From NCBI GenBank assembly GCA_903825315.1, contig CAIKAD010000001.1, positions 265,483-329,482 on the forward strand: 64,000 nt of DNA, written 5' to 3'. The notes below the pieces were generated by a model. The model searched no databases, was not told the origin of the DNA, and saw only the letters and a list, made by a program, of their open reading frames with translations. The DNA is from an uncultured Candidatus Peregrinibacteria bacterium. GTDB taxonomy: Bacteria > Patescibacteriota > Gracilibacteria > Peribacterales > Peribacteraceae. Positions 1-64,000 of the stretch are shown one piece after another; within the stretch, counting starts at the first letter, position 1; each line of letters opens with the position of its first letter. The position numbers and the translations under genes are program-made.

Positions 1-908
1 GCAGTTCGCACGCGATTGCGGAGGCTCGTGGGGGATTCCTGTACTTCGCCAATGAGTGTCCGGTACTCCCGCACCAATGTCATGCGCTCTTCCGCGGAAC
101 CGCCGTTTTGCGTATGTTCCCGAATGCGTTGTTGAAGCGTGTCCAGGCGTCTGCTTGTCTCTTCCATAATCTGAATCCAGTGATTCGGCGATAGTTTTGG
201 GGAGAGTTCTTCCAGCAGTCGCGCCGCGTGGCGCTTGCCTCGGCCTAAGTTTTTCCATTGGCTTGCTCGCTTTCCTGTATCTTCAGATTTCGAGAACGCA
301 TCGGCGCACGCTTCCCTGTTCTTGCGGCAGATGTTTTCGATGGTCCGGATGTTGGGCGCCATGCGTGCCAGAATCTGTTCCTTCTCGAGTGCTTCCGTGC
401 GCGAAGAGCGGATGTGCCGGTCAAACGGGAGTTCACCCGTGTGTACCTGCCGAGCTGTTTGCAATCCGCTTTGCAACGCCGGTTCGAATTCCCAGATCAG
501 TCGGTTGAGGCGTGTGCGTGATGTTTCTATTTGTTTCGCGAGGCGGTATTCCTCCGCACGAGCTAGGAGAGGAAGGTCATGTAACTGACGGAAATACATG
601 CTGAGTGGATCAGCAGTCCATCCCCTCAGGGAATCCTCGGCAAACGCATCCAGTTCCATGTCATCATAGTTGTCTTGATCCTGTTTCTGGCTGCGAGGGG
701 CAGAAGAAGTATGTTCCTCTTGCACGAAGAAAGGTGACCGGTGGCCGTTTCCGTTCTTCTTTCGTTCCCCGTTCATTTGCTTTCTCAAAGCGGTGTGGGG
801 CGTGGAACGTTCTTCCGGCGCTGCATCTGCCGTCAGGTAGTGCAGCCTTTGGTGTGCTTTCGCACCATTGATCCGTTCGGGAAATCCGTTGCCGGTAGGG
901 GTGATCAT
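1..908 (-). CDS. Sigma-70 family RNA polymerase sigma factor, N-terminal part (runs off the window; absent from ORF track)
   Basis: Manual translation from ATG 908: ...WTADPLSMYFRQLHDLPLLARAEEYRLAKQIE (region 1.2 pattern), then VHTGELPFDRHIRSSRTEALEKEQILARMAPNIRTIE; open to position 1. Confidence 0.8.
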   Translation of the reverse strand, partial: MITPTGNGFPERINGAKAHQRLHYLTADAAPEERSTPHTALRKQMNGERKKNGNGHRSPFFVQEEHTSSAPRSQKQDQDNYDDMELDAFAEDSLRGWTADPLSMYFRQLHDLPLLARAEEYRLAKQIETSRTRLNRLIWEFEPALQSGLQTARQVHTGELPFDRHIRSSRTEALEKEQILARMAPNIRTIENICRKNREACADAFSKSEDTGKRASQWKNLGRGKRHAARLLEELSPKLSPNHWIQIMEETSRRLDTLQQRIREHTQNGGSAEERMTLVREYRTLIGEVQESPTSLRNRVRT

Positions 909-962
909 TTCTTCCACTTGCCGAGATCATAAACCTGTTCCGCTATAGTACAAGAGGCTTTA

Positions 963-1835
963 TCAGGGACAGGGAGTTTTTGGCATTGGCGTCTGGGGAT
1001 GTCCATGTTGGATCCACTGGCCGTTTTGGCAGGTCCAATCATCTTCCCCGGATGCGACGCGGATGGTGATGGCTATGGCAGCACCCACAAGGATGCCGAT
1101 CACCGCGAGGAGGAGGATGGCAGTAATTCCTTTCTTGGCGGAGGATTTTTCCCGCGGGAAGATGAGGTAGGAGTAGATGATGGGTAGGATGCCGATGAGC
1201 ATTACGACGGCAAAGAACAGCCATTCGACATGCCACCACACGAGCGCTTCGGCGAGAATCACGAGGCCGCCGATGACGAACATCCATCCCCCGAAGCGTT
1301 GGCTCTTCCGCCAGGTCTCCGGGTCCGAGAGCGTCCATGGTGTGCGCAGGCCCACGAACCAGTTCTGTCGGATTTTGCCCATGTAGTTGCCGAGGAGCAC
1401 GAATAGCACGCCGATGCCAAACACCACATAGCGCCCCACCATGGCGGATTGTGTCGGGTCGATTGTGGCGAGCATTGTGATGATGAATATGTATCCCATG
1501 AATGCGACGATGGCCGTCTGTATTACGTCCCACGGATGGAGGAAGTCCTTGTAGCTGTCACGCTTGGGGTCCAGTTTCCTGAGGAGCGGGAAGAGGACTG
1601 CCATGAGGAAGGCGATCCCGGGGAGGAGCCATGTGCCGAACGCTTTGGGCGAGTATTGGTCCGGCTGTCCCGCGAAATTCCAGTGCGTGGGGATCTGTTC
1701 CGGCAAACGCGGGTAGAGGATGGCAGCCGCAATGAACAGCGCAGCCACAATGAGCCAGCGGATGGCCAGGAGGGGTCGGAGGTTCTTAGCAGAGTCGAGG
1801 GGGGAGGCCTGGGCGGGGGAGCGGGGTTGTTTCAT
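963..1835 (-). CDS. sdpI: SdpI family immunity membrane protein (DUF1648 + SdpI) with extra C-terminal TM and Cys motif
   Basis: LPEQIPTHWNFAGQPD, NWFVGLRTPWTLSDPETWRKSQRFGG; directly downstream of an SdpR-like repressor; alternative start 1871. Confidence 0.85.
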   Translation of the reverse strand: MKQPRSPAQASPLDSAKNLRPLLAIRWLIVAALFIAAAILYPRLPEQIPTHWNFAGQPDQYSPKAFGTWLLPGIAFLMAVLFPLLRKLDPKRDSYKDFLHPWDVIQTAIVAFMGYIFIITMLATIDPTQSAMVGRYVVFGIGVLFVLLGNYMGKIRQNWFVGLRTPWTLSDPETWRKSQRFGGWMFVIGGLVILAEALVWWHVEWLFFAVVMLIGILPIIYSYLIFPREKSSAKKGITAILLLAVIGILVGAAIAITIRVASGEDDWTCQNGQWIQHGHPQTPMPKTPCP

Positions 1836-1889
1836 GGGACGGGGGGGAAATCTGTAGAGGCACTTCTTCAACAGGAGTGCATCCTGAAG

Positions 1890-2150
1890 TTATTTCCGAA
1901 AGTAGGTATTGAGAGAGAGAAGAATGTCTTCAAAGACTGAGGTGTTCAGGGAGTAGATAATGAACTGCTTGCGCCGTTCGGTGACCACCAAGTTAGCGCG
2001 CTTGAGGATGTCGAGGTGGTGGCTAAGCGTAGGGCCGGTAAAGTCGAAGTGCAGCTGGATCTCCGAAACGTTCATATCCCGTTTCTTGAGAAGTTTGAGG
2101 ATCTGGCGGCGCTGGGGGTCGGACAGTGCTTTGAAAACTTCGTCCATCAT
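1890..2150 (-). CDS. sdpR: ArsR/SmtB family repressor, SdpR-like
   Basis: VFKALSDPQRRQILKLLK...PTLSHHLDILKRANLV...FIIYSLNTSVFED. Confidence 0.85.
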   Translation of the reverse strand: MMDEVFKALSDPQRRQILKLLKKRDMNVSEIQLHFDFTGPTLSHHLDILKRANLVVTERRKQFIIYSLNTSVFEDILLSLNTYFRK

Positions 2151-2168
2151 GGAAGAGGTGGTGACCAG

Positions 2169-2198
2169 TATTTCGATATTTCGATAATCATCTAAATA
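2169..2198. promoter_or_regulatory. Putative ArsR/SdpR operator
   Basis: TATTTCGAT-aatc-ATCTAAATA imperfect inverted repeat (2177-2198) plus an overlapping direct copy TATTTCGAT at 2169, just upstream of the repressor. Confidence 0.5.
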
Positions 2199-2282
2199 GT
2201 ACTCCACACGCATTGTACCGTCAAGAGATTCCCATTGATGGCATCCGGTTGCGCTTCGCGACGCTTTCCTTACACTGCCTCC

Positions 2283-2909
2283 ATGACGTCCGTTGAAACG
2301 GCCTTTTTGGCTCTTGGCCTTTGCATGGATTCGCTTGCCGTTGCGTTGTCGCTCGGGTTGCCTTTGAGCCAAGGCTCACAGTGTTCACGCCGCGTATTAT
2401 CGAGCGGTTCACCTGCTTCAGGGCAAGCGATCCGCAACCTTCCGCTGCTGCCCGCGTTTAAAGTTGCACTCAGTTTCGCAGTGTTCCAGGCTCTCATGCC
2501 GTTCCTTGGCTGGTTGGCCGGTGTGCAGCTCAAAGGAATCATTCAGAGTATGGATCATTGGATTGCGTTCGGACTCCTGTTCCTCATCGGCGTGAAAATG
2601 ATGTTTGAAGCACGCACACAGGGTGCCGGCAGTGCGCATCAGGAACGTTCCCTCGCGTGGCGTCCGCTCCTGGCGCTCGGTGTGGCGACGAGCATTGATG
2701 CGCTCGCCGTGGGCGTCGGCTTTGCATTCATGTCTGTCTCCATAATCCAAACATGCCTCGTCATCGGGATGGTGACGTTCCTCGTATCCTTTATTGGCGT
2801 TCTGGTTGGCTGCAGGGCGGGGGACGCATGCGGAAAGGGTGCGCGGATTGTGGGGGGAACTCTTCTCATTGCCCTCGGGTTCAAAATCCTCATGGAGCAC
2901 CTGCAGTAG
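2283..2909 (+). CDS. mntP: Manganese efflux pump MntP
   Basis: ALGLCMDSLAVA, FQALMPFLGW, DHWIAFGLL, ATSIDALAVG motifs. Confidence 0.9.
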   Translation: MTSVETAFLALGLCMDSLAVALSLGLPLSQGSQCSRRVLSSGSPASGQAIRNLPLLPAFKVALSFAVFQALMPFLGWLAGVQLKGIIQSMDHWIAFGLLFLIGVKMMFEARTQGAGSAHQERSLAWRPLLALGVATSIDALAVGVGFAFMSVSIIQTCLVIGMVTFLVSFIGVLVGCRAGDACGKGARIVGGTLLIALGFKILMEHLQ

Positions 2910-3260
2910 TTCAGATCACTAAAATTCCGCAATCTCAGCAGTTGTTCCTGGACGACGAGATGGTTGTGAAGCTCGTCGAGCGTGAAGCGAAATTCTTCGC
3001 GTATGTCCCGATGTTCCACAACTTCTATTTCTACGGAACGCTACGATCCCCCGCCCCCTTCGAGGCCAGTCGCATGTCCGCTTCCGCTATGCTCCGCTGT
3101 TCAACCGGCGTCAGGATGGTTTGTGCGTGCCAGAAGGGGAAAAGTGGGCTTCGCGCCTATCCACTAAGGTGTGTTCCTTTTGGAACAGGGGCCTCGGTGG
3201 GTAGGTGCATAGTGAATGACGAAGGTTTCTGGATTCTCTTTCAAAAATTACTCGTTTTTC

Positions 3261-3329
3261 AGGAAACCGATGAAACCGACGATCGCTTTTTACCACTTCC
3301 CTCGGATTCCTTGGTTTCTTCGGATTCTT
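3261..3329. repeat. 9-mer periodic inverted repeat (GAAACCGAn family)
   Basis: ggaaaccgatgaaaccga ... tcggattccttggtttcttcggattc. Confidence 0.7.
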
Positions 3330-3376
3330 GATTCTTTAAGGGCGCCTTAATCTTCTTCCTGCTACGATGCCGCATT

Positions 3377-4222
3377 ATGGCACGCCTCAAAACCACCATT
3401 CTCCTCGCCCTCCTTACCGGCATGTTCCTCTTGGTCGGGTACTGGCTCGGCGGACAGCAGGGGGCACTTACCGCGCTCATCCTTGCAGTGATTATGAACG
3501 TCGGATCCTACTGGTTCTCGGACCGGATTGTGCTCGCCATGTACGGTGCGCGGGAGCTTCCGCCGTCACAGGAGCCGTGGCTCCACGCCATTGTGCGGGA
3601 ACTGGCGCAACACGACAGCCTTCCGATGCCGCGCATCTATGTCCTGGATCTTCCCGTTCCCAATGCGTTTGCAACGGGACGCAACGAACACCATGCTGTT
3701 GTTGCCGTTACGCGCGGGTTGCTTCAGGCGCTGGATGACCGGGAGATCCGTGCAGTCCTTGCGCATGAGCTGTCGCACGTGAAGAACCGTGACATGCTGG
3801 TTTCCACCATTGCCGCCACGCTTGCCGGGGCGCTCTCGTATCTGGCGCAGATGGCGTACTTTACCGGCATGCGCAACCAAAACGACCGCAGTGGTGGCAA
3901 TGCTATTGAGGGGCTTCTGCTGTTGATCCTCTCACCTCTCATCGCCACGCTTCTGCACTTGGCCGTGTCGCGTTCGCGCGAATACCTTGCGGACGAATGC
4001 GGTGCCCGTCTCATTCGCGATCCTCTCGCTCTCGCGGATGCACTGCGGAAGATATCCTCCGCCTCGCGCACCCATCCCCTACTCGCCGGCCCCCGGTACG
4101 AGGCGTCCGCCCATCTTTTCATCGTCAATCCTTTCAAGCCGTCGTTCTTCCTATCGCTATTTTCCACACATCCACCCATCGAGGAGCGGATTGCAAGGCT
4201 GGAGGCTATGGCCAAGGGGTGA
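3377..4222 (+). CDS. htpX: Zinc metalloprotease HtpX
   Basis: PNAFATGRN, HELSH zinc motif, SRSREYLAD, FSTHPPIEERI. Confidence 0.95.
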   Translation: MARLKTTILLALLTGMFLLVGYWLGGQQGALTALILAVIMNVGSYWFSDRIVLAMYGARELPPSQEPWLHAIVRELAQHDSLPMPRIYVLDLPVPNAFATGRNEHHAVVAVTRGLLQALDDREIRAVLAHELSHVKNRDMLVSTIAATLAGALSYLAQMAYFTGMRNQNDRSGGNAIEGLLLLILSPLIATLLHLAVSRSREYLADECGARLIRDPLALADALRKISSASRTHPLLAGPRYEASAHLFIVNPFKPSFFLSLFSTHPPIEERIARLEAMAKG

Positions 4223-4255
4223 TATACTATTCCCCTGCAATTCCCCTTCCTCTTT

Positions 4256-4633
4256 ATGCGCAAAACCGCTGCCATCGTGCTCCGGGTCGCCCTGGCCCTC
4301 ACGCTTCTCCTCGTCGGAGTGATGATCTGGATCAATCCATCCGTGTGGCATTCCTATCTCCAGCCATGGGCGCAGAGCGTCAAGGTAGCCGGCTCGTCTC
4401 GCCCCATTATGCAGGCGATGGCGATACTGGATATCCTCCTCGGCGCTGCGATGATATTTGACCTCTGGACGTGGATCGCCGCACTCGTTGCCGCCATCGC
4501 GCTCCTCCTCGCCATCATCGCCATGGGGTTGAGTAACCTATCAATTCTCTGTCTTGGACTTTTTGGCGCAGCGATCGCCCTCTGTGTTGCCAAGATGCCG
4601 GAACCCACGGCACGCAAAATGGGGTTGCTGTGA
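4256..4633 (+). CDS. Small multi-pass membrane protein (DoxX-like)
   Basis: About four hydrophobic segments; LRVALALTLLLVG start. Confidence 0.6.
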   Translation: MRKTAAIVLRVALALTLLLVGVMIWINPSVWHSYLQPWAQSVKVAGSSRPIMQAMAILDILLGAAMIFDLWTWIAALVAAIALLLAIIAMGLSNLSILCLGLFGAAIALCVAKMPEPTARKMGLL

Positions 4634-4659
4634 GCAACCTCAGGTTCTGAATCGATTGT

Positions 4660-5523
4660 TCAGGATTGCCGAGCGAGCGTTTGGGATGGCAGCAGGTCTA
4701 CGCCGTACAGTTTCCACTTGCGCATCAGGTGCTCGCGGAATGCGGTGATACCATCGCTGATCATGGAGAGGAGCGGATGGCGGTGGTTGCGCCAGACGAA
4801 TGTGCGTTTGTAGCGGGGAGAAGTGATGGTTCGGAACGCGTCTGCGTACGTCCGCGGTTTGGGGCCGTGGATGACGAGACAGCTTCCCATGTCCCACACG
4901 TGGTGCGCGTCGCTGCCCCCGAGGAACGTGAGGCCGCGGGGAATAAGCCGTACGGGGAGGCGTGTGGTGTTGCGTGCCGAAAGGGAGAGCTGACGGAGGA
5001 CGCGTGTGAGGTGGAGTGTCGAGAGAAATTGCTCGAGTGCGGTAAGGGACGCGTTGTATTTTTCTACGAATCGAAGGATCGTCTCATCCTTGCGCGCTAT
5101 CGCTTCGGAATAGTGCCGAAGTATGCCGGAATCACTGGGGGCGAAGGGGTGGGGGATGACGCCGTGGAGGCGGCGATCTTTCTGCACGCGGGAAACCAGC
5201 TGCTTGATGGTCAACCGGTACGGCGTGATGATGTCCCGTTGCGTGTACACGTACATGTCTTTGGAGAAGACGATCATGTCGATGCCTTCCCGGGTCAGTG
5301 CTTCTACGGCGGGAATGATCTGCGTTGTCGCGCCCTTCGGCCGATATTTGAGGAGAGTCCGGTAGGACCGGAAGGGGTGTTTAAAGGCGTGCTCTGCTAC
5401 AAACACCGCGTCGAGTTTTCGCTTCCTGAATGTCGCCCAGAGTTTTTCCGCATGACGCCGGACGAAAAATTCCGGTAAGAAGAACGGAAAGTTTGGATGT
5501 AAGTGACAATCTACACGCAGCAT
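4660..5523 (-). CDS. PHP-domain metal-dependent phosphoesterase
   Basis: DCHLHPN, EH, PHPF, GGSDAH motifs. Confidence 0.75.
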   Translation of the reverse strand: MLRVDCHLHPNFPFFLPEFFVRRHAEKLWATFRKRKLDAVFVAEHAFKHPFRSYRTLLKYRPKGATTQIIPAVEALTREGIDMIVFSKDMYVYTQRDIITPYRLTIKQLVSRVQKDRRLHGVIPHPFAPSDSGILRHYSEAIARKDETILRFVEKYNASLTALEQFLSTLHLTRVLRQLSLSARNTTRLPVRLIPRGLTFLGGSDAHHVWDMGSCLVIHGPKPRTYADAFRTITSPRYKRTFVWRNHRHPLLSMISDGITAFREHLMRKWKLYGVDLLPSQTLARQS

Positions 5524-5586
5524 ATTTGTTTGATTTGATTATAACATAAAATGAAGTGTATTGCAATATTTGGAGTCGATCGGACA

Positions 5587-6042
5587 AATGATCAATTACC
5601 AATGAGCAATGATCAATACTGGTGCGATTGCTTGGTATGGTTAGTGGTCTTGTTAATGATTGCTTGGAATATTTTGACGAGTTCATTGCTTTCTTCGAAT
5701 AGAGAGACTCTTTCCGGTTCAAGTACGGACGGCGTTGTTGGCTTGAGGAGGGAGAACCAATATGCGCTTTCACGCGCCTCTTTGCGACAGATCTTTATCC
5801 TATAGATGAAATCATCTCTGCTCACCGCTTCTGTGGCTTCGAGACTATTTGCGCCAACGGAGCCAGTGGATTTCCAGAGCTGTCTGCAATCAGTGGAAGA
5901 AAGGGAATTTTTAGGATAGCGCTTGAGGAATTCCCGTGAGAGCAAAGCATATTGCATCGTTCTTTCTGCCAAATTGTATGGCTTTGGGTTTAGCTTCATC
6001 TTTGGTGCGTCTTTGATCATTGATACTTGAGAATTGGTCATT
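5587..6042. mobile_element. Putative element: four-helix-bundle gene between 31-bp imperfect inverted arms
   Basis: Left arm aatgatcaattaccaatgagcaatgatcaat (5587-5617); right arm 6012-6042 reverse-complements to aatgaccaattctcaagtatcaatgatcaaa; mobility is inferred. Confidence 0.55.
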
Positions 6043-6053
6043 CCTTTAGCCAT
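5613..6053 (-). CDS. Four-helix-bundle protein (23S rRNA intervening-sequence protein family)
   Basis: YNLAERT...QLWKSTGSVGANSLEATEAVSRDDFIYRIKICRKEARESAYW...ESNELVKIF; lower GC than neighbours. Confidence 0.9.
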   Translation of the reverse strand: MAKGMTNSQVSMIKDAPKMKLNPKPYNLAERTMQYALLSREFLKRYPKNSLSSTDCRQLWKSTGSVGANSLEATEAVSRDDFIYRIKICRKEARESAYWFSLLKPTTPSVLEPERVSLFEESNELVKIFQAIINKTTNHTKQSHQY

Positions 6054-6466
6054 AACAAAAAATCCTCCTCTGTCGGCAAAATCGAGAGAAAATGTGTCAA
6101 AACCTTTAGCAGGGTCACCCTCTCACGCTCCGTCAGCTCTACCGTTCGCAACGGGAACTTGCTCGTCAACAATTCCAATGTCCCGCACACGCGGCAGAAA
6201 TCCGCTAGATGTGGATGGAGTTCGTTGCGCGCGATCATTCCCTTGATATTGAGAGGGAACACTGCCTCGCCGTGGAATGGCGTGAAGAGCGATGGGAGAG
6301 GCTCCGGGCACCGGCGGATGAGGGAGAGAGCGGGACGGCTCTCGCGCAGGGCGTCCACGAGGAAGAGGAGGAAGATCTTCACTTCTTCCCGGGCGAAGGT
6401 CCGCCGGAAGGCGGAAGAGAGGTGGTCTCTGAGGAGGGTATCCGGCTCTTGCGGGCGGGTGGCCAT
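6038..6466 (-). CDS. Hypothetical protein
   Basis: 142-aa ORF in the same orientation as neighbours; no recognised motif. Confidence 0.55.
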   Translation of the reverse strand: MATRPQEPDTLLRDHLSSAFRRTFAREEVKIFLLFLVDALRESRPALSLIRRCPEPLPSLFTPFHGEAVFPLNIKGMIARNELHPHLADFCRVCGTLELLTSKFPLRTVELTERERVTLLKVLTHFLSILPTEEDFLLWLKE

Positions 6467-6612
6467 GGGCGTGACTCCATCGTAAACCAGTGGAAACTTA
6501 CGAAAAGGCTGCCAGCAAAGGAATATTTGGCAAGTATCTTTCTTTCATCTTTACCCAGCGGAAAAAGGAGTTCTTTGTCCTCATAGAACGTCCCTCCGAA
6601 AGATGTCTGGCA

Positions 6613-7032
6613 CTACTTGTTGGCGAGCAGTTTGCCAAAGTTCTTTTCCCATGTCTTGAGCAGCTCCTGGGCCTTTTGAACTTCGTCCACCACCACGTAG
6701 ACCGTGGCTTCTTTGCCGAATGTTGTGGCGTACATGTTTCGGATGTTGATACCGGCGGCTGCGCAGGCGCGCGCAATAGCGGAGATGGCGCCCGGCTCGT
6801 TCTTCATTTTGAATGCCAGCACGTCGGTAGCAGTTACCTTGTAGTGCGGCTGCAGCGTGAGCTTGGCAGTTTCGGGGTCATCCACGATGAGGTGCACCGT
6901 GTTGGAGTCTTGCCGATCTGTAAAACAGATGGCGTTGATGTTCACCTCAGCTGCGCGCAGTTTGTCGCTGAGCTGGGCAAGCGTTCCCGGCACGTTGGCG
7001 ATGGGGACATTGAGCTGGATCGCGGTGCCCAT
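6613..7032 (-). CDS. Tandem ACT-domain protein
   Basis: NVPGTLAQLSDKLRAAEVNINAI and NEPGAISAIARACAAAGINIRNMY. Confidence 0.85.
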   Translation of the reverse strand: MGTAIQLNVPIANVPGTLAQLSDKLRAAEVNINAICFTDRQDSNTVHLIVDDPETAKLTLQPHYKVTATDVLAFKMKNEPGAISAIARACAAAGINIRNMYATTFGKEATVYVVVDEVQKAQELLKTWEKNFGKLLANK

Positions 7033-7268
7033 AAGAAGGAGGGGAAGGGACAGGGGGTTAAACGAAACCCGCCTCTCTTGCTGGGAAGGGAGGCTGAGCG
7101 TGGTTCCTTGTCCTTACGCGCACCGCCCTTCCGTCATCGTGCAGATGACGAGAAAGAGGGAGACGGTGGACATGTACATGGAAACCATGTGACATAATTA
7201 TGCCTTACCTGAGACCATTTGCAAGAACAAGAAATTTGTTCAGATAAACGCTCCCTATTCGGGGCTAT

Positions 7269-8321
7269 TCACCACTTCAAGGCACCCGTAAACGTCACAG
7301 TTTTCTGTCCTTTGACGATTTCTCCAATGACGTAACTTTCCATTCCTTTCGTATCGAGATGGTTTTGGATCAATGGGGCGCTCTTGGGATCGACGACCAA
7401 GGTAAGTCCCACCCCCATGTTGAACGTACGAAGCATGTCGGCGTCCGTCACGGCGCCCGCGGCGCGTATCATGCGGAAGATCGGAAGGATGCGGATGGAG
7501 GAGAGGTCAATGCGCGCGTCGAGGTTCCGGGGGAGAACGCGATCCAGATTTTCCGCGATGCCGCCGCCCGTGATGTGCGCCATGCCGTGGAGTTCCGGCA
7601 GGCCGAAGAGATCACGGATTGCCGGAAGATATGACGTATGCGGTCTGAGGATGGCATCGAGAAACGTTTCCCCATCGTTGACTGTTTCCCGAGCGATCTC
7701 CGGTCTTGTCTCCATCAGTTTGCGCACCAGCGAGTAACCGTTGGTATGGAGGCCGTTCGATGCGACGGCAATCACCTGGTCACCTTCCCTAATCGCGGAG
7801 CCGTCGATGATCTTCGCCTTTTCCACGATTCCCACCACGCTCGAGCCGAGCACGTACGTTCCTGCTGCCAGTGTGCCGGGTTGTTCGGACGTTTCTCCTC
7901 CCGTAAGCGTGCAGCCATGGATGCGGCAGATCTCCGCCATCGATGCAACCATCTCCCTGATCACCGAGCCTTCCATTTTTCCGCAGACAATCAGATCTTG
8001 CACGGTAAGCGGAATAGCGCCCATCACCGCAATGTCGTTGAAGAGGTGGTGGAGCATGTCTTCGCAGATTCCACGGACCTTGCCGTGTCTGATCGACAGC
8101 AACTGCTTGCTTCCCGGCTCTTCTGTTTTAAAGACGAGAACGGGATGTGTGTAGCCAGGGAAGGATGCTTCGAAGAGCGAGGCGAATGCTCCCACCTTGT
8201 TCAGTACGCGCGGATCATCCGTCTTCATTGCTTCGGCCATTGCCTTTTTGGTCGCATTGGCAGCGTCGATATCTACGCCGGAGGCTTTGTAGGAAAAGGA
8301 GGCAAGAGGCTTCTTTGGCAT
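7269..8321 (-). CDS. purM: Phosphoribosylformylglycinamidine cyclo-ligase
   Basis: SYKASGVDID, GGETSEQPG, SNGLHTNGYSL, AHITGGG, RTFNMGVG. Confidence 0.95.
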   Translation of the reverse strand: MPKKPLASFSYKASGVDIDAANATKKAMAEAMKTDDPRVLNKVGAFASLFEASFPGYTHPVLVFKTEEPGSKQLLSIRHGKVRGICEDMLHHLFNDIAVMGAIPLTVQDLIVCGKMEGSVIREMVASMAEICRIHGCTLTGGETSEQPGTLAAGTYVLGSSVVGIVEKAKIIDGSAIREGDQVIAVASNGLHTNGYSLVRKLMETRPEIARETVNDGETFLDAILRPHTSYLPAIRDLFGLPELHGMAHITGGGIAENLDRVLPRNLDARIDLSSIRILPIFRMIRAAGAVTDADMLRTFNMGVGLTLVVDPKSAPLIQNHLDTKGMESYVIGEIVKGQKTVTFTGALKW

Positions 8322-8342
8322 AACCGGAGTGTAGCAGATGGG

Positions 8343-8421
8343 GAGGATGCAGAAGAATCAGAGAAACAGAAGGATGAAATCCTCTGCATCCTTTGCATCT
8401 TCTGGTTCTTCTGTATCTTCA
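8343..8421. repeat. 9-mer periodic inverted repeat (GATGCAGAA family)
   Basis: gaggatgcagaagaatcagag ... cctctgcatcctttgcatcttctggttcttctgtatcttc. Confidence 0.75.
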
Positions 8422-9255
8422 GAGAGCTCCAATCGACGTGATCTTCACTTTGCTCATTGCGTTCATGCGCTCCGGGATTTTGACCGGTTTCTGGGCATCC
8501 CTTACCACTTTCTCGCGCGTGAGAAGCTCCTCAATTTTTTCGTGGTTGGTGGAGGGGGGTGATTCAGTTGCCGCCATATCGGTCTTTTCCTTTATTGTCT
8601 GAGTGTCGGAAACAAGGCGGCCGCGCTCCAGCGTCACTGTCCGTGCGTTGAGCGTTGAGGCAAGCGTCGCGTCGCGCGATGCGATGATTACGGAGACGCC
8701 GCTGGCATGGATTTCCTTAAGGAGTGAGAGGACGGTACGCGCTTCCTGAGCAGTGAGACCGGCAGTCGGTTCATCTGCCATGAAGATCAAGGGCTTGTGG
8801 ATAATAGCGCGCCCCAGAGCGAGTTTCGCTTGCTCGAAGAGCGAGAGGTTATGCGGGAACGCCTGTTTTTTTTCCAGCAGACCAAGGTAGGCGAGCAGTG
8901 CGGGAACGCGTTTCTGGATCAATCGTTCCGGAGAGCCCGTGACTTCCAGAGGAAACGATAAATTTTCAGACACGGTTCGCTGCGGAAGAAGCTTCCTATC
9001 CTGGAACATCATCCCCACTCTGCGGCGGTAGAGTTGCAGGGCGGGTGGTGGGACGATCGTCAGATCTACCCCGTCCACTTCCACGGAACCGGATGTGGTC
9101 GTATCAGCTGCGATGAGGAGCGAGAGAAGCGTAGACTTGCCTGACCCCGCGCCGCCGATGAGGCAGACGAGTTCCTTGGGTTCAATGCGCAGCGACACGT
9201 TGAGGAGCGCTGCGGCATTTCCAAACTTCTTCGTGATGTTCTTCAGGACGATCAT
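8419..9255 (-). CDS. FtsE-like ABC ATP-binding protein with degenerate signature
   Basis: GGAGSGKST Walker A, RRRVGMMFQDRKLL, ADEPT; LSLFEQ in place of LSGGEQ. Confidence 0.75.
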   Translation of the reverse strand: MIVLKNITKKFGNAAALLNVSLRIEPKELVCLIGGAGSGKSTLLSLLIAADTTTSGSVEVDGVDLTIVPPPALQLYRRRVGMMFQDRKLLPQRTVSENLSFPLEVTGSPERLIQKRVPALLAYLGLLEKKQAFPHNLSLFEQAKLALGRAIIHKPLIFMADEPTAGLTAQEARTVLSLLKEIHASGVSVIIASRDATLASTLNARTVTLERGRLVSDTQTIKEKTDMAATESPPSTNHEKIEELLTREKVVRDAQKPVKIPERMNAMSKVKITSIGAL

Positions 9256-9301
9256 CGGTGGTGGAGTGTACTCTTTCTCGTTTGAGGTGTGTAGAGATGC
9301 C

Positions 9302-9386
9302 ATGACCAATGAACAAGTATGCAATGACCAAAACGCTTCGTCCACCTGACCGTTTTTGGTTATTGGGATTTTGACAATTGGTCATT
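9302..9386. repeat. Gene-less copy of the AATGACCAA inverted-repeat element
   Basis: atgaccaatgaacaagtatgcaatgaccaaa ... tttggttattgggattttgacaattggtcatt. Confidence 0.75.
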
Positions 9387-9984
9387 ATCTTTTCTTCATC
9401 ACCAAATACACCTCTCTGCTCCGGTCACGGCTGGCCTGCACCTTGGTCGCGCGGACATCACGCCAGTGGCCTGCGGTCTTGATATCGCGCAGGAGCTCGT
9501 CAAAGTCTCCGCCGCGGAATACTTTGATCACACAGAAGCCGTCCTTTTTGAGATGTCGGGTTGCGACGGCGAGGACGGCATGCGCGAGTTCCACGGATCG
9601 CCACTGATCCACGTCCTTCACGCCGCTCGTGGAGGGGGCAATGTCCGAAAGGACGAGGTCCACGTACCCTACCTCCTCTTCCTCCAGCATGGTTTCAATC
9701 TTCGCGTCATTGGTAATGTCGAAGCGGTGGACGGACACGTTGGGCGCCACTTCATCAATCGCCTGCAGGTCCACACCAATCACTTTTCCCTGTCGGCCGA
9801 CTGCCTTGGAGGCGTACTGAAGCCAGCTGCCCGGCGCGGCGCCGAGGTCGAGCACCATCATGCCCGGGTGCAACAACGTAAAGCGCTCATCGAGTTCCAT
9901 GAGCTTGTAGACGGAGCGAGCACGATAGCCTTCGGCTGCGGCTTTCCGGCTCCAGTTGTCGTTGGGGGTGTAGCGCTTGGGCAT
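9385..9984 (-). CDS. rlmE: 23S rRNA Um2552 methyltransferase RlmE
   Basis: GYRARSVYKL, DLGAAPGSW, LSDIAP, ASRDRSREVY. Confidence 0.95.
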   Translation of the reverse strand: MPKRYTPNDNWSRKAAAEGYRARSVYKLMELDERFTLLHPGMMVLDLGAAPGSWLQYASKAVGRQGKVIGVDLQAIDEVAPNVSVHRFDITNDAKIETMLEEEEVGYVDLVLSDIAPSTSGVKDVDQWRSVELAHAVLAVATRHLKKDGFCVIKVFRGGDFDELLRDIKTAGHWRDVRATKVQASRDRSREVYLVMKKR

Positions 9985-9986
9985 GG

Positions 9987-10106
9987 GGAGGATGCAGAGG
10001 AATCAGAAGATGCAGAAGAATCAGAGGAATGAAATAGTACATCTTCCGTACCGGTATGTTACCACTCCTCTGATTCTTCTGAGACCTCTACATCTTCTGC
10101 ATCCTC
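9987..10106. repeat. 9-mer periodic inverted repeat (GATGCAGAA family)
   Basis: gaggatgcagaggaatcagaagatgcagaagaatcagagga ... tcctctgattcttctgagacctctacatcttctgcatcctc. Confidence 0.8.
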
Positions 10107-10776
10107 ATTTCAAAGGTTTCTTCCCCGGCACCCCCACGTCCCGAGGATATTTATCCGACAATTTCCCAGCCTTCGTAAAGATCAGCAGTTGACGCTTCCC
10201 CCAGTCTCCCGGCAACTCATAGGGATGCTGGCCGGTGAGATGGCAACTCAGTTCCGCGCGGGCGAGGAGGGAATCACGCAATTCCTGTTCCATATTCATG
10301 CTTTTCCAGAGGAGCACGATACCGCCGGGTTTTACGAAGGGGCTCGTATACTCCAGCAGGACATTGAGCTCAGCGACGGCGCGTGAGGTTACGATATCAA
10401 ACTGCTCGCGGTACTCCGGATTATGACCGTACTCTTCCGCCCGCCCTGCAACCACGCGGACATTGGTCAGTTGCATTTCATACGCGATACGACCCACCGC
10501 TTCCACTTTCTTCTGTACCGAGTCGAGCCCCGTCAGCTGGGCGCGCGGCAGCGTGAGGGCGAGCGGGAGGAGGGGAAAGCCGCCGCCGGTCCCTACATCC
10601 AGGATCTTCGTCGCGGAAGTGACCTGTGGAAGATCGAGAGCTGCCAATGAATCAAGTACGTTCCCGATCCAGCATTGCTCCTCCGTGCGGAAGGCGCTCA
10701 GGTTAATCTTGGCGTTCTCTGCCAGGAAGACCGTGACGAGTGTGCGGAGACGGGGTTCGAGGTCGGAGGGAAGCAT
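10105..10776 (-). CDS. rsmG: 16S rRNA m7G527 methyltransferase RsmG
   Basis: LDSL, LDVGTGGGFP, GRAEE, REQFDIVTSRAVA, KYPRDVGVP. Confidence 0.95.
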   Translation of the reverse strand: MLPSDLEPRLRTLVTVFLAENAKINLSAFRTEEQCWIGNVLDSLAALDLPQVTSATKILDVGTGGGFPLLPLALTLPRAQLTGLDSVQKKVEAVGRIAYEMQLTNVRVVAGRAEEYGHNPEYREQFDIVTSRAVAELNVLLEYTSPFVKPGGIVLLWKSMNMEQELRDSLLARAELSCHLTGQHPYELPGDWGKRQLLIFTKAGKLSDKYPRDVGVPGKKPLK

Positions 10777-10783
10777 GCGGACA

Positions 10784-12499
10784 TCATACTGCAGCTAAGG
10801 GCACTGTGGCAGGAACTTCTACGGTCGATCCCCGTGATTCCCTATGTCCTCCGGTGCGGTGCTGTTCCTTGTACAGCATGTAGTACATCGCATCGACGAA
10901 CGCGGCTTGGCTTGCGTCAATGATGTTGCTGTCCATGCCTGTCGCGTAAAAGCATTCTTCGCCGTCCGTAAAATTGCAGACGACTTGCACGCGTGATGCT
11001 GTCCCTTCGCTGGATATCTCGTGCACGTTGTAGTGCCTCAGTTGCAGATTTTGTACGACAGGGAATTCCTTTTCCAACGCAGATGTGAGCGCGGCGCTTG
11101 CTGCGTCAACGGGCCCTTTCTTGTGGATCGATGGTGAATGGTGGTGATGATTATTCCGCCCGCCGTTCATTTCCACTTCCACGGTAGCGTCCGTCCCCGT
11201 TTTACTATCGGCATTCCACTTGGTGTCCACGAGACGGAAGGGGGGATGGAAATACCCAAACTTCTCTAGCGCGCGCAAAAGAAAAGAAACTTTAGCCTGC
11301 AAGTACGAGATGCCATTCTCATGTTCCTCCTTGAGGAAGGTGAGAAGTGCACGCGCATTCGTTTCCTGCGAGAGCTCCTCCCGCACATCAGGGGGAAGTA
11401 CGGTGCATTCATTCAGAAACTCCACTATCGTCGAGACGCCCGCATCTTCACTGAGGATCACATATCCCGCATTGCCCACTTCCTCAGGACGAATATGCTC
11501 ATATGCTTTCGTTCGTTCCTCTTTTGTCCTGGAGTTTCCCGAGGTGTGCATCCCGGCTTTATGGGAGAACGCATCGGGACCAACATACGGCGCATCGGGT
11601 CGAATGGGTATGTCCAGCAATTCCGCAGCACGGCGTGCGTTGGGTGTGAGTTCGCGCAGCGCTCCCGGCCGGAGAATGTCATATCCCATCTGTGACAAAT
11701 TTCCCACAACAGCTTCCAGCTTTGCCATACCGGTACGTTCGGAGAGTCCGCCTCGTGTCACGTGGGCGTGATCTGCGCCTCCCGCAACTGCGGCACACAC
11801 GTTTGCCGTCCCGCAGTCTCGGTCATTGTGGCCGTGGTATCCGAGATGCTTCTGCCATCCGAAAAGCCGGCGCAGTTTTCGGAATGTCTCATACACGCCG
11901 TCCTGCATTTTTCCATGGTCTTCACAGGGATAGGGAAAGTCGCGTCCTGTCGTATCGCAAACAACGAAAGTATCCGCTCCGGCGTCGAAGGCCAGTTCCA
12001 TGAGCCGGTGGACATAATCGGGATTCTCCAGGAGGCCATCGGAAGCCATCTCGCCGTCCAGAATGACGCGAGCGCCTGTCTCGCTACGTATGTAGCGGAT
12101 GGAATCGGTGATGATCGCCAGGTTGGTTTCCGGATCCACGCGAAGTTCCTGGCGGGCATGACGGTCCGATGCTTTTCCCACGAGCGTGACGATCGGTGCG
12201 CCAACCTGGATGAGCGCTTGCATTCCGGCGTCCTCTTGTGCGGTTTTGTGGGGATGGCGCGTTTTGCCAAAAGAGGCATAGAGGGTGGGTAAGTAACGCT
12301 CCCGAAAGTCCGCTGCCATGCGGAAGACTTTCTTTGCGGATTTGTTCGATTCGGGAAAAGCGAGTTCCGTGATGTCGATACCGAGTTCGGCATCCAAAGC
12401 CCACAGACCGATGCGTTGCTCGGGGGTGAGCTTGAGGTGCGGGGACTGCCCCATGTCCCGTACGGTATCCAGTAATTCGACCCGTCGACTGTGTTCCAT
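10784..12499 (-). CDS. cimA: Citramalate synthase (DRE-TIM family with LeuA-type allosteric domain)
   Basis: DTVRD, TLVGKAS, LGYHGHNDRDCGTAN, PYVGPDAFSHKAGMH, YEHIRPEEVGN, GPVDA, NIIDAS. Confidence 0.85.
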   Translation of the reverse strand: MEHSRRVELLDTVRDMGQSPHLKLTPEQRIGLWALDAELGIDITELAFPESNKSAKKVFRMAADFRERYLPTLYASFGKTRHPHKTAQEDAGMQALIQVGAPIVTLVGKASDRHARQELRVDPETNLAIITDSIRYIRSETGARVILDGEMASDGLLENPDYVHRLMELAFDAGADTFVVCDTTGRDFPYPCEDHGKMQDGVYETFRKLRRLFGWQKHLGYHGHNDRDCGTANVCAAVAGGADHAHVTRGGLSERTGMAKLEAVVGNLSQMGYDILRPGALRELTPNARRAAELLDIPIRPDAPYVGPDAFSHKAGMHTSGNSRTKEERTKAYEHIRPEEVGNAGYVILSEDAGVSTIVEFLNECTVLPPDVREELSQETNARALLTFLKEEHENGISYLQAKVSFLLRALEKFGYFHPPFRLVDTKWNADSKTGTDATVEVEMNGGRNNHHHHSPSIHKKGPVDAASAALTSALEKEFPVVQNLQLRHYNVHEISSEGTASRVQVVCNFTDGEECFYATGMDSNIIDASQAAFVDAMYYMLYKEQHRTGGHRESRGSTVEVPATVPLAAV

Positions 12500-12520
12500 G
12501 TTGAGAAAAGTAATAAATAC

Positions 12521-12543
12521 AAAAAATCCCGCTCGGCGCGGGA
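12521..12543 (-). terminator. Attenuator terminator upstream of cimA
   Basis: Minus strand TCCCGC-gccga-GCGGGA-TTTTTT. Confidence 0.8.
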
Positions 12544-12569
12544 GGGAGAATGTGTGGTCAGTCAGCTCC

Positions 12570-12626
12570 TCACGCCGTGGTCGGGGTGATAATAATGATA
12601 TTGGCGATGATTGCGCGGCGTTGCAT
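12570..12626 (-). CDS. Ile-rich leader peptide MQRRAIIANIIIITPTTA
   Basis: 18 codons, 6 Ile (4 consecutive), ending 26 nt before the terminator hairpin. Confidence 0.8.
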   Translation of the reverse strand: MQRRAIIANIIIITPTTA

Positions 12627-12766
12627 GACAGCAGCAGTGTACTCAGGAACTAAACCCTGTCAAAAACCCGGAAGAGGATATCGAGAATTTGCCTTGGGGC
12701 AGGGTAAAACTCACAGGAATGCCCCTTGTATCGCAGGGGGGGAGAAGGAGTAAAATCAAAGCCTGT

Positions 12767-13270
12767 ATGAACACGCCCGAACAAGAATTTGATCTGCTCT
12801 CCCACTATTGCCGGATTACCAATGGCGAATCCGCATATATTGCATACGGAAGGGACTACGTGGAAACGGTGCTGCAGGAGGTGTTTCGGAGTACAAGGGA
12901 AACGGACAATGCGGAGACTGTCGCGGAGCTCCTGAGAGATCGTTGCTTTGATGAGACGTTGGCGTTACTGGGATATGCTCTGGTTTCGGATGACAAAGAG
13001 ACACGTTTTGGGTCCGCTGTTCTCCAGCGCATTCGCGTGCATGACATTGGCCCAACCTTTCACCATCTTGCGCTAGAAGTTCCTCATATTAAACATGCCA
13101 AGCGATTGCAACAGGAATATTCCCGGGCTTTACGGCGTGTTTGCGAGATGATCCAAGTACGTCCTTTCAAGGAGCTCTTATCGGAAACATCCCGGCAGGA
13201 TTGTGTGGGGAACATCATCTCAAAAATGTGTGACTGGAAAGCGGAAGAGCAGTCCTCGCCCACCTGGTGA
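12767..13270 (+). CDS. Hypothetical protein
   Basis: 167-aa ORF from MNTPEQEF; TAAAAT box upstream. Confidence 0.55.
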   Translation: MNTPEQEFDLLSHYCRITNGESAYIAYGRDYVETVLQEVFRSTRETDNAETVAELLRDRCFDETLALLGYALVSDDKETRFGSAVLQRIRVHDIGPTFHHLALEVPHIKHAKRLQQEYSRALRRVCEMIQVRPFKELLSETSRQDCVGNIISKMCDWKAEEQSSPTW

Positions 13271-13319
13271 TTGTGTGCTTTGCAGGGGCGCGGTATTCTT
13301 CTGCCACCTGCCTGCCCCC

Positions 13320-13961
13320 ATGCCTATGCCTCACGGTGAACGCATTGCCGAATTCCTCCTCAGTATCGGTGCGGTCAAGCTCCGTCCCTTGGAGCCTTTC
13401 ACCTGGGCCAGCGGCATCAAGAGTCCCATCTACTGCGATAACCGGATGATCTACAGCCATCCGGAAGCGCGGGACTTTATCGTGTCATCCCTGGCTTCAC
13501 GCGTGAAAAGTCTTCACGTTCCGGCTGACGTTATTGCAGGAACGGCCACGGCGGCCATCGGCTGGGCGGCGCTCGTCGCCGACCGCATGAAACTCCCGTT
13601 CATCTACGTCCGTGCCAAGGCAAAGGAGCACGGTGCCAAGAAGAGGATCGAGGGCGATCTGGCACCGCACAAGCACATTGTGGTCATCGAAGACCTGATC
13701 TCCACGGGCGGTTCATCCCTCTCAACAGTAGAAGCGCTGCGCAATGAGGGGCAGGGGACGGTAAGCGACATCGTGTCCATCTTCAGTTACGAATTCCTTT
13801 CCGCGCGGGAGAATGCTCTGTGCGATAACATCCAATTCCACCCCTTAACGACCATTTCCACCCTTTTGAAGGTTGCCCTTAGCGATGGGCGTATCACAGA
13901 AGAGGAATCGCGAATGGTTCATGAATTTGTGGAAGAACCGGAGAATTGGATGAAGAAATGA
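13320..13961 (+). CDS. pyrE: Orotate phosphoribosyltransferase
   Basis: PFTWASGIKSPIYCDNR, YVRAKAKEHG, VVIEDLISTGGS. Confidence 0.95.
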   Translation: MPMPHGERIAEFLLSIGAVKLRPLEPFTWASGIKSPIYCDNRMIYSHPEARDFIVSSLASRVKSLHVPADVIAGTATAAIGWAALVADRMKLPFIYVRAKAKEHGAKKRIEGDLAPHKHIVVIEDLISTGGSSLSTVEALRNEGQGTVSDIVSIFSYEFLSARENALCDNIQFHPLTTISTLLKVALSDGRITEEESRMVHEFVEEPENWMKK

Positions 13962-14164
13962 TATTGTGTACTATTGTAGAATCTGTAAAGTTTCAGCTGA
14001 TGTTCCTTGAGAGCATCGGCAAGGTTTAGAAGTCGTGAGGCAAGCATCCAGGGTATCGTAGGTACGTTGAGTGCTTGCCTTACAAAGGGTTTGGAAAGCC
14101 CGAACCGGCGGTATCCGGTTGTTGAGTTTTTCTATACCCGCCGAAGCGGGAAGGAGTATGTGCC

Positions 14165-15058
14165 ATGGAGAGAAGTGTGCAAAACTTTAGGAAACTGGCG
14201 AAGAAGACCGTGGATCAGGGTGAAATCAAACTCTCCCGTTTCATCTCGGCGCCCGAATGGCTGAGCATGATGAGTGCCGGAGAGGGGGCGATGATGAGGC
14301 TGCAGGAGGCGTGGCGAAACATTTTCAGTTCCGCTCTTCAGGAAGTTGTGGAAATTCCCAAGCAGGAAATCCCCGACTCCGAGAGCCAGGCTCGCTGCCG
14401 TGCCCTCTTTGGCCCCAGAAATTTCTTCGGGATGCAGGAGGTGGCTGGGTCGTACGGTTACGCGTTCTCGGAACAGGAAATTGAGGAGCGGAAAGCCGTT
14501 CGGCTCCTCGACCGCAACGGCATGCTCCTCTCCGAGGAGGAATCGTGGGAGCTGATCCAGCTCTGCCACAAGGAAGCGCCTGGAGAATTTGTATGCTGCA
14601 CGGCCGTCCCGCATTCGATGTGCGATGTCTACGAAAAGCATCCGGATGCGTTTCACCCGGAGCATCGCGAGTGGTTTTGGTTCTGCGATCGGGCACAACG
14701 GCAAACCTGGTCCGAGAAGAAAATTCCCGATTTCTGGTTCCTGATCCGCAAGGAACCGGTGCCGAAATCGTGGTACAAGTCGTCAGTGGATCAGGATGCC
14801 TGGCTTCTCGAGACCCATTCCCATGAACGCTTCGCCCGTCCCGAGCATATCGTCTACGGCGATGTGCTCTGTGAGAAGGCGTCGAAGGGCAGTGTGCGCC
14901 TCTTTTGCAATGAATATATGGGTCGAACCCTTGTGCCTACTGCTCAAGGTATTTTAGTCGCCGTATGTCGCATTCCGACCGGCCTTCTCGTCAACAACGT
15001 ATTTGGCGAGCCGAGCTGGTCCTGTGGTGTTCCGTCTCTCTGGACTTCCGAGCCTTGA
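14165..15058 (+). CDS. Hypothetical protein resembling CPR DGR variable (C-type-lectin-fold) proteins
   Basis: NFFGMQEV, WFLIRKEPVPKS, RLFCNEYMGRT...GILVAV...GLLVNN...GVPSLW; resemblance is recalled, not searched. Confidence 0.55.
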   Translation: MERSVQNFRKLAKKTVDQGEIKLSRFISAPEWLSMMSAGEGAMMRLQEAWRNIFSSALQEVVEIPKQEIPDSESQARCRALFGPRNFFGMQEVAGSYGYAFSEQEIEERKAVRLLDRNGMLLSEEESWELIQLCHKEAPGEFVCCTAVPHSMCDVYEKHPDAFHPEHREWFWFCDRAQRQTWSEKKIPDFWFLIRKEPVPKSWYKSSVDQDAWLLETHSHERFARPEHIVYGDVLCEKASKGSVRLFCNEYMGRTLVPTAQGILVAVCRIPTGLLVNNVFGEPSWSCGVPSLWTSEP

Positions 15059-15102
15059 AATTTGATCTCTCGATGTTGTAGAACACGCGAGATCGAACCT
15101 AG

Positions 15103-15130
15103 ACGGGCTGCACGCGCAGCCCGTTATTTT
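15103..15130. terminator. Hairpin between convergent genes
   Basis: acgggctgc-acgc-gcagcccgt followed by tatttt. Confidence 0.65.
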
Positions 15131-15176
15131 GTGTTGTTCTTGCCCCGTAGTTATTTCATAGAGCGGCGACCACAGT

Positions 15177-15227
15177 TTAGAATTGTTTCAAAAACATCAG
15201 GTCACCGACGTAGAACGAACGGAGGTC
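15177..15227 (-). repeat. Recoded duplicate of the last 17 codons of pheS
   Basis: DLRSFYVGDLMFLKQF* versus pheS DLRSFYVGDLRFLKQF*. Confidence 0.9.
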
Positions 15228-15254
15228 GTGCCTGCCGGCCGTAGCACCAACGGT

Positions 15255-16271
15255 TTAGAATTGTTTCAAAAATCTCAGATCTCCCACATAAAAGGAGCGA
15301 AGATCCGGGATCTGGTGCTTAATCATGATCATCCTTTCCACGCCGAAGCCGAACGCAAAGCCCTGGAACTTTTTGGGGTCGATGCTGCAGTTCTTGAGGA
15401 CATTGGGGTGTACCATGCCGCAGCCCACCACCTCGAGCCACTTGCCCTCGCGGCTCTGCGCCTCATCACCTTGCCAGAGCATGTCGACTTCCAGTCCAGG
15501 CTCGACGAAGGGGAAGAAACCGGTGCGGAAACGGAACTCCGCCTTGGGCGAGATCAGTTCCCGGATGGCAGTGATCATCACGGCCTTCATGTTGGCAAGA
15601 GACACATCCTCGCCGATCATCAAACCCTCGAACTGGTGGAACATCGGGGAGTGCGTGGCGTCGGCATCTTTGCGGTATGTTTTGCCGGGACAGATGATGC
15701 GGAGCGGTGGCTGGTGCTTCTGCATGTACCGGATCTGCATCGGCGAGGTCTGGGTGCGTAACACATAGCGTCCTCCCGGCGGCATGGAGTCTTCTGAGAT
15801 CCAGAACGTGTCCTGCGCATCGCGCGCCGGGTGCGTATCGGGGATATTCAGCAGGTTGAAGTTGTAGTCTTCAGTCTCCACTTCCGGCCCCTGCGCCACC
15901 TCGAACCCCATGCGGCCGAAGACATCTTCTACATTCCGGATGAACTCCGGGATCAGGTGCAGGTGGCCGCGCTCGCGTTGCGGGAGCGTCAACGTAACGT
16001 CGATAGTGTCTGATTCCGCAAGTGATCCGAGTGCCGCGCCCTGCAGTTGCTTTCGTCGCGTATCGAGGAGTGCCGTGCATTCCTGCTTGAGCGCATTAAG
16101 TTCCTTTCCCTTTATAGTCCGTTCCTCCGGCTGGAGTGTCCCCAGCTCCTTTAGCGCAAGAGTGAGGTGTCCGTGCTTGCGGCCGAAGAGATCTTGCTCA
16201 AGCTTGTCCAAATCTGCGAGGGTCTTGGCGCTCGCTATGTCTGCCTTCAGGGTGTCGAAGGGGGAGGGCAT
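15255..16271 (-). CDS. pheS: Phenylalanine--tRNA ligase alpha subunit
   Basis: HPARDAQDTF, LRTQTSP, DATHSPMFHQFEG, FFPFVEP, GFAFGFGVER. Confidence 0.97.
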   Translation of the reverse strand: MPSPFDTLKADIASAKTLADLDKLEQDLFGRKHGHLTLALKELGTLQPEERTIKGKELNALKQECTALLDTRRKQLQGAALGSLAESDTIDVTLTLPQRERGHLHLIPEFIRNVEDVFGRMGFEVAQGPEVETEDYNFNLLNIPDTHPARDAQDTFWISEDSMPPGGRYVLRTQTSPMQIRYMQKHQPPLRIICPGKTYRKDADATHSPMFHQFEGLMIGEDVSLANMKAVMITAIRELISPKAEFRFRTGFFPFVEPGLEVDMLWQGDEAQSREGKWLEVVGCGMVHPNVLKNCSIDPKKFQGFAFGFGVERMIMIKHQIPDLRSFYVGDLRFLKQF

Positions 16272-16326
16272 GGACGTAGGATAGCGCTCTTTTGGGAGTT
16301 CTTCCATATTGAAGGATGCTCGGACA

Positions 16327-16408
16327 GGAAACCGAAGAATCCGAAGAAACCAAAGATGATGTTCAACCCGCTCGGATTCGTCGGACTCCTCGATTCCTTC
16401 GGTTTCCC
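16327..16408. repeat. 9-mer periodic inverted repeat (GAAACCGAA family)
   Basis: ggaaaccgaagaatccgaagaaaccaaag ... tcggattcgtcggactcctcgattccttcggtttcc. Confidence 0.8.
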
Positions 16409-16410
16409 CC

Positions 16411-16773
16411 TCAGGCGTTCAATGCAACTTCCACAAGGACAAATACGAGCACGATCAGCAATGCGATCCACCACGTGAGCGCTCCGACGAGGTGGAAGAG
16501 AAGGATGGCGGAAGTGCCGAGTCCCAAGAGAATGCCCTGGCGCACGGAGATGCCGAGAATCTTCCCCGCGTCCCACGTGTGCAGCGGGACGTACGTCCAT
16601 AGGGTGAGGAAGAAGAGGGAGCTGATGGAGCTCACCGAAAGGAAGAGCGCGGCAAGAAAAGCGGGGAACGCGTAGCCGGGCGATGTGAGCGGACTTACGC
16701 GGAAGAGCACGACCAGGAGGGAGGTAGCGGAGAGCATGGCCGACACGATGATGCCGAAGACGAGTGAGCTCAT
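16411..16773 (-). CDS. Small four-TM membrane protein
   Basis: Hydrophobic 120-aa ORF with SVRQGILL motif. Confidence 0.7.
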   Translation of the reverse strand: MSSLVFGIIVSAMLSATSLLVVLFRVSPLTSPGYAFPAFLAALFLSVSSISSLFFLTLWTYVPLHTWDAGKILGISVRQGILLGLGTSAILLFHLVGALTWWIALLIVLVFVLVEVALNA

Positions 16774-16848
16774 ACGGCTTCGCGGTGGGAGATAGTCAGA
16801 ATCATAGGAAGTACAAGGTGAATCAGGGTTGGCGATACCGCTTCGCCG

Positions 16849-17415
16849 CTATGAGATTTTCTCCTCTTTCAGGTATTTCCCCAGCGCCATGAAATCGTCG
16901 TAGAGGGCTTGGCGCAGGTTGCCATTATGGAGCGCTGCGGCGGGATGGAAGATGGGGAATGCCGTCACATTGTCCATGAGTTTCTGCGGTTTGCCGTGCG
17001 CGTTGGTGATGCTCAGCTTGGTAAAGAAGTGGCCCAGCGCATGGCGCCCGAGCGGTACGATCACCCGGGGCTTGATGAGTGCGATCTCCAGCATGAGCCA
17101 CGGCATGCACTGCTCCTTCTCCTCGGGCGTCGGGTCGCGGTTCTGCGGCGGCCGATACTTTACGACATTGGTAATGTAGACATCCTCGCGCTTGAGGGCG
17201 ATGGTCCCGAGCAGTTCGTCGAGGAACTGCCCCGCGGCTCCCACAAATGGCCGGCCGAGCTCATCTTCCTTTTGCCCCGGAGCTTCCCCGATAAACATGA
17301 CCTTGGCTTTGGGGTTTCCTTCGCCCAGCACAGGGTTGGCGGTCTTGTGCAATTCGCAGCCCTTCCATTCCCTGAGTTTCTCTTTGAGGACATCGAGCGT
17401 GATCGGGTCGGTCAT
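16849..17415 (-). CDS. Uracil-DNA glycosylase, family 4
   Basis: [39 protein letters not shown]. Confidence 0.93.
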
Positions 17416-17447
17416 GGAGGATATGGTACCCAACTATGTCCGACATG

Positions 17448-17861
17448 TCACAAATACCGGTTGATGCGGTTGGCGGGATCGCCGCTTTTGGAGGGACACA
17501 TGATTTCGAGGAATTGCAATTCCCTGTGCAGGTCCGCAAGTCGGACCGGATCAAACGCTTCCCCTTCCGCCGGAAGAGTCTGTTGTACGTCCGTGAGGAA
17601 ATCGCGGAGCTCGAGTATTTGCCCCCTTTCCCGCAATTGCCGGTGCGAAAGTGGCACTTGCTGACAACATTGTGCCATATCCGCGAGGGCATCCTCTGAG
17701 GCGTCGAGGGCGAAGCGTAACGTTGTCCTGAGCGTGTCTCTGAAATATTGGACAATGGCAGCATCAAGGCCCTTGTCGAGCTCTCGATTCCCCGTATGGC
17801 GGAGGCGGGGAAGAAGCTGCTCATCGACGATCATGCGAAGGTCCTGCGAATTGATGGTCAT
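17448..17861 (-). CDS. Hypothetical protein
   Basis: 137-aa ORF filling the gap between purE and the UDG gene. Confidence 0.55.
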
Positions 17862-17884
17862 GGAATGAGAATGGAGGGTGCACT

Positions 17885-18334
17885 CTAGTATCCCTCCTTG
17901 ATCTTCTCAATCCTATTTCTCAGGAGCTGTTTCACTTCCGGGTTTCCCTCAGCAAAGATCCGGACAGCCGCAAGCGCAGCATTCTTCGGATGGAGCACGG
18001 TCATCACGGGAACCTCGGACGGCATGCGGAGGCTGGAGTTCAAATCGACCATGTATTCTTCCAGGGACTTAAACGGCGGGCAGTTGAGAACCGGATGGAC
18101 GGAACTTCCCGCTACCACGCCGCCGAGCCCATTACTCATTCCCACGACCGTGATGATCACGCGGGGCTGAAGATCCTCATTCAGTTTATTGACAACCTCA
18201 ATGACCTTCTCTGGCACCTTATGCGCGGAGGCGACGACGGTCTCGGAAGGGATATCGAATTCCTTCAAAACCGCTGCGATCTTATCGGCAGTATCCATGT
18301 CGGATTTGGATCCGAGGAAGAGGGTGACTTGCAT
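17885..18334 (-). CDS. purE: PurE family AIR carboxylase/mutase
   Basis: GSKSD, VASAHKVPE, GMSNGLGG, SSLRMPS, KNAALAA. Confidence 0.9.
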   Translation of the reverse strand: MQVTLFLGSKSDMDTADKIAAVLKEFDIPSETVVASAHKVPEKVIEVVNKLNEDLQPRVIITVVGMSNGLGGVVAGSSVHPVLNCPPFKSLEEYMVDLNSSLRMPSEVPVMTVLHPKNAALAAVRIFAEGNPEVKQLLRNRIEKIKEGY

Positions 18335-18377
18335 AGTGCAAGTATAGAGGATGTCATTGATTTTCACGAATGATGAT

Positions 18378-18454
18378 TGGTGGAGCTGACGGGACTTGAA
18401 CCCGTAACCTCATGCATGCCATGCATGCGCTCTAGCCAGTTGAGCTACAGCCCC
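18378..18454 (-). tRNA. tRNA-Ala (GGC)
   Basis: GGGGCTGTAGCTCAACTGG...CATGC-AT-GGC-AT-GCATG...GGTTCAAGTCCC...CTCCACCA. Confidence 0.95.
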
Positions 18455-18512
18455 AAAGGTGAATTGCAGACGAACAAGGAACGAAGTGACGCCGTGAGTC
18501 GTAAGATCCTTT

Positions 18513-18575
18513 GCCCTCCGTAGCTTTAGCGGAGGAGGGCAGTCCTCCTTCGCCCATGTCGGAGCTACGGAGGAC
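18513..18575. repeat. Two REP-like palindromes between the tRNAs
   Basis: gccctccgtagctttagcggaggagggc and gtcctccttcgcc...gctacggaggac. Confidence 0.65.
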
Positions 18576-18620
18576 ATTTCACAGAACGTCCTCGGCTACA
18601 CCTGCGGCGTTCTGGAGAAA

Positions 18621-18698
18621 TGGTGCGCCCGGCAGGATTTGAACCTACGACTTCCAGGTCCGCAACCTGGCGTTCTATCCGGGCTGAACTACGGGCGC
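18621..18698 (-). tRNA. tRNA-Arg (GCG)
   Basis: GCGCCCGTAGTTCAG...CCAGG-TT-GCG-GA-CCTGG...GGTTCAAATCC...CGGGCGCACCA. Confidence 0.93.
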
Positions 18699-18876
18699 AC
18701 GAGAGAGGAGAAAAAGATCGGGAGAACCCGTAGCAGGGACAGCCCGGAGGGCTGCCTGTCCCGCCGAAGCCCGAAGGGCAAAGGGGGAAACTACGGGCGC
18801 ACGAGAGAAAGGAGCGGCGTTCGCTGAGAGTAGCGTAGCATTGACCGCTTACCGAGACAATGCGTCGAAAGCCAAA

Positions 18877-19476
18877 TTATTGGCCTAAAACCGCTTCTAC
18901 TTCCTTCAGCGTCTCTTCCAGCTTCCCCTCCCTGTTGAGGACCTGTGCCGTGCACAGTGGCGCAATGGAGAGCTCCCGGTCCATGCTCGCGATGCGGCGG
19001 GCGAGCTCTTCCTCCGACATCGGCGCGCGGTTCTTGATGCGTGTGATCAATTGGTCGCGGCTCTCCGGAAGGATGAAGATGGAAACGAGGGTGTACGGTG
19101 TGGGCACGCCCGAGAAGAGGGGATTGATACGGATGCTCTGGAACCCCTGAACGTCCACTTCGCGGATGACGGTTCTGCCCTCGCGGATGGCGGGGAGAAT
19201 TTCGTCCTTGAGCGTTCCGTATCGCGCTCCGCCGTGCACCGTGGCCGTCTCGATAAAAGCGTCCTTCTTGAGGAATGCGTCAAACTCCTCTTCACTCAAA
19301 AAGCGATAGAGGTCTCCGCCCTCGCCCTGTCGCCGCGGCCGCGTGGTGGCGGATTTAGGAAAAGCCAGTTCAGGATGTCTCCTGCGCAATTCCTGCAAAA
19401 TCACGCTCTTCCCCACGCCGCTTGGACCGATAATAAGAACCAATTTTCCGGAAGACGGGGCAGGGGAACTGAGCAT
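18877..19476 (-). CDS. gmk: Guanylate kinase
   Basis: GPSGVGKS, SATTRPRR, YGT, EVDVQG. Confidence 0.95.
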   Translation of the reverse strand: MLSSPAPSSGKLVLIIGPSGVGKSVILQELRRRHPELAFPKSATTRPRRQGEGGDLYRFLSEEEFDAFLKKDAFIETATVHGGARYGTLKDEILPAIREGRTVIREVDVQGFQSIRINPLFSGVPTPYTLVSIFILPESRDQLITRIKNRAPMSEEELARRIASMDRELSIAPLCTAQVLNREGKLEETLKEVEAVLGQ

Positions 19477-19568
19477 GGGGGAATGCTACAGGAAGGCCAA
19501 AGGAAGGGACAAATCGGACACTATTCATGATTTATAATTAGTGGTATAATAGTAATTGAACACAAACA

Positions 19569-20726
19569 ATGAAAGTAAGTCCCGGAACCACAGGCTGGAA
19601 TGCGGGCGAACGGCGGCTCCTCTTTATGGAGAAACGGGATGCGGAACAAGTTTTGGACAACGTGGGCAAGCCCCGCGTTGCGCTGCCGTCGGTGGAGAAC
19701 AATGTGCAGGAACTTTTTAGGAAGATGGAAGGGAAACTGGGAAACATCGGCATTCTCCGGTCTATCGTGTCCGGGGGTGCCAACCGCGCCCGCGACCTAA
19801 GGGTCGAGTCTGTTCTCGATGAAGCAGCCCAGCGCGAGATAGAAACGAGGACCAATGCGGCGGTATCGTGGATCGGTGGTTTTGTGAAGCGGCGCAAGTA
19901 TCGCGAGTACGTCGCGCTCCGGCACGCGGTCAAAGAACGGATGCGTGCGGAGGTGGAGGAGTTCGTGCGGGCAAGGCAAGAGCGCCTGGAGTCGCTTGCG
20001 TTCGCGGCTGGGGTGGCGGCCAAACTTCGCAATGTCACGAGCTTTGTCTCCGCCAAAGGCAGCGAGGCAAACCTGCAGCTGGCGCTCGGCCGGGTGCGTG
20101 TTCGCCTGCAGGAGAAGCGGCAGAAGGACGAGAAAATGGGGATGGAAATTCCAGAGGAATGGCAGGAGGCAGCGCGGTCCGAAGCCATCCTCCGCCGGGA
20201 ACTGCTCCGCTTCGGGGTCCTCGATCCCCGTAACTTGGAGGCATTCCTCCAGGGGAATGCGGATGGAAGGAAAGACCTCATTAATCACATTAAAGCCCAT
20301 CCGTTTCTCGATCCTGATGATCCTCCCCCACAGCGGTCCCATGAGCAGGAGAGGGCTCTCTGCTTGCAGATCGCCCGCAAGCTGCAAACCGGTTTCTGGA
20401 GCCGTGCCTCTACCGGCTACCGCAATCTCCGGCTCACCGCGCAGAGCGGTAACGCCCTTCCGCTTTCCAGGCGATTGCAGGCGTTATCGGAGAGAGGGGA
20501 TGCAGTCGGTTCCGTCGTAGAGTTTACCTGTCCCGGTATTGGCGTTGTGCAGGCGTTCGTGGTGGCGCGAGATGCGCAGTTCCCGGAGGCGCTCATTCTC
20601 CGCGGCGGAGGCTCGGCGCACTACGTATTGGATACCAAGACCGGACGGCTCACGTACCGGGACGCCGTCGGAGCGTACAAGCATTTCCTTCTCACCGAGA
20701 GCACCTTCTCCTTCCTTGCCTCCTGA
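19569..20726 (+). CDS. Hypothetical protein with N-terminal GERRLLF motif
   Basis: 385-aa ORF after an AT-rich promoter containing TGGTATAAT. Confidence 0.7.
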   Translation: MKVSPGTTGWNAGERRLLFMEKRDAEQVLDNVGKPRVALPSVENNVQELFRKMEGKLGNIGILRSIVSGGANRARDLRVESVLDEAAQREIETRTNAAVSWIGGFVKRRKYREYVALRHAVKERMRAEVEEFVRARQERLESLAFAAGVAAKLRNVTSFVSAKGSEANLQLALGRVRVRLQEKRQKDEKMGMEIPEEWQEAARSEAILRRELLRFGVLDPRNLEAFLQGNADGRKDLINHIKAHPFLDPDDPPPQRSHEQERALCLQIARKLQTGFWSRASTGYRNLRLTAQSGNALPLSRRLQALSERGDAVGSVVEFTCPGIGVVQAFVVARDAQFPEALILRGGGSAHYVLDTKTGRLTYRDAVGAYKHFLLTESTFSFLAS

Positions 20727-20728
20727 CC

Positions 20729-21169
20729 ATGGCTCAGACAAATGTCACGATCGGCGAAGTGCTTAAGGCCATTGAAGTCCTGCCTCTTGCCCGGCAGGAG
20801 GAAGTGATTACGACAATCCAGAAGCAAGGTGGCATCACCCCGGAGTACGCGCAGAAGATCGCTGAACTGTTGGAGAATCAGGTACAGGAGGAAGCGGGAT
20901 CCGCGCAAGAATTGGAGGAAGAACGTCGGCTTCTTCGGGAGGCGGCTGGAGACCTTGCGCGTGGTCGCAGGGACGAACAATTGCCTGCTGAAACCCCGGC
21001 TGAGAGCGAAGAGGAGATCCAATTGCAGCAGGAGGCGTACGAAGAGTGGTTCGCCGGTGTGCAGGACATAGAACGGCAGGCTGCCAGGCGGGCGGAAGGG
21101 GCAAAGAGGACCGGTGAAGAAGAGGAAATGGCGCGGTTACGGAATATGCTCAAGGGCGAACAGGCATAG
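20729..21169 (+). CDS. Small acidic helical hypothetical protein
   Basis: 146 aa, E/Q/A-rich, starts 2 nt after the upstream stop. Confidence 0.7.
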   Translation: MAQTNVTIGEVLKAIEVLPLARQEEVITTIQKQGGITPEYAQKIAELLENQVQEEAGSAQELEEERRLLREAAGDLARGRRDEQLPAETPAESEEEIQLQQEAYEEWFAGVQDIERQAARRAEGAKRTGEEEEMARLRNMLKGEQA

Positions 21170-21200
21170 GTTTACCTCAACAGAAAGGGCTCAAACCGAA

Positions 21201-21229
21201 TTGCAGAATACTGTTAAATTTGGTATACT
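21201..21229 (+). promoter_or_regulatory. Sigma-70 promoter
   Basis: TTGCAG-17 nt-TATACT with extended TG. Confidence 0.7.
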
Positions 21230-21235
21230 TTACAG

Positions 21236-21676
21236 ATTTGCTCTTTGAAAACTCACTACCCTTGCCCTGCACCTGAGCGAAGCGAATGGTACAGGGCTGG
21301 CAGGGAGAGTGGAGAGGCGACGGAATCCGCCCTCGCTTCTGCACCCTCCCTGCCTCCTCCGCGGCATCTCGACTACCGCGATCCCGAGGCTCCCTCACTG
21401 AGGGACTCTCTCGCTCTCTCTCCACTGAGAGAAAGCACACAAACACAAACGTCCTGCTCCCGGGACAATGGGAGGTCGGTCCCGAACCATCGGGCGCCAC
21501 ATACACACACACGAGCCGCACACTCTCCAAAGTGCGAAGGGTAGGGAGTATGCAGCGACAGTCGCGCTGCACACTGCTCACCTCTTGCAGACCTTTACGG
21601 TCGCGAGGTGTGCGACAAGCCCCGTATCATTCTGTTCTTCCGGTCCTTGAGGGAGAGTAGGGTGATACGGGGCTTT
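21236..21676 (+). ncRNA. Candidate large structured non-coding RNA of unknown family
   Basis: Promoter, boxA-like tgctctttgaaaac, about 10 hairpins with G-U pairs on +, long-range stem 21252-21263/21537-21548, terminal hairpin; no credible ORF. Confidence 0.65.
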
Positions 21677-21680
21677 ATTA

Positions 21681-21792
21681 AGGATGCAGAGGAAACAGAA
21701 GATGCAGAAGAAGCAGAAGAGAAACTGCTCAATGAGTTCTTGAGCGACAGTTCCTCTGCATCCTCTGAAACCTCTGCATCTTCTGTATCCTT
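21681..21792. repeat. 9-mer periodic inverted repeat (GATGCAGAA family)
   Basis: aggatgcagaggaaacagaagatgcagaaga ... tcctctgcatcctctgaaacctctgcatcttctgtatcct. Confidence 0.8.
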
Positions 21793-21830
21793 CCCTTCCC
21801 GAAGGAAATCACTTCCAGTACTCTTTAACC

Positions 21831-22823
21831 ATGCCCCGAGCCAAAGTTGCCATTCTCTACGTTGGCGGGTCCATCGGAATGGTTGTGAACAACAAGACGG
21901 GACGCATTGAGCCGATGGAGTCGCTCAGCCTTATCCATCGCGCTATTCCGGAGATGCAGCGCGAGGTGTCGCTGCAGTTCTATTCATTGGAGAACATCGG
22001 GTCGTCGGAAGTGACGCCGGAGCACTGGGTGGATATTGCGGAGAAGATCCGGGAGATCTACAACCACTTCGACGGCTTTGTAGTGATCCACGGGACCAAC
22101 ACCATGTCCTACACGGCGGCGGCGCTCAGTTTTGCGCTGCAGAACCTTAGCAAGCCCGTGGTGTGTACCGGAGCGCTTTTGCCCATCAACGAACTCGCGG
22201 GCGACGGCCGCATGAATCTCATCTTTGCCATCCGCGCGGCCCAATTGGACCTTGCCGAGGTGTGCGTCAGCTTGGGGCCCAAAGTACTCCGTGGCACGCG
22301 CGCCAAGAAGGTGGAGGATTCGCTCATGCAGACGTTCGATAGTCCGCGCTTTCCCGCATTGGCGGACTTTAGTACCGGTGTGCACCTGCATCCGTGGCGG
22401 CTGGTGCGGCGCAAGCGCACACTCCTTTGCCGGCCGACGTTCGATACCAATGTTATTGTGGTCACGCTCACGCCGGGTATTTCCGATGCCTATCTCCATG
22501 CCGTCCTCGCTGCCAAACCGCACGGCATCGTCCTGCGCGCCTACGGGCCCGGCATGCTGCCGGAGCGGCTCTTCCCGTGGCTGCGGGAGGTTAAACATGC
22601 CGGCATTCCCGTGGTGATCATCTCGCAAACCTTGCGCGGAGCGATTGATCTCCACCGCTTCCGCAAGCAGCTCACCTTGGAGGAATTGGGCATCATCTCC
22701 GGCAAAAACATGAGCTTCGAATGCGCTACTGCCAAACTGATGTGGGCCTTGAAACAGGCGAAGACACCATTGCGTTTGAGGGAATTGATGGAGAGGAGTT
22801 TGGTGGGGGAGCTGGATGAATGA
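21831..22823 (+). CDS. ansA: Type I L-asparaginase family protein
   Basis: ILYVGGSIGM (canonical TGGTI), GFVVIHGTNTMSYTA, KPVVCTG. Confidence 0.85.
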   Translation: MPRAKVAILYVGGSIGMVVNNKTGRIEPMESLSLIHRAIPEMQREVSLQFYSLENIGSSEVTPEHWVDIAEKIREIYNHFDGFVVIHGTNTMSYTAAALSFALQNLSKPVVCTGALLPINELAGDGRMNLIFAIRAAQLDLAEVCVSLGPKVLRGTRAKKVEDSLMQTFDSPRFPALADFSTGVHLHPWRLVRRKRTLLCRPTFDTNVIVVTLTPGISDAYLHAVLAAKPHGIVLRAYGPGMLPERLFPWLREVKHAGIPVVIISQTLRGAIDLHRFRKQLTLEELGIISGKNMSFECATAKLMWALKQAKTPLRLRELMERSLVGELDE

Positions 22824-22947
22824 ACCAATTCTTCAAAATCCTCAATGACCCTCCTTCGTCCGCCTCGGTGGACTACGGATGGGCAGGCCAAAGACGAACT
22901 TCGGTCGAGGCGTTTTGGTTTTTTGGAACATTGGTTCATTGGTCATT
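22819..22947. repeat. Gene-less AATGACCAA inverted-repeat element with nested REP-like insert
   Basis: caatgacc[ctccttcgtccgcctcggtggactacggatgggcagg]ccaaa ... ttggttcattggtcatt. Confidence 0.65.
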
Positions 22948-23113
22948 TCTCGGATTCATCATCTTCCTCCTCCCGTTCCCTCTCTTTGTTTTCGAGCAGC
23001 TTGGCACCGATAATGGAGGTGATGGCGCCGCCGATCACAAGGCCTACCACAACACGCCGGGCAAGATGCCCTTTCTTCTTGTCCTCTTTTTCATGGCGGC
23101 GGAAAGGCCACAT
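22943..23113 (-). CDS. 56-aa single-TM small protein (below ORF-track cut-off)
   Basis: MWPFRRHEKEDKKKGHLARRVVVGLVIGGAITSIIGAKLLENKEREREEEDDESEK; TACAAT 8 nt upstream. Confidence 0.65.
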   Translation of the reverse strand: MWPFRRHEKEDKKKGHLARRVVVGLVIGGAITSIIGAKLLENKEREREEEDDESEK

Positions 23114-23169
23114 ATGTCTCTATTGTAGCAGAAGTTGGATGGGATGTTGTCTGCGAAAGTTTGGAGTGT

Positions 23170-23242
23170 AATGATCAATTCTCCAACATCCCAATGACCA
23201 AAGATGATCCACAACAGGGATGTATTTTGATCATTGGTCATT
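23170..23242. repeat. Gene-less AATGACCAA inverted-repeat element
   Basis: aatgatcaattctccaacatcccaatgaccaaa ... ttttgatcattggtcatt. Confidence 0.7.
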
Positions 23243-24619
23243 CCATAGTACTTCCGGATACGTCTTCAAATGTCCAAGGATGATATCCTCCACCTCCTTG
23301 AGCTTTTCCGGTGATCGCGCTTCGACGCAGATCGAAAGTTTGGGAGCAGTGTTACTCTGTCGGATACCGGCCCACGCACCCTGCCCGAAGTCGATGCGCG
23401 CGCCGTCCAGTGTGATCACAGGGTACGACGCCGCAAAATGATCCGTAACGCTCCGGACAATGGCGGCCTTACGGTCGTCGGGGCAGAAAGGACGACGTTC
23501 GGGAGCCTGGTAGACGGCGGGGAAGGCGGAGAGGATTTTGGTGAGCGGCTTGCCCTTGGTCTTTACGATCTGGACAAACCGCAGGGCGGCAACCAGAGCG
23601 TCGTCAAAGCCAAAGTAGCCTTCGGCCGGAAAGAAGTGGCCCGATTGTTCGCCGCCCAGGAGCGCGTCGTTCTCGCGCATTGCGTGTTCCACGTAGGAAT
23701 GTCCAACTTTGCACATCACGGGAAGGCCGCCGAGCCTTTTGATCTCCGTCTCCAAAATTCCGGAATTGCTGACGGTAAAGACGACGGTTGCCTCCGGCTC
23801 GCGTGTGAGCAGATCTTCCGCGAGCAGGAGCAGGACTTCGTCGGGAGTCCGGATTGTGCCCTTCTCGTCCACGAGCCCTAAACGGTCCCCGTCGCCGTCG
23901 AACGCCAGGCCCAGATGGGCACCGGTCTCCGTCACCTTTGCCTGAAGGTCCTTGAGCGTGCTGTGCTGACTGGGATCCGCTGCGTGGTTGGGGAACCTGC
24001 CGTCCGGTTCCGTGTACAGACCGATGACGTCGGCGCCTGCACGCTGTAATCCTTCCATGTACACCGGCCCTGCGATGCCATTGCCTGTATCCACCACGAC
24101 CTTCAATCCCTTCGCCGCTCCGCCGAACATCTCTTCCAGAAACGCAAGGTACGGCGCCACGGCATCGATGTCCTCCAGGGAGCCTTCGCCTGTCACAACA
24201 TTCCCCGCTTCGATGCGGCGAAGGAGGTCCTGCAGATCCTCACCGCTGTACGCTTCGGCGTCACGTACCTGCAGCTTGATGCCGTTATCTTCCTTAGGGT
24301 TGTGGCTTGCGGTGATTTGTATGCCCCCGTCGAGTTCCTGCGTGCAGATAGTGAAGTAATTGAGTGGGCTGGGCGTTTGTCCCATCACGAGGGTGTGGCA
24401 TCCTGCGTTCAGGAGGCCTTCGATCATCGCCTCCGCCAGCTCCGGACTGTGTGTCCGCGCGTCCCATCCCACCACCACTTTCGGACGGTCGATCTGGTAT
24501 TTTTCGCGGAGGACAGTTCCAAACGCCTGTCCGATTACGCGGCAGATGTCCGGCGTGATGTCCGTTCCTGCCTTGCCGCGGATGTCGTACGCTCGAAAAA
24601 TATGGGGGTTGATGACCAT
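23231..24619 (-). CDS. Phosphomannomutase/phosphoglucomutase
   Basis: IFRAYDIRG, TASHNP, DGDGDR, GEQSGH. Confidence 0.95.
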   Translation of the reverse strand: MVINPHIFRAYDIRGKAGTDITPDICRVIGQAFGTVLREKYQIDRPKVVVGWDARTHSPELAEAMIEGLLNAGCHTLVMGQTPSPLNYFTICTQELDGGIQITASHNPKEDNGIKLQVRDAEAYSGEDLQDLLRRIEAGNVVTGEGSLEDIDAVAPYLAFLEEMFGGAAKGLKVVVDTGNGIAGPVYMEGLQRAGADVIGLYTEPDGRFPNHAADPSQHSTLKDLQAKVTETGAHLGLAFDGDGDRLGLVDEKGTIRTPDEVLLLLAEDLLTREPEATVVFTVSNSGILETEIKRLGGLPVMCKVGHSYVEHAMRENDALLGGEQSGHFFPAEGYFGFDDALVAALRFVQIVKTKGKPLTKILSAFPAVYQAPERRPFCPDDRKAAIVRSVTDHFAASYPVITLDGARIDFGQGAWAGIRQSNTAPKLSICVEARSPEKLKEVEDIILGHLKTYPEVLWNDQ

Positions 24620-24744
24620 GCGTGAAGCTTAGCGCAGCGCGGAAGAAGTGTCCCGTTCCTTTGCTGGAGATGTGAAAAATTACCGAAAGAGAGAACTAGT
24701 CAATAATTAACAAATATGATATAATAATACTAAAGACCCACACC

Positions 24745-26409
24745 ATGCCTTCACATCTCTCCGTCGCATACTTCACGATGGAAATCGGGCTGGAGAGCGC
24801 CATTCCCACGTACGCGGGCGGGCTCGGCATGCTCGCGGCGGACCTTATGCGGTCGTGCGCGGACACGAAGGTTAATGCCGCGTGTGTCACGGGGTGCTGG
24901 CGGTACGGGTACCTTCACCAGGAACTTCATCCGGACGGAACGCAGAGTTACAGCGAGGTGCCGTGGAAGCCGGAGGACCATCTCACCAGGAGGCCCGAAA
25001 CGGTGACGGTGCAGGTAGAGGGAAGGACGGTGAACGTCGGGTGTTGGGAACTTCAGCTCAAGGGGAGGCATGGGACGATTCCTCTGTATTTTCTGGATAC
25101 GAACCTGCCGGAGAACAGCACGGCCGATCGGGATATTACCAAGAGCCTCTACGGCGGAGACAACGCCATGCGGATAAGGCAGGAGATCGTTCTCGGTATA
25201 GGCGGCGTGCGGATGTTGCGTGCGCTCGGCTATTCCACCATCGATAATTTCCATCTCAATGAGGGGCATTGCGCGTTCCTCACGCTGGAGCTGTTGCGTG
25301 AGCGGGGTTTTCAAGACGAAGCAGTGCGTCCTTCCTGCACGTTCACCACGCACACGCCTGTGCAGGCGGGGCATGACCGCTTTCCCTACGATCTTGCGTG
25401 GCGCATCGCGGGGGACCAGCTGCCCTGGCACATCAAGAAGCTCGCGGGAGACGATGTCCTCTCCATGACGCGGCTGGCCATGTCCCTCAGCCACAAAACG
25501 CTCGGTGTCTCCCGCATTCATGCCGCCGTATCCCGCCAGTTACTCGGCGATCCGGCCGTCGACTACATCACGAACGGCATCCACCACCTTCAGTGGGCGA
25601 GTGCGGAGATGCAGGCGCTTTTCGACAAGCGCATTCCCGGCTGGCGCGGGCACCCGGCACTCCTCGCGGCGCATTGCCGTGATCTGGCGGACGAAGAACT
25701 CTGGGCAGCGCATCAGGCCGGCAAGGTCCGGCTGATTGAGGCGGTGAATGCGCAGAGTGGCGCCCGCTTTCTCAATGACCGCCTCACCATCGTCAGTGCG
25801 CGGCGCATCGTGCCCTACAAGCGTCCCGAGCTTCTCTACGAAAACATTGACCGCCTGCGCGAGGTTGCCAAGGGCAAACTCCAGATCATCCACGCCGGAA
25901 ATGCGCACCCGCACGATCCTTTTTCGCAGGACGTCATCCGTCACATTATCGAGCGCTCACGAGAGCTCAAGGGCGCAGTGGACATCGCCTACCTTCCCAA
26001 CTACAACCCGGACCTTGCGCGATTGCTCGTGGCGGGAGCGGACGTGTGGCTCAATACGCCAACGCGTCTCCACGAGGCGTCCGGCACGTCCGGCATGAAG
26101 GCGTGCCTCAATGGCGCGCTCAACCTTTCCACGCTCGACGGGTGGTGGGCGGAAGGCTACGAGATAGACCCCGAAGCCGGTTGGAGAATCGGGCCGCTTG
26201 TGGAGACGCTCAGCGACGATGACACGCGCAAGGCGGATGCCGAGGATCTCTACACGCAGATCCAGTACGAAGTGATACCGGAGTATGAGTATCCCGGCCG
26301 CGCCCGCTGGATACGCCGCATGAAGCGGGCCATCGGCCTCATTGGCACGTTTTCGTCACAGCGGGCAGTGGAGGAGTATGTGGCAAAGGCGTGGATGAAC
26401 CGGGAGTAG
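24745..26409 (+). CDS. glgP: Alpha-glucan phosphorylase
   Basis: YAGGLGMLA, HLNEGH, FTTHTPVQAGHD, EASGTSGMKA, LDGWW. Confidence 0.93.
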   Translation: MPSHLSVAYFTMEIGLESAIPTYAGGLGMLAADLMRSCADTKVNAACVTGCWRYGYLHQELHPDGTQSYSEVPWKPEDHLTRRPETVTVQVEGRTVNVGCWELQLKGRHGTIPLYFLDTNLPENSTADRDITKSLYGGDNAMRIRQEIVLGIGGVRMLRALGYSTIDNFHLNEGHCAFLTLELLRERGFQDEAVRPSCTFTTHTPVQAGHDRFPYDLAWRIAGDQLPWHIKKLAGDDVLSMTRLAMSLSHKTLGVSRIHAAVSRQLLGDPAVDYITNGIHHLQWASAEMQALFDKRIPGWRGHPALLAAHCRDLADEELWAAHQAGKVRLIEAVNAQSGARFLNDRLTIVSARRIVPYKRPELLYENIDRLREVAKGKLQIIHAGNAHPHDPFSQDVIRHIIERSRELKGAVDIAYLPNYNPDLARLLVAGADVWLNTPTRLHEASGTSGMKACLNGALNLSTLDGWWAEGYEIDPEAGWRIGPLVETLSDDDTRKADAEDLYTQIQYEVIPEYEYPGRARWIRRMKRAIGLIGTFSSQRAVEEYVAKAWMNRE

Positions 26410-26423
26410 ATGTTGGTGAGTAT

Positions 26424-26518
26424 GGGAATAACGGAATAATAGAATAAGCGAGTAACAGGGGGCAGAGCGCAGGACTTTCTCCTGTTATTCCGTTATTCTC
26501 TTATTCTGTTACTCCTCC
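26424..26518. repeat. 8-mer periodic inverted repeat
   Basis: ggaataacggaataatagaataagcgagtaacagg ... cctgttattccgttattctcttattctgttactcc. Confidence 0.75.
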
Positions 26519-26522
26519 CCAG

Positions 26523-27365
26523 ATGTATCTTCAGCTTCCATCCAAGGACCGTACGACAATCATCGGTGTCCTCAATGTAACGCCGGATTCCTATGTTCCT
26601 GAGAGCCGCGCATCGACAATTGCGGAAGCAGTTGCGCGTGCGGGAGCGATGATAGGGGAGGGCGCGGATATCATTGAGATCGGCGGCGAGTCCACGGGAC
26701 CGGGGTCGCAAGATGTCTCTGTGGATGAAGAACGCCGGCGCGTTCTTTCCGTTATTCAGGCCATCAGAAAAGCATATCCCGATGCCGTCCTTTCCCTGGA
26801 TACCTACAAGGCAGCCGTTGCACGTGAGGCGTTGCAGGAAGGGGTGAGCATGATCAACGATGTAACAGCGGGAAGAGGGGATCCGGAACTGTTCGGCGTC
26901 GTGGCTCAGGCAGGAGCGACCCTGGTCCTGATGTACGCCAAGGATGCCACAGCGCGTACGACGGTGCGGGATGATCAGTACGATGATGTGGTGAAGGTCA
27001 TCAAAGAATTCCTGCGGGACCGTAAGGAAGCGGCGGTGGCTGCAGGCATTGATCCTGCGACAATCATCCTCGATCCGGGATTGGGTCATTTTGTCTCGAG
27101 CGATCCCCGTTACTCCTTTGCCATCATCGCCCGGCTCCGGGAGTTCGACGATCTCGGGTGCCCGTTGCTCCTCAGTCCCTCCCGCAAGTCCTTTCTTGCC
27201 GGCGCGGAACAGCTTCCCGTCCAGGATCGTTTGCCGGGCACTCTCGCGGCAAGTGCCATTGCCATCCTCAATGGTGCCCGTGCGATTCGCACCCATGATG
27301 TCCGGCAAACGAAGCGCGTCGCGGAAATCGCGGAGCGCATTCTTTACGGGGGAGAAGGAGAATGA
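26523..27365 (+). CDS. folP: Dihydropteroate synthase
   Basis: GVLNVTPDS, IGGEST, INDV, LDPGLG, SRKSFL, IRTHDV. Confidence 0.95.
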   Translation: MYLQLPSKDRTTIIGVLNVTPDSYVPESRASTIAEAVARAGAMIGEGADIIEIGGESTGPGSQDVSVDEERRRVLSVIQAIRKAYPDAVLSLDTYKAAVAREALQEGVSMINDVTAGRGDPELFGVVAQAGATLVLMYAKDATARTTVRDDQYDDVVKVIKEFLRDRKEAAVAAGIDPATIILDPGLGHFVSSDPRYSFAIIARLREFDDLGCPLLLSPSRKSFLAGAEQLPVQDRLPGTLAASAIAILNGARAIRTHDVRQTKRVAEIAERILYGGEGE

Positions 27366-27368
27366 TCG

Positions 27369-28256
27369 TTACGCCGGGACTACCGAGATCACAAATGCCA
27401 CGATCATGTAGCTGAGAATAATGACCGCCAATCCGATGAGGGAACGGATGAGGAGGCTCTTGCCCTTGGAGGCCTGTTCCTCATTTCCGAAGCTGGAGAG
27501 GTACAGGATGCCTGCGTAGATGACCACCGCAACAGCTGCAAGTGTGACGAATCCGAGAATGTACTCCACGATTGTGACGATAACAGTCACGAATTCCGTG
27601 GGAGTATTGGGGGCGCCTATGGATTGCCCGTACCCGAACATCCTCCCCAGGACGAACCGCAGGAGGATGAGGAGGATGCCTGCCGCGATGGCGAAGATCG
27701 CGTTGCGCAGGTTGGTGAGACCCTGCTCGTTCCCTGCCGAATAGATAGCCTTGAGGCCCGTGATGACGATCATGAGCACGGCAAGGATGCCCACGAGGAA
27801 CAGCACCCAGTCGATAATGGCCATGATTTCGTCATTCAACACCTGTACGCCGGCGTCCGGATTGGATCCGAAGACACTGCCGAGCGCCCCTTCGGTGCCG
27901 TAGAATGCTTTGATGAAGGGGTTGATCATGTAGGCCATGATGATGCCCACGATGCTCATCGTGAGGATGTGCTTAGCTGTTTCCTTGGAATTGTCATCCT
28001 GTCCAATCACCATCCGGTACCCTGCGTAGATGATCATGATGACTGCCACGATGGCGACGTAAGGCCGTGCCTGGCCGACGAGGATCATAAAGAGGGTATT
28101 CGCGCTTTGCGCCGCCGTTCCTCCTCCTCCAAAATCCGGAAGCCCGCTTCCGACACTATCGACCACGTCTTGGACGTTACCCAGGCTGATGGCAGCATGT
28201 GCCGCTTGCGGTAGCAAGAGCACAAGGAAGCCGATGAGGGAGGAGAGGAGTTTCAT
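27369..28256 (-). CDS. Membrane protein with tandem TrbC/VirB2 pilin-like repeats
   Basis: Signal peptide PQAAHA then three hairpin units of type AV..IIYAG..[loop]..AK..L...IVG. Confidence 0.7.
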   Translation of the reverse strand: MKLLSSLIGFLVLLLPQAAHAAISLGNVQDVVDSVGSGLPDFGGGGTAAQSANTLFMILVGQARPYVAIVAVIMIIYAGYRMVIGQDDNSKETAKHILTMSIVGIIMAYMINPFIKAFYGTEGALGSVFGSNPDAGVQVLNDEIMAIIDWVLFLVGILAVLMIVITGLKAIYSAGNEQGLTNLRNAIFAIAAGILLILLRFVLGRMFGYGQSIGAPNTPTEFVTVIVTIVEYILGFVTLAAVAVVIYAGILYLSSFGNEEQASKGKSLLIRSLIGLAVIILSYMIVAFVISVVPA

Positions 28257-29032
28257 GGGATGATGTCCCTGAGGCCGATGAAGGTGTTCACGAGGACGTA
28301 GGAGATGAGGATGACGATGAGCGTGAAGATGGCGGTCTTGATGACGGTCTGCGCCTTTCCCTTGAGGGATTCGTCCACGGACACCACAAGCATGATTCCC
28401 GCCACTATCAATGCAATCACAATGGAGATGCCGAGGATTGTGAGAATGAAGTTGATGATACCCTTCGCCTCTGCCGTCAGGAGCTTCAAATCGTGGCCAT
28501 GGCCGGGGTCCACCGCCGTCACGATGATGTGGGAAACGAGCACAAGGACGATACCGATGAAGCTGTAGATGAGGCGCTTGCGTGCGCGCTCCACGTACTC
28601 CTGCTCGCCGCCCGAGAAGATGAGGCGGAACCCCTGGATCACGATGTTCACTATGAGGGCTATAGAGACAGCGAGTTGCGCGTAGGTAATCACATTTCCC
28701 AGCGCGGTATCTGCATAAGCGCCTCCCCCCGATCGAATGGCGTTTGTTGAGCCGGGCGCGACGGAATTTACGAGCATTGTTGCCACGGACACCACAATGA
28801 CTCCTGCCACCGCGTAACTGTACGAGTGCTTGGATTCCGCCATCGCACTCTCATCATGGCTGTAGAAGACCATGATGACGGAGTAGATGAAGAGGAAGAG
28901 ACCGAGGACACCCCAAAACAGGACGCGGGCTGGTTCCTCGAAAGCGCTCAGGTACCCGCTCAAGCCGACATCGACGGACACCGCCAAGCCGGGGTTGGTG
29001 GGCTGGATCGGAAAAGCCCAGGCGTGTTGCAC
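28253..29032 (-). CDS. Membrane protein with tandem TrbC/VirB2 pilin-like repeats
   Basis: Three similar units, e.g. IVIQGFRLIFSGGEQEYVERARKRLIYSFIG; start uncertain. Confidence 0.65.
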   Translation of the reverse strand: MQHAWAFPIQPTNPGLAVSVDVGLSGYLSAFEEPARVLFWGVLGLFLFIYSVIMVFYSHDESAMAESKHSYSYAVAGVIVVSVATMLVNSVAPGSTNAIRSGGGAYADTALGNVITYAQLAVSIALIVNIVIQGFRLIFSGGEQEYVERARKRLIYSFIGIVLVLVSHIIVTAVDPGHGHDLKLLTAEAKGIINFILTILGISIVIALIVAGIMLVVSVDESLKGKAQTVIKTAIFTLIVILISYVLVNTFIGLRDIIP

Positions 29033-29111
29033 GAGAAGGCCGAGGATGGCGGGGATATGTGTTATCGATGTATTATAGCGGTTTCTCGGTATTTCTTGAA
29101 GGGTGGCGGTT

Positions 29112-29196
29112 TTGTCATTTGGTTATTTTGTTATTTGGAATGGAAGTTGTTGTAGTATCGGACAAAGTAAAAAAATAACTAATTAAACAAATAACA
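29112..29196. repeat. AT-rich 8-mer periodic inverted repeat
   Basis: ttgtcatttggttattttgttatttgg ... aaaataactaattaaacaaataaca. Confidence 0.55.
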
Positions 29197-29253
29197 TTCT
29201 ATAGGTCAAGAATCGCTTTACACAGCCCCGTAAATAGCATAACCTCCCCCGGC

Positions 29254-29439
29254 ATGGCAAAGCGTCCCACCCCCAAGAAGCGCAAACCCAAATCCGCAGG
29301 ACGGATACAGCATTCCGTGTTCGTGTTGCAGGAAGTGCGCAGGCTTCGCAACCGTCAGAACTCACCGTTCGCGGTTCCGGCGTCGTCCAAGAACAAGGCG
29401 AAGAAGGCTCTCGAGGGCATCACGCGCATCAAGGCGTGA
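29254..29439 (+). CDS. rpmF: 50S ribosomal protein L32 (Cys-free)
   Basis: MAKRPTPKKRKPKS start; upstream of nusB-rnc. Confidence 0.7.
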   Translation: MAKRPTPKKRKPKSAGRIQHSVFVLQEVRRLRNRQNSPFAVPASSKNKAKKALEGITRIKA

Positions 29440-29532
29440 GGGAATATTGGAATACGAGAGTATTTGAATATTGGGGAAAGACGCTGTGTAGGTGCTATTT
29501 CCAATAGTCCCATATTCCAATACTCTAATACT
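29440..29532. repeat. 8-mer periodic inverted repeat (GAATATTG)
   Basis: ggaatattggaatacgagagtatttgaatattgg ... ccaatagtcccatattccaatactctaatac. Confidence 0.75.
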
Positions 29533-29537
29533 TGATT

Positions 29538-29939
29538 ATGGCTCGCCGCCGACATCTCTCCCGCATCGCCGTCATGCAAGCGCTATTCGAGCGCGAAAAA
29601 CATGAACGTACGGAGCCGCAGGCATCGCTTGAGCGCAATGCCGAGGAACTGGGTGAGGTGGATACGGAGTTTGCCGCAGTCTTGCTCAAGGGAGTTCTGT
29701 CCCGCGAGGGCGAAGTAAAGGCTGCCGTGCAGGAGCATGCGCCACAGTGGCCCATGGAGCGGATGGATCCCATTTCTCGTTGTATCCTGCTCATCGGCGC
29801 CTACGAACTTCTCTTTGCGAACGATGCCCCGCCGGCAGTGGTCATGAATGAAGCTATCGAGATTGCCAAGGAGTATGGGACCGACGAGGGTGGGAAGTTC
29901 GTGAACGGAGTGTTGAATGCGATTGCCCATCGGAAGTAG
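29538..29939 (+). CDS. nusB: Transcription antitermination factor NusB
   Basis: RRHLSRIAVMQAL, APQWPMERM, NEAIEIAKEYG, KFVNGVL. Confidence 0.95.
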   Translation: MARRRHLSRIAVMQALFEREKHERTEPQASLERNAEELGEVDTEFAAVLLKGVLSREGEVKAAVQEHAPQWPMERMDPISRCILLIGAYELLFANDAPPAVVMNEAIEIAKEYGTDEGGKFVNGVLNAIAHRK

Positions 29940-30050
29940 GGATTAGGGATTGGTATATTGGGGATTAGGAACGAGGTGTTTCGTGCGCATATTCTTTTGA
30001 GGGAGTACTACTTCCATTCCTAATTCCTAACCCCTAATCCCCAATCCCAA
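29939..30050. repeat. 7-mer periodic inverted repeat (GGGATTA)
   Basis: gggattagggattggtatattggggattagg ... cctaattcctaacccctaatccccaatccc. Confidence 0.8.
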
Positions 30051-30105
30051 GTCAGTCCTCTCTCTTCACTTGGAACACTGTTCGAAAGCACGCTATCCTA
30101 CGGTC

Positions 30106-30792
30106 ATGCCCGCCTCCCACGTTCTCCTGGAAAAAGCCATTGGCGTCCGGTTCCGCAAGAAAGATCTGCTTCTGCAATCGCTCACGCACAGGTCTGCCGT
30201 GCGGGAAGCGGGAAGGCATGGGCATAACGAGCGATTGGAGTTTCTCGGCGATGCCGTGCTGGAAATGGCGACCACGGAGTATCTGTTCAACTTGTCGGGA
30301 CGCCCCGAGGGGGAGCTGACCAATTGGCGCTCCGCGCTTGTCCAGGGAGATCACCTGGCCGAAGTTGCCAAGTCCCTCAAGCTGGGTGAGTACCTCTTCA
30401 TGAGCCGTGGAGAAGAGGCGAGCGACGGGCGTAACAAGGTTTCCACGCTCGCCAACGCGCTTGAGGCGCTCATCGGTGCCATCCATCTTGACCGCGGCTA
30501 CGAAGCGGCACGTCTCTTCTGCGAGCGCTTCATCCTTACGGACCTGCAGAAGCTTCTTTCACAGGGCAGGCATCGGGACGAGAAGAGTATGTTCCAGGAA
30601 ATGGCACAGGAGAAGCATGGCATCACGCCGCACTATGAGGTGCTGGAGGAAGTAGGCCCGGACCACGAGAAGATCTTCACGAGTGCTGTTTTCATCGACA
30701 AGGAGAAGATCGCCGAAGGCAAAGGCAATTCCAAGCAGAAGGCGGAGCAGGCGGCAGCGAAAGCGGCTCTAAAAGTGAAAGGCTGGAAATAG
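30106..30792 (+). CDS. rnc: Ribonuclease III
   Basis: HNERLEFLGDAVLE, dsRBD GPDHEKIF...GKGNSKQKAEQAAA. Confidence 0.97.
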   Translation: MPASHVLLEKAIGVRFRKKDLLLQSLTHRSAVREAGRHGHNERLEFLGDAVLEMATTEYLFNLSGRPEGELTNWRSALVQGDHLAEVAKSLKLGEYLFMSRGEEASDGRNKVSTLANALEALIGAIHLDRGYEAARLFCERFILTDLQKLLSQGRHRDEKSMFQEMAQEKHGITPHYEVLEEVGPDHEKIFTSAVFIDKEKIAEGKGNSKQKAEQAAAKAALKVKGWK

Positions 30793-30900
30793 AATACGGC
30801 GTACAGATGCCCCGGTGGAGCGTCTTCACCGTCACAACCACTTTCAGTCCGTTCACTTGGAAGCATCCTCTCTTATCTGCCACTTCGGAGAGGCTTTCGA

Positions 30901-31452
30901 TTACCCTCGTGCAATCATTAACAGCACCAGTATTCCGAGCATATTGAAGAAGAAACTGAGGAGGGCGAAATGTTTTTCCTTTATCGTTGTGAGTCCTCCG
31001 ATGATCGAGACACCGAACTCGTCCGGTAGCGGGGAGGCGATAACGAAACTTGCCAAGAGCCATGTTGCATAGAATCGCATGCGCTCGGATATTGTTTCAT
31101 GATGGAGGAGGCGGTGGAGGGTACGGATGAGCCGGCTCGTGCGGAAACGTTGGAGTTCCTCTTCAAAGAAGGGCTTTCGGAGGATGTGGAAGAGCATCAG
31201 ATCCGAGGCCAACGCCCCCGTCCCTGCCACAACGGCTGCAGTCACCGGATGCACGTCCGGTGCGATTTCCCACAGGATCGCCGCACCGAACGGTGCTGTG
31301 AAACCGAAGGTGTACAGCATGCCCCCGGCTACGACCGAAATGTACCCGTACCCCTTGAGCAGGTGCAGTACGTGCAGTGCTCCCGTGGCGTACAGGATAT
31401 AGGCAGCGATACAGGCAACCAGGAGCAGGAGCAGGTGGTTGTATTTGTTCAC
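30901..31452 (-). CDS. Hypothetical membrane protein
   Basis: GMLYTFGFTAPF and IASPLPDEFGV; GTG start with TATAAT 6 nt upstream. Confidence 0.7.
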   Translation of the reverse strand: MNKYNHLLLLLVACIAAYILYATGALHVLHLLKGYGYISVVAGGMLYTFGFTAPFGAAILWEIAPDVHPVTAAVVAGTGALASDLMLFHILRKPFFEEELQRFRTSRLIRTLHRLLHHETISERMRFYATWLLASFVIASPLPDEFGVSIIGGLTTIKEKHFALLSFFFNMLGILVLLMIARG

Positions 31453-31506
31453 AAAGATATTATAGCATAAATTATGATATAAGTCATATTTGAAGAATCA
31501 GGAAAG

Positions 31507-31587
31507 ATTATTGGAATATGGGAATATTGGATTATTGAGGTGCTTATGGATCCCAATAGTCCAATACTCTTTGTTACTCGAATATTC
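31507..31587. repeat. 8-mer periodic inverted repeat (GAATATTG)
   Basis: attattggaatatgggaatattggattattg ... cccaatagtccaatactc...gaatattc. Confidence 0.7.
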
Positions 31588-31589
31588 GG

Positions 31590-32024
31590 TCAGCCCATCT
31601 TGATCTCGATGTCGACGCCGGACGGGAGGCTCAAGGACTGAAGGCTTTCGACGGTCTTGAACGTGGTCTCGGTGAGGTCGATGAGGCGGCGGTGGATGCG
31701 CATCTCAAACTGGTCGCGGGCGTCCTTGTGGACGAACGTGGAGCGGTTGACCGTGAACTTGCGGATGCGCGTGGGGAGGGGGATGGGGCCGTGGACGATG
31801 GCGCCGCTGCGCTCGGCCGTCTCCACAATCTTCTGGGCTGCCTCGTCGAGTACGGTATGGTCAAAGGCGCTCAGGCGGATACGGATGAGCGACATCTTTG
31901 GGGTGGCTTTTTCCTTGGCGGGCGCTGTGTCTTTCTTTGCAGAAACAGCCTTGGATCCCTTTGCGGACGGAGGAGACTTTGTGGTCTTCTTGGGGGCAGA
32001 TGGTTTCTTCGCAGCGGGATTCAT
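31590..32024 (-). CDS. rpsJ: 30S ribosomal protein S10 with K/A/P-rich N-terminal extension
   Basis: [44 protein letters not shown]. Confidence 0.97.
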
Positions 32025-32073
32025 AGGCTATGGGGGGAAAGAACAGGGGAGCGAATGGATGGAGAGGGTTGGG

Positions 32074-32134
32074 AGGGACGCCCCGACAGAGCGTCCCTCG
32101 AGAACCAACCGGACGTCCCATCGGGGCGTCCTTT
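32074..32134. repeat. Pair of REP-like palindromes between tuf and rpsJ
   Basis: agggacgccccgacagagcgtccct and ggacgtcccatcggggcgtcc. Confidence 0.6.
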
Positions 32135-32140
32135 CAACGA

Positions 32141-33322
<1,182 letters not shown>

Positions 33323-33385
33323 ACGAAGGAGGGGTAATGGGAAGGGAGAAAGGCGCGGGAAAGCGCACGCTTCAAAAGCCGAAAT

Positions 33386-33415
33386 AGTCTACGGAAGAAA
33401 CTAGGGGGGCGTCAA
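33386..33415 (-). promoter_or_regulatory. Putative tuf promoter
   Basis: Minus strand TTGACG-18 nt-TAGACT. Confidence 0.5.
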
Positions 33416-33542
33416 CAGAAGTTTGTACCTTGGTGGGAAGGATTGTCAGGTTTTCCTAAGGAAATACCGGGGGCAAGAAACAGTCCATGCATCAAGAAAT
33501 GTGTGGTTTCATGGCGATCTTTCCATCAAAAGAATGATGATG

Positions 33543-34409
33543 TTAGGCTCCTTCTTCTGCTGTCACCAGCGCGCTTTCCTCTGCATCCGAACGGCGAAAG
33601 CCTGCCCGCCGCATCTGCGATTCGTGCAGGCCCGTCATGCCCAGGTGGAAGAGGCGCCGGACGGAGTGATTGAAGTTGGGGAGGTAGATTGTCTGGATGT
33701 TGGTGTTGCTTGTCATGAGTTCCAGGGCATGGCGGCGGCTCTGTGCCTTGCCGGGGATCTCCACGCTGTAGCCGACGTCCTTGGGGCTGTGTGCGTCCGA
33801 ACCGACGGCGAGGAACCTGTGCACTCCGTCTTTATAGTACAAGTCCAATGTAGGTTCCGCGCTGGCACGGAGATGGTCGCGGACCCGGCGCAGGAACGGT
33901 CGGATGAAGGGATTAGTGCAGTGGTACTCGATGAGGAGGTGCGTGCCGTTCCTGGCTTCGAAGGCGGGGACCGTGGCGAGAAATTCCTGCATCGCTTCCT
34001 GTGTGGGATACAGGGAGAGGAGGGGCGTGCGCATGATCGTGGGATGCGCAATGAACCAGTGAAGGTTGGAGGCCTCCAGGTAACCGATCATCTCCTTGAG
34101 GTTCATCGTGAACGGCTCGAGTAACCGGGGGTGTTCGTCGTACCAGTCGTGCTCCGCAAATGCGATTACATCCACTCCTGCACGTCCGTCGCCCGTCACG
34201 AGTTCGGCGCCGGGAAAGACGTGCGTGCGCATGTGCTTCGGCTTGCTCTTTACAACTTGCCGATACGCGAACGCCGGATCCTTAAAGGCATGCTCGGCGC
34301 AGACGACCGCGTCGAGGTGGTGCTCCTCAAAGGCGTTCCAAATGGCCTTGAGCTTCTTGGCCGGGCGCCTCTCGTTGAGGTTGGGATGGAAGTGATAGTC
34401 GGTCCTCAT
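33543..34409 (-). CDS. PHP-domain metal-dependent phosphoesterase (paralog of 4660-5523)
   Basis: DYHFHPN, AEHAFK, AHP, VGSDAH. Confidence 0.75.
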   Translation of the reverse strand: MRTDYHFHPNLNERRPAKKLKAIWNAFEEHHLDAVVCAEHAFKDPAFAYRQVVKSKPKHMRTHVFPGAELVTGDGRAGVDVIAFAEHDWYDEHPRLLEPFTMNLKEMIGYLEASNLHWFIAHPTIMRTPLLSLYPTQEAMQEFLATVPAFEARNGTHLLIEYHCTNPFIRPFLRRVRDHLRASAEPTLDLYYKDGVHRFLAVGSDAHSPKDVGYSVEIPGKAQSRRHALELMTSNTNIQTIYLPNFNHSVRRLFHLGMTGLHESQMRRAGFRRSDAEESALVTAEEGA

Positions 34410-34470
34410 GGGACATCCCAGTATAGCGCCGTATTGGTACGGGTGGTAGTAATTCATCTATCTTTGAATG

Positions 34471-34566
34471 TTTTTCGTTTCTCGACCATTTCTCGTTTCT
34501 CGATGAGCAGAAAATTGCTCGATTCTTGAAATCGAAAAACGAAAAACGAGACAGAGTCGAAAAACA
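34471..34566. repeat. 7-mer periodic inverted repeat (TTTCTCG)
   Basis: ttttcgtttctcgaccatttctcgtttctcg ... tcgaaaaacgaaaaacgagacagagtcgaaaaac. Confidence 0.75.
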
Positions 34567-34567
34567 A

Positions 34568-36502
34568 TCACTCGGCTAGCATCCCCTGGCTCTGCAACTC
34601 CACCATCTCCTTATATATGGGACATGTCTTCATCAGCTCCTCATGCGGCGCAAAAGCGATGAGCCGCCCCTTGTCGAGCACGGCGATGCGGTCAACGGTT
34701 CGAACGGTCGAGAGGCGGTGCGCAATAATCACAGCTGTCCGTCCCGTCACTAATTCTTTGATGCCTTCCTGAACCTTGCGCTCTGTCACGGAGTCCAACG
34801 CGCTTGTGGCTTCGTCGAGGATCACGATCGTGGGGTTCTTGAGGATTGCCCGCGCGATGGCGATGCGCTGGCGCTGGCCGCCCGAGAGGCGGATACCGCG
34901 GTCACCGATAAATGTCTTGTATCCTTCCGGGAGCGCCTCGATGAACTCCGCGGCCGCAGCCCGCCGCGCAGCATCCCGAACCTCCGCATCGGTAGCATTC
35001 CGCCGCGCGTAGCGGATGTTTTCTTCAATTGTGTCGTTGAACATGATGTTCTCCTGGAGCACCAGGCCGATCTGGCTGCGCCACCAGAAGAGGTCGAGCG
35101 TGCGGATATCCGTTCCGTCCACCGTGATGTGGCCGTGCGTCACGTCATAGAAGCGGTTGAGGAGCATGGCAATGGTGGTCTTGCCAGCGCCGGAGTGGCC
35201 CACGAACGCAATGTGCTCCCCTGGCCGGATGTTGAGCGTGATGTCGTGGAGAATCTCGCCGTCGTGCCGGGGCTTTTCATTGTTCATCACTTCGCGGACC
35301 GATTCGCGGCTTATGAGCGCGTCGGTGAGCGCTTCTTTGTCGTACGCTTCCGTCGTCCCGATCGGATTCACGGCCAACATGCCTTCTTCCTCCGCGGAAG
35401 GTTGCAACGCGGGGGACGGTGCGGGCTCCTTCGATTCTTTCCGTTCCGTCGCATGCACGAGCGGTGCGTAGTTGAAACATGTTCCCTCCAGGCGGATTTC
35501 TCCGCGCACGTCCGGAAGGATCACCGGATGAACCGTGTTCGCAATGAGCACGGGCGTATCCAGAATGTCCTGCGACATTTTCACTTTGCCCACTTTGCGG
35601 TTCCACTGCGGCAACACGTTGGCGAGGATCTCGAACGGCGTTAGCACGCGGAAGAAGGAGAATTGGAAGAAGTACAGACCGCCGAGCGTGAGGCGGTCAT
35701 GGATGAATAACAGGATTCCCACGCCCACGAGCAGGAGACGCGTGAGCATGAAGAAGTTCATCGCCTCGATAAACGCCCACTGGCGGTTTACGCGCTGCTG
35801 TTTGCGGTGCGCACGCACGCCCGATTTCTCCATGAGTTGCTGTTCATGCCTCTCCTGCGCGCCGGATTTGACCGAGAGGATGTTCGTCACGGCATCAAAG
35901 GCGCGGCCCACGGCTTCCACCCAGATCTTGTTCACGTCGTGCTGCAGCTTGGACGTGCGTTTTACACCCACCACCACAATGCCGGTGTAGAGGAGGAGCG
36001 AAAAAATGAGAATGCCCGCGAGGAGCGGCTGAATGAGGAAGCTGATGACGAGAAAAGCCGTGGCGGAGAGCAGCGAAGGCCCCAGTTCCACCATAAGCGT
36101 CCTCTGGAGGTCGAGCAGGTTATCTGCGCCTTCGTCGAGCACTTTGACCGTCTCACCGGCTTTTTGCGATGTGTGGTAGGCGACGTCGAGATGGAGAGCA
36201 TGCGCGTATACGTTCTCGCGGCGCCAGATGTAGAGGCGGTTGTCCGTTTCCCACGAGAAATACTTTTCAATGCCATCCGTAATGGAGATGACGATAAAGA
36301 GCCCGATCCACAACCCGAAGAGCCACGGCAAACTGATAGCAGCGCCATCTTTGATTTTGAGCAGCTGATCGATCGCAAAGCTGGAGTACAGCGGTTCCGC
36401 TACCCAGAGCCCCGCAAGGAGAAGGTGCAGGGTTACGGCGATGGACGTGAGGACCGGCTCACGTTTTGCCTGCTGCCAGAGAAGTTTGAGAATCAACCGC
36501 AC
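34568..36502 (-). CDS. ABC exporter, fused permease/ATPase (MsbA-like) with ~60-aa insertion before Walker A
   Basis: GHSGAGKTT, LSGGQRQR, ILDEATSALD, IAHRLST. Confidence 0.93.
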   Translation of the reverse strand: MRLILKLLWQQAKREPVLTSIAVTLHLLLAGLWVAEPLYSSFAIDQLLKIKDGAAISLPWLFGLWIGLFIVISITDGIEKYFSWETDNRLYIWRRENVYAHALHLDVAYHTSQKAGETVKVLDEGADNLLDLQRTLMVELGPSLLSATAFLVISFLIQPLLAGILIFSLLLYTGIVVVGVKRTSKLQHDVNKIWVEAVGRAFDAVTNILSVKSGAQERHEQQLMEKSGVRAHRKQQRVNRQWAFIEAMNFFMLTRLLLVGVGILLFIHDRLTLGGLYFFQFSFFRVLTPFEILANVLPQWNRKVGKVKMSQDILDTPVLIANTVHPVILPDVRGEIRLEGTCFNYAPLVHATERKESKEPAPSPALQPSAEEEGMLAVNPIGTTEAYDKEALTDALISRESVREVMNNEKPRHDGEILHDITLNIRPGEHIAFVGHSGAGKTTIAMLLNRFYDVTHGHITVDGTDIRTLDLFWWRSQIGLVLQENIMFNDTIEENIRYARRNATDAEVRDAARRAAAAEFIEALPEGYKTFIGDRGIRLSGGQRQRIAIARAILKNPTIVILDEATSALDSVTERKVQEGIKELVTGRTAVIIAHRLSTVRTVDRIAVLDKGRLIAFAPHEELMKTCPIYKEMVELQSQGMLAE

Positions 36503-36812
36503 AGGACAGAGAGAGGAAAGGGAATCGCGCCGCAGTGCATAAGAAGACGCAAGAAGAGGTGAACGTCTGACAACATCATTATTGTTTGAACAAATGATTT
36601 GTGCAATAGTCGGTACGAAAATAAATCAGGAAAATTATTGGAGGCAATAATTTCACCGAGCCCTCTATGAAGCTAAAAAATGAACACTCATCTTCAGGGA
36701 TTTTTTTGCGAGAGCAGGGGAGGGGACACGCAGGGGAGGGAACATCTTAATGAGTAAAAAAATAGTACATAAGTTCTCGCAGACAGAAGTCACTATCCCT
36801 ACGATGAGAACC

Positions 36813-37772
36813 ATGATTGAGAATGAATGTCACTCCATGTTCGCGGGACACATCTGGGGCTGGTATTTCCGTCATAAGCGATCGCTTCCATGGCGCGATG
36901 TACAGATTACAGACGACACGCAGCGCGCGTACATGGTCCTCGTTTCCGAGGTGATGTTGCAGCAGACGCAGGTGCCGCGCGTTGAGGTCATATTCAAGAG
37001 GTTTCTCCGGGAGTTTCCGACGCTTGCAGATCTGGCGCGTGCGTCGAACCGTGACGTGATTCTTGCCTGGCGCGGGATGGGATATAACGCGCGGGCGCTA
37101 CGGCTCCGTGACGCGGCACGGACGGTGATCGAAAAATTTGACGGCGCATTCCCGCGCGATGTTACGTCACTCCGTTCGATCAATGGCATCGGCCCCTACA
37201 CGGCGGCGGCTATTCTCAACTTTGCCTTCAACATCCCCACGCCCTGCATCGATACGAACATTCGGCGCATTATCCACCGTGTTTTTACGGGACCGGAGAA
37301 ACGTGACGGGACGTGGAAGAAGAATGACAGGATTCTGATGCGGACTGTTCATGTTGTCCTTCGGCACGCTATGAATCATCGGAAAGAACACGATGCGCGG
37401 AACTGGTCCGCAGCGCTCATGGACTTTGGTTCGCTTGTGTGCACCAAGCGAGCGCCACGGTGCGATGTGTGTCCGCTCAGGAGCTCTTGCCGCAGTGCGG
37501 GAAAGGTCACCATCACTCTTCAGGCAACGAAGACAAAAGAACCGGGCCGCGAGATCGCCGGCCGTTTTGTCCCCAACCGCATCATTCGCGGCCGGATTGT
37601 TGAATTTTTGCGCGATCATCACCTTGGAGCGTCCATTAACAACATCGGCGCGCACGCGTGCATCGATTGGGATGCGAAAGGGCATGGGCGCTGGCTACAA
37701 CAGCTTCTCGAAAAGCTGCAGCGGGACGGGATGGTGAGCGAGAAGAAGGGGGCCTGGAAGCTGGCGGATTAG
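36813..37772 (+). CDS. mutY: A/G-specific adenine glycosylase (MutY-like, short C-terminus)
   Basis: RSLPWR, VSEVMLQQTQV, WRGMGY, GIGPYTA, CTKRAPRCDVCPLRSSC. Confidence 0.9.
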   Translation: MIENECHSMFAGHIWGWYFRHKRSLPWRDVQITDDTQRAYMVLVSEVMLQQTQVPRVEVIFKRFLREFPTLADLARASNRDVILAWRGMGYNARALRLRDAARTVIEKFDGAFPRDVTSLRSINGIGPYTAAAILNFAFNIPTPCIDTNIRRIIHRVFTGPEKRDGTWKKNDRILMRTVHVVLRHAMNHRKEHDARNWSAALMDFGSLVCTKRAPRCDVCPLRSSCRSAGKVTITLQATKTKEPGREIAGRFVPNRIIRGRIVEFLRDHHLGASINNIGAHACIDWDAKGHGRWLQQLLEKLQRDGMVSEKKGAWKLAD

Positions 37773-37774
37773 AA

Positions 37775-37822
37775 AAGACGCCCCACATGTACCCTGAGCA
37801 GAGTCGAAGGGCGGGGCGTCTT
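37775..37822. terminator. Hairpin between convergent mutY and rny, with REP-like loop
   Basis: aagacgcccc...ggggcgtctt enclosing ccctgagcagagtcgaaggg. Confidence 0.6.
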
Positions 37823-37838
37823 CATTGAACGTTTCTGA

Positions 37839-39395
37839 TTATTTCGCCATCTCCTCAATCCGCCTCTCGCGGATCACATTCACCTTGATGACACCGGGGT
37901 AGGTTAATTCCCCCTCAATCTTCTTCGCGATGTCCCTCGCGAGCTGTTCCTGCTCCAGGTCGTTGATCTTCTTGGTGTCCACGTACACGCGGACCTCGCG
38001 ACCGGCGGAAACGGCGAAGGCGCGCGATACACCGGTGAAGGTCTTGGCGGTGTCTTCCAGCGCGCGCAGGCGCTTGAAGTACTCCTCAATGCTCTCGCGC
38101 CGCGCACCGGGCCGGGCGCCGGAAATGGCGTCCGCTGCGGCCACCACAAAGGCCTCGGGCGATTCGATGGGCGAGTCCTCGTGGTGCGATGCAACACAGT
38201 GGATCACCTCGGGCCGCACCTTAAAGCGCTTGCAGATCTCCACGCCGATTTCCACGTGGGTGCCGGTCACTTCGTGGTCCAGTGCCTTGCCGATGTCGTG
38301 CAGGAGGCAGCCCTCCGTAACCACCATGGCGTCTGCGCCGATCTCCTCCGCGAGCATGCGGCCGATCTGCGCCATCTCCACGCTGTGCTTGAGCACGTTC
38401 TGTCCGTAACTGGTGCGGAAGCGCAGGCGCCCGATGATCTTGAGGAGGTCCTGCGGGTAGCCCGTGATGCCCAGTTCCTCCGTGGCGCGCTTGCCGAACT
38501 CCAGCATCATCTTGCCGACCTGTTCCTTCATCTTACCCACCACTTCCTCTATGCGTGCCGGCTGGATGCGGCCGTCCTGGAGCAGCTTCTCCATCGCCAG
38601 CTTGGCGACGTAGCGGCGCACGAGGTCGAAGCCCGACAGAATGATGGCGCCCGGCGTATCGTCGATGATCACATCCACGCCCGTCGCCGCTTCGAATGCG
38701 GTGATGTTGCGTCCTTCCTTGCCGATGATCTTCCCTTTTACGTCGTCGCTCGGGAGTGGCACAACCGTGGCAGTGGATTCGCTCGCCACTTCGGAGGCAA
38801 AGCGCTGCATGGCTTCGGCGAGCAAATTCTTGGCTTTGTCCTCGTACTCGTTCTCCATCTCCTGCTTCTTGAGCTTGATCTGCTTGGCAAAGAAACCGGA
38901 GAACTCCTCCTCCATTTCCGTGAGGAGCTGTTGCTTGGCCTGGTCCTCCGAGAGTTTCGCAACGTTCTGGAGCGCCTCACGGTGCTTCTGCGCGGACGAG
39001 GCGAGTTCCTCCTTCAGCTTTCCGGCGTCCTCAAGATCCTGCTTGAGGCGGCCTTGCTGTCTTTCAATTTCCTTCGCGCGCTCGTCAATACCTTTCTCTT
39101 TCTCTTCAAGTCTGCCTTGCTCCTTCTCAAACTTCGCTTCCAATTCAGAAGCCTGGAGCTTGGCCTCGCTGAGGATTTCCTTGGCAGCTACTTTGGCCTC
39201 GGCTTCCGCGGTTCGGATTTGACCTTTTACTTCCGCAAGGCGGGTTTCCAATTTGTCGATGGAGCGTTCCTTTTCAGAAATCTCGGCCTGGAGTCGAGCG
39301 GAAATTTTCTTTCCTTTGCTGAACCAGAACCAACCCGCGAGTAAGCCGACCAATCCTCCGGCGAGGACGGCGAGAAAAATGATGATGTTGTCCAT
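37839..39395 (-). CDS. rny: Ribonuclease Y
   Basis: N-terminal TM, coiled coil, KH KGKIIGKEGRNI, HD LLHDIGKA, RPGARRES. Confidence 0.97.
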   Translation of the reverse strand: MDNIIIFLAVLAGGLVGLLAGWFWFSKGKKISARLQAEISEKERSIDKLETRLAEVKGQIRTAEAEAKVAAKEILSEAKLQASELEAKFEKEQGRLEEKEKGIDERAKEIERQQGRLKQDLEDAGKLKEELASSAQKHREALQNVAKLSEDQAKQQLLTEMEEEFSGFFAKQIKLKKQEMENEYEDKAKNLLAEAMQRFASEVASESTATVVPLPSDDVKGKIIGKEGRNITAFEAATGVDVIIDDTPGAIILSGFDLVRRYVAKLAMEKLLQDGRIQPARIEEVVGKMKEQVGKMMLEFGKRATEELGITGYPQDLLKIIGRLRFRTSYGQNVLKHSVEMAQIGRMLAEEIGADAMVVTEGCLLHDIGKALDHEVTGTHVEIGVEICKRFKVRPEVIHCVASHHEDSPIESPEAFVVAAADAISGARPGARRESIEEYFKRLRALEDTAKTFTGVSRAFAVSAGREVRVYVDTKKINDLEQEQLARDIAKKIEGELTYPGVIKVNVIRERRIEEMAK

Positions 39396-39734
39396 AAAAC
39401 ATGGGGGGCAATAAAGAAGTGCCTCCCACTCGAAGTTATCCTCGGAGCAGCCGTAGACGGAGTGTTGCTGTCATGCGGGAAGTGCGAAGAGGGAAATCAA
39501 GTGGGGTGAAGCAGATGGGATGGAAGTAGTGTACAAGTTCTTTTGGATTGAATCGAGTGGATTTTTAAAGATTGGCTTACACAAGGGCTGCGTGCGAATA
39601 CAAGATTGTTGCAATATTGGCAGTTCTGCAGCGTGATAGAACTTAATTTGACGCATGGATAAGCCAAAAAATCATGGAAACCCAATTGATCACGTTTTGG
39701 GAGCCTACATAAGCCAAGTAAGAGGTGATGAAGT

Positions 39735-42700
39735 GTGGGTATGCAAAAGATCTCATCCTCACCAGGGTTCAGACGGGTAGACATTGCGATGCCTGGCCGC
39801 TCCGTCCATCTCTCATCTCCCCCCATCACCCAGCCTCTTCCCCCCGAGGGGGAAGAGGGGGGCTGCAAGCTGCGGTCGGAACAGGTCTGTACGTACAGGG
39901 TTTCTCAACATTGTCAGACTTGCTCGAAGCCAGACAGCACACAACAGCAAACAACGACAGAACAGTACACATTCCCTTCCCCCGCGGGGGGAAGGGGTAG
40001 GGATAGGGGTAACAACACACACGAACAGGCGCGGAGAGGGAACGAAAAACGGGTGGTCCGCACAATGCTCGTGTATGCACGCTCCATGCGCCAGAACCCG
40101 ACGGAAGCAGAGAGAAAACTATGGGAATATCTACGTTTCGATCAATTGGGCGTTCGTTTTCGAAGGCAGCACCCCATAGGAAACTACATTTTGGATTTTT
40201 ATTGTCATGAAGCCAAACTTGCAATTGAAGTCGACGGTTCTCATCATCTTCAAAAAACAAAAAAAGAGCAGGATTCGTTCCGATCGGAAGTGTTACTCGA
40301 AGGCAGTGGCATAACAGTACTGCGGTTTACAAATGATGAAGTGCTGCTGGAAATGAATAAAGTTCTTAAAACTATTCGTCGATATTGTGATGTTTATTGT
40401 TCTATTTCGGCCTCACCAACGAGCCATCCCCCGAGGGGGGAGTGGCCAGGGGAGAGGGAAAGAACAGCCCACAATAACAAATGGCAAGTGTTGCTTTGCA
40501 TAGGATTCCTCAGTTTCCTTTTACCTGTCACTGCTCTCGCCCGTGCCCTCATCTCCGAGGTGATGTGGATGGGGAGCGATCTCTCCACAGCCGATGAATG
40601 GGTCGAAATTACGAATGTGGGCGATGGTCCCCTTTCGTTAAGCGGGTGGACGCTCACGTCGCTCAATGCATCCGGCGTGGAAGAGGTGCAGTACCGGTTT
40701 GGGGAAGGGGATATTCTTGCGCAGGGCGAATACGCGCTTGTGAGTAACGATCCGGCGGCTACATCGCGTCTGGCTGTTGAGCCGCGGTTTGTGAGCACGG
40801 CAATTTCCCTTCCCAATACCAAACTTCTGCTTCGGCTGCGGGATGCCGGTGGCTTACTGATCGATGAAGTCGATGACGGAGTGGGTACGCCTTTTGCAGG
40901 AGCCAATCCATCAGGTGGCATCAAGGCAAGTATGGAAAGGGTGGAGCTTTCTGTTGCAGGGAACATACAGACGAATTGGGTAACGGCGCAGTGCGCGCGT
41001 GGTTTTGACGAGGGTTCGTCACTCTTGGGTACGCCGGGATATGCCAACGGATGCGCATTCGCGTCTTCATCAGCGTCATATTCATCGTCAGCGTCGTCAG
41101 AAAACAGCTCACAAGAAAATATACAGATATCATCAGAGCCCAGCAGTAAAACACAAAGCTCGAACAACAATAGTGAACAAGGAAGTAGTTTGAATTCTTC
41201 GGATGGAAGCGATGGTTCGTCGTCTTCGTCACAGGAAGAATCATTGTCAGGCAGAAGCCCCTCGGATTCTTCGGTTTCCTCGGCTGCTTCGGTTTCATCT
41301 TCAGTAGAAGCTTCACATACAAACGGGACCGGCGCCCTCATACGCATTACCGAGCTCCTTCCCGATGCCGAGGGGAGTGATGATGCGTCGTGGATCGAAA
41401 TCGGGAACCTGGGGAGCGGGAGTGTAAATATCACTGGCTGGACTCTGGAGTACGGTACGAAGAAGTTCGTTATTCCACAGCGGAATGGAACGGGGTTTGT
41501 TCTTCAACCGGCGGAGTATGTGGCCTTCCGTAAGACGCAAACGGCGCTCGCTATGCTCCATGCGTACGGGACGGTAACGCTTAAGACAGGGACGGGCGTT
41601 CTCGATACGTTTACCTATGGCGGATCGCAAGAGGGGATCAGCTTTGCGCGGAGCCCTGAGTATCCCTCGGATATCGTGCGTGCCTGTGTGCCTACAGAAG
41701 GCCAGCCCAATGTTGATAGTCCCTGGGATCCAATGATCAAGATCCAGTCCGGCAAGGTTCGCGAAGAGGTGCCGCTGTCGATCAATCTGGAGGCAGTGAT
41801 CCCGGAGCGGTTTGCAGGCACACCGCACTGCACCTTCGATTTCGATGACGGCTTCTGGGTGGAGAGCTGCAACCCCGCAACGCATACCTACGAGCGCGAT
41901 GGGCACTTTACGGTTCGTGCGGAGATGGTGAGTGCCTGTGGTAACACACGAACACAGACACTGACGATAGATGTGTTGCCCAAGCCATCTTCGTCCAGCG
42001 TGAGTGGGGGGACGACGTATGTTGCTGCAGCATCAACGGTCACCGTCACATCCAGTTCGGCACGGTCGTCCAGCAGCTCCGTAAGCAGTGCCGGTTCTTG
42101 CCTTCGGGCGATTAACAGCGGGGTCATCATCAGTGAGTTTCTTCCGGATCCTGAGGGGAAGGACACGGAGGGGGAGTGGATTGAACTGCAGAACACGACG
42201 CCGGCAGATATTCCGCTCTGCGGATGGTCGTTGGGTGTGGCTTCGGGCACCAGGAGGTACCCGCTGGATGATTTGAGTGTCCCGGCCTTCTCCTTCCTTC
42301 TTCTCACGAGGGAGGATGTGAGCCTATCTCTTCGTAATTCCGAGGATTCTCTTCGCCTCTTTGCGCCGGATGTGACATCACCCGCTTCTCTTCTTGTGGA
42401 TGAAGTGCACTACAGCAAGCCTAAAGTGGGAAAGTCCTTTGCAAGAACAGAAGATGGGACGTTTGCGTGGACGACGGAACTCACACCGGGAGGTCCAAAT
42501 GCTTTTGGTTCCCTCGTGGCAAAGGCATCAGATAAGAACACAAAAACAGAACAAGGAACGAAAGAAGCATCAGGGACAAAATCGAAATCGGCTTCGTCAA
42601 AGAAAACTCAGAAAACCTCGGTGAAAACGTCAACTACTTCGAAGCGAAGTACGAATAAAAAGAGTTCCAGCTCTCGGGCCATACGGCCGCTATCGGAAGA

Positions 42701-42872
42701 TGCGGTGCCGCTTTTGGCGGGATTGGAGGCGGAGGGGCAGGGGGGAGGGGTAGCCCTATCCTGGATAGAAGTAGTTTCGCTCGTTATGAACGGGATCTTC
42801 CTGATTATTCTGGGATGGTGGGGGATGAGGAGGAAAAGGGTCTATCCGGATGGGTCAGAGGGAAAGATGTAA
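39735..42872 (+). CDS. DUF559 (Vsr-like) endonuclease domain in frame with a secreted lamin-tail-domain/PKD protein with C-terminal TM
   Basis: ARSMRQNPTEAERKLW...FRRQHPIGNYILDFYC...IEVDG; then signal-like segment, three LTD units (ISEVMW, ITELLP, ISEFLP + EWIE), PKD-like FDDG; true start uncertain. Confidence 0.75.
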   Translation: MGMQKISSSPGFRRVDIAMPGRSVHLSSPPITQPLPPEGEEGGCKLRSEQVCTYRVSQHCQTCSKPDSTQQQTTTEQYTFPSPAGGRGRDRGNNTHEQARRGNEKRVVRTMLVYARSMRQNPTEAERKLWEYLRFDQLGVRFRRQHPIGNYILDFYCHEAKLAIEVDGSHHLQKTKKEQDSFRSEVLLEGSGITVLRFTNDEVLLEMNKVLKTIRRYCDVYCSISASPTSHPPRGEWPGERERTAHNNKWQVLLCIGFLSFLLPVTALARALISEVMWMGSDLSTADEWVEITNVGDGPLSLSGWTLTSLNASGVEEVQYRFGEGDILAQGEYALVSNDPAATSRLAVEPRFVSTAISLPNTKLLLRLRDAGGLLIDEVDDGVGTPFAGANPSGGIKASMERVELSVAGNIQTNWVTAQCARGFDEGSSLLGTPGYANGCAFASSSASYSSSASSENSSQENIQISSEPSSKTQSSNNNSEQGSSLNSSDGSDGSSSSSQEESLSGRSPSDSSVSSAASVSSSVEASHTNGTGALIRITELLPDAEGSDDASWIEIGNLGSGSVNITGWTLEYGTKKFVIPQRNGTGFVLQPAEYVAFRKTQTALAMLHAYGTVTLKTGTGVLDTFTYGGSQEGISFARSPEYPSDIVRACVPTEGQPNVDSPWDPMIKIQSGKVREEVPLSINLEAVIPERFAGTPHCTFDFDDGFWVESCNPATHTYERDGHFTVRAEMVSACGNTRTQTLTIDVLPKPSSSSVSGGTTYVAAASTVTVTSSSARSSSSSVSSAGSCLRAINSGVIISEFLPDPEGKDTEGEWIELQNTTPADIPLCGWSLGVASGTRRYPLDDLSVPAFSFLLLTREDVSLSLRNSEDSLRLFAPDVTSPASLLVDEVHYSKPKVGKSFARTEDGTFAWTTELTPGGPNAFGSLVAKASDKNTKTEQGTKEASGTKSKSASSKKTQKTSVKTSTTSKRSTNKKSSSSRAIRPLSEDAVPLLAGLEAEGQGGGVALSWIEVVSLVMNGIFLIILGWWGMRRKRVYPDGSEGKM
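39820..40009. repeat. Paired CCCCTCACCC-type palindromes upstream of the DUF559 domain
   Basis: cccatcacccagcctcttccccccgagggggaagagggg ... cccttcccccgcggggggaaggggtagggatagggg; degenerate third copy 40411-40459. Confidence 0.75.
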
Positions 42873-42980
42873 GCGGAGCACCGGTAGAGTGTCGTGGAGA
42901 GAGAAGTATTCCCAATTATAGTTATGCCCGTTCTAGGAATTGCAAATATATTTAATATATTGTACAATAGTTATGTTCCT

Positions 42981-43313
42981 ATGCCAGAGACTCCAGAAGC
43001 AAAACCATCGGATGGGAAGCTCAAACAGAAGTACCGGACATTTACGAGTGTTCATAGTGCGCGTGGTATGTGGGGTTATAGTGTTAATGCGCTTCTTCGT
43101 CCCATGGAAGAGAAGAAGGAGCAGGTGCAAGCTGACAAAGAAGCTACTTCTGCAGGAGGGATGGAGGGCGGAAAAGAGAAGCAGACACTTGGAAAGGGAA
43201 CGCCAAAGACAGAATTAGCAGAGAAAGCTGTAACAGAAGAGGCCAAGAAGAAGCCTTCCCAAACAGAAGCGGAAAAGAACAAAGTTGATCAGAAAGAACC
43301 AGAAAAAAAATAA
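42981..43313 (+). CDS. Hypothetical K/E-rich protein
   Basis: 110-aa ORF from MPETPEAK with TACAAT upstream. Confidence 0.55.
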   Translation: MPETPEAKPSDGKLKQKYRTFTSVHSARGMWGYSVNALLRPMEEKKEQVQADKEATSAGGMEGGKEKQTLGKGTPKTELAEKAVTEEAKKKPSQTEAEKNKVDQKEPEKK

Positions 43314-43408
43314 CAGGTTAGAACATTACTATAACCTGTAATAAATGCCTGTTAGAAGGGCTAAATAGGTATTACAAGGTGTGGAAAAATCTGATATAAT
43401 ACATAGAA

Positions 43409-46400
43409 ATGGCGAACACGCCAAACACACAATCAACGCCAGATCCCCTTAATCAACCTGTCACACTAGACCGGGAGGATCGACAGGCGCAACGGACAAG
43501 TGTGGAGCAGCAATGGGGTGCATTGCGACACCTTCTTGGTTTGCCTTCATTTGAGGAGCTTCAGAATGCTGAACCTATTCACCGGCAAGTAGCGACACGG
43601 ATTGCTGAAAGGATTGCAGTGGTGCGAAGGCAGGTGGCTGTTCGCCCTCAATTGGAGAATCTTCTGCTTACAGAAGTTAGGATGATCACAAGCAATGGCG
43701 GACTAGTACCTGGTGGTGCACCACCCGCATCTGAAGCAATTCAAGATGTGAATTATGCAGTGGCAGATGCGTGGCTAAAGATAATTTACCGAAATATTGG
43801 TGAGGCGGATGTAAGGGAGATGATAAATCAGTTACCGTTGGGAATACGACCTGTATTAAATGCAAACGAGTGGATAATCAAAGATGTAGATTTTGGTGTA
43901 TCCCCAAAGCGTAGAATAATAATTGATCTCCGTCATCCCATATGGGCGACAGGGAATCAAAATCAAATACGGCAGCGTTTGCAAGGAAGAACTCCGGATG
44001 AAGCGGGAATACGCTTAAGGCCACCGACACCTCCCATCCAAAATATTCCAGATACCGCAGTTAATGACATGTTCGCTGACAGCGATAACGCTAGACAGAA
44101 TGTTATCGATTCATTTTTACCATTACGAGAAGTTGAAGTGACCGTTCCCTTTGGGCATCGCACGATGTTAGATCTCCCTGCTCTTTTGCGTCTCAACCCA
44201 CAGATAGCAAGTATGAATCCTGCCGCATTCACTGCGTTTTTAAATGGAATGCCTATTGCACAATTGAATCAATTACTTCGTTGTGTAAACGTGACTACTG
44301 GGCAAAGAATTTTACCTTTTCCTGGATCTCTGAATAATTTGGTTCGTGCAGTATTCCGTGCCCTCAACCGCACACCAAATCCAGGCACAACACTTTGTCA
44401 GGTATCGATATCTCTAGGGGTAGCAATTACTCGTCGTGCTCGTATTGAACAACTTATTTCAGGTGCAGCTGACAATCGTGAACTTATGCTTGCATTGGCT
44501 GTTTCTCAGGGGGATCCATCGTCCACAGATGTCTTGAATGCGACAACCGAACAGTTAAATAATTTGAATACGCGAAGGAGAATCGTGGAAGGTCTTGCTG
44601 ACGTTCGAGCATTTCAAGCGGTACAACTTCCAACACAGGCGCCTCCAGGAGCGTCAATTGTGGAATTGCAGACCTTTAGGACAGGAGTAAATGCGCAGAT
44701 CAGTACGATAGAAACCGCAGAGTCAGCTTGGCGATTGATTGAAGAACAGCATCAACGCGATGTGCAAACTGATCAGAGTGAAATGAGCGTATACGAATCA
44801 GAATTACGAGCACATAATGATCAACTTGCTCGAAATCAGACGATTACACAGCAGGATGATGCAAGGCTAGCAGCGTATAATGCCGCAGTTATTGCTGCGA
44901 CAAGGGCGGGCGCTCCTCCTCCAGGGGCTCCTCCTACTGCTACGCCGCTTACGGTACCGCCTGCTGTTAGACCGAAACCCACACAACATCCTGCGCCATT
45001 ATTCACGCCTATTGTTGTTGGGGCACCAGTTGCTTGTACTATTCGGTCAGCAGACGAATTACGAACCAAACTTTCAGAATTTAGGAGCTTAGTGCGTGAA
45101 GTGGATCAGCACATTACATCGCTTCAGAGAAGGGGGGGTAGACTGGAGAGGATTTGTGAAGAGTTACAGAGACTTCAAATACAAAATATTCCAACACTAT
45201 TCCCTCTGTTAGTTCGATTTGTAAATCCCGGTCCGCCACCAACTTTTCTCCCCAACGCCATTCGTGCAAGTACGGATTGGGATGCAATAGCTAGAGAAAT
45301 TGAGAGATCGATTCCTGGTGGACTCAGCACACTTCAAGAGTATGACACGCAGATCCCCGCAGAGATTGCGCGTAGTAGGGTGCCAGAAGGATCCGATGCC
45401 TGCTGGGCAGTCATACGCAGAGGGTTGGCCAATCAAGGTATCCGTGGAACACAACAGGACAATACGATTGAGTATATGAAGGCGCGAGTAGAATTATCAC
45501 CTGAATCTACTCGAGATGTAGAGACGCTGAGTGAGGCCGCATTTCCGTACATGCCACCCGCAGGGGTACAGGGAGTAGAGGAGGAGAGGAATGTTATGCG
45601 CGATTGGAACCAAGGCAGTAATATCCGTAGAATTCCCGTGATTACGAGGTTTAATCCTTGGGAGCAATATCGCGACCGACTCTTCACGCGCGAGCGGCTG
45701 GGTGTGGCATGGGCCGATATGGATGCGATACAGAACCGTCGGGATCTGACGATTCCCCAGCTTATCGACATCTACTTCCGCACCAAATACCTTTTGGAGT
45801 TACCCGTGGACAAACCTCATCGCCTGCCTCAGACACGTGAAATCATTTCTTTTATGCGCCGCTTACACGGAACAATCCTTCAACGTGGTCGGGAAAATTT
45901 CGGCGTGGCAACCGGTATGAAACAGGAGGAATTGAAGCGACTCTATGAAATGATGCACGTCGATGAGAAGCAGGCGCCTCAGATGACATCGGCAGAGCGG
46001 CTTCAGGCGCTGCATACATTCCTCATGAGTGGGGGCGGGGCATATATGGAGAAGAACGGAGCCAGTATTGATCGCATGGCTACGGAGGCGTATCGACCAA
46101 TTAAGGAGGTTATTGAGAATCGTGAACGTCGTCGCAAGTTTGTGAGTAATGCTTTGTACGGGAATCCATATCTGAGTGGGTGGGGTGTAGTAAAAGGAGG
46201 CGGGAGAATTGTGAAGAAACTTGCCTACAATCTTCCCGTTGGGGGTATAAAAAAGGTAGGAAAGGAACTTTCGGAGAACCGCAAGCCCATCGCACTCGGC
46301 GCAATAGCAGGGGTATGGATGGGGCCGGCCGGGATGTTACTCGGTGCAGGCGCCGGTTATGCGTATGCCAAGATTTTCGGTAAAGAAGGCGGGGGAAACG

Positions 46401-46426
46401 GAGGAGGAAATAGCGGCCATCATTGA
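43409..46426 (+). CDS. Large hypothetical protein with C-terminal glycine-zipper-like segment
   Basis: 1005 aa, lower GC in the 5' two-thirds; GAIAGVWMGPAGMLLGAGAG near the end. Confidence 0.75.
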   Translation: MANTPNTQSTPDPLNQPVTLDREDRQAQRTSVEQQWGALRHLLGLPSFEELQNAEPIHRQVATRIAERIAVVRRQVAVRPQLENLLLTEVRMITSNGGLVPGGAPPASEAIQDVNYAVADAWLKIIYRNIGEADVREMINQLPLGIRPVLNANEWIIKDVDFGVSPKRRIIIDLRHPIWATGNQNQIRQRLQGRTPDEAGIRLRPPTPPIQNIPDTAVNDMFADSDNARQNVIDSFLPLREVEVTVPFGHRTMLDLPALLRLNPQIASMNPAAFTAFLNGMPIAQLNQLLRCVNVTTGQRILPFPGSLNNLVRAVFRALNRTPNPGTTLCQVSISLGVAITRRARIEQLISGAADNRELMLALAVSQGDPSSTDVLNATTEQLNNLNTRRRIVEGLADVRAFQAVQLPTQAPPGASIVELQTFRTGVNAQISTIETAESAWRLIEEQHQRDVQTDQSEMSVYESELRAHNDQLARNQTITQQDDARLAAYNAAVIAATRAGAPPPGAPPTATPLTVPPAVRPKPTQHPAPLFTPIVVGAPVACTIRSADELRTKLSEFRSLVREVDQHITSLQRRGGRLERICEELQRLQIQNIPTLFPLLVRFVNPGPPPTFLPNAIRASTDWDAIAREIERSIPGGLSTLQEYDTQIPAEIARSRVPEGSDACWAVIRRGLANQGIRGTQQDNTIEYMKARVELSPESTRDVETLSEAAFPYMPPAGVQGVEEERNVMRDWNQGSNIRRIPVITRFNPWEQYRDRLFTRERLGVAWADMDAIQNRRDLTIPQLIDIYFRTKYLLELPVDKPHRLPQTREIISFMRRLHGTILQRGRENFGVATGMKQEELKRLYEMMHVDEKQAPQMTSAERLQALHTFLMSGGGAYMEKNGASIDRMATEAYRPIKEVIENRERRRKFVSNALYGNPYLSGWGVVKGGGRIVKKLAYNLPVGGIKKVGKELSENRKPIALGAIAGVWMGPAGMLLGAGAGYAYAKIFGKEGGGNGGGNSGHH

Positions 46427-46437
46427 TATTTGAATCT

Positions 46438-46812
46438 ATGAACACACATCTCTATACACCCATTGGCCTTCCAGAAACGCTCTCGCGTATGGTTGCGGAG
46501 GCAACCATGGAGATGCCGGTCATGCAGCAACCGGACGGTGCGGAGTTCATCCGATCTGTGTACCTGGAAGTGACGGAGGCATTCTGGCGGAACTACCTTG
46601 TGATGTTGCCTCTCGAGGCGCGGCAGGCGTATCGCGATGCGTTCGACAAGGATGATCAGACGAAAGTGGAAGCATGGTTCCGCTCTTATGCAAACTTTGA
46701 ACAGGATGAGGAAGCAGAGGCGCGAGGCGCCAAGGTGTTGGAAGACATTGCGCTCAAACTTCCTGCCATCGTCAGAGAAGAGTTTGAGCAGCTTCTCTCA
46801 CAAAGATCATGA
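46438..46812 (+). CDS. Small acidic helical hypothetical protein
   Basis: 124 aa; stop overlaps the next start (ATGA). Confidence 0.7.
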   Translation: MNTHLYTPIGLPETLSRMVAEATMEMPVMQQPDGAEFIRSVYLEVTEAFWRNYLVMLPLEARQAYRDAFDKDDQTKVEAWFRSYANFEQDEEAEARGAKVLEDIALKLPAIVREEFEQLLSQRS

Positions 46813-49800
46813 CTGATATCAATCTTTTTCATCGGCAGGCATTCGACTGTATGAGGGAGAAACGGTTATGTCGTTTCGCGGAAAATCTTCCCGCAAGTCC
46901 CAATGTTCCGCCGCAACAGCCGCAGCTCAATCCCCAACAGCAAAGCTGGTGGGAGTGGGCAAAGGGCAAAGGGCTGGTTGGGGGGACGATTGATACGATC
47001 GGCACACTCGGTGTGGAGACAGGAAAGTTTGTGGCGGTGACGGTTCCTGGATACTTCCTCGATCGCATCAAGGATGTGTGGAACCGTGTGACGCCAAGCA
47101 AGGAAGAGGCGCAGGCGTTTCTCACGAATACGGCAAGCTTCTTTCGCGACGTTCCGGTATTGGGCGAGATGATGAGGAGTACGGTCCTCGATGCGGACTA
47201 CCAGACACTCAAGAACCTCACAGATCATGAGAAGTGGATTGCGGCGTTCCGCGACCCGGATATTCTCACCAAGAGCGCTGTTATACCCCAGCCTAGTGGC
47301 ATGTTTGGACCTCGTGAATTCCTGGCATCTATTGCGCCGGAGGAACGTCAGAAACTGTACATGTCGTATATCGACAGATTTCTCCCTCCAGGCATCCAGG
47401 AAGACATTGTGCGCAAGAGCCGCGAACCCGCACAATTGGAGACACAGGTTTGGAATAACTTGGCTACAGCTCTTCCTGACGCATTGAAGCCGCCAGAAGA
47501 TAGGTTGCCGCGGGGTACATTTCTTCCTGCAGGAACGATACTGCCTGAGGGTACCTTATTCAACAGGAGGGGTCCGGAGGGGAAACTTGTTCCGCCAATC
47601 ATCGAAGATCCTAAGGACATTGCACCTGAATTCATCCCCCCGCGCGGTCTCTTCCTTCCGGCAGGCGCAACGATTCCCGCTGGTGCCATCATTCCCGAAG
47701 AGGTGGAGCCGCAGGAATGGCGCAAGAAGTCTCCGCAAGACCGCTGGCGCGACGTGCACGGAATGCTCCCCCGTTTGAATCGGGTCATGGGGGGTATCAT
47801 GGGCACCGAAGCGCCGGATAACCTGGACATCGATGAGCAGTCTTGGGCGAGACAGACACTTGCCGAATACTACCGACCCGATGATCAACGCCCACAGAAA
47901 GGATTGTGGAATGATTTGGAAGTCGCGTTCTCTCAACAGCGAAACCGAGGTTTTGGGCCTGCTGCCACCAGTCCGGAACTTCTCGCGCAAAGATTGGCAC
48001 CTTCGCGTTTGCGCGGTGCTTTGGCGCTTGGTGTTCTTCAGCAGCCCGATCTTGAACGGCTGCAGTCGCTTCTTCAACAGCGGGAGTTTGAACGAAATAT
48101 TGCCATTGGGCGCGTTGCCAAACGCGTGGAGGATACAACGCAGGCTTCCAAGCGGGAGTTTGCACGGGAGGCAATGGATTTGCGAGACGTGTGGTATGGG
48201 ATGTCAGGGCCGGAAAAGCTCGTGTTGTTTGTGATGGGTGCTTTTCTTCTTACCAAGAAAGGCTTCCGGAACGTGGCAGCAGCGCTGGGAGTGGGTTACT
48301 TTGCGACTAAGTTTCTCTTTAAGGTTGATGATCCAGTAGGTTCTCTTTCGAAATGGTTGAATAAGCCGATCGGAGCGCTGACCAAAGGCTCACGAAATGT
48401 GATGGGGGAGTGGGCACCGGGATATCGGCCGGACATTCAGGAGCGTTCGAGAGTGATGCTGGGGTTTCTCAGTGATTTTGACCGTGAACACATGGAAACG
48501 CAGGCGCAAGGGTTTGCGCTCCTCTCAGACGTGCAAATGGGAAGGTTGGCAGAGAATTTCCGCCAGGATGAAAAGGGTACTTGGATCCTCGATATTTCAC
48601 GGGGTAATACGGTCGACAAGAGTATGGAGTTGGCAGCCAAGGAGTATGGATGGACAAAGGGGTACAAGAAATTCTTTATGGAGAGTCCCCAGAATCTTCC
48701 TCAAGTGAGTGATGCCGTCGCATTCATGTTCTACAAGAAGGCTGCGGAAAATCCGGCTCATGCCGCTGCAGTAGAGAAGGTAGAAGAGGCAATGCGCATG
48801 CTTCCTGTGGGCTGCACATATACCAATTTGGCCACCTATCACTTCGCCGGCGATGCAGTTGAATCCGTGGAAAACAATAAGAAAGTGCAGGAAGCGGCTC
48901 GGGAATACAATCGTCTCGTTGCCGCCGGTCGAGCTGCGTGTGTAGGAAGCGATATGAAACTAGGGGCCTATGTTGAGAACCTTCTTGGATTGCAGCGGAG
49001 GCGACTGGAGGCGAAGAACGGCGCTTCACGGCAACCCCAAGCGGCGCCAAACGCTGCTCCTCCTCAATCGGTACATCTTGCCACCGCAGAAGGGACGAAT
49101 CGCGCGCTTGCCGACCTGCAGCGCGCACGACCCACTGTTGCTGCGGAACGCACGAGGGATCTGGAAGAGCAGCAGCGCATGCTTACCACAGCGGAAGCAA
49201 CACGAAGAACGTCCGAGGAAGCCCTCCGTACTGCGCGCGCAGAAGAGGCGAGGCGACGGCAAGAAGCTGTAACTACCACAAACAGGACTCCTCCGGATGA
49301 GGCGGTTTCGGAAAAAACAATCGAAGTGAGCACGCGTCAGCGGGAAATCGCAGAGGCCAGAAACGGGCGCGACATAGTTGCCGCGGATACTGCTCGCACG
49401 GCGATGGATATTGCCTCTCAGAAGGCGTTAACGGAGGCGGCGAAGATGAATGTGGAGGAACTGCAACGGCAGAGAGACCTTCCTGTAGCATCGTCTCAAG
49501 CGACAGAGGCGGCGCGTATTAATCGTCTTCTCGTGGCAGCCCAACAGCAGCAAGCGGAAGCGGAACTCCAGCAGAAGCAATTAGAGACCATCAAGGCGGA
49601 CAAGGATCGAATTCTCTTAGTCCGCCAGGCAGACATAGAGGTTGCGGAACAGCGGCAAGCCCTCGCACAGGCAGAATTGAAGGAAGCGCAAGCAGTGGCA
49701 AAGCGGGACGTACTCTCCAGTGAAGCGACAAAGAAATTGTCAGAGTTGAGTGCGGCGCGTACGGCACAGGAAGAGGCACAAAAGAAAGTCGATGCGCTAA

Positions 49801-50288
49801 CATCTAGCACTCCTGCCACGGAAGCACAGGAAAGCAGGGATGCTCTCGCTGCGGCGAAGGCAAAGGTCGCGGTAGCGCAGAACGCACTCACAGCTGCCGA
49901 GGCCGCCAAGACCACCGCGGAAAATGCCGCCACCGCAGAGCGTCCTATTGTGGAAGCTGCTTCCAAAGCAGTGAAAATCAGCGAGGCGCAGCAGAGGGTT
50001 GTGGTTGCGGATCAGGATCAAAGGAAGGCGCAAGCAGTTAAAGGAGAGAAAGACATTGCTCTCACGAAAGCAAAAGAGAAGGTGGAAGAGCTGCAGAAAG
50101 TTTTCAACGGCATTCCTGCTGAGCAGTCGCGACAAACGGAGAGGGCGCAGGCAGCTCTTGAGTTGGATACTGCACGAGCAGCGAAAATAACCGCAGAAGT
50201 TAATGCCACAACGGCGGCAGAGGAACTTAGTCGCAAGAACCAGGCTGTACAGCAAGCTCGAACGGCATTGGAAACGGCGAAGCAATAA
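46809..50288 (+). CDS. Large hypothetical protein, central TM hairpin and long Ala/Glu-rich coiled coil
   Basis: 1159 aa; N-terminal REKRLCRF motif. Confidence 0.8.
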   Translation: MTDINLFHRQAFDCMREKRLCRFAENLPASPNVPPQQPQLNPQQQSWWEWAKGKGLVGGTIDTIGTLGVETGKFVAVTVPGYFLDRIKDVWNRVTPSKEEAQAFLTNTASFFRDVPVLGEMMRSTVLDADYQTLKNLTDHEKWIAAFRDPDILTKSAVIPQPSGMFGPREFLASIAPEERQKLYMSYIDRFLPPGIQEDIVRKSREPAQLETQVWNNLATALPDALKPPEDRLPRGTFLPAGTILPEGTLFNRRGPEGKLVPPIIEDPKDIAPEFIPPRGLFLPAGATIPAGAIIPEEVEPQEWRKKSPQDRWRDVHGMLPRLNRVMGGIMGTEAPDNLDIDEQSWARQTLAEYYRPDDQRPQKGLWNDLEVAFSQQRNRGFGPAATSPELLAQRLAPSRLRGALALGVLQQPDLERLQSLLQQREFERNIAIGRVAKRVEDTTQASKREFAREAMDLRDVWYGMSGPEKLVLFVMGAFLLTKKGFRNVAAALGVGYFATKFLFKVDDPVGSLSKWLNKPIGALTKGSRNVMGEWAPGYRPDIQERSRVMLGFLSDFDREHMETQAQGFALLSDVQMGRLAENFRQDEKGTWILDISRGNTVDKSMELAAKEYGWTKGYKKFFMESPQNLPQVSDAVAFMFYKKAAENPAHAAAVEKVEEAMRMLPVGCTYTNLATYHFAGDAVESVENNKKVQEAAREYNRLVAAGRAACVGSDMKLGAYVENLLGLQRRRLEAKNGASRQPQAAPNAAPPQSVHLATAEGTNRALADLQRARPTVAAERTRDLEEQQRMLTTAEATRRTSEEALRTARAEEARRRQEAVTTTNRTPPDEAVSEKTIEVSTRQREIAEARNGRDIVAADTARTAMDIASQKALTEAAKMNVEELQRQRDLPVASSQATEAARINRLLVAAQQQQAEAELQQKQLETIKADKDRILLVRQADIEVAEQRQALAQAELKEAQAVAKRDVLSSEATKKLSELSAARTAQEEAQKKVDALTSSTPATEAQESRDALAAAKAKVAVAQNALTAAEAAKTTAENAATAERPIVEAASKAVKISEAQQRVVVADQDQRKAQAVKGEKDIALTKAKEKVEELQKVFNGIPAEQSRQTERAQAALELDTARAAKITAEVNATTAAEELSRKNQAVQQARTALETAKQ

Positions 50289-50303
50289 ATAACATTATCA
50301 TCT

Positions 50304-50333
50304 AAAAGAGACAGGCTTGCGCCTGCCTCTTTT
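50304..50333. terminator. Bidirectional intrinsic terminator
   Basis: aaaagagacaggc-ttgc-gcctgcctctttt between convergent genes. Confidence 0.75.
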
Positions 50334-50357
50334 GCCCTTCTTTGCTGTGGACGTTGG

Positions 50358-50960
50358 TTAGGTGGTGGATTTCGCGGCGGGTTCCGTTGCGGGCTTTGCA
50401 CCGTACACTGCGGGTGCGGAAGGCCCGCTCGGCAATCCGTACCATACCGAGATGGAGTTGGCCGTATTGGCCTGTTTTGGAAGCTCGTAGTGGAACACGC
50501 CACTCGAATCGGGCCTGATCGGGCCGATAACATCGGTGTAGAACTTGTCGCCACCGAGGTCTGCCTTGACGGCGAACCAGCGGGGTTTCCCGATGCCCAC
50601 AGGCATTTCCCAAGTGACTTCTTTCACCTTCTTTTCCTCCTCAATCGAGGAGTCACGGGTTTTCCCCGTTTCCTTCACCGCGACGTTGCGCGGTTCGGGG
50701 GAGATGAAAAAGTTCTCGGAGGTGCCGCTGATGCTGAGTCCCCAAATGCCGAGAGCGATGAGGGCAACACCGATCACGATAATGCCGATGCCGGCCACGC
50801 TCGTGGCCCACTTGAGTTCCGCAACACCGCCGGTTAGGACTGCCTTTGGCTTCCTTGCGTTACCGAGGATCAAAAGCAATGCCCCTGCTCCAATCAAGAG
50901 CGAGTAGAGAACGGTCTGATAGAGGCTGACTGACGATCCGGTGTACAACATCTGGTTCAT
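50358..50960 (-). CDS. Hypothetical membrane protein (two TM plus soluble domain)
   Basis: 200-aa ORF ending next to the terminator. Confidence 0.65.
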   Translation of the reverse strand: MNQMLYTGSSVSLYQTVLYSLLIGAGALLLILGNARKPKAVLTGGVAELKWATSVAGIGIIVIGVALIALGIWGLSISGTSENFFISPEPRNVAVKETGKTRDSSIEEEKKVKEVTWEMPVGIGKPRWFAVKADLGGDKFYTDVIGPIRPDSSGVFHYELPKQANTANSISVWYGLPSGPSAPAVYGAKPATEPAAKSTT

Positions 50961-51597
50961 GGCAAATCCTTTCTTTGGATGCCAAGGATTTCTTCCACAC
51001 TACTACAAACCAACCATTGGCCGCAGCTGTGAAAGAACTAATAGTGATTATTACATATTGAATAACTTATGTCAATAATTGAGGATTGGCTAACCAAAGC
51101 CAATAAGAGAGGTGAGGGGACGGCACTATCTCTTTCCAAGCATCACATGTTCTAGAGTGATCATGGTCCACAAATTCGATGTAGGTTGTCACATCAATAA
51201 AGCTCAATAGTCGGCAACCGGAGCGGCGAATGTAACATTCGCTGAGGGCGCTGGGGGGGGGCTATGGTAAAAAGCCAATTCAACAATGTCTATATCGTTC
51301 TCTCTATGTATTAAAGATGACTTGTAGTTCCCCACGGGTCCTGTCTTCCTATATGTGAATTGAAGATGGAATCTTAAGAGGGCCTGTTCCGCGCTTGGGG
51401 AAACAGGATGCTTGGGGGATTCTGTCAAAGAACAGCAACTTACAGTGCTAATATAGATAACTGTCAATTATCATGACGGGAAGCGGAACAGGTCATTGCT
51501 TGTTTGCAGCTGTTCCCTCCACTACCATCCGTCCGGCTCCGTCCCTGACATCACCGGGACTTCGCCGGGACACGCCCGATTCCCCCGCATACAAGCC

Positions 51598-52725
51598 ATG
51601 GCCTCACTCATTCTCTCTGACGGTACGGTGTTCACCGGCCAGTCGTTCGGTTGTGCATGCGATACGGACGGAGAAGTCGTCTTCAACACCGGGATGGCGG
51701 GGTACACGGAGAGCCTTACGGATCCCAGCTACCGCGGCCAGATTCTCACATTCACATATCCACTCATCGGCAACTACGGCGTGCCTTCGGAAAAACTTAC
51801 TACCTGGGGGTTTAGTGAGAACTTTGAGAGCGAGAACATCCATGTGCGCGGGGTAATTGTGGAACAGGTGAGCCCGTCCTACAGCCACCATGCAGCCGTA
51901 AGTTCCCTCCAGAATTGGATGGAAAAGCACAAGGTGCCTGGTATTACAGGGATCGACACGCGGGCTTTGACAAAGAAGTTGCGAGAGCATGGAGTCATGC
52001 TTGGACGCATTGTTCAGGACGATGCAAAATTGGAAGTGCAAAATGCAACATTGGAAATACCAGATCCCAACTTGAACAATCTCGTCGCGGAGGTGAGCTG
52101 CAAGGAGCCCATCACGTACGATCCCAAGGGGGCGATGGAAAAGATTCCCACGCTCATTGCGTACGATTGCGGCATTAAAAGGAACATTCTCCGGAGTTTC
52201 CTCAGGAGGGGAGTGCGCGTTGTCCGAGTCCCATGGGATTACGATCTCGATGCGTACAACGGTGCGTACCAGGGCGTTTTCATCAGCAACGGACCGGGTG
52301 ACCCCAAGATGTGCACGGCGACGATTGCAAATATCCAGAAGGCTCTGCAGAAGAACGTCCTCACGTTCGGTATTTGTCTTGGCAACCAGCTCCTGGCGCT
52401 TGCGGTGGGAGGGGATACATACAAGCTCAAGTACGGGCATCGCGGCGTCAACCAGCCAGCCATTGAGCATCGAGACGGCAAAGCGACGGATCGTTGTATC
52501 ATCACGTCGCAGAACCATGGATTTGCCGTCGACGCATCAAAGCTCCCGACCGACTGGTCCGTGTGGTTTACCAACGGGAACGACGGAACAGTGGAGGGTA
52601 TCCGTCACGCGGGCGACCGCGCATTTTCCGTCCAGTTTCATCCTGAAGCGGCGCCGGGACCGGAGGATGCAAGCTATCTTTTCGATGATTTTGTGGGGAT
52701 GCTGAGGAAGGAGATGGCGGCGTGA
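51598..52725 (+). CDS. carA: Carbamoyl-phosphate synthase small subunit
   Basis: GEVVFNTGMAGY, SNGPGDP, GICLG, SQNHGFAVD, QFHPEA. Confidence 0.96.
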   Translation: MASLILSDGTVFTGQSFGCACDTDGEVVFNTGMAGYTESLTDPSYRGQILTFTYPLIGNYGVPSEKLTTWGFSENFESENIHVRGVIVEQVSPSYSHHAAVSSLQNWMEKHKVPGITGIDTRALTKKLREHGVMLGRIVQDDAKLEVQNATLEIPDPNLNNLVAEVSCKEPITYDPKGAMEKIPTLIAYDCGIKRNILRSFLRRGVRVVRVPWDYDLDAYNGAYQGVFISNGPGDPKMCTATIANIQKALQKNVLTFGICLGNQLLALAVGGDTYKLKYGHRGVNQPAIEHRDGKATDRCIITSQNHGFAVDASKLPTDWSVWFTNGNDGTVEGIRHAGDRAFSVQFHPEAAPGPEDASYLFDDFVGMLRKEMAA

Positions 52726-52728
52726 TGG

Positions 52729-52846
52729 GGAATCCGAAGAATCCAAGGAAACCGAAGAAACCGAAGTGCGGAAAACTATAGAGTGTCGTAGCAGGGAAGA
52801 GTCATCCCCTCGGATTCCTTGGATTCATCGGTTTCTTCGGTTTCTT
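52729..52846. repeat. 9-mer periodic inverted repeat (GAAACCGAA family)
   Basis: gaatccgaagaatccaaggaaaccgaagaaaccga ... tcggattccttggattcatcggtttcttcggtttc. Confidence 0.8.
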
Positions 52847-52856
52847 GCAACAACGC

Positions 52857-53459
52857 TCACAGCTTCATCTCCCCCCGCTCAATCATTTGCAGCACCCGCG
52901 GGTACCATTCCTTTTCCAGCTCCTGAACGCGTGCTTGCAGCGTCTCCGGCGTGTCATCGGGCAGGACGGGGCAGGTTTTTTGGAGAAGAATCTTCCCCGT
53001 ATCCACGCCGTGGTCCATGAGGTGAATCGAGACGCCGCTCTCCTTGTCCCCGGAAGCCAACACCGCGTCATGCACGTGATGACCGTACATGCCCTTGCCT
53101 CCGTACTTGGGGAGGAGCGCGGGGTGCACGTTGATGATGCGCCATGCCTTTGTAAAGTTTGGCGAGAGGATCCACATCCAGCCGACAGCGGCGAGGAGGA
53201 CATCATCGGATGGAACGTTGTCGCGGAGTTCATCGATGGCACGGTTGAGTTTGCGCTCGTAGTCCTCCTTGCTCTCACCGGAGACCCTCTCGACGATGCT
53301 TACGGGTATGTTTGCCGCCTTCGCCTTATCGATGCATCCGCGGTCCGATCGGTCCGTTACCAGTCCCAGGCACTTCATGGTCAGCGAACCGTCGGCGATG
53401 CGGTCCAGTATCGCCTGGAATGTAGTGCCGCGGGAGGAGCTCAGGGCAATGAAGAACAT
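52857..53459 (-). CDS. purN: Phosphoribosylglycinamide formyltransferase
   Basis: SSSRGTTFQAI, INVHPALLPKYGG, GVSIH, VDTGKIL. Confidence 0.93.
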   Translation of the reverse strand: MFFIALSSSRGTTFQAILDRIADGSLTMKCLGLVTDRSDRGCIDKAKAANIPVSIVERVSGESKEDYERKLNRAIDELRDNVPSDDVLLAAVGWMWILSPNFTKAWRIINVHPALLPKYGGKGMYGHHVHDAVLASGDKESGVSIHLMDHGVDTGKILLQKTCPVLPDDTPETLQARVQELEKEWYPRVLQMIERGEMKL

Positions 53460-53495
53460 GAGGGTATGGTAGCAGGTTTTGTGTGTTGTTTGTTT

Positions 53496-53636
53496 CGCCC
53501 TCACCCCTACCCCCTCTCCCAGGAGGAGAGGGGAATGTTTTGTATTTGTTTTCGCGGAAATCTGGCTTCCCAGCAGACATACAACCAACAGAAACATCTC
53601 CTTCCCCCGCTGGGGGAAGGGTTAGGGATGAGGGCG
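53496..53636. repeat. Gene-less copy of the paired CCCTCACCC palindrome element
   Basis: cgccctcacccctaccccctctcccaggaggagagggg ... ccttcccccgctgggggaagggttagggatgagggcg. Confidence 0.8.
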
Positions 53637-53653
53637 GACAAACAGAAACAAAA

Positions 53654-54481
53654 TCAGATCACCCCTCGAAACAAATCCTCCTCCGGCTCAATGCCCGGCA
53701 CCCAGCCTGCAAAGTCACTCAGGGCGATGCCATGGTCGCGGATGATTGCAGCCGGCACGGACTGTCCCGCGTTCCCCATCACGGCGTTGGCGGCGGTAGC
53801 GAGTTGATCGGCTACCGCTTCGTTGGTAATCCGCAGGTCGCGTTCAAAGAGGTCCTTCTTCCCGCGTTCGCTTACGATGGGATCGATGCCGGCGCAGGCA
53901 AGCGCGAAGGCGGTGACGCCGGTTCTCCGTGGGTGGCAGGTGGAGTCGGTGATGATCGTAGCGAGCTTGAGTGGCAGTGCAGAATTTTGTTGAGGGGAGG
54001 AAATTGAAGAATCCGAAGAAACCGAAGGAGTGGAGGTCATTGAAGCTTCCAGGGTTTTCTTCAGCTGCACTGCGGAAGTGACGGGAGCAGAGGGCCAGCC
54101 GATGGCGAAGCCGGGTTCGACGTTGGATTCATCCAGTCCTGCGTTGGCTGTCAAAATCGTTCCTGTCGGGAGACCAGCCGGACGCACTTGGGTGAGAAGT
54201 GCGCCGGGAGACGCACTGAGGATCTGTCCGTTGAGCCGTTGCGTCTCTTCGATTGCAGCCTGGATGAAGCGTGCCGATCGTCCTGTTTCCTTTGCGTAGC
54301 GTTCGGCGTCCGCTGTGATCGTCACGTTCGTCAGATCGATGCGTGCCCCTTCCACAGTCGCGATGGCTTTTGAGGAAACGGCGATGATATCACCCGACTG
54401 CATAGGTCCTGCCATCAGCAGGAGGGCGGCAAGGTCGTCACCGTGTTTGAGGATCGGCGTGTGGAGCGGGAGGATGATCAT
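53654..54481 (-). CDS. CofE family (F420-0:gamma-glutamyl ligase-like) protein
   Basis: AVSSKAIATVEG, ANAGLDESN, IITDS, GKKDLFERDL, ADQLATAA..MG. Confidence 0.88.
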   Translation of the reverse strand: MIILPLHTPILKHGDDLAALLLMAGPMQSGDIIAVSSKAIATVEGARIDLTNVTITADAERYAKETGRSARFIQAAIEETQRLNGQILSASPGALLTQVRPAGLPTGTILTANAGLDESNVEPGFAIGWPSAPVTSAVQLKKTLEASMTSTPSVSSDSSISSPQQNSALPLKLATIITDSTCHPRRTGVTAFALACAGIDPIVSERGKKDLFERDLRITNEAVADQLATAANAVMGNAGQSVPAAIIRDHGIALSDFAGWVPGIEPEEDLFRGVI

Positions 54482-54490
54482 GGGCGTAAA

Positions 54491-54982
54491 TCAGTAGAGT
54501 CGCTTCTGTGCCTCCTTTATAAGGAAGGCGTCTGTCTGGACGGAGTCCGGATGGAGGTGGATGCGCTTCAGGCGCACTTCGAGCTGTACTTCCGATGGGT
54601 TATAGAGGATGACGCCGTCGGGTGCGGCAGGGACGGTAAAGGAGAGCGTGGCGCCGCCGGGGACAGCGCGGCGCGTAAAGCCGAAAGTGGGTGTGTCGAT
54701 GGCGATGTCCTTGAGCGCTGCGCCGCGCACTTCGCGCAGCTTCCAGTCGCTCGGCACGCTGATACCGGCCTTGCCTTTGCCGTCATGCGAGAGCTCCACG
54801 ACTGCAGGTGCGGTTCCTTCGCTCACGGTCAGCCAGAAACGGAGGGGCTTTTTGTGCTCCACCGCGATGGTTGCGCTCTGTGGTACAACCTGCCCCCGCA
54901 TTCGTTGTCCTCCCGTAGCGAACGCCACCATCATCGTGCCGACGATGGCCGTGAGTGCCAGGGGAAGGAGGATACGGTTCAT
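54491..54982 (-). CDS. Hypothetical exported protein
   Basis: Signal-like MNRILLPLALTAIVG; WKLREVRG. Confidence 0.6.
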   Translation of the reverse strand: MNRILLPLALTAIVGTMMVAFATGGQRMRGQVVPQSATIAVEHKKPLRFWLTVSEGTAPAVVELSHDGKGKAGISVPSDWKLREVRGAALKDIAIDTPTFGFTRRAVPGGATLSFTVPAAPDGVILYNPSEVQLEVRLKRIHLHPDSVQTDAFLIKEAQKRLY

Positions 54983-55028
54983 GAGTGCTTCAGTGTAGTA
55001 CGTCAGCTGTGAGAGCTCCATGAGGAAT

Positions 55029-55125
55029 AATGACTAATGATCAATTATCAATGACCAAATCGCTTCGACCGCCGGATCGTATTGATCATTGAACATTGAC
55101 ATTTGATCATTCGTTTTGGTCATTT
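55029..55125. repeat. Gene-less AATGACCAA inverted-repeat element
   Basis: aatgactaatgatcaattatcaatgaccaaa ... attgatcattgaacattgacatttgatcatt. Confidence 0.75.
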
Positions 55126-55177
55126 GATCCGATGAAATCCTTGCACACACTCAACACTCCCAAGGTATACTCCCTCC

Positions 55178-55558
55178 ATGGAATTGGATCCCCACACCCT
55201 CCAGTTGATCATCCGCAAGATTGAGCAGCAGATGCGTTGCCCGCAGTGCGGCAAGCGCGTGCCGGTGGATTTTACGTCCGTGCGCCTCGCGGGGGACGAT
55301 TTTCTTCTCCTGCAACTCAAGTGCGACACGTGCGACGCGTTCATCGTGCTCCATGCCTCGCTCCAGGGCGCCGAGAGTCTCATCCGCAAGGAGAAAGATA
55401 CCACGGCCAATGCGTCATCTTCCCTGCAGCTCAAGGATTCCGAACTCAAGATGCTCCGTGAGGCACTCACGCAGTCCGGCGGATCCTTTGAGCAGCTCTT
55501 CCAGAAGTATGGAGGGAAGGACGGGGGAGCCTCCGCGGCGGATACGAGGATTGTATGA
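55178..55558 (+). CDS. Hypothetical zinc-ribbon protein
   Basis: CPQC...CDTC. Confidence 0.7.
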   Translation: MELDPHTLQLIIRKIEQQMRCPQCGKRVPVDFTSVRLAGDDFLLLQLKCDTCDAFIVLHASLQGAESLIRKEKDTTANASSSLQLKDSELKMLREALTQSGGSFEQLFQKYGGKDGGASAADTRIV

Positions 55559-55618
55559 GAATGGAAAATTGAAATTGGAAAATGGAAAATGAGAGGGGAC
55601 TGACGATAGAGTTCCTTC

Positions 55619-55936
55619 ATGCGTCGCATCCTCCTTCTGACAGCGTCTCTCTTCCTTCTCACCTCCTGCAAATTCCAGGGGAACGTTTCGGAGTGGCTCG
55701 GGCAGTCGATCCGCACTTCGAGCGGTTCTCTTAAGGAGGCGGTGGACCAGACGAAGGCGGCGGTGGAGCTGGGGAAGATCGAAGCGGGGAAATTGAAGGG
55801 GGAAATCGAGTCGGCGCAGGACAGGGTGAATCAGGCTAAGGAGAGGTTGCGGAAGGCGCAGGAGGGATTGGCGAAGTTGGAGGAGGGTGCGAAAGCTCTC
55901 AATCAGGCAGTACGAGGGTCAGGAAGTGTCAAATAG
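55619..55936 (+). CDS. Putative lipoprotein, coiled coil
   Basis: MRRILLLTASLFLLTSC lipobox. Confidence 0.7.
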   Translation: MRRILLLTASLFLLTSCKFQGNVSEWLGQSIRTSSGSLKEAVDQTKAAVELGKIEAGKLKGEIESAQDRVNQAKERLRKAQEGLAKLEEGAKALNQAVRGSGSVK

Positions 55937-56016
55937 TGACTAAAATAAGCCAAAAAGTCGTATATTGAATAAAATATTGAATTATTGTATAATATTAACG
56001 TTTCAAACAAAAACCT

Positions 56017-56331
56017 ATGCAAAACATTCCGGTGAAGGGCCTCGAAGTCCTTGCAGACCTTGCTCCCCAGGAGCTGGTGCGCATTGAGGAACTTGGAGAA
56101 ATAGCGACGCCGGATGTGCGGAAGGATTTTGAACAGAAGCTGGAAACAGTCATCGCAACGCTCGGCACCCCGAAAGGGGATACAAACCGCGGGAATGCGA
56201 TACAGTCTCTGCAGGACCTTACGCACGAGATGGAGGTGAGGCTGAAGAAAGCGGATCGTGAGGAAGACGAGAGTGTGCAGCAGAAGAGGGAAGAATCTGC
56301 AGCGGAATCCCATCTCTCCACATCCGCATAA
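56017..56331 (+). CDS. Small acidic hypothetical protein
   Basis: 104 aa after an AT-rich promoter with TGTATAAT. Confidence 0.65.
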   Translation: MQNIPVKGLEVLADLAPQELVRIEELGEIATPDVRKDFEQKLETVIATLGTPKGDTNRGNAIQSLQDLTHEMEVRLKKADREEDESVQQKREESAAESHLSTSA

Positions 56332-56332
56332 C

Positions 56333-58834
56333 ATGAGGTTCCATACTTTCCGTACCGGCGAAGCAAGGCTCCTCCAATTTGCAGGACCAGAGCAAGAGAA
56401 TTTCGTATTAAGGGATCCCGCTAACAAATCGGAGATGGTCAGGAAGCCCAATAACGTATCGGAGTCACAGAGGATGCATGAACGCTGGGATAGGGCGGAG
56501 GAAGCCCAACGGAAGTACTTCGACGTGGCAAACAGGTGTCTGGATGTGCTCCGCAAGTTGCCGGACGGTAAACGCAAGGGGGAATTGCAGACTGCGTACG
56601 ATAGTTATGAACGGCAGGGCAAGGATCTGATGAAACAAATAGTCAATAGCAATGCGAGTAGTGTGGAGCAGAAGGCACTTCGTGATCTTATTGACCAATT
56701 TGAAGGGCAGCTACAGGGCGATGCGCAGCTGGCTGACAGGTTAATTGAGATGTACCGGCAGACCACCGATGAGCGGCGCTCGTCTTTTGATGATGCAGTG
56801 CTGTGGATGCAGCAAGCAGAAAATAACCCTGGTGATCAGCAACTCCATAACCTGGCCGCCCAGAAGGCCGCACTGGAAATCCGCAACGCCAGCCCGTATG
56901 TGGAGCGTGAGCTCAAGTATCTCACGGAGAACGCCGGTGAAGCGCAACGAGACCGCATTGCAGAACTCCAAAAGTGGAAGACGGAAATAGAGGAATTGAG
57001 GATGAAGGCCAGCGAGACGCCGCTGGCGGTTGCGGGCATGGTGACAGCCGCTACCGGGGAGAGGGCGGCACTCATACAGAATAATGCGCCTGGGGAAGTA
57101 AACACGCGTGACCGGGACGTGGTATCTATAAAGCAGAAGGGGGAAGAAAAACTCGGGAAAATGCAGGAGAATCTTGTGAAAAAGATTAACAGTGAGGATT
57201 ACAAGCCTTCCCAGGAACAAGTGCAACAGGACCTGGATACCCTCAAAGAGATTGCACGTGCTTGGCAAAAGATCGGTCCTCAGGAAAAAGCGAAGCAGGA
57301 ACTGGAAGCCATGCGTCCTGCCTATAATAAACTTCGGAAGATACAGGAACAGATTGTGAAGAGCTCCACCCTTGGTACAGATGAGATCGTCGCCCGGCTG
57401 GAAACGAATCCGACGATCGACGATGCCAATGAGCTGATGGAGAGGGTTTCCGCAGAAGAGGTGGCGATCCGGAACCGTCCCGACAAGGCAGATTTCGTGC
57501 GTTCCAAGGAATTGGAGGCTATACGGAAGAAGTGGGGAGGGTTCGCTGTAAGCATGGAAGGCGTTCAGAAATCATCCGGTTTCATCAGAGATTCCCTCCA
57601 GAGCTCGGCGCTCCTCAACCCGGAGATGTTCCGCGCGCGCATCGATATACTCAATACTGGTCTCAATGCACTTGCGGCCGGGTGGCCGGATGTTGCCAAG
57701 AAGGAAGTGGAAAATATTGTTAATGCTGCAAACCACATGCTAGCGCGTAAGGGGTCCACCTTTTACCTGCGCGCGACCGACAGCGGCGTGGAACTGCACG
57801 ACCGCGTGGTGGAAGAGGCCAAGCAATCCGTGCGTCAATTCAGAGAGAACGAGTTCAAAAAAGTAAATGACATTGCTGCACAACTGGATCAGAAAATGGG
57901 CCTACTCGACAAGAATCAGGAGGACGCGTCTCTTCTTAGGGAGATCATCACCCTAACGCAGACGTACCATCAGGCAATAGAAGCGGGGAAGACACATCCT
58001 GCCCTCATCAATGCATATGTACCGGATGGTTGGAAGAAGTCGATGGAAACGGCCTGGAACACGCAGCTCGAGAGAGCCAAAGCCACGCTTGATCCGGTGC
58101 GTTTGACGGAAATGCAGATGAAGCTGAAAAAGATCGAGAAACCGGAGGTCGGTAACGCGAAAACTGCTGCAATGCAAACAGGGAATATGAACAAGAAGGT
58201 AGAACCGGAAAGCAGGTCCGCCGCAATGGCTCGGGGTGTCGATTCGCAAGGAACGAAGGAGGTACCTGCTCCCAGTGTTCCCAAAGAGTCAGGCACCAAA
58301 ACTGAGCCACCGAACAATGCAGTAGTACCGGATACCACGCCCGCCGCAATGGCTCGGGGTGTCGATTCGCAAGGAACGAAGGAGGTACCTGCTCCCAGTG
58401 TTCCCAAAGAGGTGGACCAAACGGGAACTGCGGAACAGCCGAAGAAAACCGTCGCTGCTGCTAGTCCCAATGAGGAGAATGCTTTACGCAACATCATGAA
58501 TCAGTCCTCGAACGAATCCACTCAAGAGGCTTCTCCTGCCGCAGAAGAGGCCATCGATTTGATAGGGAAGACGATCAACAACATGTCCCTCTCTTACCAG
58601 CGGGATGTCACAGATATCAGAGTGCAGCTTGATATGCTTAAGAGTTCCGTGTCTCCCGATGAGCTCAACAACTTCGAAAGACGCCTCGCCGAGATCCGGA
58701 AAAACGAAAGTGTCATTAAGAACCAAGTGCAGAGTGAGAAGACGCCGAAAGAAGTCAAAGAACAACTTCAGTCGTACCTGGACGAGGCACAGCAGCTGCA
58801 AGATCGCATCAACAAACTGAAACAAGAGAAGTAA
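56333..58834 (+). CDS. Large helical hypothetical protein with N-terminal GEARLLQF motif
   Basis: 833 aa from MRFHTFRTGEARLLQFAG, starts 1 nt after the upstream stop. Confidence 0.8.
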   Translation: MRFHTFRTGEARLLQFAGPEQENFVLRDPANKSEMVRKPNNVSESQRMHERWDRAEEAQRKYFDVANRCLDVLRKLPDGKRKGELQTAYDSYERQGKDLMKQIVNSNASSVEQKALRDLIDQFEGQLQGDAQLADRLIEMYRQTTDERRSSFDDAVLWMQQAENNPGDQQLHNLAAQKAALEIRNASPYVERELKYLTENAGEAQRDRIAELQKWKTEIEELRMKASETPLAVAGMVTAATGERAALIQNNAPGEVNTRDRDVVSIKQKGEEKLGKMQENLVKKINSEDYKPSQEQVQQDLDTLKEIARAWQKIGPQEKAKQELEAMRPAYNKLRKIQEQIVKSSTLGTDEIVARLETNPTIDDANELMERVSAEEVAIRNRPDKADFVRSKELEAIRKKWGGFAVSMEGVQKSSGFIRDSLQSSALLNPEMFRARIDILNTGLNALAAGWPDVAKKEVENIVNAANHMLARKGSTFYLRATDSGVELHDRVVEEAKQSVRQFRENEFKKVNDIAAQLDQKMGLLDKNQEDASLLREIITLTQTYHQAIEAGKTHPALINAYVPDGWKKSMETAWNTQLERAKATLDPVRLTEMQMKLKKIEKPEVGNAKTAAMQTGNMNKKVEPESRSAAMARGVDSQGTKEVPAPSVPKESGTKTEPPNNAVVPDTTPAAMARGVDSQGTKEVPAPSVPKEVDQTGTAEQPKKTVAAASPNEENALRNIMNQSSNESTQEASPAAEEAIDLIGKTINNMSLSYQRDVTDIRVQLDMLKSSVSPDELNNFERRLAEIRKNESVIKNQVQSEKTPKEVKEQLQSYLDEAQQLQDRINKLKQEK
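58218..58411 (+). repeat. Perfect 71-bp intragenic direct repeat
   Basis: 58218-58288 equals 58341-58411 (AAMARGVDSQGTKEVPAPSVPKE twice). Confidence 0.95.
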
Positions 58835-58884
58835 CCACTGCCCGCCAGAGGTGTTTCCCGGCTTCCAAAAGCCACGGATTTTCC

Positions 58885-58912
58885 TTGCACTCTGCGGGAA
58901 ATGCCGTACAAT
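58885..58912 (+). promoter_or_regulatory. Putative rpoC promoter
   Basis: TTGCAC-16 nt-TACAAT. Confidence 0.55.
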
Positions 58913-59012
58913 TTGCGGGTACACCACCGACGTTCCCCCTCTGGTTCAGACGCCCAGGCCGGGGGAGCGGCGGACTTCCGTATGTCATTCTCTCTTTTTC
59001 CCTCTCCTGACC

Positions 59013-62954
<3,942 letters not shown>

Positions 62955-62988
62955 TTTGTCCCTTCCATATCATTACCATCCCATAGCT

Positions 62989-63405
62989 ATGCCTACCGTC
63001 AATCAGCTCATCCGCAAGCCCAGGAAAGATAAGCGTCGCAAGTCCAAGGCGCCGGCGCTCCAGCAGACCTGGAACGCGCTCAACATGCGCGATGTCCCCC
63101 TGCCGCACGGCTCGCCCTTTAAGCGCGGCGTGTGCGTTAAGGTGACCACCATGACGCCCAAGAAGCCCAACTCCGCTCTCCGCAAGATCGCCCGCGTGCG
63201 CCTCACGAACGGTTACGAGGTGAAGGCGTACATCATGGGTGAGGGACACAACCTTCAGGAGCACTCCGTGGTGCTCGTCCGCGGCGGCCGCGTTAAGGAT
63301 CTTCCGGGCGTCCGCTACCACATCGTTCGCGGCATTCTCGACACCGAGGGTGTTCGTGACCGCAAGCAGGGTCGTTCCCGCTACGGCGCCAAGCGTCCCA
63401 AGTAA
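62989..63405 (+). CDS. rpsL: 30S ribosomal protein S12
   Basis: [33 protein letters not shown]. Confidence 0.99.
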
Positions 63406-63441
63406 ATCCGTATCCTGTAATCTTTCTTCCCAGAAACCGTT

Positions 63442-63897
63442 ATGGCCAAGCCCATCAAGCCTTACATCCCCGTCGGATCCGATCCCCTCACCGAAAAGTT
63501 CATCAACTGTCTCATGCAGCAGGGGAAGAAGTCCGTCGCGCGCAGGATTTTTGCGGACACGCTCGAGGTCATCAAAACGCGCACCAAGGATCCGCCGCTG
63601 GAAGTGTTCTCCAAGGCGCTCCTCAACGTCACCCCGCTCATCGAAGTCCGCCCCAAGCGTATCGCCGGTTCCGTCTACCAGGTTCCCGTGGAGGTGACCC
63701 CCAAGCGCCAGGTAGCGCTCTCCATCCGCTGGATTCTGGACGCGGCCCGCTCGCGCAAGGGCGTGCCCATGGCCCATAAGCTTGCCTTGGAACTCCTGGA
63801 TGCCTCTGCCGACCAGGGGTCTGCCATCAAGAAGAAGCAGGATGTGCTCAAGATGGCTCAGGCGAACAAAGCTTTCGCTCACCTCGCAAAATCTTAA
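63442..63897 (+). CDS. rpsG: 30S ribosomal protein S7
   Basis: KFINCLMQQGKKS, YQVPVEV, MAQANKAFAH. Confidence 0.98.
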   Translation: MAKPIKPYIPVGSDPLTEKFINCLMQQGKKSVARRIFADTLEVIKTRTKDPPLEVFSKALLNVTPLIEVRPKRIAGSVYQVPVEVTPKRQVALSIRWILDAARSRKGVPMAHKLALELLDASADQGSAIKKKQDVLKMAQANKAFAHLAKS

Positions 63898-63949
63898 GGC
63901 TCTCATGCGGGCCACCGCGGCAAGCCGAGTCATAAAGAGGCGAAGACGG

Positions 63950-63994
63950 GTGGCACAGGAAAATAAGGTCTTTTCGCACTTAGCCAAGTTCTAA
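63950..63994 (+). repeat. Recoded duplicate of the last 15 codons of rpsG
   Basis: VAQENKVFSHLAKF* versus rpsG MAQANKAFAHLAKS*. Confidence 0.8.
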
Positions 63995-64000
63995 TAACAA

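Follow-up and report, generated by a model that had tools for sequence, protein, structure and literature searches.

Why should the gene of a small helical protein lie inside an inverted repeat between two protein genes, and why do arms of the same kind recur at other sites that hold no gene? This question is raised by positions 5587-6042 of the window, by which we mean the whole stretch of 64,000 nucleotides analysed here. The window (265483-329482) belongs to a genome of 1.29 Mb in 5 contigs, with 55.7% GC and a completeness of 99.6%. A sequence-only reading had offered two answers, an intervening sequence at the mRNA level and a MITE-like system with an unknown mobiliser. In this study we describe a compact and polar class of cassettes with gene-less relatives and fast turnover, which occurs together with the four-helix-bundle (FHB) protein family.

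The filled cassette and its gene

The cassette at 5587-6042 has a total length of 456 bp and is flanked by a 142-aa ORF on one side and a PHP-domain gene on the other. A repeat search of the window gave an inverted repeat at 5587-5616 and 6013-6042 with arms of 30 nt, which are 80% complementary, ungapped and 396 nt apart. The ungapped alignment of the arms, as described in the sequence-only reading, therefore stands, and the arm length of 31 bp given there is corrected to 30 nt. Rather than being a plain palindrome, the arms are composed of four tandem AATGAYC-like heptamers each. The upstream arm on the coding strand (6013-6042, minus strand) consists of AATGACC, AATTCTC, AAGTATC and AATGATC followed by AA, and contains the likely start codon of the gene. 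The downstream arm (5587-5616, minus strand) is an inverted copy of the upstream arm and pairs with 6013-6042 in the MFE as well as in the centroid RNA fold. As a single case, the 7-nt repeat CGCACCA is found inside the arms of this copy.

The enclosed ORF on the minus strand (5613-6041, 142 aa) matches TIGR02436, 'four helix bundle protein', with an E-value of 3.8e-13 and 49.6 bits against a cut-off of 24, so that the four-helix-bundle gene suspected inside the inverted repeat is confirmed. The same ORF scores 29.1 against the Pfam family PF05635, which is below the gathering score of 33.8, and it is the weakest TIGR02436 match among the 7 paralogs of the genome. Residues Q40, S47, N51, E54 and E77 are invariant in an alignment of the protein with 9 relatives (S..N..E core). 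The FHB profile built from these 10 sequences matches PDB 2RLD (1.4e-30) and 2GSC (7.8e-26), with five chains each.

Both ends of the gene reach into the arms. The TGA stop codon (5613-5615) lies within the downstream arm. At the other end, an alternative start at 5999 would give a protein of 128 aa, and the longer frame, beginning with MTNSQ, is open; the upstream 142-aa ORF ends in a TGA stop (6040-6038) that overlaps the ATG of this frame (6041-6039). A relative of the protein in the genome G006 likewise begins with MTNSQ, within its own arm. Based on the overlap at 6038-6041 and on the start in G006, the start codon probably lies within the upstream arm.

Gene-less hairpins in the window and the genome

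The motif AATGATCAAT, with up to one mismatch, is found 18 times in the window compared to 4.2 expected occurrences, and none of 100 shuffles reaches 18. Its matches cluster at 9302-9386, 22819-22947, 23170-23242 and 55029-55125, and all four clusters fold as long imperfect hairpins, which agrees with the earlier observation that the arms recur at four sites with no gene. The AATGAYC hairpin at 9302-9386 has a folding energy of -29.4 kcal/mol (z -4.5, plus strand) and the one at 55029-55125 of -26.2 kcal/mol (z -2.3). The fold at 23170-23242 is only slightly more stable than shuffles, with z-scores of -1.8 and -0.9. The hairpin at 22819-22947 (-47 kcal/mol, z -3.5) has a longer, structured loop of ~60 nt, and the interior of ~20-45 bp that had been ascribed to the empty copies does not apply to it. 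The inner flanks CAAAGACG and CGTWTTG (e.g. CGTATTG) are visible in the filled copy as well as in the gene-less hairpins; shared inner flanks had also been noticed before.

Stop codons of three neighbouring ORFs lie in hairpin ends. The TAA stop of the ORF at 9385-9984 (minus strand) overlaps the end of the hairpin 9302-9386, and the stop codon of a 56-aa ORF (22943-23113, minus strand) lies inside an arm of the hairpin 22819-22947. With a TGA in every unit and a period of 7, an AATGAYC array would, as we infer, supply stop codons in all frames.

In the whole genome, the exact motif AATGAYCAA forms 43 clusters with at least two matches (manual count). The majority, 32 clusters, have both orientations within 250 bp and represent gene-less hairpins of ~70-130 bp; 9 are one-sided for the exact motif and the filled copy contributes the remaining 2 with its arms. 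The loops of the AATGAYC hairpins are of at least 2 types, which occur in both orientations. A generic scan of the genome detected 292 hairpins, of which ~70 (71 in the final count) have periodic arms with many different unit types, and at least 5 of these unit types are found with no resident FHB gene. Relative to crude ORF calls, hairpins were placed between tandem (25), convergent (10) and divergent (9) genes or were 'intragenic' (10), and at the level of these crude calls no clear orientation bias relative to genes was seen against the background.

Inverted arms around FHB genes

We scored arms by local alignment of the upstream flank with the reverse complement of the downstream flank. 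There are 7 TIGR02436 matches in the genome and all 7 are surrounded by inverted tandem-oligomer arms, with scores of 37, 35, 41, 31, 35, 26 and 30. The weakest of these loci set the score threshold of 26, which is reached by 18 out of 1500 windows of 320 bp drawn at random from this genome (1.2%), and a score of 30 by 3 out of 1500. The arms lie directly next to the start and stop codons and are tandem runs of units of 7, 8 or 9 nt. Each of the 7 genes has its own arm sequence, examples of the units being GAGGATGCA, GAGGAAACC, GAGTAACA, ATTGTTAC, CGTTTYT, AAGCACC and AATGAYC. For five of the six arm types other than that of the window, motif matches also form close plus/minus pairs at other places in the genome.

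Arm units are paralog-specific and are more alike between more similar proteins, those with 49-58% identity having a common unit period and similar units. The statement 'one FHB gene per hairpin family' could not be cleanly counted, since clustering by shared 6-mers (single-linkage) and then by unit consensus blurred the arm families and merged distinct hairpin families; the statistical argument was dropped.

FHB genes are common among related small genomes, being found in 29 out of 41 with 0 to 24 genes per genome, and in 27 plasmid records. In two genomes of the same genus, all 3 FHB loci score at least 26; one of them, in G006, encodes a relative with 57% identity to the protein of the window and has AATGACC-type arms in another genomic context. 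In samples of the genomes G004 and G017 the threshold is reached by 6 out of 7 loci, and in Flavobacterium cellulosilyticum by 12 out of 14 (the others score 25 and 22), with a different unit each. Of 10 FHB loci on cyanobacterial plasmids, 8 are flanked by inverted arrays of heptamers or octamers, with units such as AGGGTGT, TAGGGAG, GGTGACA and GGAGTCA; the other two adjoin transposase genes and retain the downstream array only.

A scan of species representatives with one FHB subfamily gave 80 loci from Desulfobacterota, Planctomycetota, Bacteroidota, Omnitrophota, Nitrospirota, several candidate-phyla lineages and one archaeon. This set is based on one subfamily alignment, the ten-protein alignment being too diverse, and the wider family is covered by the paralogs of this genome (G000), Flavobacterium, G004 and G017 together with the plasmid loci. 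As A/T-rich repetitive flanks raise the background scores, we used controls shifted within the same loci. The flanks were long enough in 76 loci, of which 64 reach the threshold of 26 (median 40), compared to 13 out of 276 controls (median 18). The enrichment of inverted arms at members of the family, which the sequence-only reading had led us to expect, is thus present here (7/7 vs 18/1500) and across phyla. Overall, inverted arms were found at 99 of 116 FHB loci and in 1-5% of control windows, in a manual tally which counts the locus common to the multi-phylum and the Flavobacterium cellulosilyticum sets once.

Cassette anatomy and RNA folding

In the 64 arm-bearing loci, the element has a median length of 475 bp and the arms have a median of 53.5 nt, with a gap of 13 nt between upstream arm and protein match, while 11.5 nt separate the stop codon from the downstream arm. 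Read on the coding strand, the upstream arm is rich in A in all but one of the 64 loci (63 of 64). In 31 out of 51 elements, the order of unit variants is mirrored between the arms (median z 3.0 compared to unit-order shuffles), which indicates that the arms are true inverted copies, beyond two arrays of one unit. FHB cassettes also sit within cas, cmr and nrd operons, in one or the other orientation, for example between cas6 and cas4 or cmr2 and cmr3, and some FHB matches contain in-frame stops.

Across 82 elements we counted 3148 paired positions, 577 mismatches and 262 gaps, so that the arms are ~79% paired, with many transversion mismatches. The arms close the ORF of the filled element in MFE and centroid RNA folds, and, taken as a whole, the filled element folds no more stably than its shuffles (z -0.09). 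Within the 82 elements, the arm mismatches have no excess of sense-strand G:U over A:C-type mismatches (119 vs 108, p 0.51), so selection on a sense-RNA stem is invisible. For this reason the proposed mRNA-level intervening sequence cut by RNase III, though possible, gained no support.

Turnover of cassettes and hairpins

Hairpin families have expanded in a lineage-specific manner. The pattern CAATGAYCAAAACG, with up to one mismatch, is found 44 times in this genome, compared to 0 to 6 times in each of 40 family members and 0 to 2 times in 5 more members of the genus; the pattern of a second hairpin family is found 17 times here compared to 0 times in 4 genus members. Neither the positions nor the families of hairpins are conserved even within the genus. 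An FHB gene is not sufficient for a hairpin family, as G006 has one with AATGACC-type arms and yet at most one match to either hairpin-family pattern.

The junction of the window, which leads from an ACT-domain gene to the PHP gene, has a spacer of 228 bp in G006 with neither cassette nor hairpin. In G001 there is a different small ORF instead of the cassette, in G004 another gene lies upstream, and in G007 a run of (TGAGTAT)x8, which reaches the end of the contig, comes after the ortholog of the 142-aa ORF. All three states, filled, empty and absent, are seen at one gene pair of Flavobacterium, which is adjacent in 12 genomes. One of these genomes has an FHB cassette of 549 bp, 3 have a gene-less heptamer-armed hairpin (92-107 bp), 1 has another hairpin, and 7 have short spacers of 22-57 bp. 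The polymorphism that a mobile element should leave is therefore observed at the Flavobacterium junction, and the ACT-PHP junction of the window is cassette-free in two genomes of the same genus.

Co-occurrence of periodic hairpins and FHB genes

The pipeline and the thresholds for periodic hairpins were fixed on this genome (G000) and applied to eight genomes. No periodic-arm hairpins were detected in the sampled sequence of the four FHB-less relatives G008 (396 kb, N runs removed), G027 (380 kb), G014 (400 kb) and G022 (270 kb). Among the FHB-bearing genomes there are 71 in G000 (7 FHB genes, 1289 kb), 38 in G004 (4 FHB genes, 400 kb sampled), 35 in G017 (8 FHB genes, 400 kb sampled) and 6 in G039 (7 FHB genes, 333 kb sampled). 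Periodic-arm hairpins thus occur in 4/4 FHB-bearing (6-71) and 0/4 FHB-less relatives (270-400 kb each), the eight genomes being related rather than independent events, so that co-transfer of gene and hairpins would give the same pattern. Ordinary hairpins are present at similar levels in all eight genomes (68-292).

Comparison with known systems

The closest likeness is to the intervening sequences (IVS) of 23S and 16S rRNA in Leptospira, Coxiella and CPR bacteria, in which an FHB/S23p ORF is enclosed by terminal inverted repeats whose pairing gives a stem. The passages on the Coxiella IVS in PMC4990558 describe a terminal stem of 28 bp, with RNase III cutting at the first repeat, and, upstream of the S23p start, two to three GACAGAT heptamers in tandem together with a degenerate copy. 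The IVS there has 428-444 nt, comparable to the 456 bp of our cassette and the median of 475 bp in 64 loci, and its repeat number differs between strains; the same source traces the hypothesis that the ORF is a mobility component to Ralph and McClelland. Tandem heptamers just upstream of the start are hence common to both (PMC4990558), as are short ORF-less forms: according to parts of a CPR study (bioRxiv 10.1101/2024.02.27.582315), rRNA insertions include the FHB family and occur at the same sites in ORF-less form. Unlike the rRNA IVS, the copy in the window has protein genes as its neighbours and dozens of gene-less copies alongside it, and RNase III excision, which is established for rRNA in PMC4990558, would apply here by analogy. 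No rRNA gene is found at any of the 7 FHB loci of the genome, and Rfam searches at E-values up to 1 gave 0 matches in 8 FHB loci and only a tRNA in 7 further loci. By its location between the 142-aa ORF and the PHP-domain gene, with no Rfam match, the cassette is not an rRNA IVS.

A second likeness concerns tandem-repeat hairpins, among them the STRRs, whose name and classical units reportedly go back to work of Mazel and Vioque in cyanobacteria. STRR hairpins of 7-bp repeats between cyanobacterial genes are treated in PMC2670836, and sections of PMC4692102 report ~70 convergent pairs of GGGAATC arrays in Xanthomonas and GGGGAYT arrays in Nostoc, with their function still to be elucidated. For Geobacter metallireducens, the corresponding part of PMC2700814 lists 24, 21 and 8 opposite-strand pairs of four octanucleotide or five heptanucleotide repeats, which are interpreted as global regulator binding sites. 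Like our elements, the repeats described in these parts of the three papers have at least 4-5 tandem units of 7-8 nt, often in convergent pairs that could form hairpins, and are intergenic with lineage-specific units (PMC2670836, PMC4692102, PMC2700814). The window's family likewise consists of two inverted tandem 7-nt arrays which can form a hairpin and are dispersed in intergenic DNA. On cyanobacterial plasmids, arrays of this kind make up the arms of FHB genes at 8 of 10 loci. A difference is that in those sections the repeats are treated as G-quadruplex formers, regulator sites or stability elements, and in the article texts of PMC2670836, PMC4692102 and PMC2700814, apart from gene-table supplements, FHB/S23 genes are not mentioned. 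A literature search outside subscription journals and supplements returned no paper that links FHB/S23p genes outside rRNA to flanking tandem-repeat arms. The family has been noticed near CRISPR loci, 23S_rRNA_IVP genes being reported between cas genes in a passage of PMC3936711 and 23S_rRNA_IVP being listed among CRISPR-linked domains in a figure legend of PMC10910872.

REPIN-RAYT systems also have short hairpin repeats in tens of copies per genome, in lineage-specific families, and a single-copy gene flanked by the same repeats in inverted orientation. Unlike in those systems, the flanked gene is no Y1/HUH transposase and the arms are tandem 7-9-mers instead of REP palindromes. We rejected membership because the Y1 transposase (RAYT-type, IS200-like; PF01797) has no match in the genome, in which the control genomes differ. 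With MITEs and their autonomous IS, the cassette shares gene-less copies that carry the ends of one gene-carrying copy, and insertion polymorphism between relatives. Its cargo differs, being a helical protein of 14-16 kDa with no DDE, serine or tyrosine recombinase features. By eye, no target-site duplication was seen at the ends of ~40 AATGAYC copies, and the sole enclosed gene is that of the FHB protein, which sets the cassette and its hairpins apart from a MITE/IS pair.

The accessory protein Avd of diversity-generating retroelements is a pentameric ring that works with nucleic acid. The FHB protein has a homologous fold and belongs to the same family, as PF05635 resembles Avd according to a passage of PMC10053308. 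Unlike in such retroelements, there is no template/variable repeat pair, and the reverse transcriptase family PF00078 has no match in the genome, by which the cassette is excluded from this class.

A proposed trans-acting reader of tandem units and its alternatives

We think it fairly probable that 5587-6042 is a copy of a widespread selfish FHB cassette with non-autonomous hairpin derivatives and with the FHB pentamer as its putative trans-acting reader. The cassette would be the counterpart, outside rRNA and between protein genes, of the intervening sequences with an ORF in rRNA genes. Its arms are inverted arrays of ~4-8 tandem units of 7-9 nt each, and the gene-less hairpins with the same arms would be its non-autonomous derivatives. 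The homopentameric ring of FHB proteins, as solved for the relatives 2GSC and 2RLD, may read the tandem units, roughly one per subunit, and by acting in trans the protein could let its own hairpin family persist or spread. In the transcript the arms would pair and RNase III may cut the insert out, as in the rRNA IVS. The copying step at the DNA level would have to take place with no recognisable transposase or reverse transcriptase available in the genome. Among the earlier proposals, the MITE-like system with an unknown mobiliser fits best, given the enrichment of arms at FHB loci and the filled, empty and absent states, and the FHB protein itself may be this mobiliser.

TRAP and HutP are ring-shaped RNA-binding attenuation proteins which read short tandem repeats. 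An FHB ring would be alike in its oligomeric form, and if each subunit bound one short unit, the fixed period of 7-9 nt in arrays of 4-6 units would be accounted for; the folds are unrelated and binding by FHB proteins is presumed. We know of no catalytic activity of the FHB fold. Only tentatively do we extend the idea to the whole family: FHB proteins might be ring-shaped programmable readers of tandem 7-9-nt units and the sole element-encoded factor of a very widespread class of mobile hairpins that needs no known transposase or reverse transcriptase. The rRNA IVS, the STRRs, the Xanthomonas GGGAATC arrays and the Geobacter sites would then all be members, with a cognate FHB paralog that propagates or protects each hairpin family.

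The main rival is a regulon that is not mobile, in which FHB paralogs are sequence-specific regulators that bind DNA or RNA, the hairpins are their operators and a gene's own arms serve autoregulation; the binding inference is common to both readings. Paralog-specific arms with copies of each arm type elsewhere, the co-occurrence of hairpins with FHB genes, hairpins between tandem, convergent and divergent genes alike and a start codon within the arm would all suit a regulon, and the interpretation of the Geobacter metallireducens repeats as global regulator binding sites (in part of PMC2700814) is close to it. On the other side, the hairpin positions and families are not conserved even in the genus, one junction being filled, empty or absent. 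The insertion of cassettes into cas, cmr and nrd operons either way, the in-frame stops in some FHB matches and the presence of the same cassette type inside rRNA genes (in the IVS passages of PMC4990558) also argue against a regulon, and we regard it as unlikely. Pure insulation at the RNA level, with arms that are only an RNase III-cleavable stem not recognised by FHB proteins and gene-less hairpins that are decayed cassettes or RNA-stability elements, appears quite unlikely. It would be in line with arms that close the ORF in MFE and centroid folds and hold the stop and start codons, with an RNase III encoded in the window (~30160-30546), and with the RNase III excision established for rRNA IVSs (PMC4990558, in the passages cited above). 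The absence of a sense-strand G:U excess and the pairing of ~79%, with its many transversion mismatches and gaps, point the other way, and insulation leaves the tandem 7-9-mers, the units that follow the paralogs and the absence of such hairpins in FHB-less genomes unexplained.

Independent origins, by which host replication produces hairpins of slippage-prone tandem repeats and FHB genes preferentially insert or survive there, could explain perfect runs such as (TGAGTAT)x8 in G007, which show active slippage, the variation of repeat number between Coxiella strains (same passages of PMC4990558) and the orphan hairpin types that have no FHB gene. Against this, the sampled sequence of the four FHB-less relatives of similar GC and size has zero periodic hairpins; moreover, each FHB gene has its own unit and not the commonest one, and the arm order is mirrored, so that we hold this origin to be very unlikely. 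Chance likeness of low-complexity flanks can be practically dismissed. A/T-biased repetitive arms do inflate local alignment scores, but controls from the same DNA refute a chance resemblance, reaching the threshold in 1.2% and 4.7% of cases compared to 85% of FHB loci, and the motif count of 18 stands against 4.2 expected. The selfish cassette read by its own FHB protein is thus the reading that we retain.

Implications, insertion sites and assembly breaks

The ORF of the rRNA IVS, the tandem heptamers of cyanobacteria, Xanthomonas and Geobacter, and the annotation 'four helix bundle protein' are three puzzles that are decades old, and if the three are one system, each of them becomes testable. 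The scoring of the FHB family as 'CRISPR-associated' in surveys is explained by cassettes which insert between cas genes. If one unit is read per subunit, FHB proteins would be a natural set of proteins with differing specificities for short sequences.

A search of sequencing runs gave no RNA run containing the locus, only two DNA runs that may stem from the source samples. Contigs built from these two DNA runs contained no joint that skips an element, and they break at arms and at other hairpins; the link between cassettes and hairpins explains assembly breaks in small metagenomic genomes. Direct repeats of at least 7 nt just inside the arms were found in 13 of 71 cases compared to ~8.5% in shuffles, a mild excess that is too weak to indicate target-site duplication. 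As a further single case, AAACCCTA flanks the hairpin L125.

Surroundings of the filled cassette

The cassette in the window, which consists of the gene for the four-helix-bundle (FHB) protein (TIGR02436) between inverted arms, adjoins a 142-aa ORF on its upstream side (6041-6466, minus strand), whose stop codon overlaps the FHB start (ATGA). This ORF has no Pfam match. It is another variable gene at the cassette junction, because an ortholog with 66% identity is found in the related genome G007 and weaker orthologs in G005, G002 and G003, and none was found in G001, G004 and G006. On the other side, between the cassette and the start of the PHP-domain gene, there is a promoter-like site on the minus strand (5538-5566, TTGCAA-17-TATAAT with TG). 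This site is the likely promoter of the PHP gene, and the cassette thus lies upstream of it. The filled element also contains a 7-nt direct repeat, TGGTGCG, which reads CGCACCA in coding-strand orientation and borders each arm immediately on its inner side (5620-5626 and 6003-6009). Direct repeats at this position showed no clear enrichment across the other elements.

Further hairpins in the window and in the genome

Besides the AATGAYC arms, the window holds seven periodic-arm hairpins built from other unit types, which are GATGCAGAG-, GAGTAACA-, GGAATATTG-, CGTTTYT- and GAAACCGAG-like. They are located at 8343-8420, 9988-10106, 21680-21792, 26425-26515, 31522-31569, 34465-34570 and 52730-52835, and those at 9988-10106 and 21680-21792 are points of break or mis-join in the contigs of the source assembly. 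A 56-aa ORF (22943-23113, minus strand) is exactly flanked by two complete gene-less hairpins, and its stop codon lies within the arm of the first.

Across the source genome, two abundant hairpin families have units of 9 nt, a multiple of three, and 10 of the 54 periodic hairpins were located inside ORFs according to crude ORF calls. Translation of some arrays may yield acidic repeats. The most TIGR02436 matches among the 41 relatives searched, 24, were detected in G016, which belongs to the same family and has a small genome of 1.1 Mb.

Distinct from the periodic-arm hairpins is a palindromic element of about 130-160 bp at 53487-53644, of the form CCGCCCTCACCCC...GGGGTGAGGGCGG with GGGGGAAGGGG hairpins in its interior, in which the tandem 7-9-mer make-up is absent. 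At least four copies are present in the source genome, further ones being C1:64804-64949, C1:121297-121451 and C2:273989-274118.

Loci in other genomes

In the Flavobacterium junction comparison, AAACCCTA was found on either side of the gene-less hairpin of locus L125 (G082:C12), in the intergenic DNA upstream of a 366-aa gene. This pair is a possible target-site duplication, seen in one case only.

In Nostoc sp. PCC 7120, one FHB protein is present in two copies, on plasmids gamma (L145) and alpha (L146). Their FHB genes adjoin ISL3 or other transposase genes, and the downstream CTCTGCC array is retained and the upstream arm is missing, as if the cassettes were truncated. On three other cyanobacterial plasmids an FHB cassette separates two genes: nrdB from nrdA in Nostoc edaphicum (L141), where the cassette has the opposite strand, cas6 from cas4 in Anabaena sp. 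90 (L144) and cmr2 from cmr3 in Picosynechococcus (L148). Such positions between cas or cmr genes may account for the FHB family being reported as CRISPR-associated.

What the first reader, a model, noticed from the sequence alone, without database searches (positions are those of the whole stretch)
21201..21676. Orphan ~440-nt highly structured RNA with its own promoter, boxA-like site, pseudoknot and CA-rich linkers
Seen: TTGCAG-17-TATACT promoter; tgctctttgaaaac (rRNA-leader boxA-like) at 21239; a closing stem ctcactaccctt (21252) / aagggtagggag (21537) around a ~300-nt domain with hairpins at 21264-21297, 21299-21354, 21360-21380, 21385-21413, 21413-21436, 21478-21498 and 21517-21536; a possible H-type pseudoknot (gtcc/ggac with ctccc/gggag, 21451-21474); unpaired acacaaacacaaac and acatacacacacac linkers; then hairpins 21551-21571, 21579-21610 and a long terminal hairpin 21617-21676 ending in ttt. 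Stems contain many G-U pairs on + that would be A-C on minus, which indicates a plus-strand RNA. No tmRNA, RNase P, SRP, rRNA or intron hallmark was recognised, and overlapping ORFs look spurious. Inference: an undescribed large ncRNA, possibly Nus-antiterminated.
Basis: partly seen in the sequence, partly recalled or inferred. Interest (0 to 1): 0.85.

Follow-up and report, generated by a model that had tools for sequence, protein, structure and literature searches.

The report
New large structured RNA in Peribacteria
This stretch is a real, free-standing gene for a roughly 440-base, intricately folded non-coding RNA that matches no known RNA family, is kept in one copy across a whole family of ultra-small groundwater bacteria, and begins with the same leader signal as their ribosomal RNA.

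Summary
Window 21235-21676 (+) is an independent gene for a structured non-coding RNA.

- **No known family.** No Rfam family matches it or 20 divergent homologues.
- **Distribution.** A core model finds exactly one copy per genome in 59 of 151 genomes of the same family. Record titles name these Peribacteria or Peribacteraceae. It finds 0 of 135 genomes in other families of the class. 4 of 5 "no-hit" family genomes still carry a divergent copy beside gmk.
- **Structure.** On a structure-blind alignment of 26 copies, 91.8% of cells pair and 30 of 66 pairs change on both sides; 0 of 500 shuffles reach this.
Compensatory changes support the closing stem and the H-type pseudoknot.
- **What I add.** A second pseudoknot and a covarying loop-loop contact between two hairpins.
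- **Leader.** The 5' leader repeats the conserved 16S-leader motif of this family, and NusB is encoded nearby.
- **Not coding.** Only 20% of indels are multiples of three.
- **Expression.** The evidence is weak: contigs from two metatranscriptomes.

Function is unknown. My best guess is a stable trans-acting RNA, probably a protein-binding scaffold, made with rRNA-like Nus protection.

The parts
21201..21229 (+). Promoter: -35 TTGCAG (21201-21206), 17-nt spacer, TG (21221-21222), -10 TATACT (21224-21229)
   Evidence: Read. TTG and TAnAnT are invariant columns in 11 homologues. The same boxes sit before all 26 copies. The simple scan did not call it.
21235..21251 (+). Single-stranded 5' leader GATTTGCTCTTTGAAAA, boxA-like; the transcript probably starts at about 21235
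   Evidence: Near-invariant in 26 copies. The same core (GCTC[C/A]TTCACA) lies in 16S leaders of 5 of 7 family genomes. Similar motifs follow promoters at 13 places in this genome, against 1-2 in shuffles of contig C1.
21252..21263 (+). P1, 5' strand (ctcactaccctt)
   Evidence: Pairs with 21537-21548. Mean duplex energy is -17.8 against -9.9 kcal/mol for shuffled 5' strands, and 9 of 16 variant G-boxes are compensated.
21264..21297 (+). P2: inserted hairpin specific to this genome, not family core
   Evidence: Absent from the other 10 copies. Look-alike hairpins occur elsewhere in relatives. One is inserted at a different place of the RNA in a metatranscriptome contig (table 5c).
21298..21355 (+). 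P3: long hairpin GGCAGGGAG...CTCCCTGCC. Its tip carries large expansions in other genera
   Evidence: 21 pairs, 11 with changes on both sides (helix 1). Expansions of up to about 200 nt are seen.
21360..21380 (+). P4 hairpin; loop holds CGACT (21370-21374)
   Evidence: Folded. The loop motif nGACn is conserved. It covaries with the P8 loop.
21391..21405 (+). P5 hairpin TCCCTCA/TGAGGGA
   Evidence: 7 pairs, 91% paired, mostly invariant, 1 pair with changes on both sides (helix 3).
21413..21436 (+). P5b: variable hairpin
   Evidence: Folded. Length and sequence vary, or it is missing, in other copies.
21437..21450 (+). CA linker 1 (acacaaacacaaac)
   Evidence: An A/C-only stretch conserved in all 26 copies.
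21451..21474 (+). Pseudoknot A: GTCC (21451-21454) with GGAC (21463-21466); CTCCC (21457-21461) with GGGAG (21470-21474)
   Evidence: Stem 2 has 5 of 5 pairs with changes on both sides (helix 4). A two-stem pseudoknot is found in 28 of 31 copies, and in 22 of these at most 5 of 100 shuffles reach the score. This copy was read by eye.
21478..21498 (+). P7 hairpin (CCCGA...TCGGG); optional module
   Evidence: helix 5. Absent from 8 of 26 copies.
21499..21512 (+). CA linker 2 (acatacacacacac)
   Evidence: Alternate A columns are invariant in 26 copies.
21513..21536 (+). Pseudoknot B (new here): GAG (21513-21515) with CTC (21523-21525); CGCAC (21517-21521) with GTGCG (21532-21536)
   Evidence: Found in 53 of 56 copies; 0-6 of 100 shuffles reach the score. 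The middle pair of stem 1 reads AU 34, GC 11, CG 1, UA 1 on an alignment whose model did not contain that stem.
21537..21548 (+). G-box aagggtagggag = P1, 3' strand; the most conserved block
   Evidence: Invariant in the 26 copies. Where it varies, the 5' strand compensates in 9 of 16.
21549..21573 (+). P8 hairpin; loop holds AGTCG (21560-21564)
   Evidence: 7 of 7 pairs change on both sides and 96% are paired (helix 3; that alignment was fitted to this helix). On the structure-blind alignment, 4 of 8 pairs change on both sides (helix 8).
21575..21610 (+). P9 hairpin (GCTCACCTC.../...GAGGTGTGC); missing in one clade
   Evidence: Folded. GCTCAC/GTGCGC changes to GCTTAC/GTAAGC in other copies. 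Absent where the terminator follows directly.
21617..21676 (+). Intrinsic terminator: long G+C-rich hairpin, then a T run
   Evidence: 10 base pairs, 6 with changes on both sides (helix 9). All 26 copies end in GGGG(C/T)TTT. Not called by the simple scan.

Best explanation
**What it is.** Window 21235-21676 (+) is a single-copy, independently transcribed gene for a large structured non-coding RNA. It is 442 nt here and about 350-620 nt in relatives. It defines a new RNA family confined, as far as searched, to one family of CPR bacteria whose records are titled Peribacteria or Peribacteraceae.

**How it most likely works** (steps marked shown or inferred):

1. *Sequence and conservation shown, activity inferred.* It is transcribed from its own TTG-N17-TGnTAnAnT promoter and ends at its own intrinsic terminator.
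2. *Inferred.* Its first ~15 nt form a boxA-type site, the same motif as in this family's 16S leader. This site would load NusB-S10 and the other Nus factors onto RNA polymerase. The long untranslated transcript, with its C/A-rich unpaired linkers, would then escape Rho and fold in order, as rRNA does.
3. *Pairings shown by covariation, 3D inferred.* The RNA folds into a compact particle.
   - P1 joins a C-rich 5' strand to the invariant G-box and encloses P3, P4, P5 and two H-type pseudoknots.
   - Each pseudoknot is preceded by an A/C-only linker.
   - A 5-bp loop-loop contact ties P4, inside P1, to P8, outside it.
   - Variable hairpins are inserted at helix tips.
4. *Inferred.* It acts in trans as a stable housekeeping RNA.

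**My split for step 4:**
- Scaffold or subunit of a protein complex, or a decoy that holds a protein: about 0.55.
- RNA-only assembly or conformational switch: about 0.12.
- Ribozyme: about 0.1.
- Other: the rest.
For: - **Not a known family.**
  - There is no Rfam match at gathering thresholds or at E<=10, nor in 20 divergent loci.
  - RNase P, tmRNA and 5S lie elsewhere.
- **Conserved and single-copy.**
  - BLASTN finds it in 7 of 7 genus genomes and 12 of 24 family genomes.
  - The core model finds one hit per genome in 59 of 151 family genomes and 36 of 84 genera.
  - It finds 0 of 135 genomes in other families.
  - 4 of 5 no-hit genomes have a divergent copy.
  - Of the 40 genome-collection hits to an 18-mer, the 18 that carry the other motifs of the RNA are all titled Peribacteria, Peregrinibacteria or Patescibacteria.
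- **Structure.**
  - Overall: 91.8% of cells pair against about 50% when partners are slid. 30 of 66 pairs change on both sides, and 0 of 500 shuffles reach this.
  - P8: 7 of 7 pairs covary.
  - Pseudoknot B: found in 53 of 56 copies.
  - Pseudoknot A: found in 28 of 31 copies.
  - P1: compensations in 9 of 16 variants.
  - P4-P8 contact: the flanking pair is Watson-Crick in 39 of 54 (AU 16, GC 17, UA 6), against a permutation mean of 17.4, with 0 of 2000 permutations reaching it.
- **Independent unit.**
  - The RNA cassette is inverted between the same two flanking genes in 6-7 of 58 loci.
  - The downstream asparaginase-like gene has its own -10 box just before its ATG in several genomes.
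- **Not coding.** 1088 of 5409 indel runs (20%) are multiples of three, and there is no Pfam hit.
- **boxA reading.**
  - The same motif is in 16S leaders of 5 of 7 family genomes.
  - NusB is present.
- **Expression hint.** Two metatranscriptomes from different studies hold contigs of 263 and 220 nt inside the RNA, and none on the flanking genes.
- **Not phage-borne.** There are no hits in viral contigs or phage records.
Against: - **No direct transcript evidence.**
  - The metatranscriptome data are assembled contigs of low depth (2.8 and 8).
  - They cannot show ends, strand or level, and DNA carry-over is not excluded.
- **Consensus scan.** It called no promoter and did not call the terminator.
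- **Minus strand.** It also folds far better than shuffles.
- **Statistics.**
  - The sequences are related, so shuffle statistics overstate significance.
  - The alignment was fitted to P8.
  - My pseudoknot and loop-contact scripts search for pairing, although shuffles and permutations were run as controls.
- **Conserved strands with no covariation.**
  - The base of P3, P5 and the G-box are nearly invariant, so they give little or no covariation.
  - The G-box can also be drawn pairing with the leader or with 21574-21579 (helix 7).
- **Untested steps.** Nus binding, stability, partners and function are all untested. No neighbouring gene points to a function.
Confidence: 0.85

Rival explanations
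1. It is a cis-acting leader (riboswitch or attenuator) that controls the downstream asparaginase-like gene through its terminator.
For: - The asparaginase-like gene lies directly downstream on the same strand here and in 29 of 58 other loci.
- The RNA ends in a terminator only about 150 nt before that gene, and as little as about 15 nt in one genome.
Against: - In 6 loci the same gene lies upstream and divergent, and in 22 no such gene was found within the flank held, which was often only 750 nt.
- The gene has its own -10 box 6-7 nt before the ATG in several genomes.
- I found no conserved alternative pairing that would disrupt the terminator.
- 350-620 nt with two pseudoknots is far larger than known leaders of this type.
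Confidence: 0.04
2. It is a very divergent member of a known housekeeping RNA (SRP RNA, 6S RNA, RNase P RNA or tmRNA) that models fail to recognise.
For: - SRP RNA and 6S RNA are not found anywhere in this 99.6% complete genome.
- The RNA is single-copy, conserved and has a strong-looking promoter, like housekeeping RNAs.
Against: - RNase P RNA (121.5 bits) and tmRNA (96.5 bits) are found elsewhere.
- No SRP, 6S, RNase P or tmRNA model touches this region even at E<=10.
- The genome has no Ffh M domain and no SRP54-type GTPase.
- SRP RNA and these proteins are also missing from 41 genomes across the class, including families that lack this RNA.
- A paper states that SRP subunits are absent in many CPR bacteria (passage read in PMC8080830).
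- A P1-closed multi-helix fold with two pseudoknots is unlike the single long irregular hairpin of 6S, as I recall it.
Confidence: 0.04
3. It is a decoy (sponge) RNA. Its repeated motifs are two A/C-only linkers and several GGGAG or GGAGGG blocks that resemble ribosome-binding sites. These would titrate a global RNA-binding protein or the small ribosomal subunit, and the fold only displays them.
For: - The two linkers are conserved as A/C-only stretches in all 26 copies.
- G-rich blocks recur.
- Strong promoter-like boxes suggest abundance.
Against: - Most G-rich blocks are base-paired in covarying or conserved helices rather than displayed.
- There are only two linkers.
- The tertiary contacts (pseudoknots, loop-loop pair) go beyond what known decoy RNAs need.
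- No candidate binding protein was identified.
- A/C-only linkers may simply be spacers that cannot mispair.
Confidence: 0.12
4. It is not a functional RNA gene. It is instead either a cluster of repeats and palindromes left by mobile elements, or a fast-evolving small-protein gene.
For: - A palindromic repeat with 46 further matches in the genome starts right after the terminator.
- One hairpin inside the RNA (21264-21297) is an inserted repeat-like element.
- Open frames of about 100 codons exist on both strands in most copies.
Against: - The core 21235-21676 is single-copy in the genome.
- It keeps its position beside gmk in 53 of 58 loci.
- It keeps promoter, leader, helices and terminator across at least 36 genera.
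- Helices covary.
- Only 20% of indels are multiples of three.
- No Pfam match.
- Open frames occur equally on both strands, as expected from composition.
Confidence: 0.02

Closest known systems
Orphan large structured bacterial ncRNAs (OLE, ROOL, GOLLD, raiA; names and properties recalled, and I did not check that each has a model in the Rfam copy searched)
   Same: - Several hundred nucleotides long, with its own promoter and terminator.
- Many covarying helices and pseudoknots.
- A conserved core with variable peripheral hairpins.
- Lineage-restricted, with no function evident from neighbours.
   Different: - No Rfam model matches.
- It is found only in one CPR family.
- It is chromosomal, single-copy and absent from phage collections, whereas GOLLD and ROOL are often phage- or plasmid-linked (recalled).
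- It carries an rRNA-type leader motif, which I do not recall for those RNAs.
rRNA operon leader with boxA (Nus-factor antitermination complex)
   Same: - It has the same short motif as this family's own 16S leader (GCTC[C/A/T]TT[C/G]A[C/A]A).
- The motif sits just after a promoter, ahead of a long, structured, untranslated RNA.
- NusB is encoded in the genome.
   Different: - The product is not rRNA: no SSU or LSU model matches, and 16S, 23S and 5S lie elsewhere.
- The motif lies at the very 5' end of the transcript rather than 150-250 nt ahead of a processed mature RNA.
- Binding and antitermination are untested.
tmRNA
   Same: - Similar size.
- A string of H-type pseudoknots separated by short linkers.
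- Single-copy, with a conserved core and variable helices.
   Different: - No tRNA-like domain or tag reading frame: ARAGORN finds no tmRNA in the window and the tmRNA model does not match here.
- The genome's real tmRNA is at C1:210878-211293.
RNase P RNA (bacterial type A)
   Same: - Similar size.
- A long-range closing helix, pseudoknot-type tertiary pairs, loop-helix contacts and lineage-specific expansion hairpins.
   Different: - No match to RNase P models.
- The genome's RNase P RNA is at C5:147829-148207, at 121.5 bits.
- No shared conserved-region sequences were detected.

Membership tests
Any Rfam 15 family (4227 models) | Covariance-model score at or above the family's gathering threshold | tested here: not met
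   Only two tRNAs pass in the 64-kb window. At E<=10 over 20900-22000 the best matches are microRNA-precursor models at 13-29 bits against thresholds of 39-168. There are no non-tRNA hits of note in 20 homologous loci.
boxA / Nus-factor antitermination site | Short conserved motif shared with the organism's own rRNA leaders | tested here: met
   The ncRNA leader is GATTTGCTCTTTGAAAAC, with variants such as GCTCATTCACAAC. The 16S leaders of G000, G003, G004, G005 and G008 hold [T/A/G]GCTC[C/A]TTCACAGCATCGTG, which is 5 of 7 family genomes examined.
boxA / Nus-factor antitermination site | Position in the transcribed leader, downstream of a promoter and ahead of a long untranslated RNA | tested here: met
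   The motif starts 8 nt after the -10 box and in the same place in all 26 copies.
boxA / Nus-factor antitermination site | NusB (with S10) present to bind it | tested here: met
   NusB (PF01029, 109 bits) lies at window 29559-29927. S10 was not looked for.
boxA / Nus-factor antitermination site | NusB-S10 binding and Rho-resistant transcription | not testable with these tools
   Needs a binding assay and in vivo or in vitro termination assays.
tmRNA | tRNA-like acceptor/T-arm domain and an internal tag-peptide frame | tested here: not met
   ARAGORN reports no tmRNA in the window. RF00023 matches elsewhere at 96.5 bits and not here.
Bacterial SRP RNA (4.5S or large type) | Domain IV hairpin recognised by the SRP models, and a partner Ffh protein | tested here: not met
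   RF00169 and RF01854 have no match in the genome, even at E<=10. PF02978 and PF00448 are absent. The motif scan found only two spurious frames.
RNase P RNA | Match to a bacterial RNase P model (conserved core regions) | tested here: not met
   No match here. The true gene is at C5:147829-148207.
6S RNA | About 185 nt, one long irregular hairpin with a central bubble (recalled); match to RF00013 | tested here: not met
   RF00013 has no match in the genome or this region. The fold is a multi-helix domain with pseudoknots.
Cis-regulatory leader or riboswitch | Fixed position and orientation ahead of the regulated gene | tested here: not met
   The RNA cassette is inverted relative to both flanking genes in 6-7 of 58 loci.

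The most novel reading that the evidence does not exclude
This is a new class of large housekeeping RNA, on a par with RNase P RNA or tmRNA in structural complexity but invented within one CPR lineage. It would be made like ribosomal RNA, with a boxA leader and Nus-assisted, Rho-protected folding. It would work as the RNA core of an unknown ribonucleoprotein, as a ribozyme, or as a self-assembling RNA particle.

One feature could allow a conformational switch or strand-swapped dimers. P1 and the base of P3 use almost the same two strands: CTCaCTACC / GGTAGGGAG and GGCAGGGAG / CTCCCTGCC.
Probability: 0.3. Interest if true: 0.9.

Novelty: categorically new. Interest (0 to 1): 0.78.

Why it matters
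- **Rarity.** As I recall, only about a dozen classes of large bacterial non-coding RNA (over 300 nt) with complex tertiary structure are known. Each has either proved to be a ribozyme or RNP core or remains an open problem.
- **Organism.** I know of none described from CPR/Patescibacteria. These are uncultured, ultra-small, reduced-genome bacteria whose biology is largely inferred from protein genes. My literature searches found nothing on it.
- **What this RNA offers.**
  - It is kept in one copy, at one chromosomal place, across dozens of genera with 1-1.5 Mb genomes. That argues for an important function.
  - It comes with a concrete structural model: two pseudoknots and a covarying loop-loop contact.
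  - Natural length variants run from a minimal form of about 270 nt by eye in G011 to 622 nt, the longest extracted copy. This range suits structure determination.
- **Testable biogenesis.** If the rRNA-type leader works as proposed, it would be a clear case of Nus-factor antitermination used for a non-ribosomal stable RNA.
- **Practical use.** The family model lets annotators stop calling spurious ORFs here.

Tried and rejected
- **SRP RNA idea.** The genome lacks any detectable SRP RNA, so I asked whether this RNA replaces it.
  - I rejected the idea because Ffh and FtsY are missing too.
  - The whole class sample lacks them: 0 of 41 genomes have the RNA model, and only weak P-loop hits appear for the GTPase. 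Only one family has this RNA.
- **Leader pairing with the G-box.** RNAalifold proposed 21239-21246 with 21536-21543.
  - Both strands are near-invariant.
  - The 6 of 25 copies with a changed leader base are not compensated.
  - P1 explains the G-box better, so I did not adopt this helix.
- **Leader GCTC pairing with GAGC at 21513.** This came. I rejected it because GAG covaries with the nearby CTC instead.
- **Local pairing of GGGAG (21544-21548) with 21574-21579.** It shows only one-sided G-C/G-U changes (helix 7). It stays possible as an alternative or extension, and I did not resolve it.
- **Simple promoter and terminator scan.** It supported neither signal here. I rely on conservation instead.
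- **Phage or mobile origin.** There were no matches in viral contigs or phage records.
- **Coding.** No Pfam family matched the overlapping ORFs, and the indel pattern is non-coding.
- **Sequencing runs.** Runs X4 and X5 (DNA) hold only parts or relatives of the stretch. I draw no habitat conclusion from them. I did not lay runs X1, X2, X6 and X8.
- **Literature.** I found nothing on this RNA.
  - Searches were 'Peribacteria'+'RNA' (34 papers, listing seen), 'Peregrinibacteria'+'noncoding RNA' (0), 'candidate phyla radiation'+'structured RNA' (2 hold the terms, 1 listed, unrelated) and 'Patescibacteria'+'ncRNA'+'covariation' (1, unrelated).
  - In PMC4736985 I read only the passages found for RNA, SRP and secretion terms. 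None concerns this RNA.
  - Supplementary files were not consulted and could list ncRNA predictions.
- **Partner proteins.** I attempted no complex prediction or phylogenetic profiling.
Full report
**1. What is in the sequence**

The region lies in a 661-nt gap between two + strand ORFs. Upstream is a 146-aa glutamate-rich ORF ending at 21169. Downstream is an asparaginase-family gene starting at 21831.

- TTGCAG, a 17-nt spacer and TATACT, with a TG two bases before the -10 box.
- A leader GATTTGCTCTTTGAAAAC.
- A C-rich strand at 21252-21263 and its complement aagggtagggag at 21537-21548.
- A series of hairpins and two A/C-only linkers.
- A 60-nt terminal hairpin followed by a T run.

The + strand folds at -213.8 kcal/mol, z = -8.5. 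The - strand gives z = -6.9, so energy alone does not pick the strand.

**2. It matches no known RNA**

- Rfam 15 at gathering thresholds finds only two tRNAs in the whole window.
- At E<=10 the region gives only weak microRNA-precursor hits far below threshold.
- ARAGORN finds no tmRNA in the window.
- The genome is 1.29 Mb in 5 contigs and 99.6% complete. Its other stable RNAs lie elsewhere:

| RNA | Place |
|---|---|
| RNase P RNA | C5:147829 |
| tmRNA | C1:210878 |
| 5S | C1:580 |
| 16S | C5:103574 |
| 23S | C5:137-3289 |

- 6S and both bacterial SRP RNA models find nothing, the small SRP model even at E<=10.

**3. It is a conserved, single-copy gene of one bacterial family**

- Within its own genome the core is unique. 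Only the stretch just after the terminator (about 21670-21800) is repeated, with 46 further matches.
- BLASTN finds collinear homologues in 7 of 7 genomes of the genus and 12 of 24 of the family. It finds 0 of 16 in other families of the class.
- An 18-mer pattern scan of the genome collection returned 40 loci.
  - The 18 that carry the other motifs of the RNA are all titled Peribacteria, Peribacteraceae, Peregrinibacteria or Patescibacteria.
  - The other 22 are chance matches in unrelated taxa.
- A metagenome scan added 9 true loci and 5 chance ones.
- This gave 26 distinct full-length copies of 359-603 nt.
- A covariance model of the 3' core (R1) gave these results:

| Sample | Genomes with a hit |
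|---|---|
| Own family | 59 of 151, in 36 of 84 genera, exactly one hit each |
| Own family, class-wide sample | 11 of 15 |
| Other families of the class | 0 of 135 |

- 4 of 5 family genomes without a model hit nevertheless carry a recognisable, shorter copy at the same chromosomal place. One of them is about 270 nt.
- None of 20 divergent homologues matches any Rfam family.
- No copy was found in viral contigs or phage records.

**4. Gene context**

I examined 58 loci from other genomes.
- Guanylate kinase is adjacent in 53: divergent upstream in 46, and downstream on the same strand in 7.
- The asparaginase-like gene is adjacent in 36: downstream on the same strand in 29, and upstream divergent in 6. 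Many loci held only 750-nt flanks.
- The 6-7 loci with the reversed pattern show the RNA cassette inverted between the same two neighbours. That is what an independent transcription unit allows and a leader does not.
- In several genomes the asparaginase-like gene has its own -10 box 6-7 nt before its ATG.

**5. It is not coding**

- Open frames of about 100 codons occur on both strands in most copies, as expected from the base composition.
- Only 1088 of 5409 pairwise indel runs (20%) are multiples of three.
- Copy length ranges from 347 to 622 nt through insertions at helix tips.
- The three ORFs in this copy have no Pfam family.

**6. Secondary and tertiary structure**

I tested the RNAalifold consensus on the MAFFT alignment of 26 copies, which is not fitted to any structure, after removing one helix (see section 11).
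- It has 66 pairs in 9 helices.
- 91.8% of cells form standard pairs, against 47-56% when partners are slid by 1-3 columns.
- 30 pairs show changes on both sides.
- The covariation score is 0.232, against 0.118 in shuffles (0 of 500 reach it) and 0.07-0.09 when slid.

Helix by helix:

| Element | Evidence |
|---|---|
| P3 | 11 of 21 pairs change on both sides |
| Stem 2 of pseudoknot A | 5 of 5 pairs |
| P8 | 4 of 8 pairs (7 of 7 on the model-fitted alignment of 59 true copies plus 2 spurious rows) |
| Terminator | 6 of 10 pairs |
| P5, P7 and the base of P3 | Conserved in sequence, so they neither support nor contradict |

The closing stem P1:
- Its G-rich strand is invariant in the 26 copies, so I looked at 16 more divergent copies in which it varies.
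- In 9 of these, at most 5 of 40 canonical 5' strands pair with that copy's G-box as well as its own 5' strand does.
- Examples: GGG to CGG is matched by CCC to CCG, and AAGGGTAG to CGTGGTAG is matched by CTACCCTT to CTACCACA.
- Over all 56 copies the mean duplex energy is -17.8 kcal/mol, against -9.9 +/- 3.0 for shuffled 5' strands.

- A constrained search finds a two-stem H-type pseudoknot in 28 of 31 copies that have the downstream P7 motif.
- In 22 of these, at most 5 of 100 shuffles reach the score.
- Both stems take many different sequences, for example GCC/GGC, GTTC/GAAC, CTCCCG/CGGGAG and TTTTTGTG/CACAAGAG.
- My motif filter missed this window's own copy. I read its pairs from the sequence.

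Pseudoknot B, which is new:
- It sits right after the second linker: GAG/CTC plus CGCAC/GTGCG here.
- It is found in 53 of 56 copies, with 0-6 of 100 shuffles reaching the score.
- Stem 1 also occurs as GGG/CCC, GTG/CAC, AAG/CTT and TCGC/GCGA. Stem 2 occurs in more than a dozen forms.
- On the model-made alignment, whose model did not contain stem 1, its middle pair reads AU 34, GC 11, CG 1, UA 1.

The loop-loop contact, also new:
- The P4 loop holds nGACn and the P8 loop holds nGTCn.
- The pair next to the core is Watson-Crick in 39 of 54 copies in three forms (AU 16, GC 17, UA 6), plus 8 GU. The permutation mean is 17.4, and 0 of 2000 permutations reach it.
- The pair on the other side is Watson-Crick in 35 of 54, against a permutation mean of 25.4 (1 of 2000).
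- The one copy with GTT in P8 has AAC in P4.
- This contact ties a hairpin inside P1 to one outside it.

Caveats:
- The sequences are related, so these shuffle figures are not probabilities.
- My scripts look for pairing, though controls were run.

**7. Strand**

Three things point to the + strand:
- The orientation of the promoter boxes.
- The T run after the terminal hairpin.
- Frequent G-U pairs, for example GU 22 / GC 4 and GC 14 / GU 11 at two pairs.

**8. The leader**

- The first ~15 nt are nearly invariant.
- The same core motif lies in a conserved block of the 16S leader, 150-245 nt before mature 16S. It occurs in 5 of 7 family genomes examined (G000, G003, G004, G005, G008) and not in G010 or G011 with my pattern.
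- Some ncRNA copies share an identical 11-mer with a 16S leader.
- In this genome a promoter followed closely by such a motif occurs 13 times, against 1-2 in shuffles of the largest contig. The 13 include the 16S promoter and four paralogous mRNA leaders.
- NusB is encoded at window 29559-29927.
- I therefore read the leader as this lineage's boxA. Its likeness to the general bacterial boxA consensus is from recall. Binding is untested.

**9. Expression**

- Two metatranscriptomes from different studies hold contigs lying wholly inside the RNA.
  - One is 263 nt, spans 21357-21619 and has 1 difference.
  - The other is 220 nt, spans 21363-21545 and has a 36-nt hairpin inserted at 21395.
- Neither run has a contig on the flanking genes.
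- These are low-depth contigs and DNA carry-over is possible, so this is only a hint.

**10. What it most likely is and does**

The anatomy is that of stable, trans-acting RNAs such as RNase P RNA or tmRNA:
- A conserved core with expansion hairpins at helix tips.
- Invariant strands and covarying tertiary contacts.
- One copy per genome at a fixed locus, with strong-looking promoter boxes and its own terminator.

I propose that it is made like rRNA, with Nus factors loaded at the leader protecting an untranslated transcript with C/A-rich linkers from Rho. It would then fold into a compact particle and work as a scaffold or subunit of a protein complex, or as a protein decoy.

A ribozyme or an RNA-only assembly is not excluded. 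P1 and the base of P3 use almost the same pair of strands. That would permit an alternative fold or strand exchange between molecules. This is speculation.

**11. Things that did not hold**

- The SRP-replacement idea.
- Pairing of the leader with the G-box or with GAGC.
- The cis-leader reading.
- Coding, and phage origin.

Details are under Tried and rejected.

Noticed in passing
window 21680-21797: Directly after the terminator lies a purine-rich palindromic element (GGATGCAGAGGAAACAGAAG... and its complement). It has 46 further matches on both strands across all five contigs of the genome. It looks like a REP- or MITE-like intergenic repeat.
   Followed up: partly
window 21264-21297; also G007:C3, G023:C131, G006:C18, G024:C25 (loci L029, L030, L033): - The hairpin with a GAGCGAAGCGA-type loop is an insertion present only in this genome's copy of the RNA.
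- Near-identical hairpins occur at unrelated places in relatives.
- About 15 similar hairpins occur in this genome.
- One is inserted at a different place of the RNA (21395) in a soil metatranscriptome contig.
- Together these suggest a small mobile hairpin module.
   Followed up: partly
whole genome G000 and 40 class-level relatives: The SRP pathway is not detectable.
- **SRP RNA.** None in the own genome, even at E<=10, and 0 of 41 genomes when relatives are included.
- **Ffh and FtsY.** No Ffh M domain and no SRP54-type GTPase in the own genome. Relatives give only weak P-loop hits.
- **Controls.** The RNA-model controls ring in 12-13 of 14 genomes and the protein-family controls in 14 of 14.
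- **Literature.** One paper says SRP subunits are absent in many CPR bacteria (passage in PMC8080830).
   Followed up: partly
window about 13964 (+) = C1:279446; also C2:128887 (+), C2:191690 (+), C2:246302 (-): Four paralogous loci share a promoter, a boxA-like TGTTC[T/C]TT[G/C]AGA, then GCATCG[T/G]CAAGGTTT and a conserved hairpin (about 170 nt in all) ahead of coding sequence. This looks like a repeated structured mRNA leader.
   Followed up: partly
window 50961-51475 (- strand): This is a 500-nt gap with two strong promoter-like sites (TTGACA...), each followed by a GTTCTTT[G/C]ACAG leader. There is no Rfam match at E<=1 and no Pfam family for the 200-aa ORF downstream. It may hold another untranslated RNA.
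   Followed up: partly
G000 C5:137-3289 (-) and C5:103574-105053 (+): 16S and 23S are unlinked, about 100 kb apart. The 23S match covers model positions 15-2044 in 2912 nt, so it holds roughly 880 nt of insertions, and it runs into the contig end.
   Followed up: no
loci L023, L052, L066, L069 and others, just after the RNA terminator: The asparaginase-like gene has a TATAAT- or TATACT-type box 6-7 nt before its ATG in several genomes. This suggests a leaderless mRNA.
   Followed up: no
loci L098, L073, L074, L042, L048, L114, L121: In these 7 of 58 loci the RNA gene is inverted relative to guanylate kinase. In 6 of them the asparaginase-like gene is seen on the other side. So the inversion covers just the RNA cassette.
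   Followed up: yes
loci L127, L128, L131, L134, L136, L139, L143 (genomes G102, G160, G136, G093, G041, G114, G053): In these more distant genera the tip of P3 carries a large conserved extension. It is closed by GAGAAGTGAC...GTCACTTCTC and contains further hairpins, taking the RNA to 500-620 nt. I did not model this extra domain.
   Followed up: no
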